Shown: in pieces, positions 1 to 64,000 of the stretch
Layout: each line of letters begins with the position of its first letter
Numbering within the stretch: the stretch's first letter is position 1
NCBI GenBank assembly: GCA_020536535.1
Contig: JAHLWZ010000193.1
Location: 1-64,000 of the forward strand
From: Pelomyxa schiedti
Lineage: Eukaryota; Protista; Evosea
Direction of reading: 5' to 3'
Length of the DNA: 64,000 nt
Program-made: the position numbers and the translations under genes
Notes under the pieces: model-generated
Seen by the model: the letters and a program-made list of their open reading frames with translations, nothing else
Told to the model about the DNA's origin: nothing
Database searches by the model: none

Positions 1-2235
1 GTGGAGGTGGTGCTGGAGTAACAGTAGATGTAGAGTCATTTTCCAAAGGAATTTGGGTGTTGGGTTGCAGCTCCAGTGAAGGATCTTTGGTTTTAACAGC
101 ACCATCAAGGCTGCTAGATTTCTCTGGTGTACCATATCCACATGCTATCCCGGCACTGATACTATGGGAATGTTCCACAATTTCATCTACTGGGCTGGAG
201 CCGTGCAAATTCAGGGAAGTAGTGCCTTGAGACTTCTGATTGAGATTGCTTGTAGTGTTAGTGTCAGATTCAAATTTCCTAGTAGGATATGAAACCGATG
301 GATGAAAAATGGACCACGTCGTAGATTACCTGTCAGTTGCACCAATTTCTGCTTTTTCACTCAAATTTCCATTATTTTCTTCCTCTTGTTTCTCATTCCC
401 AGAGTGCTTGTCAAATTCCAGGCACCCGTTTTCAGGGGCATTTTTGGATTGGTCCATTTGTCCCCCAATTTCTCTGTGTAGCTTCTGCATTTCCTCTCTT
501 TGAGTATGTGTGTCATCCTCAAGATTTTTTATTTTTTGTTGTTGAAGACCATTCTCGTTCTCTAGTTTATTGATGGATTGAACCAGGCGGCTTATTTCGG
601 CTTGCATCTTTTGTAAGGTTGCCTGTTGTTCAGCTTTTTCGTTCTCCAATTTCTTTATTGTTTGAAAGCAGGTGGAGTGCGCAGCTTCAAGTTTCTTGAA
701 AGTGTCTTGTTGGTCACGCTTTTCAGCCTCCATTTTCTTTATTTGCTCCTGTTGCTCTGTTGCCTTTTGCTTCAATTCCAGGAATTTTTGCTTGAGAAGG
801 TGATGCTTCTCTTTAATGATAACACGCTCTTCTTTAAATTTGTGAAGAAGAACCATGACAGCATCCTTTTTCTTGGATTTGTCTTCTATCTCTTTTTCCT
901 TTGACAAGAGGGGGTCAGGGGAGGAGGTGGTTGTTGGGCTTGCTTGTGAAATTACAGTTGGAGATGCTCCACTGGCTAATTGTGTGGGACTTGTGTTTGA
1001 TGCATTGGATGGGGAATCCTTTTCTGTGTATGTTTCAGTCAAACTGGTACTGAGTTTTGTTGGAGCTTTGAGTGGGGCTTCACTTACTTTTGGATTGACA
1101 GCAACTATTTGGTGTGGAAGTTGAATAGGTGGGGGAAATTGAGGTAGAGATGAAGAGGAATCGTGGCCACGCTGGGAAGAATGGCGATGACCAGAGGCAG
1201 AGGTTGCTGCAGATGTTTCACTTGCCCTGTGAGTATGATGGTGGTGGTTGTGATTAGGAGAAGCAGCTGCTCCCTCCGATTTTTGGGTTAAATCAGGCGT
1301 GCCACTGGGGACTGGAGGACTGGCAGCAGTTTGTGCTCCAGATGAAACTGCAGTGTCTTTCTTGGAATCACTCTTCCTGTGGGTGTGGGTTGATGGTGAA
1401 TCAGTAGCAGATTGTTTTACAGTAGAGGCCGGAACGGATTTTGTTGTAGAAGCCGTTTGCTCTGGTACTTTTTCAGTGGAGTGGGCTGGTGGCTTTGTTG
1501 GGGGTGCAGTTGCTTGAGTCTGTGGGGATGGTGTGTGTGCTTGAACCTCCTGTACAACAGAAGGTTTCTCTCGCTGTGTCTGTTGTGCTTCTGTTGTACC
1601 TGTACATTTTGGAGCAGGGGTGGGTGGTTGTTGGGCCTGGGTAGTTTGAGATGGCGTTGGTGTCTGTGCTGTTGATTGTGAGTGTGATGGCGATGGTGAG
1701 TGTGACCTCGACAGCTCTTGGGCAACAGCCGGAGGGACAAGGGAAAGCAAATCGGAGTGTGAGTGAGAGTGCCGTCTGGTGTGCGTGCGGGGAGCGCTGA
1801 GGTGCATTGGCGATGATGACATTGCAGGAGAAGATGACGTGGTGGAAGATGAAGACGACGCCGAAGACGCGGAGGAAGAGGAAGAGGAAGAGGAACCGCT
1901 GGACGAAGTGGTGGTGCTACTGGACGTGGACGAGGGAGTGGAGGTGGCAGCAGTCGAGGAGGGCGGCTTGGTCACCGCCGCAGCCGGGGGCGGGGCGATC
2001 GCGGGGGGTTTTTCATGTGCCAGGAGCGCCACCGAGTAAGATCTCGAGCGGTGGAGCTGGGGGGCGGGGGCAGCAGCGCCTCCTGTGCGCGAGGCGTCGC
2101 CACCTTGGTGGCATCGGAATCAGTGGGGAGGGAGGGAGAAAAAAAAAATGGGAGGGGGGAAGATAGCTTACCGGTGCTACGACCCGTGGTGTCTTCCGCC
2201 TCCCGTGACTTGTGGTGTGACTGCACCGCGTGCAT
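1..2235 (-). CDS. Ser/Thr/Pro-rich low-complexity protein with C-terminal coiled coil (3' end runs off window)
   Basis: ATG at 2235 (MHAVQSHHK...). A GTAAGC..CAAG intron at 2171-2104 joins in frame to the 568-aa ORF 326-2032. E/Q/K heptad region at about 480-900; likely donor near 330. Confidence 0.75.
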
Positions 2236-2485
2236 CAAGCTGTCACAAAAAAAAAAAGCAAAATTTTGCCGTTCTTCTTGAACGTGTTCGGTGTTCAGGG
2301 AATCACAGCTGATGGTGTCACTTCCTCTCTGAGCCCCACCGCCCAAATGTGCTGGTACTGGGGGCCAAAGGTACATCAGAGCTGCCAAGCAGGGCCAAGA
2401 CCTCCTACGACCCTCCAACAGCAGATCCACGCGAAACGAAAGTGAGAAACACAAGCAAAAAAACAAGAAAAAGGAGAACAAAAAC

Positions 2486-3981
2486 ATGTCGCTGTCGCCT
2501 CTTGAATCCACGTCCCCCCGCAACGAGGACCAAACACCCCAGCAACAGCAACAACCACCCTCCCAATCGCCATCGTCGTCACCGCCCCACCAACAGCAGC
2601 CACCACCATCGCTCCAGCCACAGCAGCTCCAACTCCAACCACAGCCAATGCCATCATATCACGGGGGCGGAGGCAGCCGCCACACATCGCCCACTCCGCC
2701 GTTCTTCTCACACACAGCCCCCGTGGTGCTGCTGCCCACGTGCCTCTCTTCCTCCGCGTCGTCGTCGTCGTCGATGGTATCCCCGGGGGCCTCGACGCCG
2801 TCCATGTCTGTGGTGCTGGCGCCGGTGTCGCCGTCGCTCTCGCCGTCGCTGATGTGCGTGAGCCCGCACCTGCCCTCCGTGGTGCAGTCGCCCCGCATAC
2901 CGTCGCCCCCGCCGTCGTCGCCCGCGCTGTCGCCCGCCCCGGGCTGCTTCATGATGCTGGGCGGGGGCACTGGGGGCTTGCTGGGCTCCTCCTCGTCGTC
3001 CTCGTCGGGGGCGTCGTCGCTGACGGCGTCGGGCGCGGGCATGGGTGCCTCTGGGGGCATGACATTCGATGGGAGTAGCTATGATGAAGAGTTGAGTGCC
3101 AGCATCCGCTTGTCACTTGAGAGAAGTAGTTCTGCTTCCCCTGAGCCTCAATCTCTGCATTTGAATAGGTTTCTTCTTCTTTCCCCCCACCCCCTTTTTT
3201 TTCTTCTCCTATCTTCTATCTTAAACTTCATGGGTACTGAAGCTTACCTGGTTTTTTTTGGTTTTGGGTTGTTGGAAATTCAGGAGTGGGGAGGATATCA
3301 GTGATATACCACCTACTATTTCTTGCATGGCGACAAAGTTTCCACCACTTGGGCATTCTGCACTCTCCATTGATAATAATGAAATTTTAATGGAAAAGCT
3401 ACAAGCTGTGGCTGCATCCCAACAACGGAAAAGACGTCAGCAAATCAAAATGGTAATTTATTTAAAATTATATATCACTCAACCTAACTCCTACACCCAA
3501 GGTTATGGTTGTTAGGCAAGATTTGAAAATGGTCACTCTTCCAATAAACCCTTTTTACTCCTCAATTATTTCTGCAGGGTGTTGGCAAAATTGCGGCACA
3601 GTGCTGCCATGCAGCACTTGGATTGTACAAAGAAGCCATGGCAACAGACAGAGGAAAAGAACTTGTAAACACTTGGGAGCATTATGGTTGCTGCAAAGTT
3701 GTTGTAAAAGCCAATTCTCAGTTTGAATTGTATGAGTACTGCCATTTTTTGCACTTGGATTTCACATTGCCGTTATAGGGAGACGTTGTTAGGTCAGGCT
3801 CATTCCCTGGACCTCTTTTGTCACCTAGTGGCTGATGCTGGAAGGACACAAGTTACCCCAGGCACTATCACTGTCATGAGCCTTATTGGTATTTCTAAAT
3901 ATCTCTTTTATTGGGACTGATCATTACACAGGGGAGAGTGAGGAAGTCGACAAAATCACAGGACACCTCAAACTTCTGTAA
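2486..3981 (+). CDS. PTH2: Peptidyl-tRNA hydrolase 2 family protein with long low-complexity N-terminus and UIM-like motif (multi-exon)
   Basis: Spliced exons give KM-VMVVRQDLKM..GKIAAQCCHAAL..WEHYGCCKVVVK..VADAGRTQVTPGTITVMSLIG..VDKITGHLKLL*, the PTH2 signature motifs. Stop at 3979-3981. Confidence 0.9.
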
Positions 3982-4229
3982 TGTTTTTTCCCCCCTTGTT
4001 GTTATTATACCACCCATTGCCACTTCTACCAAAAAAAAAAAATTGTACTGTTGGAGATAGAACATCGCACAGCAAGAACTGTTGCAGTACATCAGAAATG
4101 GAAGACAACGCAATACACTGTGACGAAAAGCCCTTTGAATCATCGGAATCGTTTGATTTCCGGCAATTCACAGAGCGGAAGAACAAAACAGGGAAACAAA
4201 TTCTCAAAACGTTAAACAGAAACAAAGAG

Positions 4230-7200
4230 ATGTCCAGCAATCATAACCGGCACGGCACCAAGCACGACAAACATAAGCACAAACACGACCACGACCACGA
4301 CAACGACAACGACAACGATCACGAAGAAGATGCAGGGGAGAAGTCGTCGTCTCATGGGCACCACCGGCACCACAGATCCGGAGGCGGAAGTGGCCTCAAG
4401 GACGAAGGCAGCCACAGAGCCGACGACTACGTAGGAGGCGGCGGCGGCAGAGAAGAGGAGGCCGCCGGTGGTGGTGGTGCGCAGGAGAAAAGCTCCGAGC
4501 ATAGCGGAGAGGGGGCAGCGGCTAGATCGGCGTCGACGTCTCTGTCTTTGTCGGCCTCCATCTCGCCGTCGTTGGCAGCGGCTCTACCGCCTGTGCGGTC
4601 GCCGTCCCCTTCGGGCGTCTTGTTATCGGCGTCGTGCCCGCTGTCGGCGTCTCCGGCGGTGCCCCCGCCGAGCACTTCGCCTTTTCTTGGGCCTGTGAGT
4701 GGGTCTGGAAACCAACTTGGGGTAGGCTTTTGTCAATCTCTGGGAAAACTTAAAGCCTCGCTTCTCTTCTCCTCTTTTTTTCTAATTCTTTGATTCTCTT
4801 CTGACGAAAAACATAGCTCAAGAGCGATGATTCCATGGGAAATCCTTCAGGAGGTAGGACTCTGAGCCTTGTATTGGTATTTTGTAACAGTATTCTCCAT
4901 AGCTACCAGCAAGGAGCTTTTAATGAAGCGACTTATGGAGCAGCGGCAAAGGAAGTCAAACGCAACGGCTGAGGCAAAGCGGAAGCAAATTGAGGAAGAC
5001 CAAAAACAAAAGTTGCTTGCAGAAGAAGCAGAGAAAAAACGAAAGCAAGAGGAGGAAGAGCAGAGATTGGCTGAAGAGAAACGACAAGAGGAAGAGCGGC
5101 TGGCAGAGATCAAACGTAAAGAAGACCTAGCAAAGAAAGAAGCTGAAGAACGAGCAAATAGAATAGAATCCGAAAGGCAAGCAAAAGTTGCACAGATAAA
5201 AGTTCAAGAACAACCAGCATGGGGTCAACTTCTGAGGAAAAAAAGTACCGCCGGAGGATTGAATGAACTTTCTCCACCGACATCTTCACTCGCACCTCCA
5301 ATCACACTCACCCCTGTACCGACACCTACACTACCATCTCACACTCACTCACCGTCTCTTTCACAATCTCCAACTACAGTTCCGTCTCTGTTAGTTACAC
5401 CACCACATGACCTTCGGGCTGCAACTCCACCAGTCATCACAAGTAATACAGCCACTCATCCGTTGAATCGAGCTAAATCGGCACAAACTTTCAAGAAGTC
5501 ATTTGTACCCACAGACCAAAGTGGTGGTGAGGAGCTGGCAAAAAAACTTGCAAAGATGCGTGGTTCCACTTCAAGTTCAGATAGTCAGTCAAGCACACCT
5601 CTCACATGTGGCTCCTTGTCCAAGTCTACATTGGTAGATGTGAAAGACACAAAAGTGGAGGCAAACACTAACGCGTTGAAGCAGCAACAAGTAAGTGTGA
5701 CTGGATTTCCATTCAATGTGAAATTGAAATCCAAAAGTACATCTCTACTAAACAAGCTAGCTGAAGAACCTGCAGTACAACTTTGTCCACCCCTTCCCAG
5801 TAGCTCTGAAAATTCTAGTGGCACGGTTCAAGGAGCAAATACCGTACTCGACGCACCTGTACTTTTAATAACACCACCAGTAGTTGTAGTAACAGCACCA
5901 ATATCACCTTCCTTCTCCCAGGCGATCACAATGGAGATAACAAACACCATTCCGCCTCAAGCAACATCATCAGAGGATTCCAGCCAACATCCTTCCGATC
6001 TTGTGAAAACGGGGATTCCAGAGCTACCGGATTCACACGCCGAAGAAGTACCCCATAATGTTCCATGTCCGAACTCGGTGATCGACACTGCATCCGAACA
6101 CCCTAAGATAAAGCATAAAAAGAACAAAAGGGAAGAACTTGCTGAGACTGAGGTATGTCCGGTTGAGGAAGCTCAGATTACCACCACAGTGGAAGAAGTT
6201 GAACATCACCACCATAGAAAGAAATCTCAACCCGAAATGCAAGAACCCCTCAGACTCCAACAGGAAGAAGAAGAGCAAAGAAAGAAAGAGAGGAAACGGA
6301 GGCATGAAGAGAAACGGAAAAAGAAAGAGGAGAAATTACAGAAACAAAGTGAAAGAGCAACGGAAGAGACACCACCTATCAGAGAAGTAGAGACGGTCGA
6401 ACACCTCATGGGAGAAGAAAGACAACAGACCGAGCAATCAGATGGGAACCACGTAAGAGAAGAGCCTATCGGAAGAGAGCTTGACAGCAAGTGTGCTGTG
6501 CCAGAAGCAAACTCCGCTGATGAAAAACCTCAGCCACTTGAAAATGCCGAGGCAAAACTAGAACCAGAACCCGAACTCGAACCACAACCCCAATTCGATA
6601 CACAAACACAAGCGGGAGCGGAAGTTGAACCTGAAGATCAAGCTCAAGCCGAACCAGAAACTCAAATTCAAACTCACGCGGAAGCTGAAGATCAAGCTCG
6701 ACCTGAAGCGGAACCAAAACCAGAACCAGAAGTTACTGCGATGGCACAATTGGAAACGGAAGTGGAAGTAGTTTCAGAGAAGAAACAAATTGCTGAGTTA
6801 GCTCAGCCAGCTGAAGAAGCGCCAAGGCGGCTAGAAGAAGAGGAGAAGACCAGGGAAGATAAGAGTAAACAAATTGAAGACGAGGCTAGCCTTTTGGAAG
6901 TAGAAGCGGAAAATAGACAACTAACAGAACAAAAAGAAGAATTGAAATGTGTAGTTGACGAGGCCAAACTCCTTCGTGAAGAAGAGAATAAAAAACTTGA
7001 AGAGGCTGAGCATGAACGAGCTGAAGAGGCACGAAAAGAGGAAGACAAAGAAAAAATGGAAGCGGCACTTAGAGCAGAGGAAGAGGCTAAAAGAATTGCT
7101 GAAGAGAAGGAGGTTCGAGAAGAACCTGAGAGACGAATTGCTGAAGAGGAAGCGCAGAAACAAGTGCATGAAATGCAACAGGGAGATCACCAGCGGCACC

Positions 7201-8080
7201 GCGTGGAAGAGGAAGATAAGGTTCAACAGTTAGAAGAAAAAAGAAGCGTGGAAGTTCAAAATGAAACACATAGTGGCATCAGAGATGAGGATAGTAAACC
7301 GTTTGAAGTGAAAGAGCCGGGAACAAAAGTGGTTCTGACACCACTTGAAAATGTGCAACAAGTTATTATACCCTTACACGTTGAGACCCTCCCAATAGAG
7401 GTGATGGATGTGACAACAGAACCCACTCCCATAAAACCACAAATCACCGTCAAGTCAGACTCTCCAGAATCCCAAGTCGCCCCCCAACTTGTACAGCAGC
7501 ACACAGCCACACATTTGGAGAATGCTTCATCACACCAAATGGACCAGGAACCGGTTGTGAAGAATGCCTTGGCACACGCTTCGTCACCTCCACAGCCAGC
7601 AATAAAATCTGTGGAACCAGGCAAAGTCAACACGACCATTGCTATCCTAACAAGTGTCGTGCCGACTGTTGTTAGACGTGAACCAGAACACCTTGCACAA
7701 ACCAACATTGTACAGCAGCAGAGGGAGAAGTTTTTATCACTGCAACCAACAATAAAATGTTCAGCAAAGAGCCCTTTAATACAACCCTCTGCTGTCCAAA
7801 GTGCACGAGGAGTTTTCATGAAGGTTTCCATACCTCCTTTATTTGTTTGATTCCTAACTTCTTTACGCAGACCCAAACCGCGGGACCTAACACTAGTACT
7901 GGGGATGATAAACTCTCCCTCAGTCAGGCGGCAGCAGCTCGCCGTCGTGAAGAACTGCGGAGGAAGCGGGAAGAAGAGGAGGCCCGTAAAAGGGAAGAAG
8001 AAGCCATCAAAAGAGCCGAGACCCGCAAGTGGTTTGAGGAGTGGGAACGGAAGCAAAAGGCACAAGTGGGTAATTCCTGA
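4230..8080 (+). CDS. Large charged low-complexity protein (His-rich N-terminus, ER/K helical tracts, Pro/Glu-rich), possibly cytoskeletal
   Basis: ORFs 3981-4793 (Met at 4230), 4869-7850 (993 aa) and 7757-8080 are linkable by short GT-AG introns. No catalytic motif seen. Exact 3' end uncertain (8080-8121). Confidence 0.7.
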
Positions 8081-8174
8081 AGGCACAACACCACACCAAC
8101 CAACAACCTTGTTATCAGTAAGTGTATAGTTCTATGGAGCAATATTTCTCTTTTCGTCACATGAACGATTTGTG

Positions 8175-11172
8175 TCACAGCTTCAGAGAGGCTTGTAGCT
8201 GTGGTTGTGAGGGAGGCGGTGCTTGATGCAACCGTGAAGAAGTGCCGAGGGAGATTGTTGATGGTAGGGATGATAGCCACCGTGTGATGCTCTCGGTCAC
8301 TTGGTCCTGTGTGTCACTTGGTCCTGTGTCACACTGCTGGAGTTGGTGGTGCTGGGTGCAGTGGCCGACGCTGATGAAGGCGGCGACGATGGAGAGAGGG
8401 CGATGGCAAAGCCTGTTAACCTCTGTGTGACGGACGGATGCGGTCAGCGGTGGAGTTATGGGAGGAATGACCTTCGACGTCGGGTGGCGGAAGCAATCTC
8501 TTCTGTTCATCCAGGAACGTTTTTTGGGCTGCAAGGGGCAAAGCGTGGAACACCGAGTCGACGATAACACCATGAATCATTTCGGTGGTAAGAATGCCGA
8601 AGCTCCACACGTCTCCTGTGTTTAATCTTAGGAACTTAGTGGAAGGAATGAAGAAGAAACCTTTGGATGTGTATTCGTCTGTGAACATCTGTGGTGACAT
8701 GTAAAGTGGTGTGCCCGGGCCTTTGGTTTGCGTGTGCTGTTGTTGGACTGCAGCTTGAGAATTCATTCCACGAGACACACCTTTGAGAAAGTGTGGGGGG
8801 CAGCCTTACCAAGAATAAACACACCAAAATCGCATATTTTCGGAGTTCCGTGTGAATCCAAAAGGACATTGTTACTACTGAGATCTCTGTGCATATAATT
8901 TTGCCTGTCATAGGGAAAGTTTTGTGTTTTGATTTATTGTTGAAACTGAAATACCTGTGAATACCATCCATTCCTTTGGAAACACCAAGTGCAATGGCGG
9001 CAACTTCCTGGAACTTCAATCGTTTCTGTTTTTGCGTTTGTAATGTCATGGATGGGAAGCAGATAAAAACCTGGGAAAGAAGATGCCTTAGACTGCAAAA
9101 CATGAGCTCGGACACAATGAGTAATTTCCCGGATTCTGTGGTGCACGTCCCTAGGCACTTCACAATGTTGGGATGCCTCAAACCACTCACAATCTGTATT
9201 ATGTATTTAATTTGTTTGGTTTTGTTCAGCGAATATAAAAGTTTAAAAGATTTAAAAGAAAGAGTTGGAAACCTCTGCTTCAAGCCTGAAGCGGTCAACG
9301 TTGTAATCTGATATAATCACATCGTGAAGTGACTTTACAGCAACTTCCCTTGATGATGGAACGTGTGTCCCTTTGAACACAGTCCCGTAGGACCCACTCC
9401 CCAGGGATGTTGAAATTTTCAGGTCCGTTTCTTGTATGGCCAGTACAGGTGTCATTCTCACATTCACCTGCAGTTGTTGTTCACCGTTTGATAAATCTTA
9501 TTGTTGGCCCGGTGTTAGCCAATTGCAAGAGAGAAAGGGGTGGAAAAAAACCCGCTGATGGCAGAAGGGATGACAATGACAATGTGGTCCCTGTCAGCGG
9601 TAGTTCGGTGTGGGTATCATTGTTGGAGTTCGTCTGTCTGGATACTGCCACAACCTGGTAGTTTTCATCAACTCCAAACCGCTTTTCTATTTCCATCTTC
9701 ACAATCTTGTTGGAGATGAGTTCTCATGGATATTAGGGGTACTTGCCTTGTCAAATGGACATAAACAGCAAAATGAATCTTGAAATGTAATCTTGTGCCG
9801 GTCCAATGTGATTGAAACTTCCTTCATCACACACTCTGATTGTTGTGTTGAGTTCTTCTGATCCGGTGCTGCTGTGACGTGTCTTTCCCCTTCTGGTTGG
9901 TGTTCTGGAGGAGAAGGACGTGCTGGTAAAAGGGACTTGACCCAAGATCCTTGCTGAATGTGCTGCAGAATGTGGTCAATACCTGTTATTTTTGGTTAAT
10001 TTTTGTTGGTTGTTGATATTGAGCACGGCAACAAACATTACATGCACGAACACACATTCTTCCTGCTTCTTGAATAGCCATCACTGTTTTAGAGAGAGAT
10101 CATTAATGGTTGTGATTAAGATGGGTCGCACACTTTCTGTTTGTTCATCAAGTTCCTGTTTAACTTTTGTTGTATTCAAAGCTTCATTCTGCTCTGATAG
10201 CTTTGCAACCTCGTTTTTGAGCCGACTAATCTCATTTTCCTGTCTCTGCAGCCGGCCAACTGCCGAAAAACAGTCCCCACCGCCTCCAAGCCATTGAACC
10301 ACAATGGTTGGTTTGTCTCCAGGCACTATGAAAACTCCATCTTTCTGCAAAGTTCCAGTCTGGCTGGTTTTTAGCGTCCCCCTATAAGTCGTGAATGTTA
10401 CTATGCCTTGGCCAACACCATCGGCTGTGAAAGAGCCCATGAACATGTCTCCATTTGGCCACTTCTTGGTTCCATATGTTGGCGCTCCCATTTCCCAATC
10501 ACCAACAAACGAGGTGCCGTCGCGTGCCCAGGTTTTCGTCCCCGAGCCATGCTCCTGCCCATACGCCCAATCACCTTCGTACGTGGTGCCATCGCTCCAT
10601 ACCCTCACGCCCTTCCCGTGGAACATGTCGTTCTGCCACTCCCCAACATAGCATCCCCCTTCTCCGCTACCAAAGAGCATGCTCCCTGTGCCGGTTTTCA
10701 CGCCGGTCAAATTTCCCATGGAAGATGTCGCCCGTGTCCAGCGACCTCAAAGTGCCATACCCGTGCCGCTTGTCCCACTTCCACTCGCCCTCATACACCG
10801 TCTCTAGTGTGACATAGTCATCATTGGCGCCGCTCCTCACTTTCGCCATTTGCACACCCCACCCGTGCTTGTAATTTGCGCCGTCTCTATCGCTCTCCTT
10901 CCATTCGGCGTCAACCAGTTCGTCATGGGTCTCCCATGTGCCCTTGGCCCACGCGCCACCACGCCACAGGCCTGAGTAGGAGCCCTCACTGCTGTCTAAC
11001 ACACCCCACCCGTCCCTCTGGTTGTTGAAAAACTCGCCTTCGTACGTGGATCCGTCAGGGTAACACAGAGTCGAACGACCTTGCAACGTAATGTACTGAG
11101 GGCCCCTGTTGGTGGGCCTTCTCCCCCTGTACATTGTTTCGAAACAAAACAGTTCTTCGACCAATTTGACAT
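8175..11172 (-). pseudogene. MORN repeat - coiled coil - ubiquitin-like - TKL protein kinase fusion gene, frameshifted/degenerate
   Basis: ATG 11172; MORN repeats (YEGEW..D.RHG.G) at about 10400-11080; in-frame introns lead to a Ubl-like segment (about 9500-9830) and a kinase (GSGSYG, VAVK, HRDLSSNN, DFG, GTPLYMSPQ, DVWSFG). Frameshift at about 10705, no recognisable subdomain XI, and a 17-nt duplication at about 8296-8330. Confidence 0.6.
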
Positions 11173-11476
11173 GGAGATTTGTGTTGTTCCCAAAATTTGC
11201 TAAACGATGTGCCGCAGTAACAGCAGTTTTTGTGCCACGGTAGTTTCAGAGGAGCTAATGATGCCACAAATTGGTCTAGAGCTAAGAGATGTACAAATGT
11301 AAACCGCTTTCGTACACTCACTTCGTCGTTTCGCCGATGCATTGATGTTTCCTTTTCGTCGTTCAAACGAACTCTTGGAAATCAAAAACCAAAAACCAAC
11401 GACGGTTAATTTAGTGGTGCTGGCGGAACCTTGTTAGCTGTCCACAACGAATAAGTCGAGACCGCAACCTATTATT

Positions 11477-14400
11477 ATGGTGCTACGTTTTGTGGGCATA
11501 GTAACTGTCGTGTGGTTTTGTGCAGCAGGACCATGGACAGGTGCGCGAGGTCGGGTGATCGTCTCGATGGGTGGGAGTAAGTACTTTGGAGACGACGGAT
11601 CGAAGATGTACTCGTCAGTTACGCGGCCGGGGGCCGTTGGGGAGTGGGAGCAGTACTGGCAACCGGGGCTGGCCTACGGCGGCACCAAGGACGACTCGTC
11701 CTCGTCTTTTTGTATATCGGCGAGGTCGTGTTCGTCTGACAGTTGGTGCGTCTACCCGTGCTCCTGCTTCCCTGACCTCGCGGATTCTTTGGACTGTCCA
11801 TACCGTATGTGGGCTTTTTTTTTTTTTTTTTTCGCCCAGTTTTTGTATTAAGGGACATCTAGCGTATCCAATGGTTAATACTACTGTGTGGAGTCCTATG
11901 TGGCCGGAGGCTATGAGTGGCGAGTATGACAACGTCACGTTTGTTGTGCTTAGGGGAAATCCAGATGCACTAAACTCGACTTATTTTGGGGGAGTGTACA
12001 TTGTCCAAATGACTGCCACTGATCGTACGTTGGGGGTTAATACCAAACGAGTTTTCCCCGATTCTGGTCACAACTGCGATTTATCCACTTTGCTCAGTGT
12101 ACCAATCGTTCAACAGTTCAGTGACTCGACCATTCACTGGGTTGTGGTGTGTCAAGGCATTTTGTATTGGTACGAGATGTCAACAGAGGCTGGATCATCG
12201 TTTTACCCTAATTCAACTGTACCACTGCTGGCTCACCCTACCTCATTGCTTCCGTCCAGATTTCTTACAGAATTTCCTTCAATATTAGCCGTGGGTGCTA
12301 CATGGGTCCAGTGGTTCTCTCCTGAATATAGTTCATACCCATACAATGTCACTGTTACTGAAGGTGAACTTATCTTCGCAGCCTCGCATCTGGGTATCAG
12401 TTTTCTTGATCGTTTTCATTTTTCTCACCTGGGTGTAGATACGGCCAGCGTCATCACATGTTCTTCAAAGGATGGAAAAGTGTTTATCAAACTCCATTTT
12501 TGTGATGGCAAAAACTTTAATTGGGTCTCTCAAACACTCTATTCGTGGGATGAATCAACTGAGGTCTGTGCACTCACTGTGGATGACCTGCAGGAGTCTG
12601 TTCCACTTGACGACATGATAATATGTATGACGTCTAACTGGCTTCATTGGCTGGTGAGAGACGAATCATATGACTGGCAGGTACATTGACACTGACATTG
12701 TTTTAGCCACCTAATTTAATAGGTATACAATGAGAGTTTTCCATCCAGCCACCCGTCCCTTACTATTATTGCCTCGAAGTACTTTGTCCAATATTCTTTT
12801 TTAGCTGAACGTTACTTAGAGATCAGCAGACCTCGACTTACTCCTTGCTTCTTGCTGATAACTACACATTTTCGGAGATTTATCTTGAATTTTCCAGTTG
12901 TACCGACTTCACAGATTCTTCCCACTGTGTATCACAAGGGTGCAGCTGGTGCTTAAATGTCTGCCTCGATGAATGTCCAGACTGTTCAAGTTACAGCGAC
13001 TCAGACAGTTGCCAGCTGTTGTCTCTTCATCCTTTCCTCTAACCTGCTGATGCACTCAATAGGGATCATTGCGTATGGTGTGATCAAACTTTATCATGCC
13101 AGCAATATTGTACTGTATGCAGTGCTTTAGAGGTTGGCACCTGCAGGTGATTACTCTGTCCTCTTTTCTTTCGTTTCTATTTACACTGCTTCCAGTGTTA
13201 GTGGTTGTATGTGGAGCGATGAGTTGTCAACCTGTATGGCCCTTGAGGACTGGTGCTATTCATGTTCAGGAACCAAGTGCGAATATCCTTGTTTGACCTG
13301 CAACTCAGATATTTGCTCTGCAATTCAATGCCAAAACTGTTCAAATATCACTGAAGAAACCCACTGTTTAAAAAAGTAGATCCTATATCACTCTCCTAAT
13401 TGTGACTCTCGTTCCTAAGCGCAAATTTGTGCACCTGGTGCTCTTCTCTTCAACAATGTCAGTCCAATTCAGCTTTCTCCTCCTACGCTTGTGATTGCTC
13501 CCACGATAGTACTTGCAGCTCTTCTGGCTGCTTTTTAAACACTACCGTCAAGCAGTGTTTATCACGATGTCTAAACCACTCTGCCTATAGCAAGGCATCA
13601 TTTTTTTCTACGTACATTCAGTCTGCTCATTACTCTGAAACCACTGATATTGTCTTTGATGATGATGGCAGTATGACCCTCCTCAGATTTATGTTGCTCA
13701 CTTCTTTTGGCAGATTCTTATATCCTTCATAGAGAGGGGGATGCTCCTCTCCTTCTGAAGGTAAACCCAAGTGGAGAGGTGATACAGTCACCTAAAACCT
13801 TCGATAGAACTGGTTATGGCAAGGCCCTTGCACTTGATCCGGCCACAAGATTACTTTACGTAGTTGGTTCTGGCCAGAACGTGCCTCTTCTCACTGAAAA
13901 TGCGCCGCAAGGACTACTACAATCCATTGTGCCGTCCACTGTTGATGCTGCAATCCTCGCCTATGATATTGATGTAATGAATATTGTTTGGAGTGTGAGA
14001 TGGGGAGGACAGAGTTCAACTGAAGAGTTTATGGACATCGTTGTGATTGCAAATAAATACCGGTATCTAAAGACGTTGTAAAAAGAAACGTAACATGAAA
14101 TGGCCACAGAATTCTTGCAGGAAATGTACCATGCGATTTTCAAATTTTGTGGGGCTCATGTGCTAACTCTTGTGGAACCTCAATGAGTGGTCTTATCCTA
14201 ATTTTTGACAATTCAAATGACTGGAACATGCTGCATTGCGAATATACACCCAGTTACCTTCAATTTCGATCGTCTCCCCACTTATCGTATACTTTAGCCA
14301 CCAGTGATACTGTTGCTGTTACTTTAAACTCCCTTTCTGCCAAAGACAACGACGGTTCTCTTTCTGTTGCCGCTCTCGGAACTGTGCAGACTAGTAATGA

Positions 14401-17400
14401 TATTGACTGTCTTGTTCTTCTTATCTCTTCAGCTGACGGATACAACTTTGTGTCTCATTATACAATATTTGGAAGTGATGTATGGGAATATGGCAACCAC
14501 TAATGAGCTCATCATTGGACAGCAAATCGATTCTTGTTCAAAAATATGGGTAGAAAAAGATATTGCCTATATATCAGGTTCTGGATATGCCGGCTTTGCG
14601 GGGATGCAGAATGGCAAATCTGTGTCGAAGTTCCCTGCTACATTTGTGTCCATGGTGAGATGTCATGACCAAGAAAATTCATTAATTCCTGCAGATGAAC
14701 ATGAAATGGTGGGAAAATAGTTCCCTTCCGCAGGCTGGGTTTTTCATTAGTGGTCTCTCTGCAATAAATGATATTGTCGTATGGCAGGACTATCTATACT
14801 TTGTTGGATCAGAGTCTTCTAGAGGCTTGGAGGCTGCCACTGTTGGTAAGACATAAATTATCAACAAACCTCTATTAACACACGTAGGGCGGTTTGCTCT
14901 GGGTGATGATGGCAGGCTATCTTCTGGACTTGTGGATACGAAAGAGAGCTTTTATTCCAGTGGGTCAAGTTCATTTTCTGACCTATGTGTTGGAACCCGG
15001 ATTTACACGGCTGGTTCCACCACAGCATCTGACTTTATCACAACGTCTACCTACCTCTCAGACGGTATTTTTCTTTCTTCGTTCGTGAGACTGATTATTT
15101 GCTAGGTTTCAAATATGCCCTCATTGTTCTTGCAATTTCTACTGAAGGTTTACTCATTATTTCCTAAATACTCTATCTTAATTAGCTAGAGTCAAACTTC
15201 TGTGTTCCAGTCTTTCCGGCATATCCGGAATCAACAACTGAAATCTTCTTATACTATAACGAAAATAGCAGTGAGCCGGTGATTTACTGGTGTGGTGATT
15301 TACGAACTTGGTGAAAAGTCTCAATTTACCAAGGCCCGTTGTCAAATTTGAGTGGAGCGAAGCATATATGGGGAAGCCCTGCAATTCTTGCGTGAACTAT
15401 ACTGTACAAATTTCGAACCACAACGGCATTACAAATGTACAAACGTATCACTAAAATAAATCTAACAACCTTATTCAGATTTCTGCTGGAACAAATCTTA
15501 CTACTACATATACCTTCCCACTAGAAGAAACTTCATACTGGAGTTGGCATGTAAAGGCTTGTGACAGCTCTACTTGCACTTCATCACTTGAGTCCTCCGT
15601 TTCACTAACTATTGGTGAGTTGTGAAGATATTTGATCTCTTTCTTCTTGGGAGCTTACTTTATTAGAACCACATAAATGGAGTACCGACTTAGCTGATGA
15701 AGGTTGGGCCTCATCTTGGAGTGGTGGCCAAATATCCTTTCCCTCTAATGATGGCACTGACACTACTTTTCTTCGCTTTACTGCAACTGAAGAAACGGAC
15801 TCGTTTGAAATAAATTTTTCCACAGACCACTATCTTCTTGATGTTGGCACTACATGGTAGGTCCAATTAAGTGAAAAAACTTGCAGTTTACATTTCTTAG
15901 GATTTCTCTAAAGATAAGAGCCCTGAATTGTAACAACTTTAAGGTGCTTCTTAACTCATATTCTTCCCATACCAACTTTAGAGTAGGAGGGACCAATTCT
16001 ATTTTTACGTGATTACAACAATAACTATACTCTGTGGAATGCTTCAAGCTCCTTCATCCCACTGGGTGGAGAATGGTTATTCTCTATAAGAAACCAAAAT
16101 ATTTACTTTTCATTAGGTACACTATCTGCTTTCCAATGGATAGAAGTGTAATTACCGTATTCAATTGGGAAATGGATTCCTCAGATGAGTATCAGTCTGC
16201 ATGGACAGTGAAACTTACTCTCTCTGGGTTTCTGAATGATACTGAGGGAGATTTTATGGTGGAGATTGACGACTTCTTCCCGGTTGCCCACTGCGTTCCA
16301 TGTATACAAAATTGGTACTTGTAAAGACAGAGTACCTGAACTCTTCCAGATCTTGGAAATTCTTCTGAGGACAGTGAAGAGGGGCTTTCAAAAAACTCCT
16401 CAGAAGGTATTGACTGGAAAATGCTTGTGGAGATATGTGTACCAGTTGGTGGTGTCACTGCAATTATCATCGTTGTAGGCAGTGTGACAATAACAGCACT
16501 TGCATGTCGACGATTCAACAAGTAGCAACTAGATTTTTACCTTAGTGTAACTCTTGCTAGAAATAAAGAGAATTCAAAGAAACCTGAGCAGGTATGGACA
16601 ACCGGTGTCGAGCTTAATCCTATTGATACCTTCAATGATACTAACTCGATGTGAGTGTACAGTTTCCTTCACTTTCACTTATTTTTGTCAGTTTGGTGGA
16701 ACACTCTGCCTTCCCAATTTCGTTCGACGATTTTACATTAGCCTTCCAATATTCTACAAGACAAGCTCCAGTAGGAGAAAGCATCAAGCAGGATTTAACG
16801 TTGACAAATAACTCCGATTCTAAGTTCACCATTAAGTTCTTCCCACCAGAGAGGTAGTCACTCATTCTTTGCCAAACCTCAAATACTCTGCAGTGCCAAA
16901 GTGTCCTTTAACTTTGACCCTGTTACAGTGCTTCTCAAACCAGTACGTAAATGTGTCTTGGTTTCTTGCTTATCGTCACCCAAGGGAGAAGAAATGGTTG
17001 TTACTGCTACTGCCTTGATAACTTGCACAACAAGGCTAGATATGTATCTAATTGCTGCTGTATCACCACATAGTACTTGGAAGGATCCAATAAAGCACAC
17101 AAAAATACCTGTTGTATTGGAATCCAAGCTGTCAGCCAAGCTAGGTACTATAGCCTGCTGGAGTTATCTCCTAACAGAATCAAAGATCCAGATGAATTCG
17201 TTGTTTTCACCCCGGCAATTGGAGAAGGTAGCTTTGGTTCTGTATACAAAGGAGAGTGGAGAGGTCAGCAGGTTTGTTTCCGCCACATTCAACTCAAGAC
17301 CAACCTGTACAATAAGGTAGCAATCAAGGTTCTCAAAAATCAGTCATTTAATGATGCATCGGTGAAAGCAGAATTCGAGCACGAGGTGGGAGTCATGGAG

Positions 17401-18763
17401 TCTTTCCGTTCACCCTATATTGTTCACTTTGTAGGCATGGTGTCCTTTTACCATCATTTTCTTTGACATGATGGGTAGGGGCTTGTCACATACCTGGGAA
17501 ATTAGCTATTTTAACGGTTTTCATTCATGCTTAGCCTGTAACTAAGCAGAGATAGGAATTTATTGCAAATGGAAGTTTGCGATCCTGCTACCTCAAGAAT
17601 ACATTATCTCTCCCCTTTAAGGTAAAGTGCCTTTTAGATGTTGCCAGAGGTATCCATTACAACCAAGACATGCATTCCACTTATGTACCCCAGGAATGGA
17701 TTACCTTCATCGATCTGCAATTTTACACAGGCACTTTACCTTAAGGGGTTTTTTTCGATCTCCCTTATTTTACTTAGAGACCTGAAACCTGATAATGTAT
17801 TGATGTCCGCTGTAGATTTAACCTCTCCCGTGGCTTGTAAATTGGTTTGCCCTCAGGAGACGTGTACATCAATTTCATAACTGGCCAACAGATCGACTTT
17901 GGCACCACTCGAGATATTAACGTGTCACAAGCAACACAATTCTACACAAGAGGAGTCGGCACTCCCGTTTGTATGCTTTCGTATTCTATTATTACACTGG
18001 TTTACTTGTTTTGTTCAAGATATGGCCCCTGAAATTCTGGATAATGGGAAATACAGCCAAAGTGCTGATGTATTTAGGTAGCCAAAAAACCTCTGTTACC
18101 TGGTAACTGTACGTCACCCCAATTAGTTTTGCAGTTACATTTTGGTCACTTCTCACTGGATTGGATCCCTATGTGGAATCCCGGTTTTCCACAAGCTGGA
18201 AAATCGCGGATTTCATCATTAAAGGAAACGTAGGCCCACAATACTCTCCCATAACCTCACTCTGACACGATTTGCAGAGGCTGGCCATCCCTGCTGACGC
18301 CCCAGCTGATCTTTCTGCACTCCTCTCCAAGTGTTGGGCAGTGGAACCACACGAGAGGCCCAAGTTCTCAGCAATTGTTGTGCAATTGGAGACCAAGTGG
18401 GTGGACTTGATGCAAGACAAGCGGCTCAGGAAGCAAAATCCATTAACCCGCAAGAAAGTAGAACAACCACAGCTTGCCCCTGTTCCGGATACAGAACCTG
18501 CCCCTCTCCCAGAAGAGGGTGGGGTGGCCATGGAGAACCTGATTAAGAAGAATCCGAATGATGGGAATGACACACCTCAAAACAATCACCAAGATGGAAG
18601 AAGCACTCCTGATGTTGACCTTGGGAATCCCCCTGAACCTAAGAAGCCAGGGAAAAAACACACCCATCATCACCATCGGAGACACCACAGGCACAAGGTT
18701 GCTGATTCTGATTCCAGTTCTGGCTCTGCTGGCAATAGCAGTGATGACGATTATGATAAATAA
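11477..18763 (+). CDS. Receptor-like transmembrane TKL protein kinase (signal peptide, Cys-rich PSI-like repeats, beta-rich ectodomain, TM, juxtamembrane Ig/MSP-like domain, kinase)
   Basis: Hydrophobic N-terminus; CxWC repeats at about 12890-13570; TM ICVPVGGVTAIIIVVGSVTITALAC at about 16430-16510; GEGSFG, VAIK, HRDLKPDN, DFG, GTPV-YMAPE, CWAVEPHERP; many introns. Confidence 0.88.
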
Positions 18764-18855
18764 ACACAACCATTTTTCTGTTGTTCTTGCTTTTTTCAGT
18801 TGATTACAAAAAAGGCCAAAAAAGTTTAATTTAGTAATTTGACTTTCTATTTGTT

Positions 18856-20527
18856 TCAAACGTTGATGGTGTAGAGCCATACAACACCAGAAGAATAGGC
18901 GGCAACAAATACTTCATCATTGCCGTCACCATTGATGTCATACACGTCAATTCCAGCAACTGTTCCAGACAGTTCAGCGACTGTATTGGTTGTGTAGGCC
19001 CAGTTTGTTGGGTCATTGCTATTGGCAGATAGAATGTATAGGTTCCCACCATCATCACCAGGGAGTGCAATAAGAGGTTTATTGGATCCGTTCTGTACAA
19101 CACCTGTATGCATCCGCGTGATTATTCAATCATATTATTAAACACTTCTAGGAGTAGATACATACGTGCTGGACCTGGTGCCATTCGGCCTGGAATAAGG
19201 CTTCCATCATCAAACCCGGAGGCAATTTTGTGCCTGGTCCACTCGGCGGTGCGAAATCTATTGCGGGTAAGGATTGGAGCGTGATGGCGGGCTAGAGTAC
19301 TCGTCAGGAATTTCGTAAATGAACACATTGCCTCCCGGTTTATTTTCCTCCGAGTCAGACATTAATAAATCGAGTCTACCGTCATTATTCATCTGGAGTA
19401 CGATAAGAAGACATTGTGGGAGAAGCACTACGTCATAGAGAGCCATGTCAAATGGACAAATTCCAGTATCGATAGTGCGGCTATGTACCTAATTTGATTC
19501 AATCTCTTTTTCTCGTTTTTCATGCTATTATTATACAGGAAAAATATCAACTCACTGCTGAACTGTTTAAATACTGCCCGTTGTCTGCCCAGTATATCTT
19601 GAGAATTTTGCCAAAGAATACACCGGCAATAATCTTTCCATATTATTCTCTTTTAAGAAGTAGCGTGGGATTTACTTCCAGAAAGCCGTCATTATCGAGG
19701 TCATACAAGCGGAAAAATGTATCGCATGACTCCATCCCACTATCTAGGATATGTTCAACCCATTTCTTGGTTCTCGTGGTAAGTGTATTTGTATTTCTCC
19801 AGGTTACATACAGTGCCATCATTCACCAGGTATACCATCGCCGCATCGGTGCCAAGCAAAGTGCTTTGCTTTGCACGGCACGTCAGAATTCCCTTCTCCC
19901 TAGGACAGATTAAATCATACTGGAAGGCAGGAAGAATACCCATCAGAAACCAAGTCAATAGGCTCTGCACGGTGATAGAAGAAGTCTGTCTTTTCTTTTG
20001 TCATCTCAGTTATACTTGCCGCAGTCGTGCCAGTGTTGTTGACCCACCATACACCTCCAGTCATCATACCAGGTACAAGGAAACCATTGGGTACAAATAT
20101 CCCTGGTGTTGGGAAAATATCTTCAGCATCACTGACTTCATTGGGCCAAGGAATGGACTAGGGAGGAAATTAGAGGGAAACAATCAATTTTTGTGGATTA
20201 CATCAGTATTTGCCAAAAGTTGTGGGACACTTGAACCAAAGTTGTTCATGTCCACGTTTCTCACTGTGAACACACCATTTTCATCCCCAGAAGTGAACTG
20301 TCTACACCCCGAATTAAAAAAAAAAGTTGTCAAGAACGCCCACTTAATATCAGAAGAGGGAGATACGTGATGAACAAATCATAAGAAGAAGAGTCCACAC
20401 TGGGCAGAATGGTGAGGAAACCAGCATCAGGCATGGCGAACGAGCCAAGCGTTGTACTACTCCATCCCCAACAAACTGGCAATAACAGCAATGAAACTAC
20501 AACAACTGCAAGGGAAAGGGAGCCCAT
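18856..20527 (-). CDS. Secreted FG-GAP/VCBS repeat (beta-propeller) protein
   Basis: Signal peptide MGSLSLAVVVVSLLLLPVCWG; Ca-binding-type repeats MNNDGRLDLLMS and DINGDGNDEVFVAAY; multi-exon. Confidence 0.8.
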
Positions 20528-20875
20528 TTGCTGCTGGGTTCGAAAATGAACTTTTTTCGAAAAGTGCCGGTGCGGGGAAAGAGGTCAACAAGAAGAGGAA
20601 GAGCAGATTTTTCTGATTCGCAGGGAGCCCCAAGGGAAATTCTGGGGTTGTTCGTAGGGTCGTTATGCACCATTGGCGGAAAAAGGGAAACGTGCGTTCC
20701 CGGAACTCGGAAATCCACTGTCTAGAGTCTTTGGAACTGCTCTCTCCAGAGCCGGACCAGATGAGGTTCGTGGGTGTGTTCTGAATGGCGCAGAAGAGTG
20801 TCGGTCAGTGCAGCTAAGTCTGCTGAGCCCAAGTTTTCCTTGATTGTTCTTGGAAACAATTGTTTGTAACCGTTG

Positions 20876-23800
20876 ATGGCGGCTCGGTCTGGTGTTGTAC
20901 CCCCAGCGGCGTCGTCAGCCAAGCACGACGGCAGATCTCTTAAGGACAAATTGGTCGCGTTGTCGCACGCCCAGGTGGCAGAAGCCGTTTCAGATGCACT
21001 GGAGACAGTCCCACCCTCCCATGAGCTATTCCCGGGGCTTCCAATAGTAGAGGTGCCCGAGGTCGTAGTCTCGCCCGCCGAGCCCGACGCGACCAAGCTT
21101 GCGGAGAGGAGCGCCGCCAAGTTGAATCTGTCAAAGATTGTTGTCAGTGCTGATCCAGATCCAAATTTGGTGTCGGACGATTTTGGAGACAGAAGCGTGG
21201 CGAGCGGTTGTTGGGCCCACAGGGTTGCCAAGGTAATTTCATTTCGGCACCCAATGGGGATGTCTCTTTAATTATGGTTGTCAAGTGTCACTTTTGTTTT
21301 AGTTTCCAATGATGTTGGCTCTGTGTGGTCTTGCTTTTCTCGTTGGCATTGCTGGTGGTTTTAAATTTTATTTGATGGCTCACCTGTAGCGTTATTTCTT
21401 TTTTTTTTTTTAGATGTATGAGGCAGATTCGGAGGATCTTCCACCATTCCCAGCAGCTTTTTTTGTGATACGTAGAGATGTGTTATCTCGGTCTTATGTA
21501 AAGCGATCATCCTTGATTGTATTAGAGCTACATGTTGGGGGTTAGGTCCAATAAATTTCTTCTCTCTGCTTTTCACAACAACTCGATACACCGGGAAAGT
21601 AAAACTTAAGCAACACACAGTTGAGAAGCAAGATTGCTCCTATCATTTCCGCACGTCAGTGACTTCTGGCACAATTGAAAAGATCGATAAAGGCACTGCT
21701 AGGCATATATATTATCCTGCTCGAACCATACAAGATGCCAAAGCAATTTATGGTTCTCTTCTCAGAGAAAAGGTAAAGTTAGAAAACTGTTTAATTTTTA
21801 TTGTGTTTGCAGACTTCAAAAAGCAACAAATATAAGAAAATAATGTTGGCTCTCTCTAACGTGGGGACTATCACAGGTTTCCATTTCACTGGTCCCTTTT
21901 CCCTTAAAATCTTTCCTAGGTAGTATTTCAACACTCCCAGTAGCTGTCCGTGACTTGCTTGTTCTCTTATACAACGAATCCGTTTTGCAACTTTGTCAAA
22001 AGGAAATCCAACTTTCAAAGCTGTCTGCACCACAAATAGACAAGGCTCTTGTGTGCCTTAGCAAATTGCAACAGGTTACCCTTCTTTCTTGGCTGTACAC
22101 AAACCCTTGTCCCTATTAAGGCAATTTCCTTGCATGAACCACTTGATGAAGCCACAGCCCAGCAGTTATCAACAGAATTTTATTCTAACTTACCTCTTCC
22201 CAACCACAAACAAGTGGTAAGAATTCTCCAGTCGGAAACTTTGTAATTTTTTTTCAAGGTCATAACCTCAAGTGATAGCCTTCTTATGTGGTTAGATACA
22301 CTTCAAACAATTCGGGATTTTTCCAACTTCGGTGAAAGTTCTTTTGACTTCACTGGGCGATTGAACGATGTTGATATGTTGTATCCTTTTTAATATGGAC
22401 AATTTATAAGACACCCAAGTACCTTAACCCCCAAGATACTACTCTCTCGACTGTAAACTCGAGCCTCTTCAATTTGATTCCTCTGAGTACATTTCTATCT
22501 GTGAAATGGTTTCCAGACATGCACCCTTGAATATTGGAAACATATTCCATGTATCAAGGCACATGGATCTCAGCTCCTTCTCGTCAGAAATGGGAAATGA
22601 AATGCTCCTCTTTCATGGATCGAAAATAGGCAATTGGTTGGGAATCCTTTCTCGAGGGTTGCTCCTCCCACAGATAGTAACTTCAGAGTATGGAGTAAAG
22701 CGTACAAATGCTGGGAATATGGGAGCAGGGCTTTATTTTTCCGACAGTCCACTGGTATCACTTAAGTATACCACTCCTTCTGCCTCCGGCTCCAGGTTAT
22801 TGCGGTATTCTCTGGAGGTCTCTAATTCAATGCTTAGGTATTTACTCATCTGCCGAGTGGCCCTTGGAAAAGTTCACATTTTGACGAACTACAATTTATC
22901 TCTGGTTGCTCCCCCACATGGGTTCAACAGTTGTCATGGCGTCAAGAGCACTTATAATTTAACAAGTGATTTTGACGATGATGAGTATGAGCAATCAACT
23001 TACATTAGGGGCTGTTCCCTTTTCATGTAATTCTCAGATATGCTATCTACACACCTGCTCAGCAATACATCCAGTATCTAGTTGAAATAAAGGGATACCA
23101 ACCGACAATGTTAGCTTCATCGACGAAGTCTATGATTTCTCAAGCTCTTGCTGGTATGCGGGAACGGCAGCCTGTATATTGTGCAGACATTCCGGGGCCA
23201 CTTCTTGATGTTGAACCTGTAAGTCATTTTGCACTCTCTTTCATTAAATCTCCAAGGTAACCGAAAAAGCGGGCCTTATCTCAACAAGTGGAGAGCCCTT
23301 GCCACTTGAAAGTGTTAGCCTTCACGCTAAATTGATAGGTTCTTCCATAGAGTCAATTTCCATAACAAACAAGCCTTTTAGACTTGGTTGGCCAGGTCGT
23401 CATACTTCAAGAATATCATAATTCAGGAGACTCCGCCATCCAGGCCAAATATGTCTTTCCTTTGGATGAAAAATCTGCCGTTGTTGGCTTCGAGTGTTTC
23501 ATTAATCGTATTCTTCGTCTTCATTTGTTTTCGCTTTAAACCGTTGCAGACAAACATATAGTGGGTGTGGTGAAAGAGAAAGAGCAGGCGCATAAGGAGT
23601 ATAAGGAAGCCATCGCACGTGGTGATGGTGCATACCTACTAGATGAGGCCAAATCAAATGTCTTTACTGTTTCTGTGGGAAATCTACCACCCCATACCAA
23701 AGTGGTTATCAAGATAACATGTTCGCAGGTTTCTTTTCGATAATCATTAACTATTTCTAGATATCACTGAACTTGGTCTTGAAGGTGATGCTAGAAAGTG

Positions 23801-26800
23801 GATTTGTCCAGTTAACCTTGTATCACAGCAAAAACAAGGCGCACTGGCTCAGGTCACACAGGCCTCAACCAAGTCAGTTCATGTTGCACAACATGAGGTA
23901 CTGTCATATGCTTTACGTTTCCTTATCCTATCAGGGAGCGTTTACCATGGAAGTCTCAATAGCGATGCCTCATGTGATTCATGCAATTGAAAGTCCATCA
24001 CATTCGATTCGCTATAAGCAGGCATCCAAGAAGGCAACATTATTCCTATTGGATCATGGTATGATGATTCTGGGTGCTAAAAAAGTGCATAAGAAAAAAA
24101 CCCAGAGGCTCTCAGTAGCGACTTCATTCTTGTAATTCGTCTATGTGATAGCCACACACCATTTATGTGGGTTGAAAAACATCCTTTGTGTATCAATACT
24201 CCTGATAATGAATTGCACGTTGCAATGGTGGCTTTGTATCCCTCTTTGAGTTCTCCGGAGGCACATTCACAATGTTTCCCCTTTGTTTTGTTTTGTGTTA
24301 ATATTCCCAGATACACTTATTATTGATCAATCTGCTAGCATGGCCTCAGCACAATTACAGTGCAAGCAAGTGGCACTGCAATTGCGTACCCTTCATCCCC
24401 CTAGAATTACCGTAATTCTTTGTAGTAAACGGGATACCACCTCTGGCGAACTTCAACCTTGTTATATTTGGCTCTTTCTTTGAAACTCTCTTTCTTTCAT
24501 CAACTCAAAAAACACGACAAACTGAAGAGATTGCTGTGACTACTATTAAAAGCATGGCTGCTGATTGGGGTTCAAGTGTTTTGTGGCCTACTTTAAAATC
24601 AGTTCTTCTTGAAATTGAGTGTAGAGCACATACCTCTGACAAAACGGAAGATACAAATATTTTCATTCTCACAGATGGGGATTTTTCTCACGATTCCCAA
24701 GTTATGAATGTATGTATGGTGCTCCCTAGGCCCACACAATCCTCAACCAATTTATTTTTTCTCTGCTCCAGCTTCTTCGTGATCACTGCCAAATTAAGAA
24801 GCATTCAACTCGCATTTTCTCATTTGGGATTGGGAATACTGTTCACAGACATAACGTCTTGAGTCTGGCCCGAATTGGAGGTGGTGAATGTGAATTTGTT
24901 TCCTCCACAAATCCTTTACGGCGACAGGTGACTGCGTCAAGTCTGGGGTAGAAATTTAACTATTTCTTAGGTGTATAGGCAATTGGAGAGGGCTAGACAA
25001 CCATGTCTGAAAGATATCAATGTTAGGTGGGGGGCCACTGCAAGTTCCAGTACCGTTCAACAGGCACCGTCTCAGATAATGACCCTATTCAATGGAGAGC
25101 GCACAATAATATATGCATTTATTCCTTCGGACTGCCAACAAGTTGTGACATTGATGTACTTGAATTGCTAAACTTTCTCAGGTCACACTTCATGCCACAG
25201 TAAACAATACCAACGAAGAGTACCATGCAACAGTCTTCTCTAATGTTGCTGAAATGGTGGAAGGGCTTACCCTCCATAGACTTTGTGCTCGGGCAATAGT
25301 CCGGTATGTTTTCTTGAAATATGTTATATTTCACCTTCTTACTAGAGATTGGGAAGAAATGTGTTTAGGGGAGGATCCGGTATCAAGTGAAGTGGCTCGA
25401 GCAAACGTGTGCATTCCTTTTCTATATGCAGGCATTGATATCCTGTAGCAAAAAGGGGAGATTATCCAACTTGGAATTCGTTACTCCCTTGCAACAACCC
25501 TGACCTCTTTTATTGCCGTTGAGGTAAGGATTTTTCCTTCTGCTCGATTTTCATTTTTTCTACAGGAAAGAACTGAGGCAGAAAAGAAGGGGTAACATTT
25601 TGGGGAACAAAAACACTTTTAATCGATTTTAAGAGATGTTAAGTTAAAGCCAACTCCTCCAATAAACGATTTGGCTGTGCAAGAAAAAGTCGATGAGCTT
25701 CCATTTTGTACCAACTGGAAAGAAGTTGTGTTACCTTCCCCCGGCACATTGGCAGTTAACACACGGACACCATACCCAGCAACAAAGCATTCAACTGTCT
25801 ACGACTACTGGGTATACAGCCCCCCAAGTGACAACGTTCCTCCATTACAAACAGAAAATCCAAGTGTGTTCATTCTTTATTGCAATTTTCTTATTGATTC
25901 CCCACAAGATTGGGAACTTACAAATAAGCCCAAAGGTTACCTTTCCCACTATTATTCCATGGCCTAAACAAACCCTACAAGATGATTGGAATGCCTTTCC
26001 GAAGAGAAATGAAAGAGCATTTCCAGCTTCTGGAAGGCGTGCCCGTAGAGGATATTTTGGAGGTGGGGACATCGGTGGAGGTGGAGGTGGAGCTGGTGGC
26101 GAGATAGCTTCGAGATTCCCACCACTTGCCTTAGGAGATTTATGTGGTAGCTCAGATGTTATGATGGACGGGATTTGTGATATCAATGAGGAGGAAGAAT
26201 GTCTTGAAGAAAATGATGACGATTATGGGGAAGAACCTATGGATGGTGATAATGTGGCGTTTTCCAAAGATGCACCTCCATGTGACATACCTCTAGCCAG
26301 CTCAGCCGCTCAGCCAGCTTCCACGGAGACAAAACCGAATCTCGGAACAACGCCACCTTCGAACAGTGCCTTGCGTTCGCTTTCTCCACAGCTCCGTACT
26401 GGGAAGGATGCCCTCGACCTTCTCGATTGCCAAGGGGCTATTATTCGGCAACAAGATGAATGCCTTGACAGAATTGAAACCAACATTTCCCAAACCAGAT
26501 TCCTTGCAGCATCCATGAACAGAGAATTGGGCGAACACACTAGATTGCTGTCAGGAAGCTATGAGCTGCAAAGGGCTGAAAGGATGCAATCCGCTGGCTG
26601 CTGCTTTATTGCCACCGCAGCCTATGGCACAGACATGGACCCCCGGATAGATACGCTGCGCCGTTTCCGTGACACAACACTTCACAAACACTCACTCGGA
26701 CGAGCGTTCACGCGTTTCTACTATGCGACATCACCCCCTTTTGCCAAGTGGCTCACCCAACACCCCTGGGCCAGGCTCACAGTTCGCATTCTACTTCTTC

Positions 26801-26940
26801 CACTCGTAACCTTACTTGATCACCTGGGTTATAATCCTCACTCTGAGAATTCCCCACAAGATGCAGCAAAGACCTTACTGACACTGCTTGCGTTCCTCTC
26901 CTTTCTTGGTTTGGCTGTCCTGCCCTTATTCATATTCTGA
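20876..26940 (+). CDS. PARP4: PARP4/vault-PARP-like ADP-ribosyltransferase (WGR-like, PARP, VIT, vWA) with C-terminal half-SNARE motif, CFI-box-CTERM domain and tail anchor
   Basis: LLFHGS..GILSRGLLLP..GAGLYFSDS..CRVALGK..FDDDEY (H-Y-E triad) at about 22600-23000; VIT (AKYVFPLDEKSAVVGFE..VFTVSVGNLPP) at about 23290-23770; vWA (IIDQSASM, FILTDG) at about 24310-24990; last exon ends in a hydrophobic tail at 26940. Confidence 0.9.
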
Positions 26941-27195
26941 AATTTCGGCGAACGATTTTAAAAACAAAATCTGTCTGTTAGAACTCTCTATCCAGCTATT
27001 CTATCCCGAAAGCAGAATAACCGGAGAACGATTGCCAAAGGGTTCTCTGGTGGTGGCCTTTTCTCTTTTTTTATTTCGCGGTTGGTTCGTTGGCAACAAT
27101 CCCCGGCGAGATCTCCTTGGTGTAGCTCCCGTCTGTTTGGAAAGTCAAAGAAAAAAAAACTAGCGAAAGGAAAGCTAGTAAAAGAACACAGTAAC

Positions 27196-30100
27196 ATGTC
27201 GGGAACTACTGGCGATTTGAACGCTGTCAGTGCTGTTGGTGGTGAGCCTGTTGGAGAAGGAGTGCAGTCGCCACCACAACCGCAAAATGCCCTCCCATTG
27301 ACGCAGCCGCAACAAATACCGGCGCAAGCTACGCAGGGACAGCAATCTGTACCAGCTCAAACGGAGCAAGTGCAGCAGCAGCAACAACAGCAGAAACAGG
27401 GGGTTGGTGGGGAACAAACTGCTACGGCTACGGCTACGACTACGGCGCCGGCGTCGTCACCGTCGCCGTCACTCGATGAGGGAGAGCCCGAGGAGGAGGT
27501 GTTCACCAAGGAGGACGAAGAGGCATGCTTGAGAGAGTATTACGAAATAGAAAAGAGTTTAAAAGGTGGTTGCAAGCTTTTTGGGTGTATGTCGTTTTAA
27601 CGAGTTTTCACCAGACGGAGACCTGGACTACTTGAAACAGTTTTCTGCTGAGACATTGGAGTGCACCCCAAAACATCTATTTATGTGGAGGTCTATATTC
27701 CCACGTACGGTGTTGGTTGTTTTAAAAAAACGGTATGTCTATTAGATTTTCCCACGTTTCTTGTAACTCACTGTTAAGCTAGGGACCCAGATGAAGACGA
27801 TTTTGAGAAAATAGGCAATTTCTTTGTAGAGATGCTTACTGCTGTTTGTCGTTTTATTGAGCTTGAGGTCCCTGAAATGATGGACCTTGTTGTAAAAATA
27901 TTCACCACAAGATACCCTTTCTACAATGATGCAGATCCCTCTGATGTACTTCCTTCCAAATCTCCTATTTTTCAACCAAGCATTATCCCATAGACTGAGG
28001 AGCTCCTGTGTCGGCTGGGAAAAGTCTTCCGTAAAAATTCTGGCTACCGAAATTTATTTAGACAGATGGCACTTAGCAAAACTATGCCTCTCACCCTTTT
28101 CTGTACTATCTTGAAAATCATCCACAAGGTACCCAGAATGTTTTCCACTAGTGTTTATCTCTTTAGGCACCTGAGGATGCTGTCAGTGATCAGCTCATTA
28201 AAAAACTACCTGAGATTGTAAAAAAAAGGATTTTTCAGCTTACAGCTGAGGAGGTAAGGACTGAGTCCAAGAGCACTATTTCTATCATAATACATCGTTT
28301 CCAAAAAATTTTGCACAAGGTAGGATTTCCTTCCCTCTCTATTTCTTCCTTGACCTTTCACAAATAGTGCGATGTTGAAGATGCTGATCGGTTTGTAGAT
28401 ATACTTCTTCTAGAAGTTGCCAGGATTTACTTTAAGTGCCCATTTTTGGAGAAGAGACTGCTTGGTCTTAGTGATATCAAAGTTCTCTTCTTTCATGATC
28501 TAATTATATGAATTGATACATCACCAAGTTCATGTTGTACTTGTGATTTCCTGTCAAACACCATACCCCTGTCTCAAACTGTGCACTGACTCTTTCTCAC
28601 TTAGGATATCATTAGACGTTTGTCTTCAGAAGATAAAAAGCACCGTTCCTGGATAACAACTCAGTATGAATTTTGCTTATTTATTTAGGTAATTTTCTTT
28701 CCAGGTACATGATATCATGGATAAAGGATCAGCACATAATATCAACACTCTTTGGCAATTCCAAACACTTAGAACTGATTAGGCGGTGTGGCTACATTGT
28801 CAGGTTTCTTGCCCAAGAGCAGCAGTTAACTCTGGAAGAGATACAAGAGATTTGGAATTCTTGTCTTGTATGGTTTTACATGTATTGATACTGGAGTTTG
28901 ATCACATTTCAACAAGGGTCAACATGAAACAGTAATCTCTGCTGTGTACTCACTTCTAGAGCATATTGCATACTTTCTTAATGAAGAAGCAATTCAATAC
29001 ATCTATTCGCAGTTTAGGGCCATTCCCTACAGCAATTATACCACACAGGCCATACACTTCCTCTGTGATTTTTGCTGTGAAACACAAGTAACTGACGTTG
29101 ATCATTTCAATTTATAACTTCTTCTTGTTAGGACTCACGCTTTGGTTTAGACATTATCTGGGACTTAGTTCAAGACACTTCTCCAGTATCCACTGATCTT
29201 AGCCTTTACATTTGTGAAAAATTAGGGGAGATTCTCAAAGCACTACCACTCAGCAACTCCCAAAGGTGTCTTTCAAGAAGTTTCCTACTTCCTCCTATGT
29301 CTTAACACAAAGAAAGAATATACTACTTAGGCATGCTTCTCGATAATATTCAAAATCATCTCTCTATTCCACAGTCTTTGTACCTTTACCGTATCATTCT
29401 TGGTATCCCTTCATGTCAAATGTGTTCCTTTAACATTGTGGAAGAGGGTAAACATACTTCCCCTGAAGAACTTACAGAACGGGTTCAACTCTCTATTTCT
29501 CCGTTCTTTGCAGTAAGTGCGGTGTACTATTGATATGAAATAACTCCTCAAGGACTTGCCTCATTGGAAAGAGACTGCTCAGAGACTACCACCCACTTCG
29601 TGCGTTTGGAGTTGTTTCTTAAGTAGTTCCTGTTAATTGTTGCCAGCAATGTCGAAACAGTTGTTTCTGGAACAAAGTACAATCTCTTCTACCACGTTAA
29701 AGAGAGGCTCGATTTTATTGAATTCATATGCAAATCTAAATACCAGCTGGATCAACCTCAAATTGAGGTTTTTTTTCCCCCCCTTTTGACTTCATGTGGA
29801 CTGTAACAAATCTGCACAGATTTTCTGGGACACTCTCGTTGTTGGTGCCACCAATTCACAAACACGAGGGGTAGCGCTAGAGTGGGTACAAAGTGTTTAT
29901 TCTCTTGTCCCAGTGGTATGGATCCTATTTTTACAACCACTTTCAATCCTTTGTATTCACTTTGAAAAAGCGGTTGATGGAATTTATCTTCCTCGAAAAA
30001 TTTCCCCTGTTGGACTTCTCCTCACTCACGAAGATCTCTTTTGACACGTTGTGCTTCTTGTTTTCTGCAATTAACCAACAACGTGGGCTCCTGAAACGAG

Positions 30101-33100
30101 ACAAAGGGTAATTACCAAGAAAATAAACTGAGAACCAACTTTAACCAGGCATGACGCTAATATTATACTCTCACCCAATCTTTGTGGTTTTGATTATTTA
30201 TGGCGAGCGTTGTTTGAAGCCTCTGATGAAAACGTTGCACAAACTGCCATTACCTTTCTGGTTCGCCTTGTGGAAAAAGTATATTTGTATTCCTATCATA
30301 CACATTCAAAATCTTCAAATATTCCTTCCAGATATCCCTTGAAGCAAACCAGGCAGCTCAATTCCGACTTAACTTTGTAAACAACTGCATGCAAAAGTTA
30401 TCCTGCACTCCGATTCAAAAACTTCACGTTGAGAGAGCACTCATTGTGTTCAAGGTCTGTTTGGCGGTATAAACTTCTTTCTGCTTATAAACCTAGCGTC
30501 TACTGCAACAAGAGTCTCGTTCCTATAAACGTCATGCTCTGTGTACAAGGGGAAGGTTGATGTTATTGGATGTAAAACCTACAGGTCTACCTCCATTCGC
30601 ACTTTCAGTCTACCAAAATGAGACCTTACAAAACTTAAAAAAGAAAGTTGGAGAAAAGTATGGATGTTACTGTACTTTTATTAGTCCTTAAGTCCACTTT
30701 TAGGTTGGAAGTAACACCTGAATTGGTGCGGGTTTTTAACACATATGGCAAAGAATTTGCACCATCAAGTGACTCCCAAACTCTACAAGCCTTATGCATA
30801 CATTCAGGAAGTTTGAGTGTTGCTAAAAAGGTTAGTGGTTATACCAAAGTTCTCCGTCTAAAAAAATGTATTCCCAGGAAAAAGATTTGAAAGAAACTCC
30901 ACTCAGACCACCACCTCCACCAGTATGTTATGTTCTTCTTTTGTGTTACTTATATGTTAGCCACCGAAACAGGAGGGGATGTTCAGTGATGTACTGTGCC
31001 AAACTCATTTCTTTGAAACTATGTTTGACCTGTTCTCTCTAAATGACGATACCATATCGAAAATGGTATGTTTTACAAAGGTTTTTTTAATTTGAGTCCA
31101 CCCCTCTTTTAGGTCTGGGAGCTTCTTAATATTTTACCCACAAATCCACACCTCCTGGAAGTCATATCCACATTGTCTGAGGATGTACACAAAATTATGG
31201 AAACTCAGTAGGCTGTCTGTCACTAACACACAAGTATAACACCAAATTTTAAAAAAATAGGCCTGTCTCCAAGCTTCTCTACTCTCTGACAATTGTTGTT
31301 TCCTTCACTGAACCCAGTGAGGATCCTCAGGTTCCAACACCAATACTAGTCTCTCTTTGTTATTTTATATTTAGGAGGTGGATAAGCGTCTGAGATGGCA
31401 GGCTAGTTTTGTCAAGCATGGAGGCATCACAGCCCTTCTAAATATCCTTCAGTCTGTAGACTTCCAATACGGGAGTAACTGTCGTGCAACTCTGGCCATG
31501 CTTTTACAGATTATATCCTTTTTCCTGATTGGTTTCTGCCTTGAATCCCTTCAAATTTGTTCATCTTCAACTAGATTCTGAAGGAAATCTCCGAAACAAC
31601 ATCATACCAGTCGAGCCCAAGTCCCTGCAGGTGCTAGTCTATCGTTTAATTCTTGAATCTGCAATGAATTCAGCCCGCGGCGATTTCTGTTCCATTTCTG
31701 ATGTAACAATGGTCCTTCCTCTAATGATCTGTATCTGATTTCGATGTAGGATGGAGATGTTGTTGAAAACGGAATGAAATTGTTTGTTGCCTGTGTTCTA
31801 CATGATAAATCGACTTTTACCTCCACCATCATGGTAACTGTTGGTGCGAAATACTTCTGTCTTCTAAACATAGTTAGTCTCAAAAGGACTTTGATCAATG
31901 GTTTGCAAGTGTACTTGTTGAACCTCGAGATATGTCCATACGCTGTGCCTCTTGTGATGGCCTCTACAAGATTTGTAGTGGGCTGAAAACAGAGTATGAT
32001 CTCAGACAGTCTTTGCACAGTCTTAGATGTCACTTTTTTTTTTTCAGGGAAGTAGAAAACATGTTTACTTCCAAGTGCCTTGCCCTCTTACCATCCATCC
32101 CTCATAATTCCAAAACCTGTGACTTCTTTTTTGAATTCTTAAACAAGGTTTATTTCATATATAAAAAATGAGAATCTCAACCCCTGCAGCTCATCCTGGA
32201 CAAATGTAAGGCAGGACAAAAGCCTTCCAACTTTGTTCAACAGTTACTTTCCTGGCTTGACAGTCATCCAATGATAGAAGTGCTTTCTACACTAAACTGG
32301 TCTATACTCCTAAGTTTTACCCCTAGGATAAGGACTTGATGCAGCAAGACTACTTTGCACCTGGGTTATTAAAACTGCTTACAACAATACTGAGCTTTTC
32401 CCCTGAAATGAAGGCACCTCTAGGGTAAGTCAGCAATCTACATCAAGTGTACAAGTACCCTAACTGTTTTTCACAAGGGTAACCTTGATACCAACCTTAT
32501 TCACCAAGTACTTGTTTGATGTGCCAACCATTAATAACCATGGACCACAGCGGCCACCCTTTTTTAAGGTTTGTCTGTGCTGTAAAAGACCCAATCTCAC
32601 ATAACAAAACAAAACAAAAGTCCAAATCAGCTAGGTTTCAAGCTTTTGCAAGCCTTGTGGAATTGTGCAACCAGTGCCCCACTAATCTGTCCCAGATTCT
32701 CGCTCTTTTGTCCCCACACCATATTCATGATGATCGTCGCAACTTTTGGAATTACTACCCGTCTTCAAATGAGATATCCAGGTGTGGGTTTGTCGGCCTG
32801 AAAAACCAAGGAGCCACCTGTTACATGAATTCTCTCCTCCAACAGCTGTATATGGTTCCTCAATTTCGTAACAGGTACGAAATGTGTCTGTGGTTACCTT
32901 TCACACTTTCCCAGTATTCTAAAAGCTGAAATCCCAGCTCTCCCGTCACCAAGTGAAAAACTTGAAGACAATCCTTTGTACCACCTCCAGAGAATATTTG
33001 GGGAACTTCAAGTATTCCTACCCTTTTCCCATGTCCTTGTACAAAGAAAATTACAGGCTAGCGAACGGCGTTCTGTTGATACTAAGGATTTCTGTGCATC

Positions 33101-36100
33101 CTTTAAAACCAACGGGAGCCCAATCAACACCCACGTTCAGATGGATGCAGATGAATTCTTTGCCCAATTATGTGACAAGTTGGAGGGGTTGCTTAAATCC
33201 GCAAACCAGGTATAATTTTTCATTCAGTACAGGTACGGAGCAATAAGATAAAAATAAGGCCACAATCCTTCAAGACTGCCTTGGGGGTGTAGTTTGCCAC
33301 CAAGTTGTTTCCAGAGAATGCTCTCATGTCAGCCAGCGTGAGGAGGGATTTGTCACACTCAGCCTTGTTCTCCAAGGAAAGAAAAATCTTGAAGAGTCTC
33401 TGTACTCTCTTATTGAGGGTGATTTGCTAGATGGTGACAACAAGTATCATTGCGAATCGTGTGGCACCAAGGTATTTGGTCCTCTTTCAGAAGTTCACTG
33501 ACTCCCAGTAGGTTGCCGCAAGGAAGCGTTGCTGCCTTTCACAATTACCAAAAACGCTAGTGATACACAGTAAGCGCTTTGAGTTCGATCTAGAACAAAT
33601 GAGGAGGATAAAACTCAATGACCTGTACGAATTTCCAATGAAACTAAATTTAGAGCCCTTCACAAAAGAGGGATTAGCATCTCGTGAGGGCACCCCAAGT
33701 AGGTTCCTTCCTCTGTCTTTGATAGGAACTCAATTCCTTTCCTTTTTCCCCAGCCCAAGCGAAGCCAATGAGTCAATGCTACGATTATGAGCTAGTTGGC
33801 GTACTTATACATACAGGCACAGCAGATTGTGGTCACTACTACAGTTTTATCCGAGAGAGAGTTTCATGCAATCCCAATGAGGAACCAAGGTGGTTTCAGT
33901 TTAACGATGCGTCTGTTGATGAGATTTCCCCTGAGGTTTGTCACTTGAGGTTCCTTGATTGAAGTTAATTCCTTTCCAAGGTTATTCCAAATTCCTGTTT
34001 TGGAGGGGAGGAGGACACACAAGTTTGGGATGCAAAAGCAAGTCAGTGGGTTTGGAAACAGGTTTTGAAGTACTTATACCCTTTGCTGTATCGCATTATG
34101 TTAACCAAGAATAGACCAAACAATGCTTACATGCTTTTCTATTCCCGCGTGGATGTGAACCATTCCGACTTTCCAATATTGCCAGAGAATATTCCAAGTC
34201 CAATTTACACTTCCGTGTGGGAGGACAACATGAGATTCTTCATGGAAAGAAACATTTTTGATCGCGATTATTTCATATTTCTGTGGAGTCTTGTCCGCCT
34301 TATTGAGAAGGAACCTCCTGAACTTGGTAATTGTACTGTCTGTGGGCTTCACATTGTCACTTTATCTAGAATTTGGAGAAAGTTCAACCCTATCACACAG
34401 TACATTGAAACTCGCAGCTCAATTCATCTTTGATACTTTAAGCCGTGCTAGAGAGCGAGGGTCTTTTCTTGAGTATTCACTGAACCTGGGCCAGCTTTTT
34501 GAAAAACATATTCCTGTTTGATCTCTCTTTTTGTGTGCAATACTCACTCAGATTATTTCCAGTCATGCACCTGGTTCATGGACTACATGCTGACGGATAA
34601 TATGAGGTGGCCCAAACAAATACTTCTGGAATGCCCCTGTGAAGATGTTAGAATACCTGTTGTATCCTTATTCATCACGGTTATCAAGCACCTCAATCCC
34701 CACATTCATCATCTTCAGTGGATCTATGATACAGCAGTAAGTTCTTTTTTTTTTTTGTTAACACAATCCCACATAAATCAAGGTAGAACCTATGAATACT
34801 GATGGAGTCGACTCAGAAAAAGTTTCCTCTTTTTTCCTTACCTCCCATAGTCTTACACATGCCAGCTTTTGCTGTCACCTCCGTTGCCAGGCGTCCCCAA
34901 GTCTCTAATAATTCGGTTTATGGACAAACTGCTTAGTTTGGCATGTACATTCTTAATAGCACCAAAACGTAACTATTTTCCCAGCTTCCTACAGTAGCGG
35001 AATACTGGCGCCACTTTGCACAATACTTTCTCATGTTCCTTAGATTTGCACAGCTGGGTGCAGATGAGGTTATTTCCTCCCTCCTTCATCACTTTATTTA
35101 GTGTTGGAAATAGTGCCAGTACCTATTCTCTCGAAACGTGATTGTTCAATTTGTAGATTTTTACATGGGAGACGAGTCGCCATATTCTCCTGTTCTCCAC
35201 CTTGTTAGCGTGACTTCCCTCACCATTTTCAGAAATCAGAAAAGCGACCTAGTATGGGGGATAAAGCTACTCCCCCCAATATTTCTCATGTGCTCGATTT
35301 AATGGAATACCTTCTGAAACAAATGAGAGAGATCAGTACTTATTCAGTTTCTGACCTTGATAAAGAAGCACTTCGTTACAATGTAAGTTTCGAGCTGGGT
35401 AATAACATGTACCTCATATATTTTCAGGAATTCTATGAGAAAGCAATGCGCGAAAATCAAAATCCAGAAGCCATTGCCTCTATCGTCACAATTCTTGGTG
35501 AGAACCAGACTTTTAGCAAGGGAATTATTTTGGCAGTGAAGAGAGTAAGTTTTTCTCATCCTCCAAGAGAGATTTTTATTTCATTTTTAGGGTCTGGATG
35601 AACTCAAGGCCGAGAGATTTCCACCTTTCTATACCGCGCTTACTGCCCTGTTGAAAATAAATGATGGAGACCAACTTACACGCACTTCAAGGGCTTACAA
35701 AGCCTTGTGTTAGTATGTACATATTTCTTTCCATATTCAAACTTAATGGCGCAGTGTGATTGACAGAAATATCAAGTATCCAACTGAAACAGCTAGTGTT
35801 CTCACTTTCCTTGGCAATAAAGAACTCCCTCACCTGAGGTGAGCAAACAAAAATTGTAATCCCAAGTAATAACTCTACTAGAGCTCAGGTCTGGGAGCAC
35901 TTTGTGGACCTTGGGAATCCAGGATACCTGGTAGGCAATAAAGTCAGTGTCTGCGAAGCAACTTGTAGTCTTCTGCAAAGTTTTGTATCAGAGTCGTTAC
36001 CTGACTCGGAACTTGACAGTCTTGTGGAACACCTTGTTTCCTTCTTCAAGGATGAGAAAAATTTTGAATATGGGAAGGTCACACATCAACACTATTTACA

Positions 36101-38245
36101 TGGTGATTTAATCATTTCTTCTTCAGGATTCTCACCCCAGACAATTTGTACCGTTTCTGACACTCCTCCAACTCAGTTTACGTGGGGATTCTCAAAAGAA
36201 AATTGTACACCTCCCTTTTTTTTTAGTAGTTACTCTCATTTTCTCAGTTCCTTGAGCACATTGATGAATTTTATCCCATACTTATATCAATAGTGACTGT
36301 AAACATGGAGTGTGACGAAAGCAAGCGATCGATGGTGCTTATGTATCTCCAATACTCGACACAGTTCTCACCTTCCTTTTTCCACAACTTCTTCTTTTCT
36401 CAGTTGGATCTGTGGCACTCATTACTGCACTCATGTGGTGAAATCCTCTCCGATTTCTTGAGTAAGCCACAGCACTGGCGAGCGTTGTTTGATGTGTGGA
36501 TCTGCTTCCGTAACGACAAGTTTCTCAATGAATACAACAAAGTATTATTCCATAACTCTGTAACACTCCCATTTACTCTAACCTTTACCTTAAAGATTGC
36601 AACCCCGTCAGTCTATCGTTGCATGCTGTTGTGCTCGCAATCCAACGATCAGTTCCTCACCGACCTTGGTAACAACCCCAATTTTAGTTGGGCTGTTGAT
36701 CATTTCCTTCTCGAAAATTGGCCCCTGTTTACTGAAGTATGATATTACCTTGCAATTGGCAGTACCTTCTAACAAACAACAGAGCCAAAAGGCAATTCAC
36801 ACCATTTTATCTTATGGGTGCAGTCACAAAGATGTTGGTCCTGTCTATCGCTGTCTTATTCGAAATCGTATAGCTGCTCTGAAATCTGTTGTTGAAGGGA
36901 CTGCGCACCACGTTATTCAGTACCCACACCCTTTACAATCTTTTTGTGATAACCTCTCGAAGGTTACTTGACTACGCAACCCTCTCTACCGAGGATACTT
37001 ATGAACTGTTGAAAGCCCCCAAGTTAATGCGCTTCCTCTTTCAAGTATTTCTGGTTCTGTCAAGCAACATTATTTTTGATTTTTGTTAGGCGTTAGGGTC
37101 TATACTTGGTAATTCAAAGTACCGTGAACAGTACGCATCCACAGGGCTTACTCTCGCCACGAACGCCCTTTCATTGGTTTTGGAGAACCCATCGTCATTG
37201 ACAGCAACTCAACAAGAGCAGTTAGTGGTGGAATTAGGGCATGTGATGGTGAAGCAAATTACTTTTTGCTGTACAGCTCTCATACCATTTAGGAGTTTTT
37301 CGTAATAAAATGGGTCGAATGGGCGGCTATACCCCTGGCTAGTGATATGAAGTTGTCATCTTGCTTCACAGAAACCCTTTTTAAATGGTATCCTTTCTGC
37401 ACCAAGTGCTTTGTTCAAAACCTGGTTCTAGGCAAAACCTGAAGTTCTTGGCCGTTGCCGTTCCCCAACTCAAAAAACAGACTCAGTCTTTACTACCTAA
37501 GAGGGAATCCACCCCTCTTACATACACAATTGCTGTACTGGCCGCACAGTATGGAGTTTCGTCAACGAGAGAAGCTAGCAACCCAAATCTCATCACCGAC
37601 TCTATTGAACTTGGTTCCTCTTCTTCCTTGTTGTATTATTTTGCTGATTCTAGCGAAACAGCACTGAACGTTGTTATGTTGTGCCCAACAGACACACAAT
37701 GCTCGACCCTCCTTCTGTCCGCCTATGAGCATGACTCTACATCCCCGTTAGTGCTGTCTTGTTTGAGTAGAAGACCCGACTTTTTGGTGGATTGCTTGGT
37801 TCATCCTTCCTTCCAACTTAAGCCTCCACTTCTACCTTTCCTTGAAAGGATTTTCCCTCAGGTTCGTTTTCATCAGTTTCAAGTGCACTCACCCAATTCA
37901 AGGTGTGCGCGTCACTCGATCTTCCCCACCTTAGCATCATTCTTGATACGCTAGCCTTTCAAGTCAGAGAAGTGGTGTCCACTGCTACTACTGTGTACCC
38001 AAGTCTTCCCAAGGTTTGTGTTCTTCTCGCACCCTTTTTGGTTTCTAAAACCAAGCCAAAACAAGCTCCTGGCGGCACTCCTTGTGGTACTTCAACACCC
38101 ACAGACACGTGATTTGTTGCTCAAACAAGTGGACACCGCAGTTCTCTTGTCACTGACAACAGAGGAAACAGCCGTGCGGCTTAACCTCCAGTTCAACGAC
38201 TACCGAAATCTGGGCACAAAATTGGCACAAGTACTACAACTTTGA
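27196..38245 (+). CDS. Large ubiquitin carboxyl-terminal hydrolase, USP9/USP24/USP34 (Fat-facets-like) type
   Basis: Cys box GFVGLKNQGATCYMNSLLQQLY (about 32785), QMDADEFF, KRFEFD, His box YELVGVLIHTGTADCGHYYSFI, WFQFNDASV, NAYMLFY. Upstream Ubl-like segment at about 30550-30830, long helical flanks, dozens of introns. Confidence 0.92.
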
Positions 38246-38517
38246 AACCAAGCCCAACCCCTTCCCTGTACATTTACATCCTCACTATTCCGGTGTGTCT
38301 GTGCATTCTTGTCGGTGTGGGCAATAAAGAAAAGAAAAGTTCCCGACTCCTGCCTTTAGAACTTTAGAAAACCAAAGTGAACTTCCTCATGAACTTCGTT
38401 GGGAAATTCCCTGCCTGCCAGAGGCGTCTTTTAAGAAGTCCAACCACAACACCCACCACAAACAAAGAATAAAGAATCACAAGGCAGTGTCAACAAGCCG
38501 TAGTTACGGACGAACAA

Positions 38518-39264
38518 ATGGCCAGTGAAACCTACGAAAGACGACAACTGTACGGAGGAGCAATTGAAGCTGAGGTGCCAGCCCGCTTCGATGACATAAG
38601 GTACTCTTTCCTTGTTGTTGGCTCTTTTTAGCGTTGCTAACGATGTTGCAGCGAGGTCAGGCAGGTGGAGGACAACCAGGAAGTGTTCAGTGACGCGAGG
38701 ACTGACCAGAGCATCATATTTGAGATAGCTGAGTACGAGGACACAGTTGGCGACGGATTTGCCCCTGCACACTATCTGCAAGACATTGCCGAAGCCAACG
38801 ACGCAACTGGAGTGAGTGCCTCTGTGGCAGTACCTTTTGCACGTACTCTAGCACAGTACGGTTTTCCCCCGATACTTATAACAGTGTGCCTTCATAGTAA
38901 AACTAACTTCTTTGTTGCCCCCTTTAGGCCTGAAATCACCTACTGTGGAGTAATTGTTGGACAACAAGATGTAGCCAAGTTCCGAGAGCACGCGAGTATG
39001 TTTATCACTCTTTTTACCGATGGAGCATGCAGTCCAAATTGACTACTAAACCTAGAAAACACTGTGCGGGTGTATTTGTGTGTGATGCGGCTTCCGTCAT
39101 ATAGGACAGACCTGTTGATATCAATGAACGCTCCAATGACACTGAGTGAGCAAAGCAGCAGCTCCGGGCAATGCGGAACATTGAGTCCAATTGGAGATGT
39201 TGAGGCTGTATTCAACCATGTCATTCAGTCCTTCAACATTAAGGACTTTGGGCTCTTTGGCTAA
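38518..39264 (+). CDS. MOG1: Ran guanine nucleotide release factor (Mog1/RANGRF)
   Basis: MASETYERRQLYGGAIEAEVPARFDDIS-EVRQVEDNQEVFSD..DQSIIFEIAEY..QDVAKFRE..RLPSYRTDLLISMNAP..SFNIKDFGLFG*. Confidence 0.88.
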
Positions 39265-39521
39265 TACTGCAGTACCCCAAGTCTGTGCATACCAAATTTG
39301 GGCTATTTTGTGGTGATGGTCTCTAAAGTAAGACCGCCACTTTGTGAAAGAAAATAGAATAGAAATAATTCAGTACTTTGTTTGGAAAGTGTTGTCTCTC
39401 TTATCAGCATCATCATGTCATTACAATGAGTTCCCGGATTCCCTTTATGTCAAGGTGGAAGATCTTCATATCACAGAAATCACTAAAAATCCAAAAACAA
39501 AAAGCAGGAAAGGACAAAACC

Positions 39522-40667
39522 ATGCACGCGGAGCCACCTTCGGAATACGACCTTCCGCCGTCCGCATCTCCAGCAGCGCCACTCGATTTCCGACAACTAA
39601 CTCCACTCGATAAGTGGTGGGAATATTACTTGCTCGACCCGACCACGAACACGCTGACTCCTAAGAAACGACAGGAGCCAGACTACGTCATGGAGGGTCT
39701 GTATTTGGGAGATCAAGAGAATGCGTACAACCACGAGGTTAGTTCCCGTTCTTTGTAAGTAAGGGGTCAATGGTTAGTGGGAGGTGAAGTTCTGACTCCG
39801 CTCCATGGTGTATTAGATCCTGGAGAAATACCGCATAACTCACGTGTTGTCTTTTACTATGGATGACAAAACACATCACGAGTCCCGCTTCCCGAAATAC
39901 ATCAAATGCGCTACTATAGCGTATGCACTCAATACATTCCAGGAATGTATTCAATTTCGGTAGTGTTGAAGATAAGCGAACAGCAAACATTGCACAATAC
40001 TTCCCAACGGCACTCGCATTTATTGATCAGGGCCGCGCGGCTGGAAGTGTCCTCGTACATTGTGTCTGGGGTATGAGCAGAAGTGCCGCTGTGGTCGTTG
40101 CCTACATTATGTTCAGGTATTCTCCCTTGTGCTGAGTTATAAATGAATGACAAGGTCTTCCACAGGCTTCGTATGAAATTTACTGATGCTTTATCACATG
40201 TTCGGAAAGCTCGCCCTATAGCAGCACCGAACGATGGATTCTTATCGCAGTTGGACGAGTTTGGAAGGCAACTTGCAACAGTGGAAATGAGCGTGCAGTT
40301 CAACACCGTGTGGGGGGAGATATTGCATGTTGTTGGGTCAACAGAAGAGCTGGGGAACTGGAGGCCCACGGAAGCCAACCGAATGACGTGGTTCCCCGGC
40401 AATGTGTGGAAAATTGACCTGCCATTGTATGGGAAGGCCTTTGAGTACAAGTACATTGTGGTGCGTGACGAAGACGGAGAGGATCCAGCAATGAGATGGG
40501 AGGTCTGTGGCAACAGACTCTATGATGGCTCAAGGCGGTTCGTCAGGGACAGGTGGGACTTCAACCCCATCACCCTCGCTGGTATCAGTGGACCCTCCAA
40601 TTTCTTACTTCATCATCCAACTCAGCCGACTACAGGCTCCCCAAGTAATAATGGCTTGAGGACATAA
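39522..40667 (+). CDS. Dual-specificity phosphatase with C-terminal CBM20 starch/glycogen-binding domain
   Basis: LYLGDQENA, SVED, VLVHCVWGMSRSAAVVVAYIM, ARPIAAPNDGFLSQL, then CBM20 motifs TVWGEILHVVGSTEELGNW, VWKIDL, FEYKY, WEVCGNR. Confidence 0.88.
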
Positions 40668-41037
40668 CCGCTTGCAGGGTCAGCAGATAACTTATTTCGC
40701 CGGGCGAGCAAAGGCAGTGTGCGCTTTTGCCTTGCACAAACTCCAACGTGTGCCACTAGTTTGTAGTTAAGAAAACAAAAAGAAAAATTATTTTTCTGAA
40801 GAGTGTGTGAACACTTTTGTTCAAAGATGGCCCTTCACTCCTTCCTTTTTTCCGTTGCTTGATGCACCAAAATCAAACATCCAACGGCCCTTCTTTTGTT
40901 GTTTTGCGCTTCTGCTAAGCAAAAACTAGATTTGGAGCAGAAAAAAAAAACCCAAAGAAGGGAACAAAGAAAAAAAAAAACCACGAAATCCAACCAAACA
41001 CACACGCGCAGCCCGCGTCCCGTTCCGCACCGACCAA

Positions 41038-44000
41038 ATGAGAACCAGAACAGGGGGAGGTGTGTTGGTTGTTGTCTTGACAGTAATCGCCTGCGTGGCG
41101 GTAGTTCCCTGCGGGGCCTGGGGACCGTGCGCGCCGTGCATGACCACGCCCGGGATCAACGTGTGGATCACAGCTAGATTTATAACGAATCTGAGCGTCA
41201 CGCGGCAGTGCGTACCGGTGGTGTGCGGTGGCGTGCCGACCACGGGCTTCGCCGACACGTTGACTGGAATGCGTCAGGTTATACTTATGGACCCATATGC
41301 GCCACTCGCTCAGTTTGCTTGGAACTGGGTTCCTCCTGTATCGACATGCAACGATACGTATGTTCCTCTTCCCTTTTTTTTTTTTTTTTTTCTTTTCCTA
41401 CAACAATTTTAAACCGACTTGGTTGTGGAGGAATGTGTTAGTATAATGCACAAATATTGGAAACCATAACCTTCGTTTAAATTATTCTTTAATGCCAGTT
41501 TTTGAGTTCATGTTGCTTGTATCAGTAATATAATAGACGGACAACAATTATCTTCAATGTAGCAAGCCTAACAAAGCTTGTAACACTAAAAAGTATTTGC
41601 GATTCTTGTACATACACAACGGATTACATCCAGCGTCTGGGAGTATCAGGAGCAACTTATACGCCAGCTGCAGCCACTGGTACAACTGTATCAGTGACTG
41701 GATTGTCGTCGTTTGGGTCTCCACCCCCCAGAGGCACTCTCTCTTACTTCAACGCCACTGTGGGCTGCGCAGCGGCATCTGTTATTACACTATCATTTAC
41801 GCTGGACGTGTGGTGTAAGAACGTCGGAAATGCTGTGAGTGTGTTAGATTCCACTTCTTTTTCACTTTCCTGGGCATGTGCAAAGCCTGGCTGCCCTGCC
41901 TACTGCCACCCAGATCACGGTTACTGTGACCCTTACCATGGTGTCTGTATTTGCACACCACCCTGGACAGGCGCAACTTGTGAGTTTATGTTTTCTTACA
42001 CTCCCACAGTGTGTCCAGGCCAGTATATAACCATGTCTTATTACGTCCCGTATGTAATGTAATATCGTCTCCCCGTAATTGAACTCTTCTACTCCCTCCT
42101 GCAATACACAATAGTGCTTCGATGTATGGGTTGCCACAAGCTCTCACCGTCATGGCTGCTCGCCTCTTTCACAGTATTATGATGGTTGAAACTCGTTATT
42201 TTCTACATTGGAAGGACACTGTCAATGCCAGTGACCCTGATCTTGCATATCCCGTGAACGGAACTGGTTATTTTCCCGGCTTTTATACACCAGGAGCCTA
42301 TCCAATTATGGTGTATGCTGCGTTAGCCTCACCAATCACGTACCTCACGGCAGTGGTAAGACTCTTTTTGCTCTGTTGTTTCTAACATAACCAACCAGGT
42401 TATTGTCAAAGATTGGAGTTTATGTGGTGTAAATGCCACCTGTGGGGATGGTACCTCTAACGATTGTGGTGCTACCAACCAGTGGGGCCAGTGCTACAGT
42501 GGGAAGTGTGTGTGCAACGAAGCCCGTTTCTGGTCTGACTGCTCCCGAGGCTGCTCTGGCTACACAGTTGTAGAAGATGGGAGTGGTGTTGTGAAAAGTG
42601 ATTACCCTCCTGATGGCAGTGTAGCTTCCATGTGCTATCTGAGGAAGAATATTTGCAGATGGCTTATAAGTCCAACTGGGAAATATGATATTATAAAGAT
42701 GAACTTCACCTCATTTGGTATCATGGATCCTGATAAGTTGCTGGTGTTCAGTAGTGACGAGAATGGAGAAACAGACGAGCTCCTGGCTACTTATGGATCC
42801 ACATTTACAGAAGACTACCTTGAAGTAGAGGCCCACCATGTCTTTTTGGAGTGGTCCTCCGGTCCCTACAATACCTACCAAGGCTTTGTACTCGAATACA
42901 GTACCAAGAATAAACCAATTCCCGATGCTGGACTTGCTCTGATATTCTTTGCTGCTGCTGTTGTAGGTTTGGGTGTGGCGATTTGCCTAGCTGTCGGTGC
43001 TAGAATAATCGTAGTGAAACGCAGGAAGAGACTTCAGGCAGCCAGAAACATGCCTGCTCTCAATCTGAAAGATATGATGACTGAAGAAGAGATGGCTTCC
43101 CTTTGTGGGGTAGAGAAAAATCAAGAAATACTGGAGGAAGTTCGGGTTCAGCTGGATAAATATGAACTAACATTTGGCGTCACCGGGTTGTGCCCTGTGC
43201 AGAAGCCAATGTTTGACAAGATTACAATTTTCAACAAGAATGGCTCAACACTGCATTACCAGTTTTCAGTTTTGAACTTGTCTTATCTTGTCGCAACCAG
43301 TATCAGACCTGGGGTGGGCAAAATTCCCCCGCACAAGCGCATGGAAGTTGACGTGGAATGCTCTCTTCTGATGACAACTCGTTTCCAACATCCTATACGA
43401 CTGGATATTGTTAAACCTACTGGTGAGCTTGACAATGAGGGAAAGGAGATTGTGGAAATTCTCGCCACAGCGTACATCTCTGTCACTTTAGAAGGGGAAT
43501 TGTCAAGGTGGATTGACCCTGCCGATTTCACAGATATTTCTGCCCCTATCGCCAGGGGTGGTTTTGGGTAAGATTTACCGATTTCCAGTATCCGTTTAAC
43601 CCCCTTAACAAGGTGTGTATACCGAGGGAAGTATAGAGGTGTCGATGCCGCCCTCAAAATGCTCTTGCACCAGGAAACTTTCAATAAAACCGAAAATGAG
43701 GGGTTTGAAAAGGAATGCAGCTTAATGAATAAACTGAACCATCCTTGTGTTGTCACTTTCATTGGAGCATCCCATGTCCCTGGTTCCTCTCCCTCATTCC
43801 CCTCCTCTCATCTCATTACTGCATCTAGGAAGATTTTGCATCTGCTGTGAGTGGATTCCATTTGGTAGTTTGAGCTCTCTACTCAAAGCTGAGGGAGTTT
43901 TTGACATTCCTATTCACCGCGAGTATTTCTTGATCAAGTGTGCTCTAAATACGGCTGAAGCTTTGGCATATTTACACACAATGAATATTCTGTATCGTAA

Positions 44001-45025
44001 GTATTCATCTGTATTCAACAACCCTTACACTCGCAGGTGATCTGAAATGTTCAAATGTTCTAGTCTGCTCGCTGTCACTTGACGCGGACGTTAATTGCAA
44101 ACTCACCGGTATGGTTGCGGTTGGAAAGTATACTACAACATTCACGTAAACTTCAGATTTTGACACTGCCCGCAATGTGGACAATCCAAGTTAGAATCTT
44201 GTCAAACACCTGTGTTCCTAACTTCTTTGCAGATCTTGTTATGATGTACACAACCAAGCTGGGCACCGGTATCTTTATGGTAAGCATGACCAACTACACA
44301 GAAGTTTAACCTTCTCCAAGGCCCCTGAGCTGCTAGCGCCATGTACTGGCTACAACAACAAAGTAGACACATACAGTTACTCCCTTTGCTTGTGGGAAAT
44401 GTGGACGCGCCAAGAGCCATGGGCAGATGTTACACCCGAATGGGCTGTTCGCAAAATGGTCAAATCAGGGCAGAGGCCTCCACTGGACAAAATGGACCCC
44501 CCAGCCCCCCCCTCGATCCTCGATCTTATACAGAAGTGCTGGCACCAAGACCTCCACGCAAGGCCAGCGTTCCCCGATATAGTAGAGATTCTAGAAGACA
44601 TCAAGGCCACTTACAAGGACCGCCTTAACGTAGAAGAAAGCGATTCAAAGAGCGAGGGCCATCACAAGAAGCATCACAGGCATCACCACCACAAGGGTAA
44701 GAAAGGGAAGAAAAGCCAAAGCAGAAGTCGCAGCCGCAGCAGGAGCGCAAGCGCCTCGCCAGCCAGTGCCAGTGCCAGTGCCAGTGAAAGTGAGAGCAAG
44801 AGCAAGAGCAAGAGCGGCACCGGAGCCCACAAAAAGCACTCCAGCAAGAAGCACAAGAAGCACGAGAAGAAGAGCGCCAAGTCCAAGTCCAGCCACAGTG
44901 ATAGCCACAAGAAAGCCAAAGGCAAGAAGCACAACAAAGGGCACAGCTCCAAATCCCACAAGCACGGTTCCTCCTCCCCCTCGCCCTCCCATTCAAGCCA
45001 CAGCAGAGGATCCTCATCCTCTTGA
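41038..45025 (+). CDS. Receptor-like TKL kinase with EGF-like and CUB ectodomain, TM, juxtamembrane domain and His/Lys/Ser-rich tail (tandem paralog A)
   Basis: Signal peptide; EGF CICTPPWTGATC; CUB-like CRWLISP..QGFVLEY; TM at about 42930-43015; ARGGFG, YRDLKCSN, DFD, MAPE, CWHQDLHARP. Confidence 0.88.
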
Positions 45026-45268
45026 CTGTAAATAACACAAAAACTTTCCTGTTGAAATCCCTTGATTCTTTTCCTTCCCCGAATACCCATGTATGGTACC
45101 AAAAACTCAAAAATCTGGAAATCAACCAAATCGAACTGCACTAACACAGCCCGTTTACAAGCATCAAACGTGTGGAAAAGGAATACCGTCCGACGCTTTT
45201 TACCAAAAAAGAACAGAGAAAAATAGACAAAGGAAAAAAAAAAAAAAACAAAACAAGAAGGAGCAACC

Positions 45269-48200
45269 ATGCCCCGGAGCGCCTCGTATGTCGTTGGCGT
45301 GTCAACTTTTGTCGCTGCGGCCACCGTCCTCCTCCTCGTACAATTAATCTCGGGCGCCGTGGGTACGACGCCTTACTGCATCAACGTCGTCGGCTACTTC
45401 CCGTACAACTTCTCGTACCCCGACTGGTACCACGTCATCCCGGTTCCGATCGTGTCGTGCGACGTCGTCAGCACCGCGTTCATCGACGAAGGATACCTGT
45501 CGCCGGCGTACACGCCGCAGATCGACGGCGTGTACCGTACGCTGAAGCTCGCGTGGTGGGTGTCGCTAAAGACCACGCCCTCGCCCTCTTTGCCGAGGGA
45601 CGACAGAGGAGTGTTCTACTACGACGGCTACGAGACTGGCGTGCACAACGGCGTGCGGGTTCGGTTACCCGCGGAGCAGGATGACTTTGCTAATCTGGGT
45701 GGGGGTGCTGATGTGGATTATGGGACTGCGGGTGACTCCTATGGTGCTTCTGTGAACGAGCCGAGGTACTACCCTTACTCGATGGAGTATGGCGCTGGAC
45801 GGCCCAGCGTGTTCACGACCGTGGACAATGGCGAGGATGGGGATGGATATGAGCATGTGGAGGTGCGGGATATTACTACTCGCGCTGGATCCTCTGATTC
45901 AGAGTCGTCGTCGTTGTCGTCTTCCGACTCCGACTCCGACTCTGACTCTAGCTCCGAATCTGATTCCGAGTCGGAGTCTAGCTCGTCATCTTCGGAAGAA
46001 GTATTTCCCTGTTTCTTCCCGCCATAAGCACTAATCGTAGTAAAGGTAGTGCAAATTCCATTATACAAGAGGGCTAACGGCGTGCACTTTGCTGCTGTTT
46101 GGACTGCTTTTTCAGTTGCAAAACCTATTTAGTATGCCATTTCCCACTAAAAGAAAATTCTCCCTTAAGTGAGCCCCTAGCATGTTCTGCACACAACAAA
46201 AGTCCGTTTCAAGTAACAGTATTCTAACCTGTGTTCAGCACCTCAATGACGGTCACTGGACTAAGCGCATCGGGCCAGGCTCCTACTTCAGCTAGCTTCT
46301 TCAATATCACTATTTCGTGCCAGGAACCAGCTGTTGTAGCAGCATCTATGTCTCTTATGCTCAGTGACTCTTCATCTATAGTCACCTTTGCCCCTCGATG
46401 GATGTGCTACACACCTGGTTGTCCTTCTTGGTGTTCATTACATGGGGTCTGTGACACCCTACGCGGAACTTGTGTATGCAACGAAGGATGGGAGGGCACT
46501 GATTGTGCGATAAAAGTTGTGACAAACTGGGTCTTTTGCCCCCAAGACCCGATCATCGTCTCTTATGAAATACCGTGAGTTCTTGCACCCTTCCAAAGTG
46601 ACTTGAATAACTCAACTCCATCAGGTACACCACAAGTGGAGTGACTGGGACAGGCAACTCAATGTTTATGACAATCGTCACGCCTTTAACCCCTATAGCA
46701 TATGATTATCGCTATTTCATGACCTGGGCTACTGTTGTTCCGTACCTTGCAACGGAGGGATATAACAAAGATTACTCCGGCACTCATCTGACACCAACGT
46801 ACTTGGCTCCAGGGTCGTATTATATGAGGGTTTCAAATGACCTGACTGATACTGTTGTACTACTGAAGCAGATGACAGTTAAAAGTTGGGCAGCCTGCAA
46901 TATTTCTGCAACTTGCGGCAACGGCACCAACAACACTTGCAACAGCGAAACCGGTAAAGGCACCTGTGTAAGTGGTTCCTGTCAATGTGCTTCTGGGCGG
47001 TTTTGGTATGACTGTTCCAGGGGCTGCTCTGGCCTTGCTTTATCGTCCTCAAAATCCGGAGAAGTGAGGTCCGACTACCCAACAAGCGGTAACATTGATG
47101 ATATGCGTGATTCTAGTGTTATGTCAACCTGCTATTGGCTTATATCCCCACCCGATAGCTATGACGAAATTGTACTCAATTTCACATTTGTGGGACTGGA
47201 CTACATTGGGGTACTTTACGTATACAAATCTGATGAAAATGCTTCTGTTGGTGAACTTGTTATGACTATTAACAGACTGGCTCCAGCGCCTAAGGGTATC
47301 AAAACTCGGCACGTCCTCGTTGTATACGAAAAACTTGCCACTATGAGTACACATGGATTTGCTCTTTCTTACTATACACATAACATACCCCTTTCTGGAA
47401 TCGCAATCGGTTTCACGGTATTCTGCAGTATCCTTGGGGGGTTGATACTGGCAACGGCAGCTGGAATTGCCATTTACTTCCTTGTAAAACGACAAAAACG
47501 GTTGAAATTGCAAGCTATGAACGAGCCAGCTGTTGAAGAAGATATGATGACACCCGAAGATCTTGCTCATGATAGAGAGAAATTTGAAGGGCAGAAGGAA
47601 GAATTCGTGGCTGCTGGCTTCCAAGTGGACAAGACACGATTAATGTTCTCTTTGAAGCAAACCGATCCCTTCCCAATAAGAGAACAGCGGGAGGATCTTC
47701 TGAGTATATCTAATAACACGGGAAGAGATGTACAATACTGTATTTTCGTTCCAAAACAAGAATTGCTGATGAAGTTTGCCGTGAAACCGGGCAAAGGAAA
47801 AATTCCAGCTGGCGCAACCATGGTGGTTGAGATTAAATTGGAACTATTCTACACAACCCATTTTGACTACCCCATCCGAATTGAAATTACTTCCTCCAAC
47901 GGCACAGTACAATGCATGCACATAGACGTCAAATTTGAAGGCGCACACTCTGTGTGGATTGATCCAGAAGATATTCGCTTAGACCAAGAAATAATTGCAT
48001 CTGGAAGCTTTGGGTATTTAGCCATGCTCCCATGTTTTAAATACTGGGTAGCTCACCTGAATTAGGAGTGTTCACCGGGGAGCCTACAAAGCGCAGATGT
48101 TAGCTATTAAAGTACTAAAAGATCAAGAAGGGTTAAGTGATAAAGATATCGAAGAGTTTGAATCTGAATGCAAGCTCTTGAATCAAATTCACCATCCAAA

Positions 48201-49837
48201 GATTGCCCAGTTTATTGGAGCTTCCCACATTCCAGGTGAGGCACTCCCATGACATACACATGGGTGTTTAATCTTAAAAAGGTAAACTATGCATATGCAC
48301 TGAACTTGTGCCAAGTGGCAATTTGGCAGCTTTTCTAAGATCTCCAGCGGAGATACCCTTTATTCTAGTGCTTAAATGGGTTCAGAACGCTGCTGAGGCG
48401 TTGAAATTCTTACACCAAAACAAAATTCTTTATGGTTCGTCCTGCAACTTTTGTTGACTGAAGTTTTAAGTATCACAAGGTGACCTGAAATGCGCAAATT
48501 TGCTTCTTGTCTCCACAGCAATAGATGCTTCAGTGAACTGTAAACTAACTGGTTGAACTCCTCCTTCCTGGAAAAAAACTAATCTTTTCTAAAGATTTTG
48601 GCACTGCTCGCACTGTTGAGGATATTGGTGCGTAACTGCCACTTCTCCCTCTGCCCCCTTAACGTTGTCCAGATCAACCCAAACAGTACATCAGTCCACA
48701 AGGAACACAGGCTTACTTGGTTATCTACTTTTTCGCAGCAAGTTCTTCTGTTTAACTATAATCTTTGTAGGCTCCCGAAATTCATAGAAATTCCAAAGAA
48801 GCAGAAAAAACTCAGTTGAACTATGCCGTAATCTTTTCTTTCCTTTTTCTTTCCTCTCAAAGCCCCCTTCACTCCAAAAGATCGATGTTTACAGCTTTGG
48901 CATTTGCATGTGGGAGATGTGGGCTCGCCAAGAACCTTGGAACACGTTGCTTTTATGGGACATCGGACCCGCAGTTGTTGCCGGGCAGAGGCCGCACATA
49001 TCGTCGCGGTGCCCCGAGATGTACGCGGAACTAATGAAGCGATGCTGGGCTGATACTCCCAACGATCGCCCACACTTCGACACGATAAACAAGGAGTTGG
49101 AGTTCTGGATCAAGCCCGCGATAGAGTACGTGAGGATGAACGTGCAGAAGCACAAGAAGGGCGTCCTGACGGTCAACACGTTTGCTCCCACGAAAACCAG
49201 CGGCGCCAAGACCAAGACCAGCGACGCGTTCTCAATCAACAGCAGCGGCTCTGGGTTCGCCAGCAGCATATACAACTTTGCCAACAGCCCCACTCCCACT
49301 GGGACCCCCAGCTCCAACTCGGCGGCCGACGCCAAGGCCGGCGGCGCCAAGACCAGCGGCAGCAACGCCATGACGAACTCCCCGGCGTCGAGCAGGACGT
49401 CCAGGGACAAGACAGGCCGGGCAAAGACATCGAGGACGAACAGGGGCAAGACAGGCGGGGGAAGGGACGATGACGGAATTGAGATGGAGCCGCTGGGCAG
49501 CAAGAAGACAGCGTCGGCTGCGGACGAGGCCACGTACGAGTCGCTGTCTGAGGAGCAGAAGGAGGAGGTACGGAAGCTGGCCGCGATCGTGTCTACCAGC
49601 AAGAAGCACGGGACCCAGGCACTGTCGAACACGTCTGGGGGCTCTGGGGTCAGCAACGCCACCACAACGTCTGGCGACACAAACAAGTTCAAGCAGCTCG
49701 ACGCCACGCTCAACATCCGCGGCCGCACGGTGATCAGCGGCACCACCGCAACATCGACAACAACGACACCCACACCACCAGTGTCAAGTCTGGCCACAGC
49801 CAAAGTAGTCCCCACTGGCAAGAAGGACAACGTGTAG
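45269..49837 (+). CDS. Receptor-like TKL kinase with EGF-like and CUB ectodomain (tandem paralog B)
   Basis: Signal/anchor N-terminus; EGF CVCNEGWEGTDC; CUB-like CYWLISP..HGFALSY; TM at about 47395-47485; ASGSFG, LAIK, YGDLKCAN, DFG, APE, CWADTPNDRP. Confidence 0.88.
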
Positions 49838-49984
49838 AAAACATGACACACCACGCTGCACTCGTACGTTACTTAACTGTAACACCAACAATGTACACAC
49901 CTCTTAAAACAGCTCCTTATCTTTTCTCGGTAGCAGCTCCATCAAAAAAAAAAAAGAAGGAAAAAATAGGCGACCGAAGTTTGG

Positions 49985-52454
49985 ATGTCCCGTAGCCCCT
50001 CACCGTTGCCGCTTCGGCCGACGCCGAAGCACTTCGGGGGAGCAGTGATTCCCCCGCCGCTTCCAACACCCACTCCCCCAGCGACCTCGCCCAGTCCCTC
50101 GCCGCCCTTGCCCCACGTCTTCCCGGTGGCGAGGAGCTCGCTGTACAGTGTTGTCCCGGTCGTGCACCTCACCTCGCCCCCTACTCCCCCCCACCACCAT
50201 CACCAACAGGAAACAACCCCGCCGCCGCCGCCGCTGCAGCAGCAACTGCCCAGGTACGTACCCGCCACCGGAGGGGGCTACTACCCAGCGAGCCTGGCGC
50301 CCCCGCCCATGCCCTCCCCGGCCCTGTTCGCCACGCCCCCGCCTACGCCCTTCTCGTCGCCGCCCGTGTCCCAGCCCACGGGGGACTCGTCGCCCTCGCC
50401 TTCACCTTCGGCGTCGCCCTTCGAGTCTCCGTCGCCCTCGCCGCTGCTCCCCGGTGCCGGCGTCGGGGTGCCATCGTTGTTTTCCGACACAGCGTCGCCC
50501 CCGCCCCGCCTCTCCCGCGAGGAGTCGCCGCCCGAGCTGGCCGATTCTGGCTCGGCCTTGTCGCCCTTGCAGGATGACGCCATCGGCGAAACAAAGGTGC
50601 AACCGAATTATGATGGAGGGCATGGTGGAACAACCAATTGTGAGTCCAGTCCCAGAACGAATGTTGCTTGTGCACCTCCTCAAGTCCCAGTTGTGAGGAA
50701 TACTTCACCAGAAGGTTGAAGTTTTCGTGCCTGGTTTGGCACCAGTATTAAACGTTGTGTGCTCACCATTAGTTTTTCAGATGCCACTACTCTGTGGGCA
50801 AGGGAACTCATTTCATCCCAACAGCAACTTTATACACTCGCCAACGAGATTGGCAGAGGTGCCTATGGCATTGTTTTGTGTGCAATCCAAACTTTCCGTT
50901 GTAGAGTGCTTAACAATTCGTGCATTTCAGTTCCGGGGTGTGTCTAAGGACTGGAGCAGCAGTTGCCATTAAGCTTATAGAAGGATGCTGTGAGAATGAA
51001 AACGAATCTCGGAGATATATTCGAGAAATTAAAATCATGAAGTATTTTGCACAATCCAGTCACGTAAGACCTGCTTTATCAAGCCAATAATAATGTGTTC
51101 TCAGGTCCTTGGTCTGATTGACATTTTTCCTCTGAGTGAAGGAGGACAAAAATTTGCTCATATGTAGTTTGACTTTTTCCTTTGATTTTTTCAAATTCTG
51201 TGTACAGAGGAATCGTATCAGAGCTCATGGACTGTGACCTGCGAGCATTAATTTATGAAAGGGGGCCTATCTCGCCTGAGCAATGTTGTATTTTAATGTA
51301 TGGGATTCTGTGCGGGGCCCACGAGATTCATTCAGCTTGTATTGTACACAGAGATTTGAGGTTGGCTTCCCTTTTCTTTTGTGAAATTGATATTCACTTT
51401 TCAGACCAAAAAACATTCTGGTTAAAGGCAATCATGTGAAAATTTGTGATTTTGGACTTTCCCGGGGTCAGTCACATCGCATGAGTTTGCTGGCAAACCT
51501 TTCTCATCAGTGGTACACTGCTCCAGAAGGTTAGTTTACTTTCCTAAACGTTCTAAGACATTACAAAATAAATCTCCACAAGGTCTTTTCAATAACAACT
51601 GGTTATATTCCCATAGTATGCACAGTCCTTAATACTTGCGCAGTTATACAACCGCTGTTGATGTGTGGAGCTTGGGTTGCATATTTGCAGAAATGCTAAC
51701 TCAACAGATTTTATTTAAGGGAGAATCTCGAGGCAACTCCCCTCACTTTTTCTATTCGCGGCTCATCTCTTATAGTGGTGCGGCAGGCTGAGAAGATTTT
51801 TCAAATTCTGGGGACACCTAGTGAGGAGATAATAAATAAAATATGTGGCAAGCATTCTCGGGTAAGTCTGAAACACTGATGTTCTTATCCAGTTAACCAG
51901 TTTACAGTGGCTCCCACAGCTTCAAGTTCTTCCTTTTTACCCGGCTACTCCACTGGAGAGTTGCTTTCCAAATGTTCCTTCAGAAGGTATAATCACTCTT
52001 CTTGCAGAATAAACTAACTTGCCATATGGTACTGGATAGCCATCAATCTTCTCCGAATGATGCTTGCTATCAATCCAGCTGAGAGAATAACTACAACAGT
52101 AGCCCTAGCTCATCCATACTTTTCCAAACTTGTGAAACTTCCCAGTGATGAAAAACCTCTTGTGTGTACAGTATCAACCACAACCCAAATCAAACTAAAT
52201 TCTCCAGAAACCAGCACCTGTTGATGTTCCTGGCGTGGCCACTTCCCCCCAAATTCTAAAAGGTAAATACTCCTGTATGGCTCTTGGTTTGAGCCCAAGA
52301 TATTTTTTAATCATAGAACTTCACAAAGTAACTTTTTCCCTTACCAGAGATGCTGTATCAGGAGTGTATAACAACGGCAGCAGTAAGTACAGCGGCATTC
52401 AGAAGTATGACGTCAGCATCCTGTTGGTCATCACTGAGCCTCAGCCACTCCTGA
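49985..52454 (+). CDS. MAPK-like (CMGC) protein kinase with Pro-rich N-terminal extension
   Basis: [79 protein letters not shown]. Stop inferred at 52452-52454. Confidence 0.85.
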
Positions 52455-52782
52455 CACCACAGGGTAGATAAGGTTGTGTTAGTAATTTTTGTCTTTTTGT
52501 AGAAAACACCGACACACCTATGTAATCCAAATTTAAAACATTTTCATTGGAAAAGAACAGACAGGATTTTCCTGTCGGGAAGCGACCGCATCTAAACAAA
52601 AAATCTATTTTTTTTTCCCTTTTGATTTTTCGTGCAACAACAGCATTATTAGAAAGAAACAAAACAAAACCACACGAGCTCAATAACTCTCGGGTGCTAC
52701 GCGCGCCAACCACCACACAACCGGCACCTACTGTATATTAATACGTCGCCACCCACCCATACTACAAAAATAAACCCCAAGC

Positions 52783-55700
52783 ATGCACACGCTTTTCAAA
52801 AAAAAGAGTAGCAGCAGCCAAAACAGCCCGACGTCAGCAGCGAATGGTGCTAGTTCCTCGTCGTCGCACCACTCGATGTCCTCGTCGGCCAACTCCATCA
52901 ACATCGCCAGCGTGTCGGCGTCCACCTCGTCGTCGTCGTCAGGCACGCTCTCCGCCTCGGCCCTTAACGCCACTTCGTCCCCGGCACCCCCCACTTCCCC
53001 AACCATTGTCTCGTCCTCGGGCATCACTATCCCAAAGCTCCAGCTCCCCGCCTCTTCGCCCTCAGCCCCAATCCCAATCTCCTCCTCCTCGTCCTCCAGC
53101 AACCCTGCGACTTCCTCGTCGATCTCGACGCCGTCGCAGGCCGCGCACCCCAGCAAGTTCCTCAAGCTGCCCCACTCGCACTCCAACAGCAACAGCGGCA
53201 GCACCAGTGTGCCGGCGGCCACGTCGCAGCCCAACTCCCCGACGCTGCCCCCCGCGGCCTCCTCGTCGTCGTCGCCGGGCGGCGGTGGCAGCAACACACC
53301 CCAGTCCGGATCGCCGTCGCGCCCGCGCAAGGGCCACCACCAGGGCAAGACATACTCGATGGCCGGGGCCGACGGCGTGCCGCAGCAGGTCACGATGCCC
53401 AACACGGCGCGCGGCTACCACCGGGGGGAGGAGGAGGCCTGGGGGAGCTACGACCAGCAGTCGCAGTCGCCGTCGCCGTCGCCGAGCCCCCCACTGGATA
53501 TGCCCAGCCCCCGGCGGGGCCCGTCCAGCACCACGCCGCCTACGTCGAAGAGCCCCAGGGACCGGGAGCGAGACAGGGCGAGGAGCCCGCACAGGCACAA
53601 GGGGCCTCCTGCGCCGACCGAGCCGATGGTGGTTCTCACACACTCCACGGGGTGCCTGCCAATGTCCGACAAGGAGGGCAGGATGTCCATGTCGTCTTCT
53701 GGCAGTTCGAATGTGGACGCTGGGATGCTGTCGGCTAGCATGGGCACTGGTGTCATGGAGAGGCCAATGAAGCACAACTCACACCATCACCATCACCGCC
53801 ACCACACAACAACCAGGCACGGCAGTGCCAATGTTGGGGAAGACAGCGGCAGTGGCAACAGCACCCACCCGCGGCGGCGCTCTTCTTCTTCTGTTGTTCC
53901 TCCGTGTCTGTCGCCGTCCATGTTTGTTGGTGCGGATAGACCTGGTCAAAACCAGTCTCTACTCCCGCCTTCCTTAGCTCTCGCTTCAGCTTCGTCACAT
54001 GACAGACACAGTGGATCCAAGAGTATGAGATCAAAAACTGGAAGCAGCAGAAGAGTGAGTGTAGGACGGGAAATGGGAGAAGATACTGACTCTGGAGCTG
54101 ATATTGAGATTGGTGACCCTGAACAAACCATTTCCTTCCTGGACAAACTTGGTGGGAATTAGCTTCATTTATTTACTCTTTGTTCACACCCAGTAGGAGA
54201 AGGTAACTTTGGTTCCGTTTGGAAGGCACAACATGTCTCCGGAAAGATACTTGCTGTCAAGAAGGTATTGCACCACCATCCAATCACAGTAACCAGTCCA
54301 CAGGTTCCTCGAGATGAAGCTCTTGAAATTACCAAGGAAGTCGATTTCATGAAAGACCTCAGAAAGAGTTCTTACCTTGTAAGGTGAGATTACTTTTTCT
54401 CCATCTTCTTCTAGACGTAAAAACAGGTACTATGCGAGCTGTAATGTGAAGACAGAACTGTGGATTGTGATGGGTATAACATATATTTTTCACTCGTTCT
54501 TGTGGTTAATGCCTCATTCTAGAGTATTGTGCTGCTGGCAGCTTACGAGGAATGATGAAAATTTGTGGGGTACCCTTCCTTTTTTTGGTTTTTTAATTCA
54601 ACGTCACTTAGCGAAACCTGTCTGAAAACGAGATTGCTGTTGCTACATGTCATATGCTGAGGGGTTTACATTGTCTACATGCCTCAAATAAGCTACACAG
54701 AGATATAAAGGTAGTTACTTTTGTATCTATTTTACATTTTTGATTCGTGAGAGGCTGCCAACATTTTGGTTGATGGGAATGGGATTGCAAAACTTGCTGA
54801 TTTTGGTGTGAGTGGTAATGGCAAACAACATCACACCATGATTGGAACACCCTTCTGGATGGCCCCTGAGGTTTCCCCATGCTCCCTGTAGTTGCCTTAA
54901 CACGTCAAAGATTATTCAAGACCTTGGATATGATGAACATGCTGACATTTGGTCTCTGGGAATTACATGCATTGAATTGGCTGAGGTAACGAATCGTGGG
55001 TGTAAAAAATGTTCCAACCTGTGCCAAGGGAGAGCCCCCGCACTTTGACGTTAATCCTATGAGAGCAATGCTACAAATACCCAAATGGGATCCGCCAACA
55101 CTGACACACCCAGATAAGTGGTCCCCAGCGTTCAATAACTTCCTTGCTCGATGCCTCGTGAAAAATCCTCACCAAAGGTCGTACCATTTACTCCCCTCTT
55201 TGTACTCACCTTTCAATGAAGACCGCTAAGTGCTGATTTACTGATGGACCCTTTTGTGAAACCTGCAGAAAATTCATCTCTTCTTGGTGAATATTTACTT
55301 CCTCAGTAATCTATTTTGACTCCAATCAGAACTAGTACAACTACAAGAACAAATGCGCCCATTGCAGGCACCGGAGCCAACAACGCCTCAACCCTCAAAG
55401 GACCCCGGTAATCTTGCCTCTTCACATGGGTCAAACTCGTCGTCATCATCCATTCTTGGAAACAAAGGCGGCAGCGTCATGTCTACTCCAGTAGGCGACA
55501 GTGATGCCGACCTCGACATGAGGGGGCTGAGTGGAATTTGGAGCAAGTTTGTGCTAGATAACCCAGCACTGGTGGGAGGAGCAGATGCGGAAGGTGAGGG
55601 TGATGATGAGTTGGAGGTAGGTGACGAAGCGGAAGATGGAGGCACAACAACAGAGGGTCAGAATTCTGACCTACAGACACCACGCCACTCCAGCTGCCTC

Positions 55701-56069
55701 GAGTCAACCACTCCACAACACTCCTCGTTCGTATCCACGCCAGGAAGCGGCGGGGTGACACCCCTGAAGCCAACCTTTATTGACCTGCGATCCGGATTCA
55801 CATCACACCAGCCCCAGAACAACGCAGCGACTCCTGGCACGCCGTGCTCACAGTGCGAAGACCTAAAGCGTGAGAACAGTCAACTCAGAGCCGAACTGGA
55901 CAAAGTTATGAAACTCAATTCGCAGCTGACACAGAGGCTGGAAGAAGCCGAAGAAGAAGTTCTAAGCGCAAAGGCTGATGCGGATAGAATCCGTGGCGAA
56001 TTTCAGGCCTACAAGAAACTCGGCAATTCCCTCGCCTTCAACCATGAGCCCACCATCTTACGATTGTAA
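52783..56069 (+). CDS. STE20-family (MST/Krs-like) protein kinase with Ser/Pro-rich N-terminus and C-terminal coiled coil
   Basis: [73 protein letters not shown]; coiled coil at about 55850-56020. Confidence 0.92.
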
Positions 56070-56240
56070 ATTGACCTTGGTATACATGGTTAAAAACAAT
56101 AGAAAGTTTGTATTTTTGCCTGAATAAGGCAACAACGCTCCTGGGTTGTCGTCCCTCTTCCAAATCACGGGTGGACCTTTTTGCCTTGATCCACGGAAAA
56201 CAAGGCAACTGGAAAAACAAAGAAAAAGGAAGGCCAATGC

Positions 56241-57886
56241 ATGGCGCAGAACGAGGACGCCGATGATTTGGGAACTGGATGGAAGCCAGTGCACAGGGGT
56301 CCCGTCCCCGATAAGATAAGGGTCCCACCACCGAGGCCTAACGAGCCCCTCTTCGAAGACGAGCCCGCGGCACCCCCCGGTAGCCCCCTGGAGGTATCGG
56401 GGCTCCTCGGCAAGCCCACGCGCACACCCGCGCCCGCCCAGCCCCCCGCTGTGGGACCGGCCACAGACGCCCCCACGGGGCTGGTCACAGCAGAGTGGAG
56501 CGGCAGAAGCGACACTCGCTCGGACAACGGGGACACGTACTGCGGGGAGTGGGTGCAAGGGAAGCGGGACGGGTGGGGAGAGCAGCTCTCGGCCCGCACG
56601 GGCAACTGGTTCGAGGGCCTGTGGCGCGCCGACGACCAGGTGATTGGGACGAGGTGGAACTTCGACAAGGAAAGGGGCGTCGTCGGTGTGTACGAGGGCG
56701 AGAGGGGCCATGACGAGAAGAAGAGGTTCAGCCAGGGCTGGGGCGTCCTGAGGGAGCATGTTTGCACCCCAGAGGAAAAAATTGCCTGGCAGACGTGGCG
56801 GGAAAACCCCCCACCGGCAGAATTATCGCCGCCTACTGCATCGTGTGCGGAACCTCCTTACAGAGTTTCTCGGAAGGACCTGGTGACGGTGTATGAGGGA
56901 AACTGGGAGAAAGGGAAAAAGCATGGGAAGGGCACGTACACAGACCCAAAAACGGGTGATACCTATGTTGGGAATTTTGTGATGGACCATAAATGTGGCG
57001 AAGGGAGGATGATGTTCCAGGATGGTGGGACTTACATCGGCTGGTGGGACCGTGACAAGTTCCATGGGAAGGGTGTCCGTCTGTTTGCTGATGGACAGAG
57101 ACAAGGTGGACTCTGGGAGCATGGTAGGTTTTTGTACCCTGAAGCGGACACTCCAGGGCTTCCGGGCCAAGAGGTTCATATTACCTTGTGAATTTTTTCT
57201 CCCCACTCTTTCATGATACGTCACACACCTGTTCAAGTCAAGTAATAATAAATACCTCTAGCCGTTGGATACAAGATCACAAGACACCACACGCTTTGAT
57301 CCCAAAAGTTTTTGTTCCCATCCCGCACCCAAAGTTGCATCTGCATTGACATCGTCACCTCCATTACCTACTACCTCCACTGCTACAGGCTCCCCACAGC
57401 CGTCGACACTGGCTCCCCTAAAAATAACACCCCCACAACACAATACACTCCCGGTAATTCCCGCAACAGAGCGGCATGCAGCCCAACTATCACTCTCACC
57501 AATATTTCAGCGGCCACCTTCAACATCGACAGAATCAATAGACAGCCTTGGCAGTGGCAGCTTTGTGTTAATGAGTCGGCCATCCTACCATTAGCCTTAT
57601 CTAACAACTAGTGCAGAGCGACTCAGTATTGTCGCTGAAAACCACGGGGAATTTTGTGTCAACCTCACTGATGCCACAATTCCAGGACTCAAGAGCACAA
57701 TACAGCAGAAGTTGAGTTTGGCTGCCAACCAAGAGATAACCAAGGTAAAATGAGAAACACTTTGGAAAACTAAGGGAATACCAGCTGGAAAAAGACACTC
57801 AAAGACATCAACGGGAGCTCCTGCAAAGTGACAAAGACATACAAAGATTGGAATCTGGAGCCCGCGTCTATGCACAAATACATTAG
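56241..57886 (+). CDS. MORN repeat protein with C-terminal ubiquitin/PB1-like domain
   Basis: MORN repeats in 56241-57173. In-frame introns (57174-57261 and two more) add a Ser/Pro linker and ..CVNLTDATIPGLKSTIQQKLSL..QSDKDIQRLESGARVYAQIH*. Confidence 0.78.
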
Positions 57887-58257
57887 TTATTCCCTCATGC
57901 GTCACCCCCATAACAACATTCTCTAATTGGCACTGAAAAAAAAAGACAACAATGTCCCTATCTTTCTAATTTCCAAATCCAATGCAGAAACGAATCACAG
58001 AAAAATGTCACTGATTCATCACCAACCTCGGAAAGATACTGTCGTGTTCCTGGGCCTTCTAACTTCCGCTCTTCTTCCTGATTGGAGGTCTTTCCTCTTG
58101 TCTGCTGTAAGTTCTGTGGGGTCCCTGTTACTCCAAAGGGCGATCTACAGACTTCAGTTGCGTTCCCCCTTCAGAAGGAAGGAAAAAAAAAACCGAAGTA
58201 GAAAACCAAACAAAAAAAATAAGGCAAAAAAACAATCAAAGGTGATAGGCACAGGAA

Positions 58258-60000
58258 ATGAAAAAGCAACAGGAGGAGAGGTTGCAGCAACAGTTGCGTG
58301 ACTTGTTGCAATTGCCCGAAAACAAAAAATGCATGGACTGCAAGATGAAGGTAAGGAACCGCTTGCTGTGCTTAATGACATCGGGACTTTTGTTTGTATC
58401 CTAATTTTACATTACATAGGGACCGGTATATGCGGTGCTAGACTTTGGTACATTCGTGTGCACCACATGCAGTGGCATACAGTTTGTTTTTTAGTCTAGG
58501 GCTGGTGATAGTTAATTGGGTGGGAGTATTGAAAGCATGGTTTGACTGTTTCTAGCCGCGAGTTTTCTCACCGTGTCAAGTCTATTTCTATGGCCACCTT
58601 TAAACCTGAGGAAGTGGAAAAAATGCGAAAAATCGGAAACGCTGTGTGTATCTCTAATCTTCCTTGGCTCTGGTAATGACAGTATTCTTTATTTCAGAAT
58701 GCTAAAAGAATATGGTTGGCGAATTGGTCGCCTTCCGATTTTCCTGAGCCTGAGGCCAGTCAAATTAGGCAAATAAGAGAATTCATGGAATTAAAAGTCC
58801 GTCTTAATCGTGCTACCCTTTCTGACTTTTAGTAGTATAAGTCAAGGAGGTGGTTCAGTGCCCAAGCTCTGGCATCCATTGAAAAAGGTGATGTGCCATC
58901 GTCGCCTTCTATACAAAAGGTTCTTCCTTTTTCCTTTCTTCTGTTATTGACTCTGTTTAGGCCCCGGAACCAGTTTCTGTGCCCCCACCAGAACCCCTCA
59001 CAACCCTTTTAGGTCCACAAATACCCCCAATAGCGGTCAATCCCGTGGAAAAGGTTAGTATCTCACACATTTCCTCCCTTGGTGACAACTTTGGTATTAC
59101 TAGACAATGTGGGTGGAATCCCCAAAAACTGCGCCGCCGCCACAGAAAACATCTGTGGACATTTTTTTCCAGGTTTTTCCTTTCTGTCTGTTACACTTTT
59201 AATATGGATTTTGATTTACAGGGGGGAAGTACAACTCAAGGAGACGACCTTATCACACAACAGAAGCAACAAGAAGAGCTTGCCCGGCAACAGGCTGAGG
59301 AGGAACAAAGGAAGCGGAATGAAATCATGCGTGCTTTCCAAACAACGCCAATGACCACTCAAACAATGTCCATAACCCCAAACCCAACAAATTCTGCCTC
59401 TGCTGTATCCGCACTTCTTTCCCCCGGCCCCACAATGTCCACCAATCCCCAAATGCAACCCGGTGTGCAATACATGATGCAGCCTGGTGGTGGCTATGTA
59501 ATGGCACAGCCAGGAGGTTATATGATGCAACCTCAGCCTGGTGTCTATATGATGCAACCCGGTGGTGGTTACATGATGCAACCCGGTGTTAACATGCAAC
59601 CTGGTGTAAACATGATGCAACCCGGTTTAAACATGCAACCCGGCGGTGGTTACATGATGCAGCCTGGAGTAAACATGATGCAACCCGGAGTAAACATGAT
59701 GTCACCCGGAGTAAACATGCAGCCTGGCGGCTATGTCATGTCCCCAAGTGTCAACCTCCAGCCAACCTTAAGTACACCAACTCCTCAACCAACTCCCACC
59801 CCCGCCAAACCAGACCGTATGCTTTCTTTCTTCCTTCCTCTTTCATTACTTAACACCTCCCAGTTTTCGCGAACCTGGTACCTAACCTCTCGTCAGCACC
59901 AGGTTTCCACTCTTTTTTCTCCATTACTTCTAACTGTGTATTAGCTGCCCGAACCACTCCGCCAGCAAAACCAGCCAGTGGAAGTGACCTCCTTTTTTGA
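58258..60000 (+). CDS. ArfGAP domain protein (AGFG-like) with Met/Gln/Pro/Gly repeat tail
   Basis: LPENKKCMDC..DFGTFVCTTCSGIHREFSHRVKSISMATF..GN: C4 zinc finger with catalytic Arg; multi-exon. Confidence 0.9.
59452..59765 (+). repeat. Coding tandem repeat (MQPG[V/G][N/G][Y]M-like units) in ArfGAP tail
   Basis: Recurrent ATGCAACCCGG/ATGCAGCCTGG units of about 18-24 nt. Confidence 0.9.
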
Positions 60001-60102
60001 AAAACACACCACCAATAGAACATTACATGAAAACAAACCACTGTATGAAGGCTGAGGAACAATATGATGTACTTAGAACAATCAAATTCTTTATTTTACA
60101 CT

Positions 60103-63100
60103 TCAAAAAAAATATGTGAGAAGAGGAAGTAGTAGAAGAGCGACAGTGATTGCCGTTTGCGTTCCACTACTAATAGAAACCGACTGCGAGGTGGGTTCGG
60201 ATTCGGATTCGGTGCCGGAGGAGGACAAGGATGCTGAATCAGACTCTGATTCCGACTCGGACTCGGACTCGGAGGTCGATAGTGACTCCGACTCTGATTC
60301 AGATGCAGATTCTGATGTAGACCTGGAAGTGGATCGTGATGTGGAGGTGGACCGTGAAGTGGATTCCGATTCCGACGCCGACTTCGATTTCGACTCTGAC
60401 TCTGACTCGGAAGTCGAAGTAGACTCAGATGTGGACGATGAGGAGAAAGAGAGCGACGTGGACTGTGACTTTGAAACAGATTGGGAGGATGAAATGGAAG
60501 ATGACATAGAGGACGAAGTCGACGATTGGGAGGAGGAAGAGATAGAGTTGGAGGAAGAAGAAACCGAGGAAGAAGAAACTGAGGCAGAAGACGATTGTGA
60601 CGCTGACGAGGAGTCGGAGGATGAAGATTCTGATAAAGAGCTTGAAATGGAGCTGGACAACGAATGTGACGACTGAGAAGACGAGTACGAGTCGGACGAC
60701 GAAGATGTAGAAGACGATTGAGAAGACGACTGAGACTCCGAAGAAGAGTCCGAGCTCGACGCCGATGATGACAGTGAAATCGAAGAGGACTCTGAGATAG
60801 ATGACGACTGTGATGAACTGGTGGATGTAGACCCCAAAATAAAGGAGTAAATGCTGGTCGACTCTTCAGCAAGAACAAAATCTGTTATGGTTACAGCATC
60901 CACAATAACTTCTACATCCACCATATCTAGTGGTAGCATGTCAGTCATCTCTCTAGGAAAAAAAAGGTTAAAAAGGTACGGAAAAGTGAATGTTCTTACA
61001 CTAAAACCTCCCCAACAACAGTAGAAAGATCTGCGGAAGCAGTCGTAAGGGTGTGGTTTGACATAGGGTGGTACTGCCAAAACGTCAAAATGGAAAACCA
61101 TTTAAAAAGTGGGAAGATACCAAAAACGAGAGGAGTGAATGGTGGGTACTTCTGGTACTTTTGGTACCAACAGCAGTTGCTTTACTAAGCCGCACATGGT
61201 TGATATATTCAGGTTTCAGAAGGGCCGGGACAAAGTGAGCGATTTCATCTTCGCTCATTTGGTGTAGAACATTATCGGAAACAGATTTGTCCTCGGAAAG
61301 AATAAGACCACTTATAGAAAGAGAGACATTAAGGACTGGTTGAACACAAGGTGGGCCTGAGAACCCATGGACTTCTGAATCCACGCCGTTATGTGTGATG
61401 TAGAGTGCAGTGCCGAGCATGCGGTTGAGTAAGGGGCTACAGCACCCCATTTGTTCATTCCATTTGTCTAAAATCGGTTTGCATGTAGACGATACGACAT
61501 GAGTGTATTCACTGGGGACTTTCCCCATTCCCGTAAGCATAAGCAAGCAAGTGGAAGGAATAGAATCGGCCAAACTATAGAGCCAAACATCATATAACCG
61601 GTGGTAACAAGAGCTGCACGGGTTGTCACTTCCCACATTAGAAGTTAATCAAAACACACTAGTTGTAAGCAGGATGGTACGAACACTCGAAGTCGTAAAC
61701 TATTCCCATATTTTCTTTATTTAAAATTTCAGCCACACACGCAGTGCACATGGGAAAGTCCAGAAAATCAAATTGGGTTCCCTGATCCACCACATTTTGA
61801 ATAAGCTGTTTGAAACATTGCGACCCTAGGTACTTTTCAGTAATTATTTTAAATTGAGTGTGGAAACCTGTTTGTCCAGTACTGTAATTAGCTGCACAGA
61901 TTATCTGCGGAAGAGAGATCATTGGCTGGAAGACATCAGCAACTTCTTGGGGGTTGCAAGCATTCAAAGCGGTAGTCATAACGTTATTCCAGATATTAAT
62001 AGAGGCAGGTACACTTTTTCAAGTTAGAGAGTGAAGGGAAAGTGGGAACACACCAAGGGTCTGAGTAGGTCACCAGAATATTTTGGAGAGCCATGTAGGC
62101 ACTCACTTGAGAATTCCAACTTAACAAAAACGTTAGTGGGCTACGTATGAGCTCGTGTGAACATACCATACTGACCACACTATAGACGTGTAATTGGGAG
62201 GATTTGAAATCATGCCACACATCTTCATTGTATATGTAACCAGAGTCCACATCACACAAGAGGACCAACTGGGCGATGTAAGAGGAAACCCAGTGCAATT
62301 CACAGTGGCAATGTCCTCCACTGTGCGATTGGTTTCGTTTCCATCCACCTGATAGTGTAAGTGCGGATTAGATGCAACTCAAGGAGGCGAGTGTACACAC
62401 CCTTGGTGAGGAAGCCGACCACACGGGGTAATCAAGCCAAGTTGAGGTTGAACTGCATGGGGAACATGTCTCAGAAGGAACTTGAACCAAATCCAGCCAT
62501 TTCCCCATTGTTTCCGGTGCCATAGAAGTCGCCAACCAGGCGCTAAGAGTGTCTAAGTGCAGCCCTGTTTCAGTTTCCCAGGTAGGCAACACCTGGTGCT
62601 GCACTGTGACAGGGTGCATCAACCCCCAAAGTTGATCTTGGGCAGTAATATCACCAGTAAGACCAGAAGGAGAAAAACTTGGCATCATATTGCCATACTC
62701 TCCATTTAGTAATATACAAGTACGGTCTACGTTCAAACAAACTGCTGGGGTCCTAGACCTGAGATAAACGCCAATCATCACAGCAGCGGCGTCGGAATTA
62801 GACTTTATCTGCTTCTCAAATATAGCTCCCCACAAAGCAACTCCAGTCGCATTAGAAGCAGTATAACTGTAAATATGTTTTGTAAGAAGCATAGATATAA
62901 CGGTTTTCAAATACCCCAGAGCAATCAAAGCCAGTGTGTTCACAGACAAACACTTTCCGCATACGGTGGCAGTGCGATTGCAAGATTCAGAGGTCGCAGT
63001 CGGACAAGTGGAGGTCGTGGGGGGTCCTTTTTTGAGAGCCGAAAGAAAGGACATGTATCCGGTTGTGTTGTCAACCTTGGGTGACATTACCGCGTCGAAA

Positions 63101-63376
63101 GACCTCGTGAATTGGAGCCACCCTTGCCCGCTCCTCGTGCGCATGTAGTCCATTTGTCTTGTAAACCAAGACGTAGCATCGGGCCCACAATTGGGTGTCT
63201 CGGCTCCTATTTTGTTGTCATAATTAATGGTTGTCGGGGTTTTGGATTGTGGCAAGGCACTGGTGGTTCCACGATTATTTATTTTGAAGTGCGAGTCGAC
63301 ACGCACCAGAAGAGAGGAGAGAAAAACAAGTAACCAACGCCACCCCGAGCACAAGCCAAAGGTGGTGGCCAACCAT
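60103..63376 (-). CDS. Secreted, probably GPI-anchored Cys-rich surface protein with Ser-rich stalk
   Basis: ATG 63376 gives signal peptide [24 protein letters not shown], spliced to AETPNCGPD...; several Cys-rich exons; Ser/SE-repeat stalk; hydrophobic C-terminus [17 protein letters not shown]. Confidence 0.78.
60185..60830 (-). repeat. Low-complexity poly-Ser/(Ser-Glu)n coding repeat (mucin-like stalk)
   Basis: GACTCG/GACTCT/GATTCC hexamer runs on the + strand. Confidence 0.85.
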
Positions 63377-63556
63377 GATGTTTTTTATTTTTTGTTTTCT
63401 TTCGGGTCTTACAAACTGCAGTCACAGTTTCCAGCTTCGGAGCGAGTACGTTTCCTCTAACACAACATCACGGAAACCTGAGTGCAACTTTCCCGCAGTC
63501 GCGGAAATCAATTTCCACCCAAAAAAGCACCTTCTAGGTACAGGAATACCGCAATC

Positions 63557-64000
63557 ATGCGGTCGGGTCTTCGAACCGACGGGGAAGGACTGCAGCCCAG
63601 CAGACGAGCAGGGCTGAGGTCAGCGAGCCCTGCATCCACGTTCCCCGGCGGGGACTCCCCACGAGGGGCGGCCATCTTGAGGCGGGGATCAGGGGGCCGC
63701 GACGCCCGCACAGGGGGGGACGCAATGGATGCTGACTACGTCTCTGCTACCGCTGTTGTGGTCGCCATGGCTCCTCAGGAGACTGGAGCGCGTGTGGGTG
63801 GCGACCCCGGTGCTACTGTAGAGAACGGCGATGACGAGGACCAGGATGAAGATGAGGATGAAAGTGGGGAAGAAGAAAGGAGGGAAGGGTTGGGCGGCGG
63901 CACAATTATGGGAGGGATGCCGCTTTCCGGGAGGATTGTTTTCGACGATCCTGATGAGAGAGGCATGATGGGGAGATTATCTCTCTTTTTTTGGTGTTTT
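63557..64000 (+). CDS. 5' part of an unidentified gene (acidic N-terminus), runs off window
   Basis: Open frame from ATG 63557 (second Met at 63725) to the window end; GC-rich like other first exons; divergent from the 63376 gene. Confidence 0.6.
   Translation, partial: MRSGLRTDGEGLQPSRRAGLRSASPASTFPGGDSPRGAAILRRGSGGRDARTGGDAMDADYVSATAVVVAMAPQETGARVGGDPGATVENGDDEDQDEDEDESGEEERREGLGGGTIMGGMPLSGRIVFDDPDERGMMGRLSLFFWCF

What the first reader, a model, noticed from the sequence alone, without database searches (positions are those of the whole stretch)
20876..26940. Tail-anchored PARP4-like enzyme fused to a half Qc-SNARE motif and a prokaryote-type CFI-box-CTERM domain
Seen: an intact H-Y-E PARP domain, VIT and vWA in PARP4 order. 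Two short in-frame introns (about 25864-25908 and 25936-25981) continue the frame into a last exon encoding an acidic linker, a SNARE-like heptad, CCFIATAAYG...LRRFRD...YYATSPPFA and a terminal hydrophobic helix. Established: animal PARP4 is soluble and ends in an MVP-binding region. Inference: that region is replaced here by membrane-targeting modules, giving a membrane-tethered ADP-ribosyltransferase. It could act at endosomes, phagosomes or symbiont vacuoles in trafficking or defence. I know of no described protein with this architecture.
Basis: partly seen in the sequence, partly recalled or inferred. Interest (0 to 1): 0.9.

Follow-up and report, generated by a model that had tools for sequence, protein, structure and literature searches.

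The report
Membrane-anchored PARP4-like enzyme of Pelomyxa
An anaerobic amoeba (Pelomyxa schiedti) makes a vault-type ADP-ribosyltransferase whose usual tail is replaced by a SNARE-like helix, a domain otherwise seen almost only in bacteria, and a membrane anchor; sister copies carry a different host-protein fragment at the same spot.

Summary
The window is Pelomyxa schiedti (Archamoebae).

- **Domains:** PARP regulatory and catalytic domains (H-Y-E intact), VIT and vWA all pass Pfam cut-offs. The CFI-box-CTERM domain scores 91-95 bits (cut-off 40). The protein ends in its only strongly hydrophobic helix.
- **Splicing:** RNA contigs show both mini-introns (25864-25908, 25936-25981) removed, which takes out the stop at 25965-25967.
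- **Single gene:** two paralogs (contigs C4, C975) are collinear. An unrelated metagenomic eukaryote has vWA-to-CFI-box-to-anchor as one uninterrupted reading frame.
- **Age:** three paralogs share an intron inside the CFI-box, so the domain is an old resident, not contamination.
- **SNARE call:** weak. Pfam SNARE gives E 0.031 over 13 residues, and the Qc/His register is not supported over a syntaxin-like register with Gln.
- **Cassette:** the segment before the CFI-box varies between paralogs: a full R-SNARE motif (C4), a Ras switch-I peptide (C975), and the Q-SNARE-like helix here.

Most likely it is a tail-anchored, cytosol-facing PARP4-family enzyme with an exchangeable docking or bait cassette. 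I rate it a new variant of a known kind. Function is untested.

The parts
20876..21232 (+). Probable first coding exon (119 codons), missing from the GenBank model, which starts at 21414
   Evidence: Open frame from the ATG at 20876. Homologous to the N-termini of paralogs P0003 and P0254 (tblastn E 4.9e-4; motif WAHRVAK). GT..AG intron 21233-21413 joins ...WAHRVAK to MYEAD... in frame. No RNA evidence.
21414..22400 (+). Exons for the N-terminal region and the PARP regulatory (helical) domain
   Evidence: P0255 residues 118-219 hit PARP_reg at 28.9 bits, cut-off 26.8. Exons are collinear with C4 and C975.
22428..23218 (+). PARP catalytic domain, three exons, introns 22796-22837 and 22985-23037
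   Evidence: Pfam PARP E 1.6e-21. Human PARP4 8swy E 6.7e-43 with H, Y and E conserved. Introns seen in RNA contigs.
23257..23720 (+). VIT domain, three exons
   Evidence: Pfam VIT E 5e-9 and 3e-20 on exons; 121 bits on P0255 residues 485-595. Joints 23335>23379 and 23507>23550 in RNA.
24311..24927 (+). vWA domain with MIDAS motif DQSAS and ILTDG
   Evidence: VWA_3 34.2 bits on P0255 residues 740-899. Exon translations. Weak exon-wise hits.
24971..25863 (+). Conserved post-vWA region (...TSFIAVEE..., KVDELPFCTNWKE, ...QTENP)
   Evidence: 36-88% identity to C4 and C975. RNA joints 24925>24969, 25141>25182 and 25590>25633.
25864..25908 (+). Mini-intron 1 (45 nt, GT..AG)
   Evidence: Skipped in X1 RNA contig record 3. 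Splicing restores the motif NP-x-W-x-L-T shared with paralogs (ENPNWELT, NNPYWTLT, SNPHWQIS).
25909..25935 (+). 27-nt micro-exon
   Evidence: Present between the two joints in the same RNA contig. Present in GenBank model P0255.
25936..25981 (+). Mini-intron 2 (46 nt, GT..AG), which holds the in-frame stop at 25965-25967
   Evidence: Joint 25932>25979, cut +3, in X1 record 3. Boundaries checked.
25982..26397 (+). Low-complexity linker (Gly-rich, acidic, Ser/Pro/Ala-rich), not conserved between paralogs
   Evidence: No Pfam hit. No tblastn match to paralogs before residue 287 of the 424-aa frame. RNA contig 25983-26145.
26398..26592 (+). 65-residue helix with a Q-SNARE-like signature (QQDECLDRIETNI): the variable cassette
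   Evidence: AF2 helix 2-66, pLDDT 83-94. Pfam SNARE E 0.031. hhalign 13 columns. About 45% identity to metagenomic eukaryote P0004 over 134 aa that include this helix.
26602..26808 (+). CFI-box-CTERM domain (CCFIATAAYG...LRRFRD...YYATSPPFA...), four short helices
   Evidence: NF041770 91-95 bits, cut-off 40. 28 invariant columns among the six eukaryotic copies. AF2 pLDDT 92-96.
26863..26937 (+). Terminal hydrophobic helix (tail anchor); stop codon at 26938-26940
   Evidence: Kyte-Doolittle 19-residue mean 2.51, the only such segment in P0255. AF2 helix 154-180.

Best explanation
This is one expressed Pelomyxa schiedti gene for a PARP4-family (clade 5, 'vault-type') ADP-ribosyltransferase. It is about 1584 aa if exon 1 is counted. 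The catalytic, regulatory, VIT and vWA parts are intact. The region that binds the major vault protein in animals is replaced by four elements: a disordered linker, a 65-residue helix with a Q-SNARE-like signature, a 69-residue CFI-box domain of bacterial type, and a hydrophobic helix that ends the protein. With no signal peptide, the protein should insert post-translationally as a tail-anchored protein. The enzyme, the helix and the CFI-box would then face the cytosol on an endomembrane (inferred). The helix sits in a slot that differs between paralogs: an R-SNARE motif, a Ras switch-I peptide, and the Q-SNARE-like helix here. I read that slot as an exchangeable docking cassette that brings partners of membrane-bound trafficking or signalling proteins next to the ADP-ribosyltransferase/VIT/vWA part at the membrane (inferred). 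The CFI-box was taken up once from prokaryotes, before the paralogs arose, and serves as the membrane-proximal module of the anchor. Its biochemical role is unknown.
For: Organism and model: P0003 is KAH3768093.1 of P. schiedti, on a contig of 466,869 bases that matches C4. The genome is 52.4 Mb in 5337 scaffolds, as in PMC8887013. Domains. RNA: 15 GT..AG joints are listed, including three in one contig across 25590-26006, and contigs cover 25983-26145 and 26201-26933. Single polypeptide: C4 and C975 are collinear from the N-terminus to the CFI-box, and L021:1-2058 of another eukaryote is one open frame from vWA to the anchor. Old resident: all four CFI-box loci in the genome lie in this gene family, and three share an intron in the codon of Arg in FR|D. 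Prokaryotic origin: 21,229 representative proteins at E<=1e-3, mostly secreted-type proteins (S8, FN3, PKD, Ig), and at least 591 loci in bacterial genomes. Anchor. Variable cassette: the P0003 R-SNARE matches Pfam at 9e-13 and VAMP8 at 2e-8. The P0254 peptide ALFCDEYDPTIEDSYY hits only Ras/Rap residues 26-41. Paralogs are 58-59% identical over PARP-VIT-vWA but unalignable in linker and cassette. No MVP-binding-region similarity.
Against: No single RNA contig spans PARP to CFI-box. RNA coverage has a gap at 26146-26200, and the 3' exon has 3-5 times the contig depth, so an additional short transcript is not excluded. The sides of the two mini-intron joints are 24 nt, under the tool's 31-nt bridging rule, because the micro-exon is only 27 nt. 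Membrane insertion, topology and catalytic activity are all untested. In prokaryotes the CFI-box follows a signal-peptide-bearing passenger and precedes a transmembrane helix plus a basic tail. It is therefore probably extracytoplasmic there, the opposite side from the one proposed here. SNARE similarity of the window's helix is statistically weak. The docking role of the cassette rests on architecture alone.
Confidence: 0.6

Rival explanations
1. Integrated-bait sensor. The cassette (Q-SNARE-like helix here, R-SNARE and Ras switch-I in the paralogs) mimics membrane-bound host proteins that microbial effectors attack. Modification or cleavage of the bait would switch the PARP/VIT/vWA part on or release it from the membrane, as integrated decoys do in NLR immune receptors.
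For: The cassette is the only non-conserved slot between paralogs and holds fragments, not whole domains. A fourth paralog, P0256, carries a Rab/Ras-like GTPase that starts at switch I. PARP4-likes of animals and other amoebae carry pieces of actin (model positions 7-66 of 410), the acidic tail of ribosomal P protein (47-88 of 88), SNARE motifs without the membrane helix, ubiquitin and 14-3-3. From my own knowledge, these are classic targets or cofactors of bacterial toxins. Pelomyxa is packed with prokaryotic symbionts (PMC10579272, abstract).
Against: There is no functional data of any kind. The R-SNARE piece is only 31-41% identical to the genome's own R-SNAREs, and a decoy need not be, but might be expected to be, closer. 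Appended domains were read by others as links to signalling or the cytoskeleton (PMC4245714). I found no paper proposing this, so it is unsupported as well as unpublished.
Confidence: 0.17
2. Plain sorting device. The helix, CFI-box and transmembrane helix are a SNARE-derived tail anchor that sends each paralog to a particular compartment, and the helix has no partner-recruiting role. Alternatively the helices act as real SNAREs in fusion.
For: SNARE motifs and tail anchors carry compartment identity (established knowledge). P0003 has a complete 53-residue R-SNARE motif with the zero-layer Arg.
Against: A 69-residue folded domain plus a loop lies between the helix and the membrane helix. This uncouples zippering from the bilayer, so a fusion role is unlikely. 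The C975 paralog has a Ras peptide instead of a SNARE motif, which has no known sorting role.
Confidence: 0.13
3. Two products: a soluble PARP4-like protein ending at the stop at 25967 by retention of the second mini-intron, and a separate short transcript for linker, helix, CFI-box and anchor. The fused form would be minor or an annotation artefact.
For: Contig depth rises from 3-5 to 12-22 after 26175, and no RNA contig listed covers 26146-26200. In-frame ATGs exist near 26155.
Against: The spliced form is what the RNA contigs show. X3's contig starts at 26201 on a Nextera adapter, which marks a fragment end, not a transcript start. A 3' bias is expected for oligo-dT single-cell libraries (Smart-seq2 is cited in PMC8887013). 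Collinear paralogs and the uninterrupted frame in L021 also argue against it.
Confidence: 0.06
4. Bacterial-style use. The CFI-box is a C-terminal sorting or processing signal and the passenger is exported or displayed on the extracytoplasmic side, as in prokaryotic CFI-box proteins.
For: Prokaryotic members have signal peptides, extracellular-type passengers and a transmembrane helix plus basic tail after the domain. VIT-vWA proteins can be extracellular (TIGR03788-like similarity).
Against: There is no N-terminal hydrophobic segment in any of the three paralogs, and the eukaryotic copies have no basic tail. The PARP domain needs NAD+ and all relatives are intracellular (established knowledge).
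Confidence: 0.04

Closest known systems
Animal PARP4 (vPARP), the vault-associated ADP-ribosyltransferase
   Same: Same order of PARP regulatory domain, H-Y-E catalytic domain, VIT and vWA. The catalytic domain matches human PARP4 far better (E 6.7e-43) than PARP2 (2.8e-16). Identity to animal PARP4s is 34-40% over about 90% of the core.
   Different: No BRCT domain. No similarity to the C-terminal MVP-binding region. It has instead a helix cassette, a CFI-box and a membrane helix. Precomputed Pfam families PF26156 and PF26166 of animal PARP4s are absent from all Pelomyxa copies. I could not check what those families are.
PARP4-like proteins of Amoebozoa and invertebrates with appended domains (Perina et al. 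2014, PMC4245714)
   Same: The clade is expanded in Amoebozoa, and extra modules follow the vWA region: 14-3-3, actin, ubiquitin, and also synaptobrevin motifs, the ribosomal P tail and Hsp70.
   Different: Those proteins are soluble by prediction. Of the 120 best PARP4-likes, only the three Pelomyxa proteins have a CFI-box, and only these three, one sea-urchin protein (P0296) and a weaker case (P0271) have a hydrophobic segment at the C-terminus.
PARP16 (ARTD15), the known tail-anchored PARP of the ER
   Same: A PARP catalytic domain held on the cytosolic face of a membrane by a C-terminal transmembrane helix (PMC4245714 mentions the transmembrane region; the ER tail-anchor is from my own knowledge).
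   Different: It belongs to a different clade (6), is small, has no VIT or vWA, no CFI-box and no SNARE-like helix. The anchoring arose independently.
Prokaryotic CFI-box-CTERM proteins (NCBIfam NF041770)
   Same: The full-length domain scores over the curated cut-off, with the same invariant residues (C, F-I-A-T-A-A, R..F-R-D, Y-Y, S-P-P) and a following hydrophobic helix.
   Different: The prokaryotic proteins have signal peptides, secreted-type passengers and a basic tail after the membrane helix. Here the passenger is a cytosolic enzyme and the protein ends with the helix. The eukaryotic copies contain a spliceosomal intron.
SNARE proteins (syntaxin-type Q-SNAREs; R-SNAREs such as VAMP8)
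   Same: The C4 paralog has a complete R-SNARE motif. The window's helix shares the LD-x-IE-x-N-I signature of syntaxin-type motifs and precedes a C-terminal membrane helix.
   Different: The window's helix fails the Pfam cut-off. A folded 69-residue domain separates helix and membrane. The protein is about 1500 residues of enzyme, not a small fusion protein.

Membership tests
PARP4 / clade 5 vault-type PARP | PARP catalytic domain with the H-Y-E triad, closest to PARP4 | tested here: met
   Pfam PARP E 1.6e-21. The alignment to human PARP4 8swy, E 6.7e-43, keeps H, Y and E; PARP2 scores only 2.8e-16.
PARP4 / clade 5 vault-type PARP | VIT followed by vWA after the catalytic domain | tested here: met
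   VIT 121 bits and VWA_3 34.2 bits (cut-off 27) on P0255, in that order. MIDAS motif DQSAS.
PARP4 / clade 5 vault-type PARP | N-terminal BRCT domain (animal members) | tested here: not met
   No BRCT hit in P0255 or P0254, whereas bat PARP4 P0283 gives BRCT at E 4e-12 in the same scan. PMC4245714 ascribes the BRCT domain to animal PARP4s.
PARP4 / clade 5 vault-type PARP | C-terminal MVP-interaction region, association with vaults | tested here: not met
   BLASTP of P0255:1060-1465 against P0283:1030-1720 gives nothing better than E 0.05 in low-complexity sequence. MVP itself is encoded in the genome. Physical association is not testable here.
CFI-box-CTERM (NF041770) | Score over the curated cut-off across the whole model | tested here: met
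   91.3-95.2 bits, cut-off 40, model positions 1-69 of 69.
CFI-box-CTERM (NF041770) | C-terminal position, followed by a hydrophobic helix | tested here: met
   The domain ends 43 residues before the C-terminus and a terminal helix follows. Most homologs have tails of 0-60 residues.
CFI-box-CTERM (NF041770) | Signal peptide and extracytoplasmic passenger, basic tail after the membrane helix (as seen in prokaryotic members) | tested here: not met
   No N-terminal hydrophobic segment and no basic tail in P0255, P0003 or P0254.
SNARE (Q-SNARE, Pfam PF05739) | SNARE motif over the Pfam gathering score | tested here: not met
   14.7 bits against 26.8, E 0.031, 13 residues. Not among 20 own-genome matches at E<=10. 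PDB phmmer empty.
SNARE (Q-SNARE, Pfam PF05739) | About 53-residue heptad helix with a polar zero layer | tested here: inconclusive
AF2 gives one 65-residue helix.
SNARE (Q-SNARE, Pfam PF05739) | Membrane helix directly after the motif | tested here: not met
   The CFI-box (69 aa) and a loop lie between them.
Tail-anchored membrane proteins | Single hydrophobic helix at the extreme C-terminus, no signal peptide | tested here: met
   Only hydrophobic window is 1441-1465 of 1465; nothing at the N-terminus.
Tail-anchored membrane proteins | Post-translational insertion, cytosolic N-terminal domain | not testable with these tools
   Needs localisation and topology experiments.

The most novel reading that the evidence does not exclude
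The PARP4 family, here and in animals, is an effector-sensing system. Short copies of host proteins that microbes attack (SNARE motifs, Ras/Rab switch regions, actin N-terminus, ribosomal P tail, ubiquitin, 14-3-3) are strung behind the vWA domain as integrated baits. In Pelomyxa the baits for membrane-bound targets are held at the membrane by a domesticated bacterial CFI-box anchor, so that attack on the bait triggers or relocates ADP-ribosylation.
Probability: 0.15. Interest if true: 0.85.

Novelty: new variant of a known kind. Interest (0 to 1): 0.6.

Why it matters
PARP4 and the vault particle have lacked a clear function for decades. This lineage uncouples the conserved PARP-VIT-vWA core from the vault-binding tail and fixes it to a membrane. 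The one variable slot is filled with pieces of trafficking and signalling proteins. That gives a concrete, testable handle on what the core does: it acts on whatever the tail brings to it.

It is also, as far as my searches reach, the first case of the widespread bacterial CFI-box-CTERM domain living in a eukaryotic gene. It is intron-bearing, expressed and conserved in a second eukaryote. This offers a tractable system for finding out what the uncharacterised domain does.

Tried and rejected
**Searches that gave nothing**
- PDB sequence search with the SNARE-like helix returned only a chance collagenase hit.
- Foldseek of the AF2 model against the PDB found no match at E<=0.001; the best rows are generic long helices.
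- The ESM Atlas feature search gave no usable hit.
- The full-text search for 'CFI-box-CTERM' found 0 papers. Searches for PARP4 with decoy, bait or guard found nothing relevant. The P. schiedti genome paper does not mention PARP, vault or SNARE.

**Source of the cassettes in the genome**
- The window helix has only two weak matches (E 0.03). One, on C531, has a similar ...IGEELQEH... stretch but no Pfam SNARE hit.
- The R-SNARE piece of C4 is at most 41% identical to other R-SNARE loci.
- The Ras-peptide query found only itself, because it is too short for that tool.

**Database gaps and rejected readings**
- Word-index searches with the C-terminus did not return P0254 or P0255, although they contain it. 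That is a sensitivity gap of the tool, not absence.
- Misassembly is rejected: the layout recurs in paralogs and in L021, and a DNA contig spans the stretch, although it may be the assembly's own source.
- Bacterial contamination is rejected: spliceosomal introns lie in and around the domain.

- I made no joined spliced protein of my own. Exons were searched by reference, and the full-length analyses used the deposited model P0255 returned by a tool.

Full report
**What the window is.** The window is eukaryotic, with many GT..AG introns of 37-53 nt. Its assembly has 52,367,397 bases in 5337 contigs. A paralogous protein returned by the representative search is KAH3768093.1, [quoted passage not shown]. 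It sits on a contig of 466,869 bases, the length of contig C4 of this assembly. The genome paper gives 52.4 Mb, 5337 scaffolds and 7.4 introns per gene (PMC8887013). The organism is therefore the anaerobic archamoeba Pelomyxa schiedti.

**The observation: the enzyme core.**
- Pfam finds the PARP catalytic domain on exon 22428-23027 (E 1.6e-21) and VIT on the next exons.
- The catalytic domain aligns to the solved human PARP4 domain (8swy, E 6.7e-43) with His, Tyr and Glu in place. PARP2 scores only 2.8e-16.
- vWA is too fragmented to score exon by exon. On the deposited model P0255 it reaches 34.2 bits (cut-off 27), after PARP_reg, PARP and VIT in PARP4 order.
- The MIDAS motif DQSAS and the ILTDG motif are visible in the exon translations.

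**The observation: the C-terminal part.** NCBIfam NF041770 (CFI_box_CTERM) matches 26602-26808 over its whole length at 91-95 bits, against a cut-off of 40. The last 25 residues are the only strongly hydrophobic stretch of the protein.

**Is it one gene?** Four lines of evidence say yes.
- RNA contigs from three single-cell transcriptome runs of one sample show 15 GT..AG joints along the gene. One 303-nt contig carries 25590>25633, 25863>25909 and 25932>25979 (cut +3). Further contigs cover 25983-26145 and 26201-26933.
- The GenBank model for this locus (P0255, 1465 aa) has the same splicing and C-terminus.
- Two paralogous loci (C4, protein P0003; C975, protein P0254) are collinear with the window gene from the N-terminus to the CFI-box. 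Splicing of mini-intron 1 restores a motif shared by the paralogs (ENPNWELT, NNPYWTLT, SNPHWQIS).
- A metagenomic contig from another eukaryote, which has an RNA polymerase III RPC5 gene next door, holds vWA, linker, helix, CFI-box and anchor in one uninterrupted frame of 686 codons (L021:1-2058). It is about 45% identical to the window over the helix plus the start of the CFI-box.

Some caveats remain:
- No single RNA contig spans the whole gene.
- None of the RNA contigs listed covers 26146-26200.
- The 3' exon is 3-5 times deeper, which fits oligo-dT single-cell libraries but does not exclude a short extra transcript.
- The micro-exon is only 27 nt, so the joints have 24-nt sides, under the tool's 31-nt rule.
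- The DNA run that spans the stretch may be the assembly's own source.

**Gene start.** The GenBank model probably lacks a first exon. The stretch 20876-21232 is open and homologous to the paralogs' N-termini. A 181-nt GT..AG intron joins ...WAHRVAK to MYEAD... as in P0003.

**The CFI-box.** The family is very large: 21,229 cluster representatives at E<=1e-3.
- Where sources name the proteins, they are secreted-type bacterial proteins such as S8 peptidases and FN3, PKD or Ig-like repeat proteins.
- The exact motif occurs in at least 591 loci of prokaryote genomes. These include Dehalococcoidia, Gammaproteobacteria, Desulfobacterota (with Syntrophales), Bdellovibrionota, Myxococcota and candidate phyla.
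- Prokaryotic examples have a signal peptide, and after the domain a membrane helix and a basic tail. The domain is therefore probably outside the cell there (inference).
- In P. schiedti there are four CFI-box loci, all in this gene family. Three are PARP-VIT-vWA genes and one (C476) is a VIT-vWA gene without a detectable PARP domain.
- C4, C975 and C476 share an intron in the same codon (the Arg of FR|D). The window copy lacks it.
- The domain was therefore present before the paralogs diverged and is not contamination.
- AlphaFold2 with 109 aligned sequences (mean pLDDT 88) gives four short helices for the domain, preceded by one 65-residue helix and followed by the terminal helix. Foldseek finds no solved relative.
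- I found no paper on the domain.

**The SNARE claim.** For the window's helix the support is thin.
- Pfam SNARE gives E 0.031 and 14.7 bits, with 13 residues (CLDRIETNISQTR) on model positions 2-14.
- hhalign to an alignment of this genome's own syntaxin-type exons aligns the same 13 columns at 31% probability.
- PDB phmmer finds nothing.
- That placement corresponds to the segment just after the zero layer of syntaxin-type motifs. It would put the second Gln of RQQDE at the zero layer. From my memory of syntaxin 1A, QGEMIDRIEYNV resembles QDECLDRIETNI; this is a lead, not a test.
The subtype is unresolved.
- The helix is nevertheless conserved in the second eukaryote, which shares the C-x-D-R-[IL]-[DE]-T-N motif.

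**The variable cassette.** The slot before the CFI-box is the most interesting feature.
- In the C4 paralog it holds a complete R-SNARE motif. Pfam Synaptobrevin gives 9e-13, and VAMP8 gives 2e-8 over 53 residues with the zero-layer Arg.
- In the C975 paralog it holds ALFCDEYDPTIEDSYY, which in the PDB matches only Ras/Rap residues 26-41, the switch I region (333 sequences, best E 0.003). The peptide is partly encoded on a 42-nt micro-exon.
- A fourth PARP4-like paralog (P0256) has no CFI-box but carries a Ras/Rab-like GTPase domain that begins at switch I.
- The paralogs are 58-59% identical over the core and 54-74% identical in the CFI-box. They do not align at all in the linker and cassette.

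**Wider context.** PARP4-like proteins with appended 14-3-3, actin or ubiquitin domains, and an expansion of the clade in Amoebozoa, are published (PMC4245714). My search adds several points.
- The additions are often fragments. They include actin model positions 7-66 of 410, the last 40 residues of ribosomal P protein, and SNARE motifs without the membrane helix in a brittle star, a clam and a sponge.
- Among the 120 best PARP4-likes, only the three Pelomyxa proteins have a CFI-box (local HMM).
- In the length-matched search with the C-terminus, no other PARP-containing protein appeared.
- The membrane-anchored layout is therefore rare, not common in databases.

**Mechanism.**
- Shown: the domains, the splicing, the paralogy and the terminal helix.
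- Inferred: with no signal peptide and a helix ending the chain, the protein is tail-anchored, with enzyme, helix and CFI-box on the cytosolic face.
- Inferred: the vault-binding tail is gone, although MVP genes are present on at least six contigs. This enzyme therefore probably works at a membrane rather than inside vaults.
- Inferred: the cassette brings partners to the enzyme.

The bolder reading treats the cassettes as baits for microbial effectors. It fits the choice of fragments and the symbiont-rich biology of Pelomyxa, but it has no direct support; I give it about 0.15. A fusion-competent SNARE role is unlikely, because a folded domain separates the helix from the membrane.

Noticed in passing
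G000 contig C975, about 4560-4854 (-); protein P0254 residues 1511-1528: This paralog carries a 16-residue copy of the Ras switch-I region (ALFCDEYDPTIEDSYY) just before its CFI-box. Fourteen residues of it lie on a 42-nt micro-exon flanked by introns of 48 and 43 nt.
   Followed up: partly
Protein P0256 (P. schiedti, contig of 31,797 bases), residues about 1430-1636: This fourth PARP4-like paralog has no CFI-box. It ends in a Ras/Rab-like GTPase domain that starts at Pfam Ras position 22 (switch I), with a P-loop-like segment (KVVVVGGTNVGKSS) placed after it. Either the GTPase is circularly permuted or the gene model is merged. It also has a Cys-rich hydrophobic stretch near residue 1240.
   Followed up: partly
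Proteins P0258, P0263, P0290, P0309 and the Pfam column: PARP4-like proteins of Acanthamoeba, a brittle star, a clam and a sponge carry fragments rather than whole domains behind the vWA. These are actin positions 7-66 of 410, the ribosomal P-protein tail 47-88 of 88, and synaptobrevin motifs without the membrane helix, plus whole ubiquitin and 14-3-3. Hsp70, Snf7, clathrin-adaptor and EF-hand families appear in others.
   Followed up: partly
G000 contigs C800:138324-138914, C797:137499-138083, C346:34062-34589, C1157:6094-6645, C277:5254-5439 and 103034-103276: PARP-domain matches lie inside very long uninterrupted open frames (1806-2560 aa), unlike the intron-rich PARP4-like genes. I did not determine what these giant intron-less PARP genes are.
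   Followed up: no
G000 contigs C810, C516, C352, C518, C850, C93: Vault (MVP) repeats occur on at least six contigs, so the amoeba has several MVP paralogs.
   Followed up: no
G000:C531:32842-32961 (-); L013:679-1641 (-): An open frame holds a Q-SNARE-like stretch (EQDRALDAIAESIHRTKEIACAIGEELQEHNALLQEL) preceded by an E/R-rich coiled-coil exon. It has no Pfam SNARE hit and no membrane helix in the same frame. It is 38% identical to the window's helix over 40 residues.
   Followed up: partly
window 21414 (GenBank model start) versus 20876: The deposited protein model for this gene seems to miss a 119-codon first exon that its paralogs have.
   Followed up: partly
window 22591 and 26379: RNA contigs of run X2 read C instead of T at 22591 and A instead of G at 26379, each in one low-depth contig. 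These may be alleles or errors.
   Followed up: no
Protein P0296 (Lytechinus pictus PARP4-like, 2520 aa): This protein ends in a hydrophobic tail (...ARMIPIILFIAIIGA), so a tail-anchored PARP4-like protein may also exist in a sea urchin, without a CFI-box.
   Followed up: no
L022 (Logan SRR21762700 contig, 3143 nt), protein P0038: A transcript-like contig from an unidentified organism encodes VIT-vWA-CFI-box-membrane helix without PARP. It is 44-48% identical to the Pelomyxa copies, so the VIT-vWA-CFI-box layout exists outside P. schiedti.
   Followed up: partly

What the first reader, a model, noticed from the sequence alone, without database searches (positions are those of the whole stretch)
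26599..26830. CFI-box-CTERM domain in a eukaryotic, intron-containing gene
Seen: GCCFIATAAYGTDMDPRIDTLRRFRDTTLHKHSLGRAFTRFYYATSPPFAKWLTQHPWARLTVRILLLPLV. Established from recall: this matches the CFIATAAYG..LR.FRD..L.....G..F...YY..SP..A pattern of the C-terminal CFI-box-CTERM domain of bacterial and archaeal proteins, proposed as a sorting or anchoring signal. Inference: horizontal acquisition of the domain from prey or endosymbionts, grafted into an intron-free terminal exon. The Cys-Cys pair might be lipidated or mark a processing site.
Basis: partly seen in the sequence, partly recalled or inferred. Interest (0 to 1): 0.8.

Follow-up and report, generated by a model that had tools for sequence, protein, structure and literature searches.

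The report
Bacterial-type CFI-box domain in amoeba PARP4
A 69-residue C-terminal domain otherwise typical of bacterial and archaeal surface proteins really is encoded, expressed and in frame at the end of a spliced PARP4-like gene of the anaerobic amoeba Pelomyxa schiedti. It looks like an old domain capture reused as part of a membrane tail anchor, and the scan had already found it on this gene's sister copies.

Summary
Window 26602-26808 (+) matches NCBIfam NF041770 (CFI_box_CTERM) end to end at 94.5 bits against a cut-off of 40. It lies in the last exon (25979-26940) of an expressed, many-intron PARP-VIT-vWA gene of Pelomyxa schiedti. A 21-residue linker and a terminal transmembrane helix follow it.

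The genome holds four such genes. The other three carry a phase-2 GT..AG intron at the same codon inside the box, and so does a homologue on an environmental eukaryotic contig. This copy has none, most likely by loss.

The domain is very common in prokaryotes: 21,148 clusters, and at least 591 species genomes in many phyla. There it ends secreted surface proteins, usually followed by a transmembrane helix and an Arg/Lys tail. I found eukaryote-type versions only on VIT-vWA or PARP4-like proteins, from four organisms. None has basic residues after the helix, which fits a tail anchor with the box facing the cytosol.

An old prokaryote-to-eukaryote capture is the best reading. No donor can be resolved. 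A fresh graft into this exon is not supported, and neither is a functional Cys-Cys pair, because only the second Cys is invariant.

The scan already reported this family on other DNA of the same genome (s1-377881, s1-377930, s1-411116). The function remains inferred.

The parts
26602..26808 (+). CFI-box-CTERM domain (NF041770, profile 1-69/69). AlphaFold2 predicts four helices, at residues 9-15, 21-32, 38-60 and 62-84 of window:26581-26937.
   Evidence: 94.5-95.2 bits, cut-off 40; invariant columns kept; mean pLDDT 88.7
26599..26601 (+). Extra Cys codon just before the invariant Cys (the 'CC pair'). It is not conserved in the family.
   Evidence: Paralogues read AAC, GGC and AGC before FIATAA. 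Only the L014 homologue also has CC.
26809..26871 (+). Hydrophilic linker of 21 residues between the box and the transmembrane helix. It is longer than the median 6.5 residues in prokaryotic members.
26872..26937 (+). C-terminal hydrophobic helix of 22 residues that ends the protein, with no residue after it (tail-anchor type). Stop codon TGA is at 26938-26940.
   Evidence: helix 92-118; 0 K/R after the helix
25979..26940 (+). Last exon, about 320 codons. It holds a low-complexity Gly-rich and acidic stretch, a coil at 26410-26580, the CFI box, the linker and the transmembrane helix. The acceptor is set by the RNA joint 25932>25979, and the frame continues by arithmetic into the 25666-26937 open frame.
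   Evidence: joints 25590>25633, 25863>25909, 25932>25979; colinear contigs 26201-26884 and 26234-26933
22428..23027 (+). Exons with the PARP catalytic domain of the same gene.
   Evidence: PF00644, 77.2 bits; joints 22793>22836 and 22984>23038
23366..23740 (+). Exons with the VIT domain of the same gene.
   Evidence: PF08487, 36.7 and 72.8 bits; joints 23507>23550 and 23720>23761
24093..25592 (+). Exons homologous to the vWA region, and to the region after it, in the paralogue P0003. The single exon pieces give no Pfam hit in this copy.
   Evidence: tblastn to C4 and C975 paralogues, 45-88% identity; VWA_3 in P0003; no hit for the pieces

Best explanation
Window 26602-26808 encodes a genuine CFI-box-CTERM domain at the end of an expressed, multi-exon Pelomyxa schiedti gene for a PARP4-like protein (PARP catalytic, VIT, vWA-like region).

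Origin (inferred). The box, together with a following transmembrane helix, was captured once from a prokaryote by an ancestor of a small group of amoeba-like eukaryotes, into a VIT-vWA gene. It then spread by gene duplication. It has been in eukaryotic genomes long enough to gain a spliceosomal intron. This copy later lost that intron.

Mechanism (inferred). The protein has no signal peptide, and the hydrophobic helix is its very last element with no basic residues after it. The protein is therefore inserted as a tail-anchored protein. The enzyme and the four-helix box stay on the cytosolic face, and the box acts as a folded membrane-proximal base of the anchor.

This is the opposite side of the membrane from prokaryotes. 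There a signal peptide, surface domains and an Arg/Lys tail after the helix put the box outside the cytoplasmic membrane.

Shown: domain identity, gene structure, expression, paralogues, the shared intron site, the prokaryotic distribution and the charge bias. Inferred: single capture, intron loss, topology and the anchoring role.
For: Domain identity.

Eukaryotic, spliced, expressed gene:
- One search shows at least 15 GT..AG joints and colinear RNA contigs over the box.
- One search finds PARP and VIT in upstream exons.
- The organism is fixed by P0003 = KAH3768093.1 (P. schiedti), which lies on a 466,869-nt contig equal to G000:C4. The published assembly figures also match: 52.4 Mb and 5337 scaffolds (PMC8887013).

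Family:
- There are four copies in the genome.
- C975 and C4 are colinear PARP-VIT-vWA paralogues; C476 is a vWA-VIT type.
- A phase-2 intron splits the codon AG|R after 'LR.F' in C476, C975 and C4, and in the environmental contig L014.
- P0006 is the spliced C476 product recovered from a transcript contig.

Other eukaryotes:
- L017 carries a PARP4-like ORF with box and transmembrane helix next to an RPC5 gene.
- L013/P0070 is VIT-vWA plus box plus transmembrane helix.

Prokaryotic abundance and partners.

Topology:
- 85 of 92 prokaryotic box+helix proteins have more K/R after the helix (mean 4.0 after against 0.36 before).
- All 6 eukaryotic tails have none after it.
- P0003 has no N-terminal signal peptide.
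- P0004 keeps the prokaryote-like spacing, with the helix 6 residues after the box. This suggests box and helix came together.

Fold: a confident helical model.
Against: - The domain tree does not recover the eukaryotic sequences as one clade: 4 changes, none forced by a supported branch. The AU test only fails to reject one clade, p = 0.239.
- No donor lineage is identifiable.
- Eukaryotic genomes other than this one could not be searched systematically, so 'small group' rests on one HMMER search whose top 150 hits I inspected.
- Topology is inferred from sequence only.
- The last box helix is fairly hydrophobic, so a membrane hairpin is not excluded.
- The function of the box is unknown even in prokaryotes: no paper, no solved fold and no conserved neighbouring gene.
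- The Arg codon at the intron site is CGT here but AG|R in the intron-bearing copies, so a simple cDNA-mediated loss needs later substitutions.
Confidence: 0.7

Rival explanations
1. Recent graft. The box was acquired recently from prey or an endosymbiont and joined to this particular gene as an intron-free terminal exon.
For: The box-bearing last exon of this copy has no intron. P. schiedti lives with bacterial and archaeal endosymbionts (PMC10579272). The domain occurs in Syntrophales and related Thermodesulfobacteriota.
Against: - Four paralogues share the box.
- Three of them and a relative have an intron at the same codon inside it.
- Homologues exist in at least three other eukaryote-type sources.
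- The best prokaryotic identity is only 51-57%, with no outlier.
- The paralogues are only about 54% identical to each other in the box.
Confidence: 0.04
2. Cleaved sorting or processing signal. As proposed for prokaryotic C-terminal sorting domains, the box is recognised and the protein is cut or lipidated at the invariant Cys, in the amoeba too.
For: The prokaryotic layout (motif, transmembrane helix, basic tail) resembles LPXTG and PEP-CTERM signals. The Cys at the first position is invariant. Small residues precede it in the amoeba copies.
Against: - A 69-residue, confidently folded four-helix domain is much larger than known cleaved signals.
- There are only 1-3 copies per bacterial genome.
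- No conserved neighbouring enzyme appears in 80 loci.
- In the amoeba the predicted topology puts the box in the cytosol, away from any exported processing machinery.
Confidence: 0.12
3. Ancient shared domain. The CFI box was present in early eukaryotes and inherited vertically, then lost almost everywhere.
For: The box is old enough in this lineage to carry a conserved intron. It occurs in organisms as different as GC 37%, 45%, 52% and 60%.
Against: All eukaryote-type hits share one architecture (VIT-vWA ... box ... terminal helix), whereas prokaryotic partners are extremely varied. Only 5 of the top 150 representative clusters are eukaryote-type. No named eukaryote other than P. schiedti appeared.
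Confidence: 0.08
4. Assembly contamination or chimera. The box belongs to a bacterial fragment joined to an amoeba contig.
For: The assembly comes from single cells full of prokaryotic symbionts.
Against: The box is in frame with, and on the same RNA contigs as, the amoeba-specific upstream sequence. The paralogous boxes contain spliceosomal introns. A spliced transcript product exists (P0006).
Confidence: 0.01

Closest known systems
CFI-box-CTERM domain proteins of bacteria and archaea (NCBIfam NF041770)
   Same: - The 69-residue domain is covered over its full length with all invariant residues.
- It sits near the C-terminus and is followed by a hydrophobic helix.
- The predicted four-helix fold is the same as in bacterial and archaeal Atlas clusters (TM 0.66-0.69).
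   Different: - The host is a eukaryote.
- The gene is spliced, and the paralogues have an intron inside the box.
- The N-terminal partner is a cytosolic-type PARP4-like enzyme without a signal peptide, not secreted surface domains (FN3, PKD, CARDB, peptidases, Calx-beta).
- There is no Arg/Lys tail after the helix.
- The linker is 21 residues long against a median of 6.5.
Vault poly(ADP-ribose) polymerase PARP4 of animals (PARP-VIT-vWA)
   Same: The order of the PARP catalytic, VIT and vWA-type regions is the same. GenBank names the paralogue PARP4.
   Different: From general knowledge, animal PARP4 ends in a soluble region that binds the major vault protein. Here the C-terminus is a coil, a CFI box and a membrane helix. 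That predicts a membrane-bound enzyme, not a vault-bound one.
Tail-anchored R-SNAREs (synaptobrevin family)
   Same: The paralogue P0003 has a Synaptobrevin-type motif upstream of a C-terminal membrane helix. The helix is the last element of the protein.
   Different: A 69-residue folded domain plus a linker lies between the motif and the helix, whereas SNAREs join them directly. In this window's copy no SNARE family is detected at all.
Prokaryotic C-terminal sorting signals (LPXTG/sortase, PEP-CTERM/exosortase, PGF-CTERM/archaeosortase)
   Same: In prokaryotes the order is conserved motif, then hydrophobic helix, then basic tail, at the end of secreted proteins.
   Different: The CFI box is a folded domain, not a short motif. 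There are only 1-3 carriers per genome. No dedicated neighbouring enzyme was found. About 40% of members end without a separate helix.

Membership tests
CFI-box-CTERM (NF041770) | Score above the curated cut-off of the family model | tested here: met
   94.5 bits against 40, E 2.4e-27; 95.2 bits in the genome scan
CFI-box-CTERM (NF041770) | Whole domain present (profile 1-69) | tested here: met
   Profile positions 1-69 of 69 matched, with no stop or intron
CFI-box-CTERM (NF041770) | Invariant and near-invariant residues (CFIATAAxG, LRxFRD, YYxxSPP, RxxLxP) | tested here: met
   All 7 invariant and 17 near-invariant columns of the 148-row alignment are defined on, and present in, the window sequence
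CFI-box-CTERM (NF041770) | Position at the C-terminal end of the protein | tested here: met
   43 residues follow the box. In 165 of 173 family hits the domain ends within 60 residues of the C-terminus.
CFI-box-CTERM (NF041770) | Extracytoplasmic setting (signal peptide, surface domains, basic tail after the helix). This is typical of prokaryotic members and is not part of the model. | tested here: not met
   No K/R after the helix in any eukaryotic copy, against a mean of 4.0 in prokaryotes. The paralogue has no signal peptide. The partner is a PARP-type enzyme.
PARP4-like (PARP-VIT-vWA) | PARP catalytic domain | tested here: met
   PF00644, 77.2 bits, on window 22428-23027
PARP4-like (PARP-VIT-vWA) | VIT domain after the catalytic domain | tested here: met
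   PF08487, 36.7 and 72.8 bits, on two exons
PARP4-like (PARP-VIT-vWA) | vWA domain after VIT | tested here: inconclusive
   Exon pieces give no Pfam hit, but they align to the region of P0003 that scores VWA_3. The joined model was not searched.
PARP4-like (PARP-VIT-vWA) | C-terminal vault (MVP) binding region | not testable with these tools
   No model is available. The C-terminus here is a box plus a membrane helix instead.
SNARE (synaptobrevin or Qc type) | SNARE motif recognised by a family model, directly before the membrane helix | tested here: not met
   No Pfam family at E <= 1 on the 415-residue last-exon frame. The paralogue P0003 does score Synaptobrevin, but that region does not align with this copy.

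The most novel reading that the evidence does not exclude
The CFI box is a self-contained membrane-interface module that works on either face of a membrane. A lineage of anaerobic amoebae turned a prokaryotic outer-face surface-protein anchor inside out to tether ADP-ribosylating PARP4-like enzymes to a specific endomembrane. That membrane could be, for example, the vacuoles that house their prokaryotic symbionts. This would be a first case of a prokaryotic C-terminal anchor domain reused as a eukaryotic cytosolic tail-anchor element, and it would offer an experimental handle on a domain of unknown function present in tens of thousands of prokaryotic proteins.
Probability: 0.12. Interest if true: 0.7.

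Novelty: new variant of a known kind. Interest (0 to 1): 0.45.

Why it matters
The CFI box is widespread, with over 21,000 protein clusters, but I found nothing published on it: no paper, no solved structure and no known partner.

A eukaryotic family that keeps every invariant residue, yet has changed the partner protein and apparently the side of the membrane, says two things. The box is a functional unit in its own right, and it probably does not depend on a prokaryotic processing enzyme.

The family is also a clean example of domain-level transfer from prokaryote to eukaryote that can be dated relative to intron gain and gene duplication. It predicts a membrane-bound form of the otherwise vault-associated PARP4 type of enzyme.

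The practical value is moderate. The organism is hard to work with, the function is still inferred, and the same family was already reported by this scan on the paralogues.

Tried and rejected
- Literature: no paper contains 'CFI-box-CTERM' or the motif string.
- Pfam: there is no model for the box.
- Protein-language-model Atlas search: only weak archaeal and bacterial clusters at 0.89-0.90.
- Fold search: Foldseek against PDB found nothing at E <= 0.001. VIA-align against 48,161 chains gave a best Z of 4.0, which is noise for helical models.
- Domain phylogeny (148 rows, 74 columns): unresolved. The eukaryotic rows were not one clade in the quick tree. The AU test does not reject one clade, p = 0.239, after four runs. 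Neither a donor nor monophyly can be claimed from the tree.
- Conserved neighbour in prokaryotes: clustering the ORFs of 80 loci gave no family in more than 6 loci.
- Copy number per bacterial genome: only 1-3, so this is not a many-substrate sorting system.
- Viral vector idea: 8 viral contigs carry the box. The one inspected (L101) is an ordinary prokaryotic phage or prophage context, and no giant-virus link appeared.
- Bacterial origin of P0004/L017: rejected, because its neighbour is a eukaryote-specific RPC5 gene.
- Contamination: rejected.
Full report
**1. The observation**

Against NCBIfam the stretch scores 94.5 bits (E 2.4e-27) on NF041770.1, CFI_box_CTERM. The curated cut-off is 40 bits, and all 69 profile positions are matched. 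The six-frame scan of the whole assembly places the match at 26602-26808. Pfam has no model for it. In a 148-row alignment of family members the invariant columns (C8 A11 T12 R30 L34 Y47 A55, numbered on window:26581-26937) are all present in this copy, and so are 17 near-invariant columns.

**2. Where it sits**

- **Genome.** It has 52,367,397 bases in 5337 contigs. The paralogue on contig C4 (466,869 nt) is GenBank KAH3768093.1, 'protein mono-ADP-ribosyltransferase PARP4 [Pelomyxa schiedti]', recorded on a contig of that same length. The genome paper gives 52.4 Mb and 5337 scaffolds, with 7.4 introns per gene (PMC8887013). The organism is therefore P. schiedti, an anaerobic archamoeba.
- **Upstream exons.** On the + strand they encode a PARP catalytic domain (22428-23027, 77 bits) and a VIT domain (23366-23740). 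Further exons are colinear with the vWA region of the paralogue.
- **Expression and splicing.** Contigs from single-cell RNA-seq of one study show at least 15 GT..AG joints of 37-53 nt between 22793 and 25979, and five more were not listed. The last three joints are 25590>25633, 25863>25909 and 25932>25979.
- **Reading frame.** Frame arithmetic carries the frame from exon 25633-25863, through a 24-nt micro-exon (25909-25932), into the long open frame that holds the box.
- **RNA over the box.** Two RNA contigs, 26201-26884 and 26234-26933, are colinear with the DNA across the whole box.
- **Last exon.** It runs 25979-26940, carries the box without an intron, and ends in TGA.
- **After the box.** A 21-residue hydrophilic linker follows, then a 22-residue hydrophobic helix that is the very end of the protein.

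Exons were searched apart, by reference.

**3. Other copies and their partners**

The genome has four box-bearing genes: C193 (this window), C476, C975 and C4. C975 and C4 are colinear, exon by exon, with the window gene from the PARP region to the end. C476 shares only the VIT part and the tail, and its exons score vWA and VIT.

In all three other copies the box is split after 'LR.F' by a phase-2 GT..AG intron of about 50 nt that cuts an AG|R arginine codon. P0006, a 155-residue product from a transcript-type Logan contig, is exactly the spliced C476 reading. This window's copy has CGT at that codon and no intron.

A 115-kb metagenome contig, L014 (GC 37%), holds a full PARP4-like multi-exon gene that is 88% identical in the VIT exon. 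It has the same intron site in the box, a 34-nt GT..AG intron cutting AG|A.

The most divergent paralogue (C476) also has the intron. One loss in C193 is therefore more economical than repeated gains at one codon. This is an inference.

**4. Other eukaryotes**

- L017 (GC 60%) carries an uninterrupted 621-codon frame homologous to the vWA-to-end part of the window gene. It has a box 65% identical to this one, and a terminal helix follows it directly. Sixty-eight nt downstream lies an RPC5 gene (RNA polymerase III subunit, 213 bits), which marks the contig as eukaryotic and intron-poor.
- P0070/L013 (GC 52%) is a 987-residue protein with VIT, vWA, box, linker and helix on a transcript-like contig.

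The box therefore occurs in at least four eukaryote-type organisms, always behind VIT-vWA. Of the 150 best representative clusters, five are of this type.

**5. The prokaryotic family**

- **Abundance.** HMMER over 1.84 billion representatives found 21,148 clusters at E <= 0.001, and 4006 at E <= 1e-10.
- **Spread.** In species-level genomes, at least 591 stretches encode the motif across many lineages. These include Chloroflexota, Gammaproteobacteria, Thermodesulfobacteriota, Bdellovibrionota, Myxococcota, Nitrospirota, candidate-phyla-radiation lineages and Bacillota. All of the 80 loci kept (of at least 591 found) are 36-57% identical to this copy, and no near donor stands out. Atlas clusters add Archaea.
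- **Partners.** They are secreted or surface modules: FN3, PKD, CARDB, LRR, Calx-beta, DUF11, and peptidases C25, M4, M6 and S8.
- **Copy number.** Five genomes checked have 1-3 copies each.
- **Layout.** In 165 of 173 hits the domain ends within 60 residues of the C-terminus. Of 154 prokaryotic tails, 92 have a separate hydrophobic helix a median of 6.5 residues after the box, and 62 do not.
- **Charge bias.** In 85 of those 92, Lys/Arg are enriched after the helix, with a mean of 4.0 after against 0.36 before. By the positive-inside rule, which is established knowledge, the C-terminus lies in the cytoplasm and the box outside.
- **Neighbours.** No neighbouring gene is conserved across 80 loci.

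**6. Fold**

AlphaFold2 run with the 148-row alignment gives mean pLDDT 88.7 and pTM 0.72. The box has helices at residues 9-15, 21-32, 38-60 and 62-84, and the tail has a helix at 92-118. No solved structure resembles it: Foldseek returns nothing, and the best Z is 4.0. The nearest Atlas models are all bacterial or archaeal CFI-box proteins.

**7. How it most likely works here**

The paralogue's N-terminus has no signal peptide. PARP catalytic domains and, in the paralogue, a synaptobrevin-type motif are cytosolic features. In all six eukaryotic tails examined, no Lys/Arg follows the helix, and the few basic residues lie before it.

I therefore read the protein as tail-anchored. The enzyme and the box would be on the cytosolic face and the C-terminus in the lumen. 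The box would then be a folded, membrane-proximal base of the anchor, on the opposite side of the membrane from its prokaryotic relatives.

P0004 keeps the prokaryote-like tight spacing of box and helix. This suggests that box and helix were captured together and that the Pelomyxa copies later lengthened the linker.

All of this is inference from sequence. I put about 0.5 on the topology and anchoring role. I put about 0.75 on a single old capture from a prokaryote, and about 0.97 on the domain and gene being genuine.

**8.

- The domain call and the eukaryotic, intron-containing host are right.
- 'Grafted into an intron-free terminal exon' describes this copy, but it misleads about history, because the box is shared, old and intron-bearing elsewhere.
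- 'Prey or endosymbionts' cannot be tested. The tree is unresolved, and a single eukaryotic clade is neither shown nor rejected (AU p = 0.239).
- The Cys-Cys pair is not a family feature. Only the second Cys is invariant.

**9. Novelty**

The scan had already reported this family on the paralogous genes (s1-377881, s1-377930, s1-411116). A first-stage note exists for the whole gene in this window (s1-626515). I used those notes only as leads and re-tested the claims.

This report adds:
- the intron-less state of this copy, with RNA support;
- the conserved intron site in a second organism;
- a eukaryotic marker gene beside a third homologue;
- the reversed charge bias;
- the low copy number and the lack of a conserved neighbour in prokaryotes.

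The domain is a member of a known family, and the architecture and inferred topology are a new variant. I found no publication on the domain.

Noticed in passing
window 25909-25932: A 24-nt micro-exon lies between GT..AG introns of 45 and 46 nt. It is seen as two joints in one RNA contig.
   Followed up: partly
window 26410-26580: The coil that other first-stage notes call a half Qc-SNARE gives no Pfam SNARE or Synaptobrevin hit at E <= 1. The C4 paralogue scores Synaptobrevin at residues 1424-1475. The two regions do not align by BLASTP.
   Followed up: partly
L017:193-3520: This is a contig from an unknown GC-rich (60%), intron-poor eukaryote. Its PARP4-like frame ends in a CFI box plus a helix, and the last three residues are all Cys. 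Only 68 nt separate it from an RPC5 (Pol III subunit) gene.
   Followed up: partly
L014:3900-9430: A 115-kb metagenome contig (GC 37%) from a Pelomyxa-like eukaryote holds a full PARP4-like gene. It has the same intron site in the box and also a Cys-Cys start. Near-identical fragments occur in two other runs.
   Followed up: partly
P0013; L101:2296-3246: Some bacterial CFI boxes sit on non-surface partners. P0013 is a protein with an eCIS core domain (PF13699). L101 carries a 316-residue box protein on a phage or prophage contig, beside a ParB-methyltransferase gene.
   Followed up: no
window 22591 and 26379: Two single-contig, low-depth RNA differences from the DNA were seen, T>C at 22591 and G>A at 26379. 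They may be alleles or errors.
   Followed up: no
window 27197-27600: The next open frame on the + strand starts about 257 nt after the stop codon. It encodes a Gln-rich, low-complexity N-terminus.
   Followed up: no
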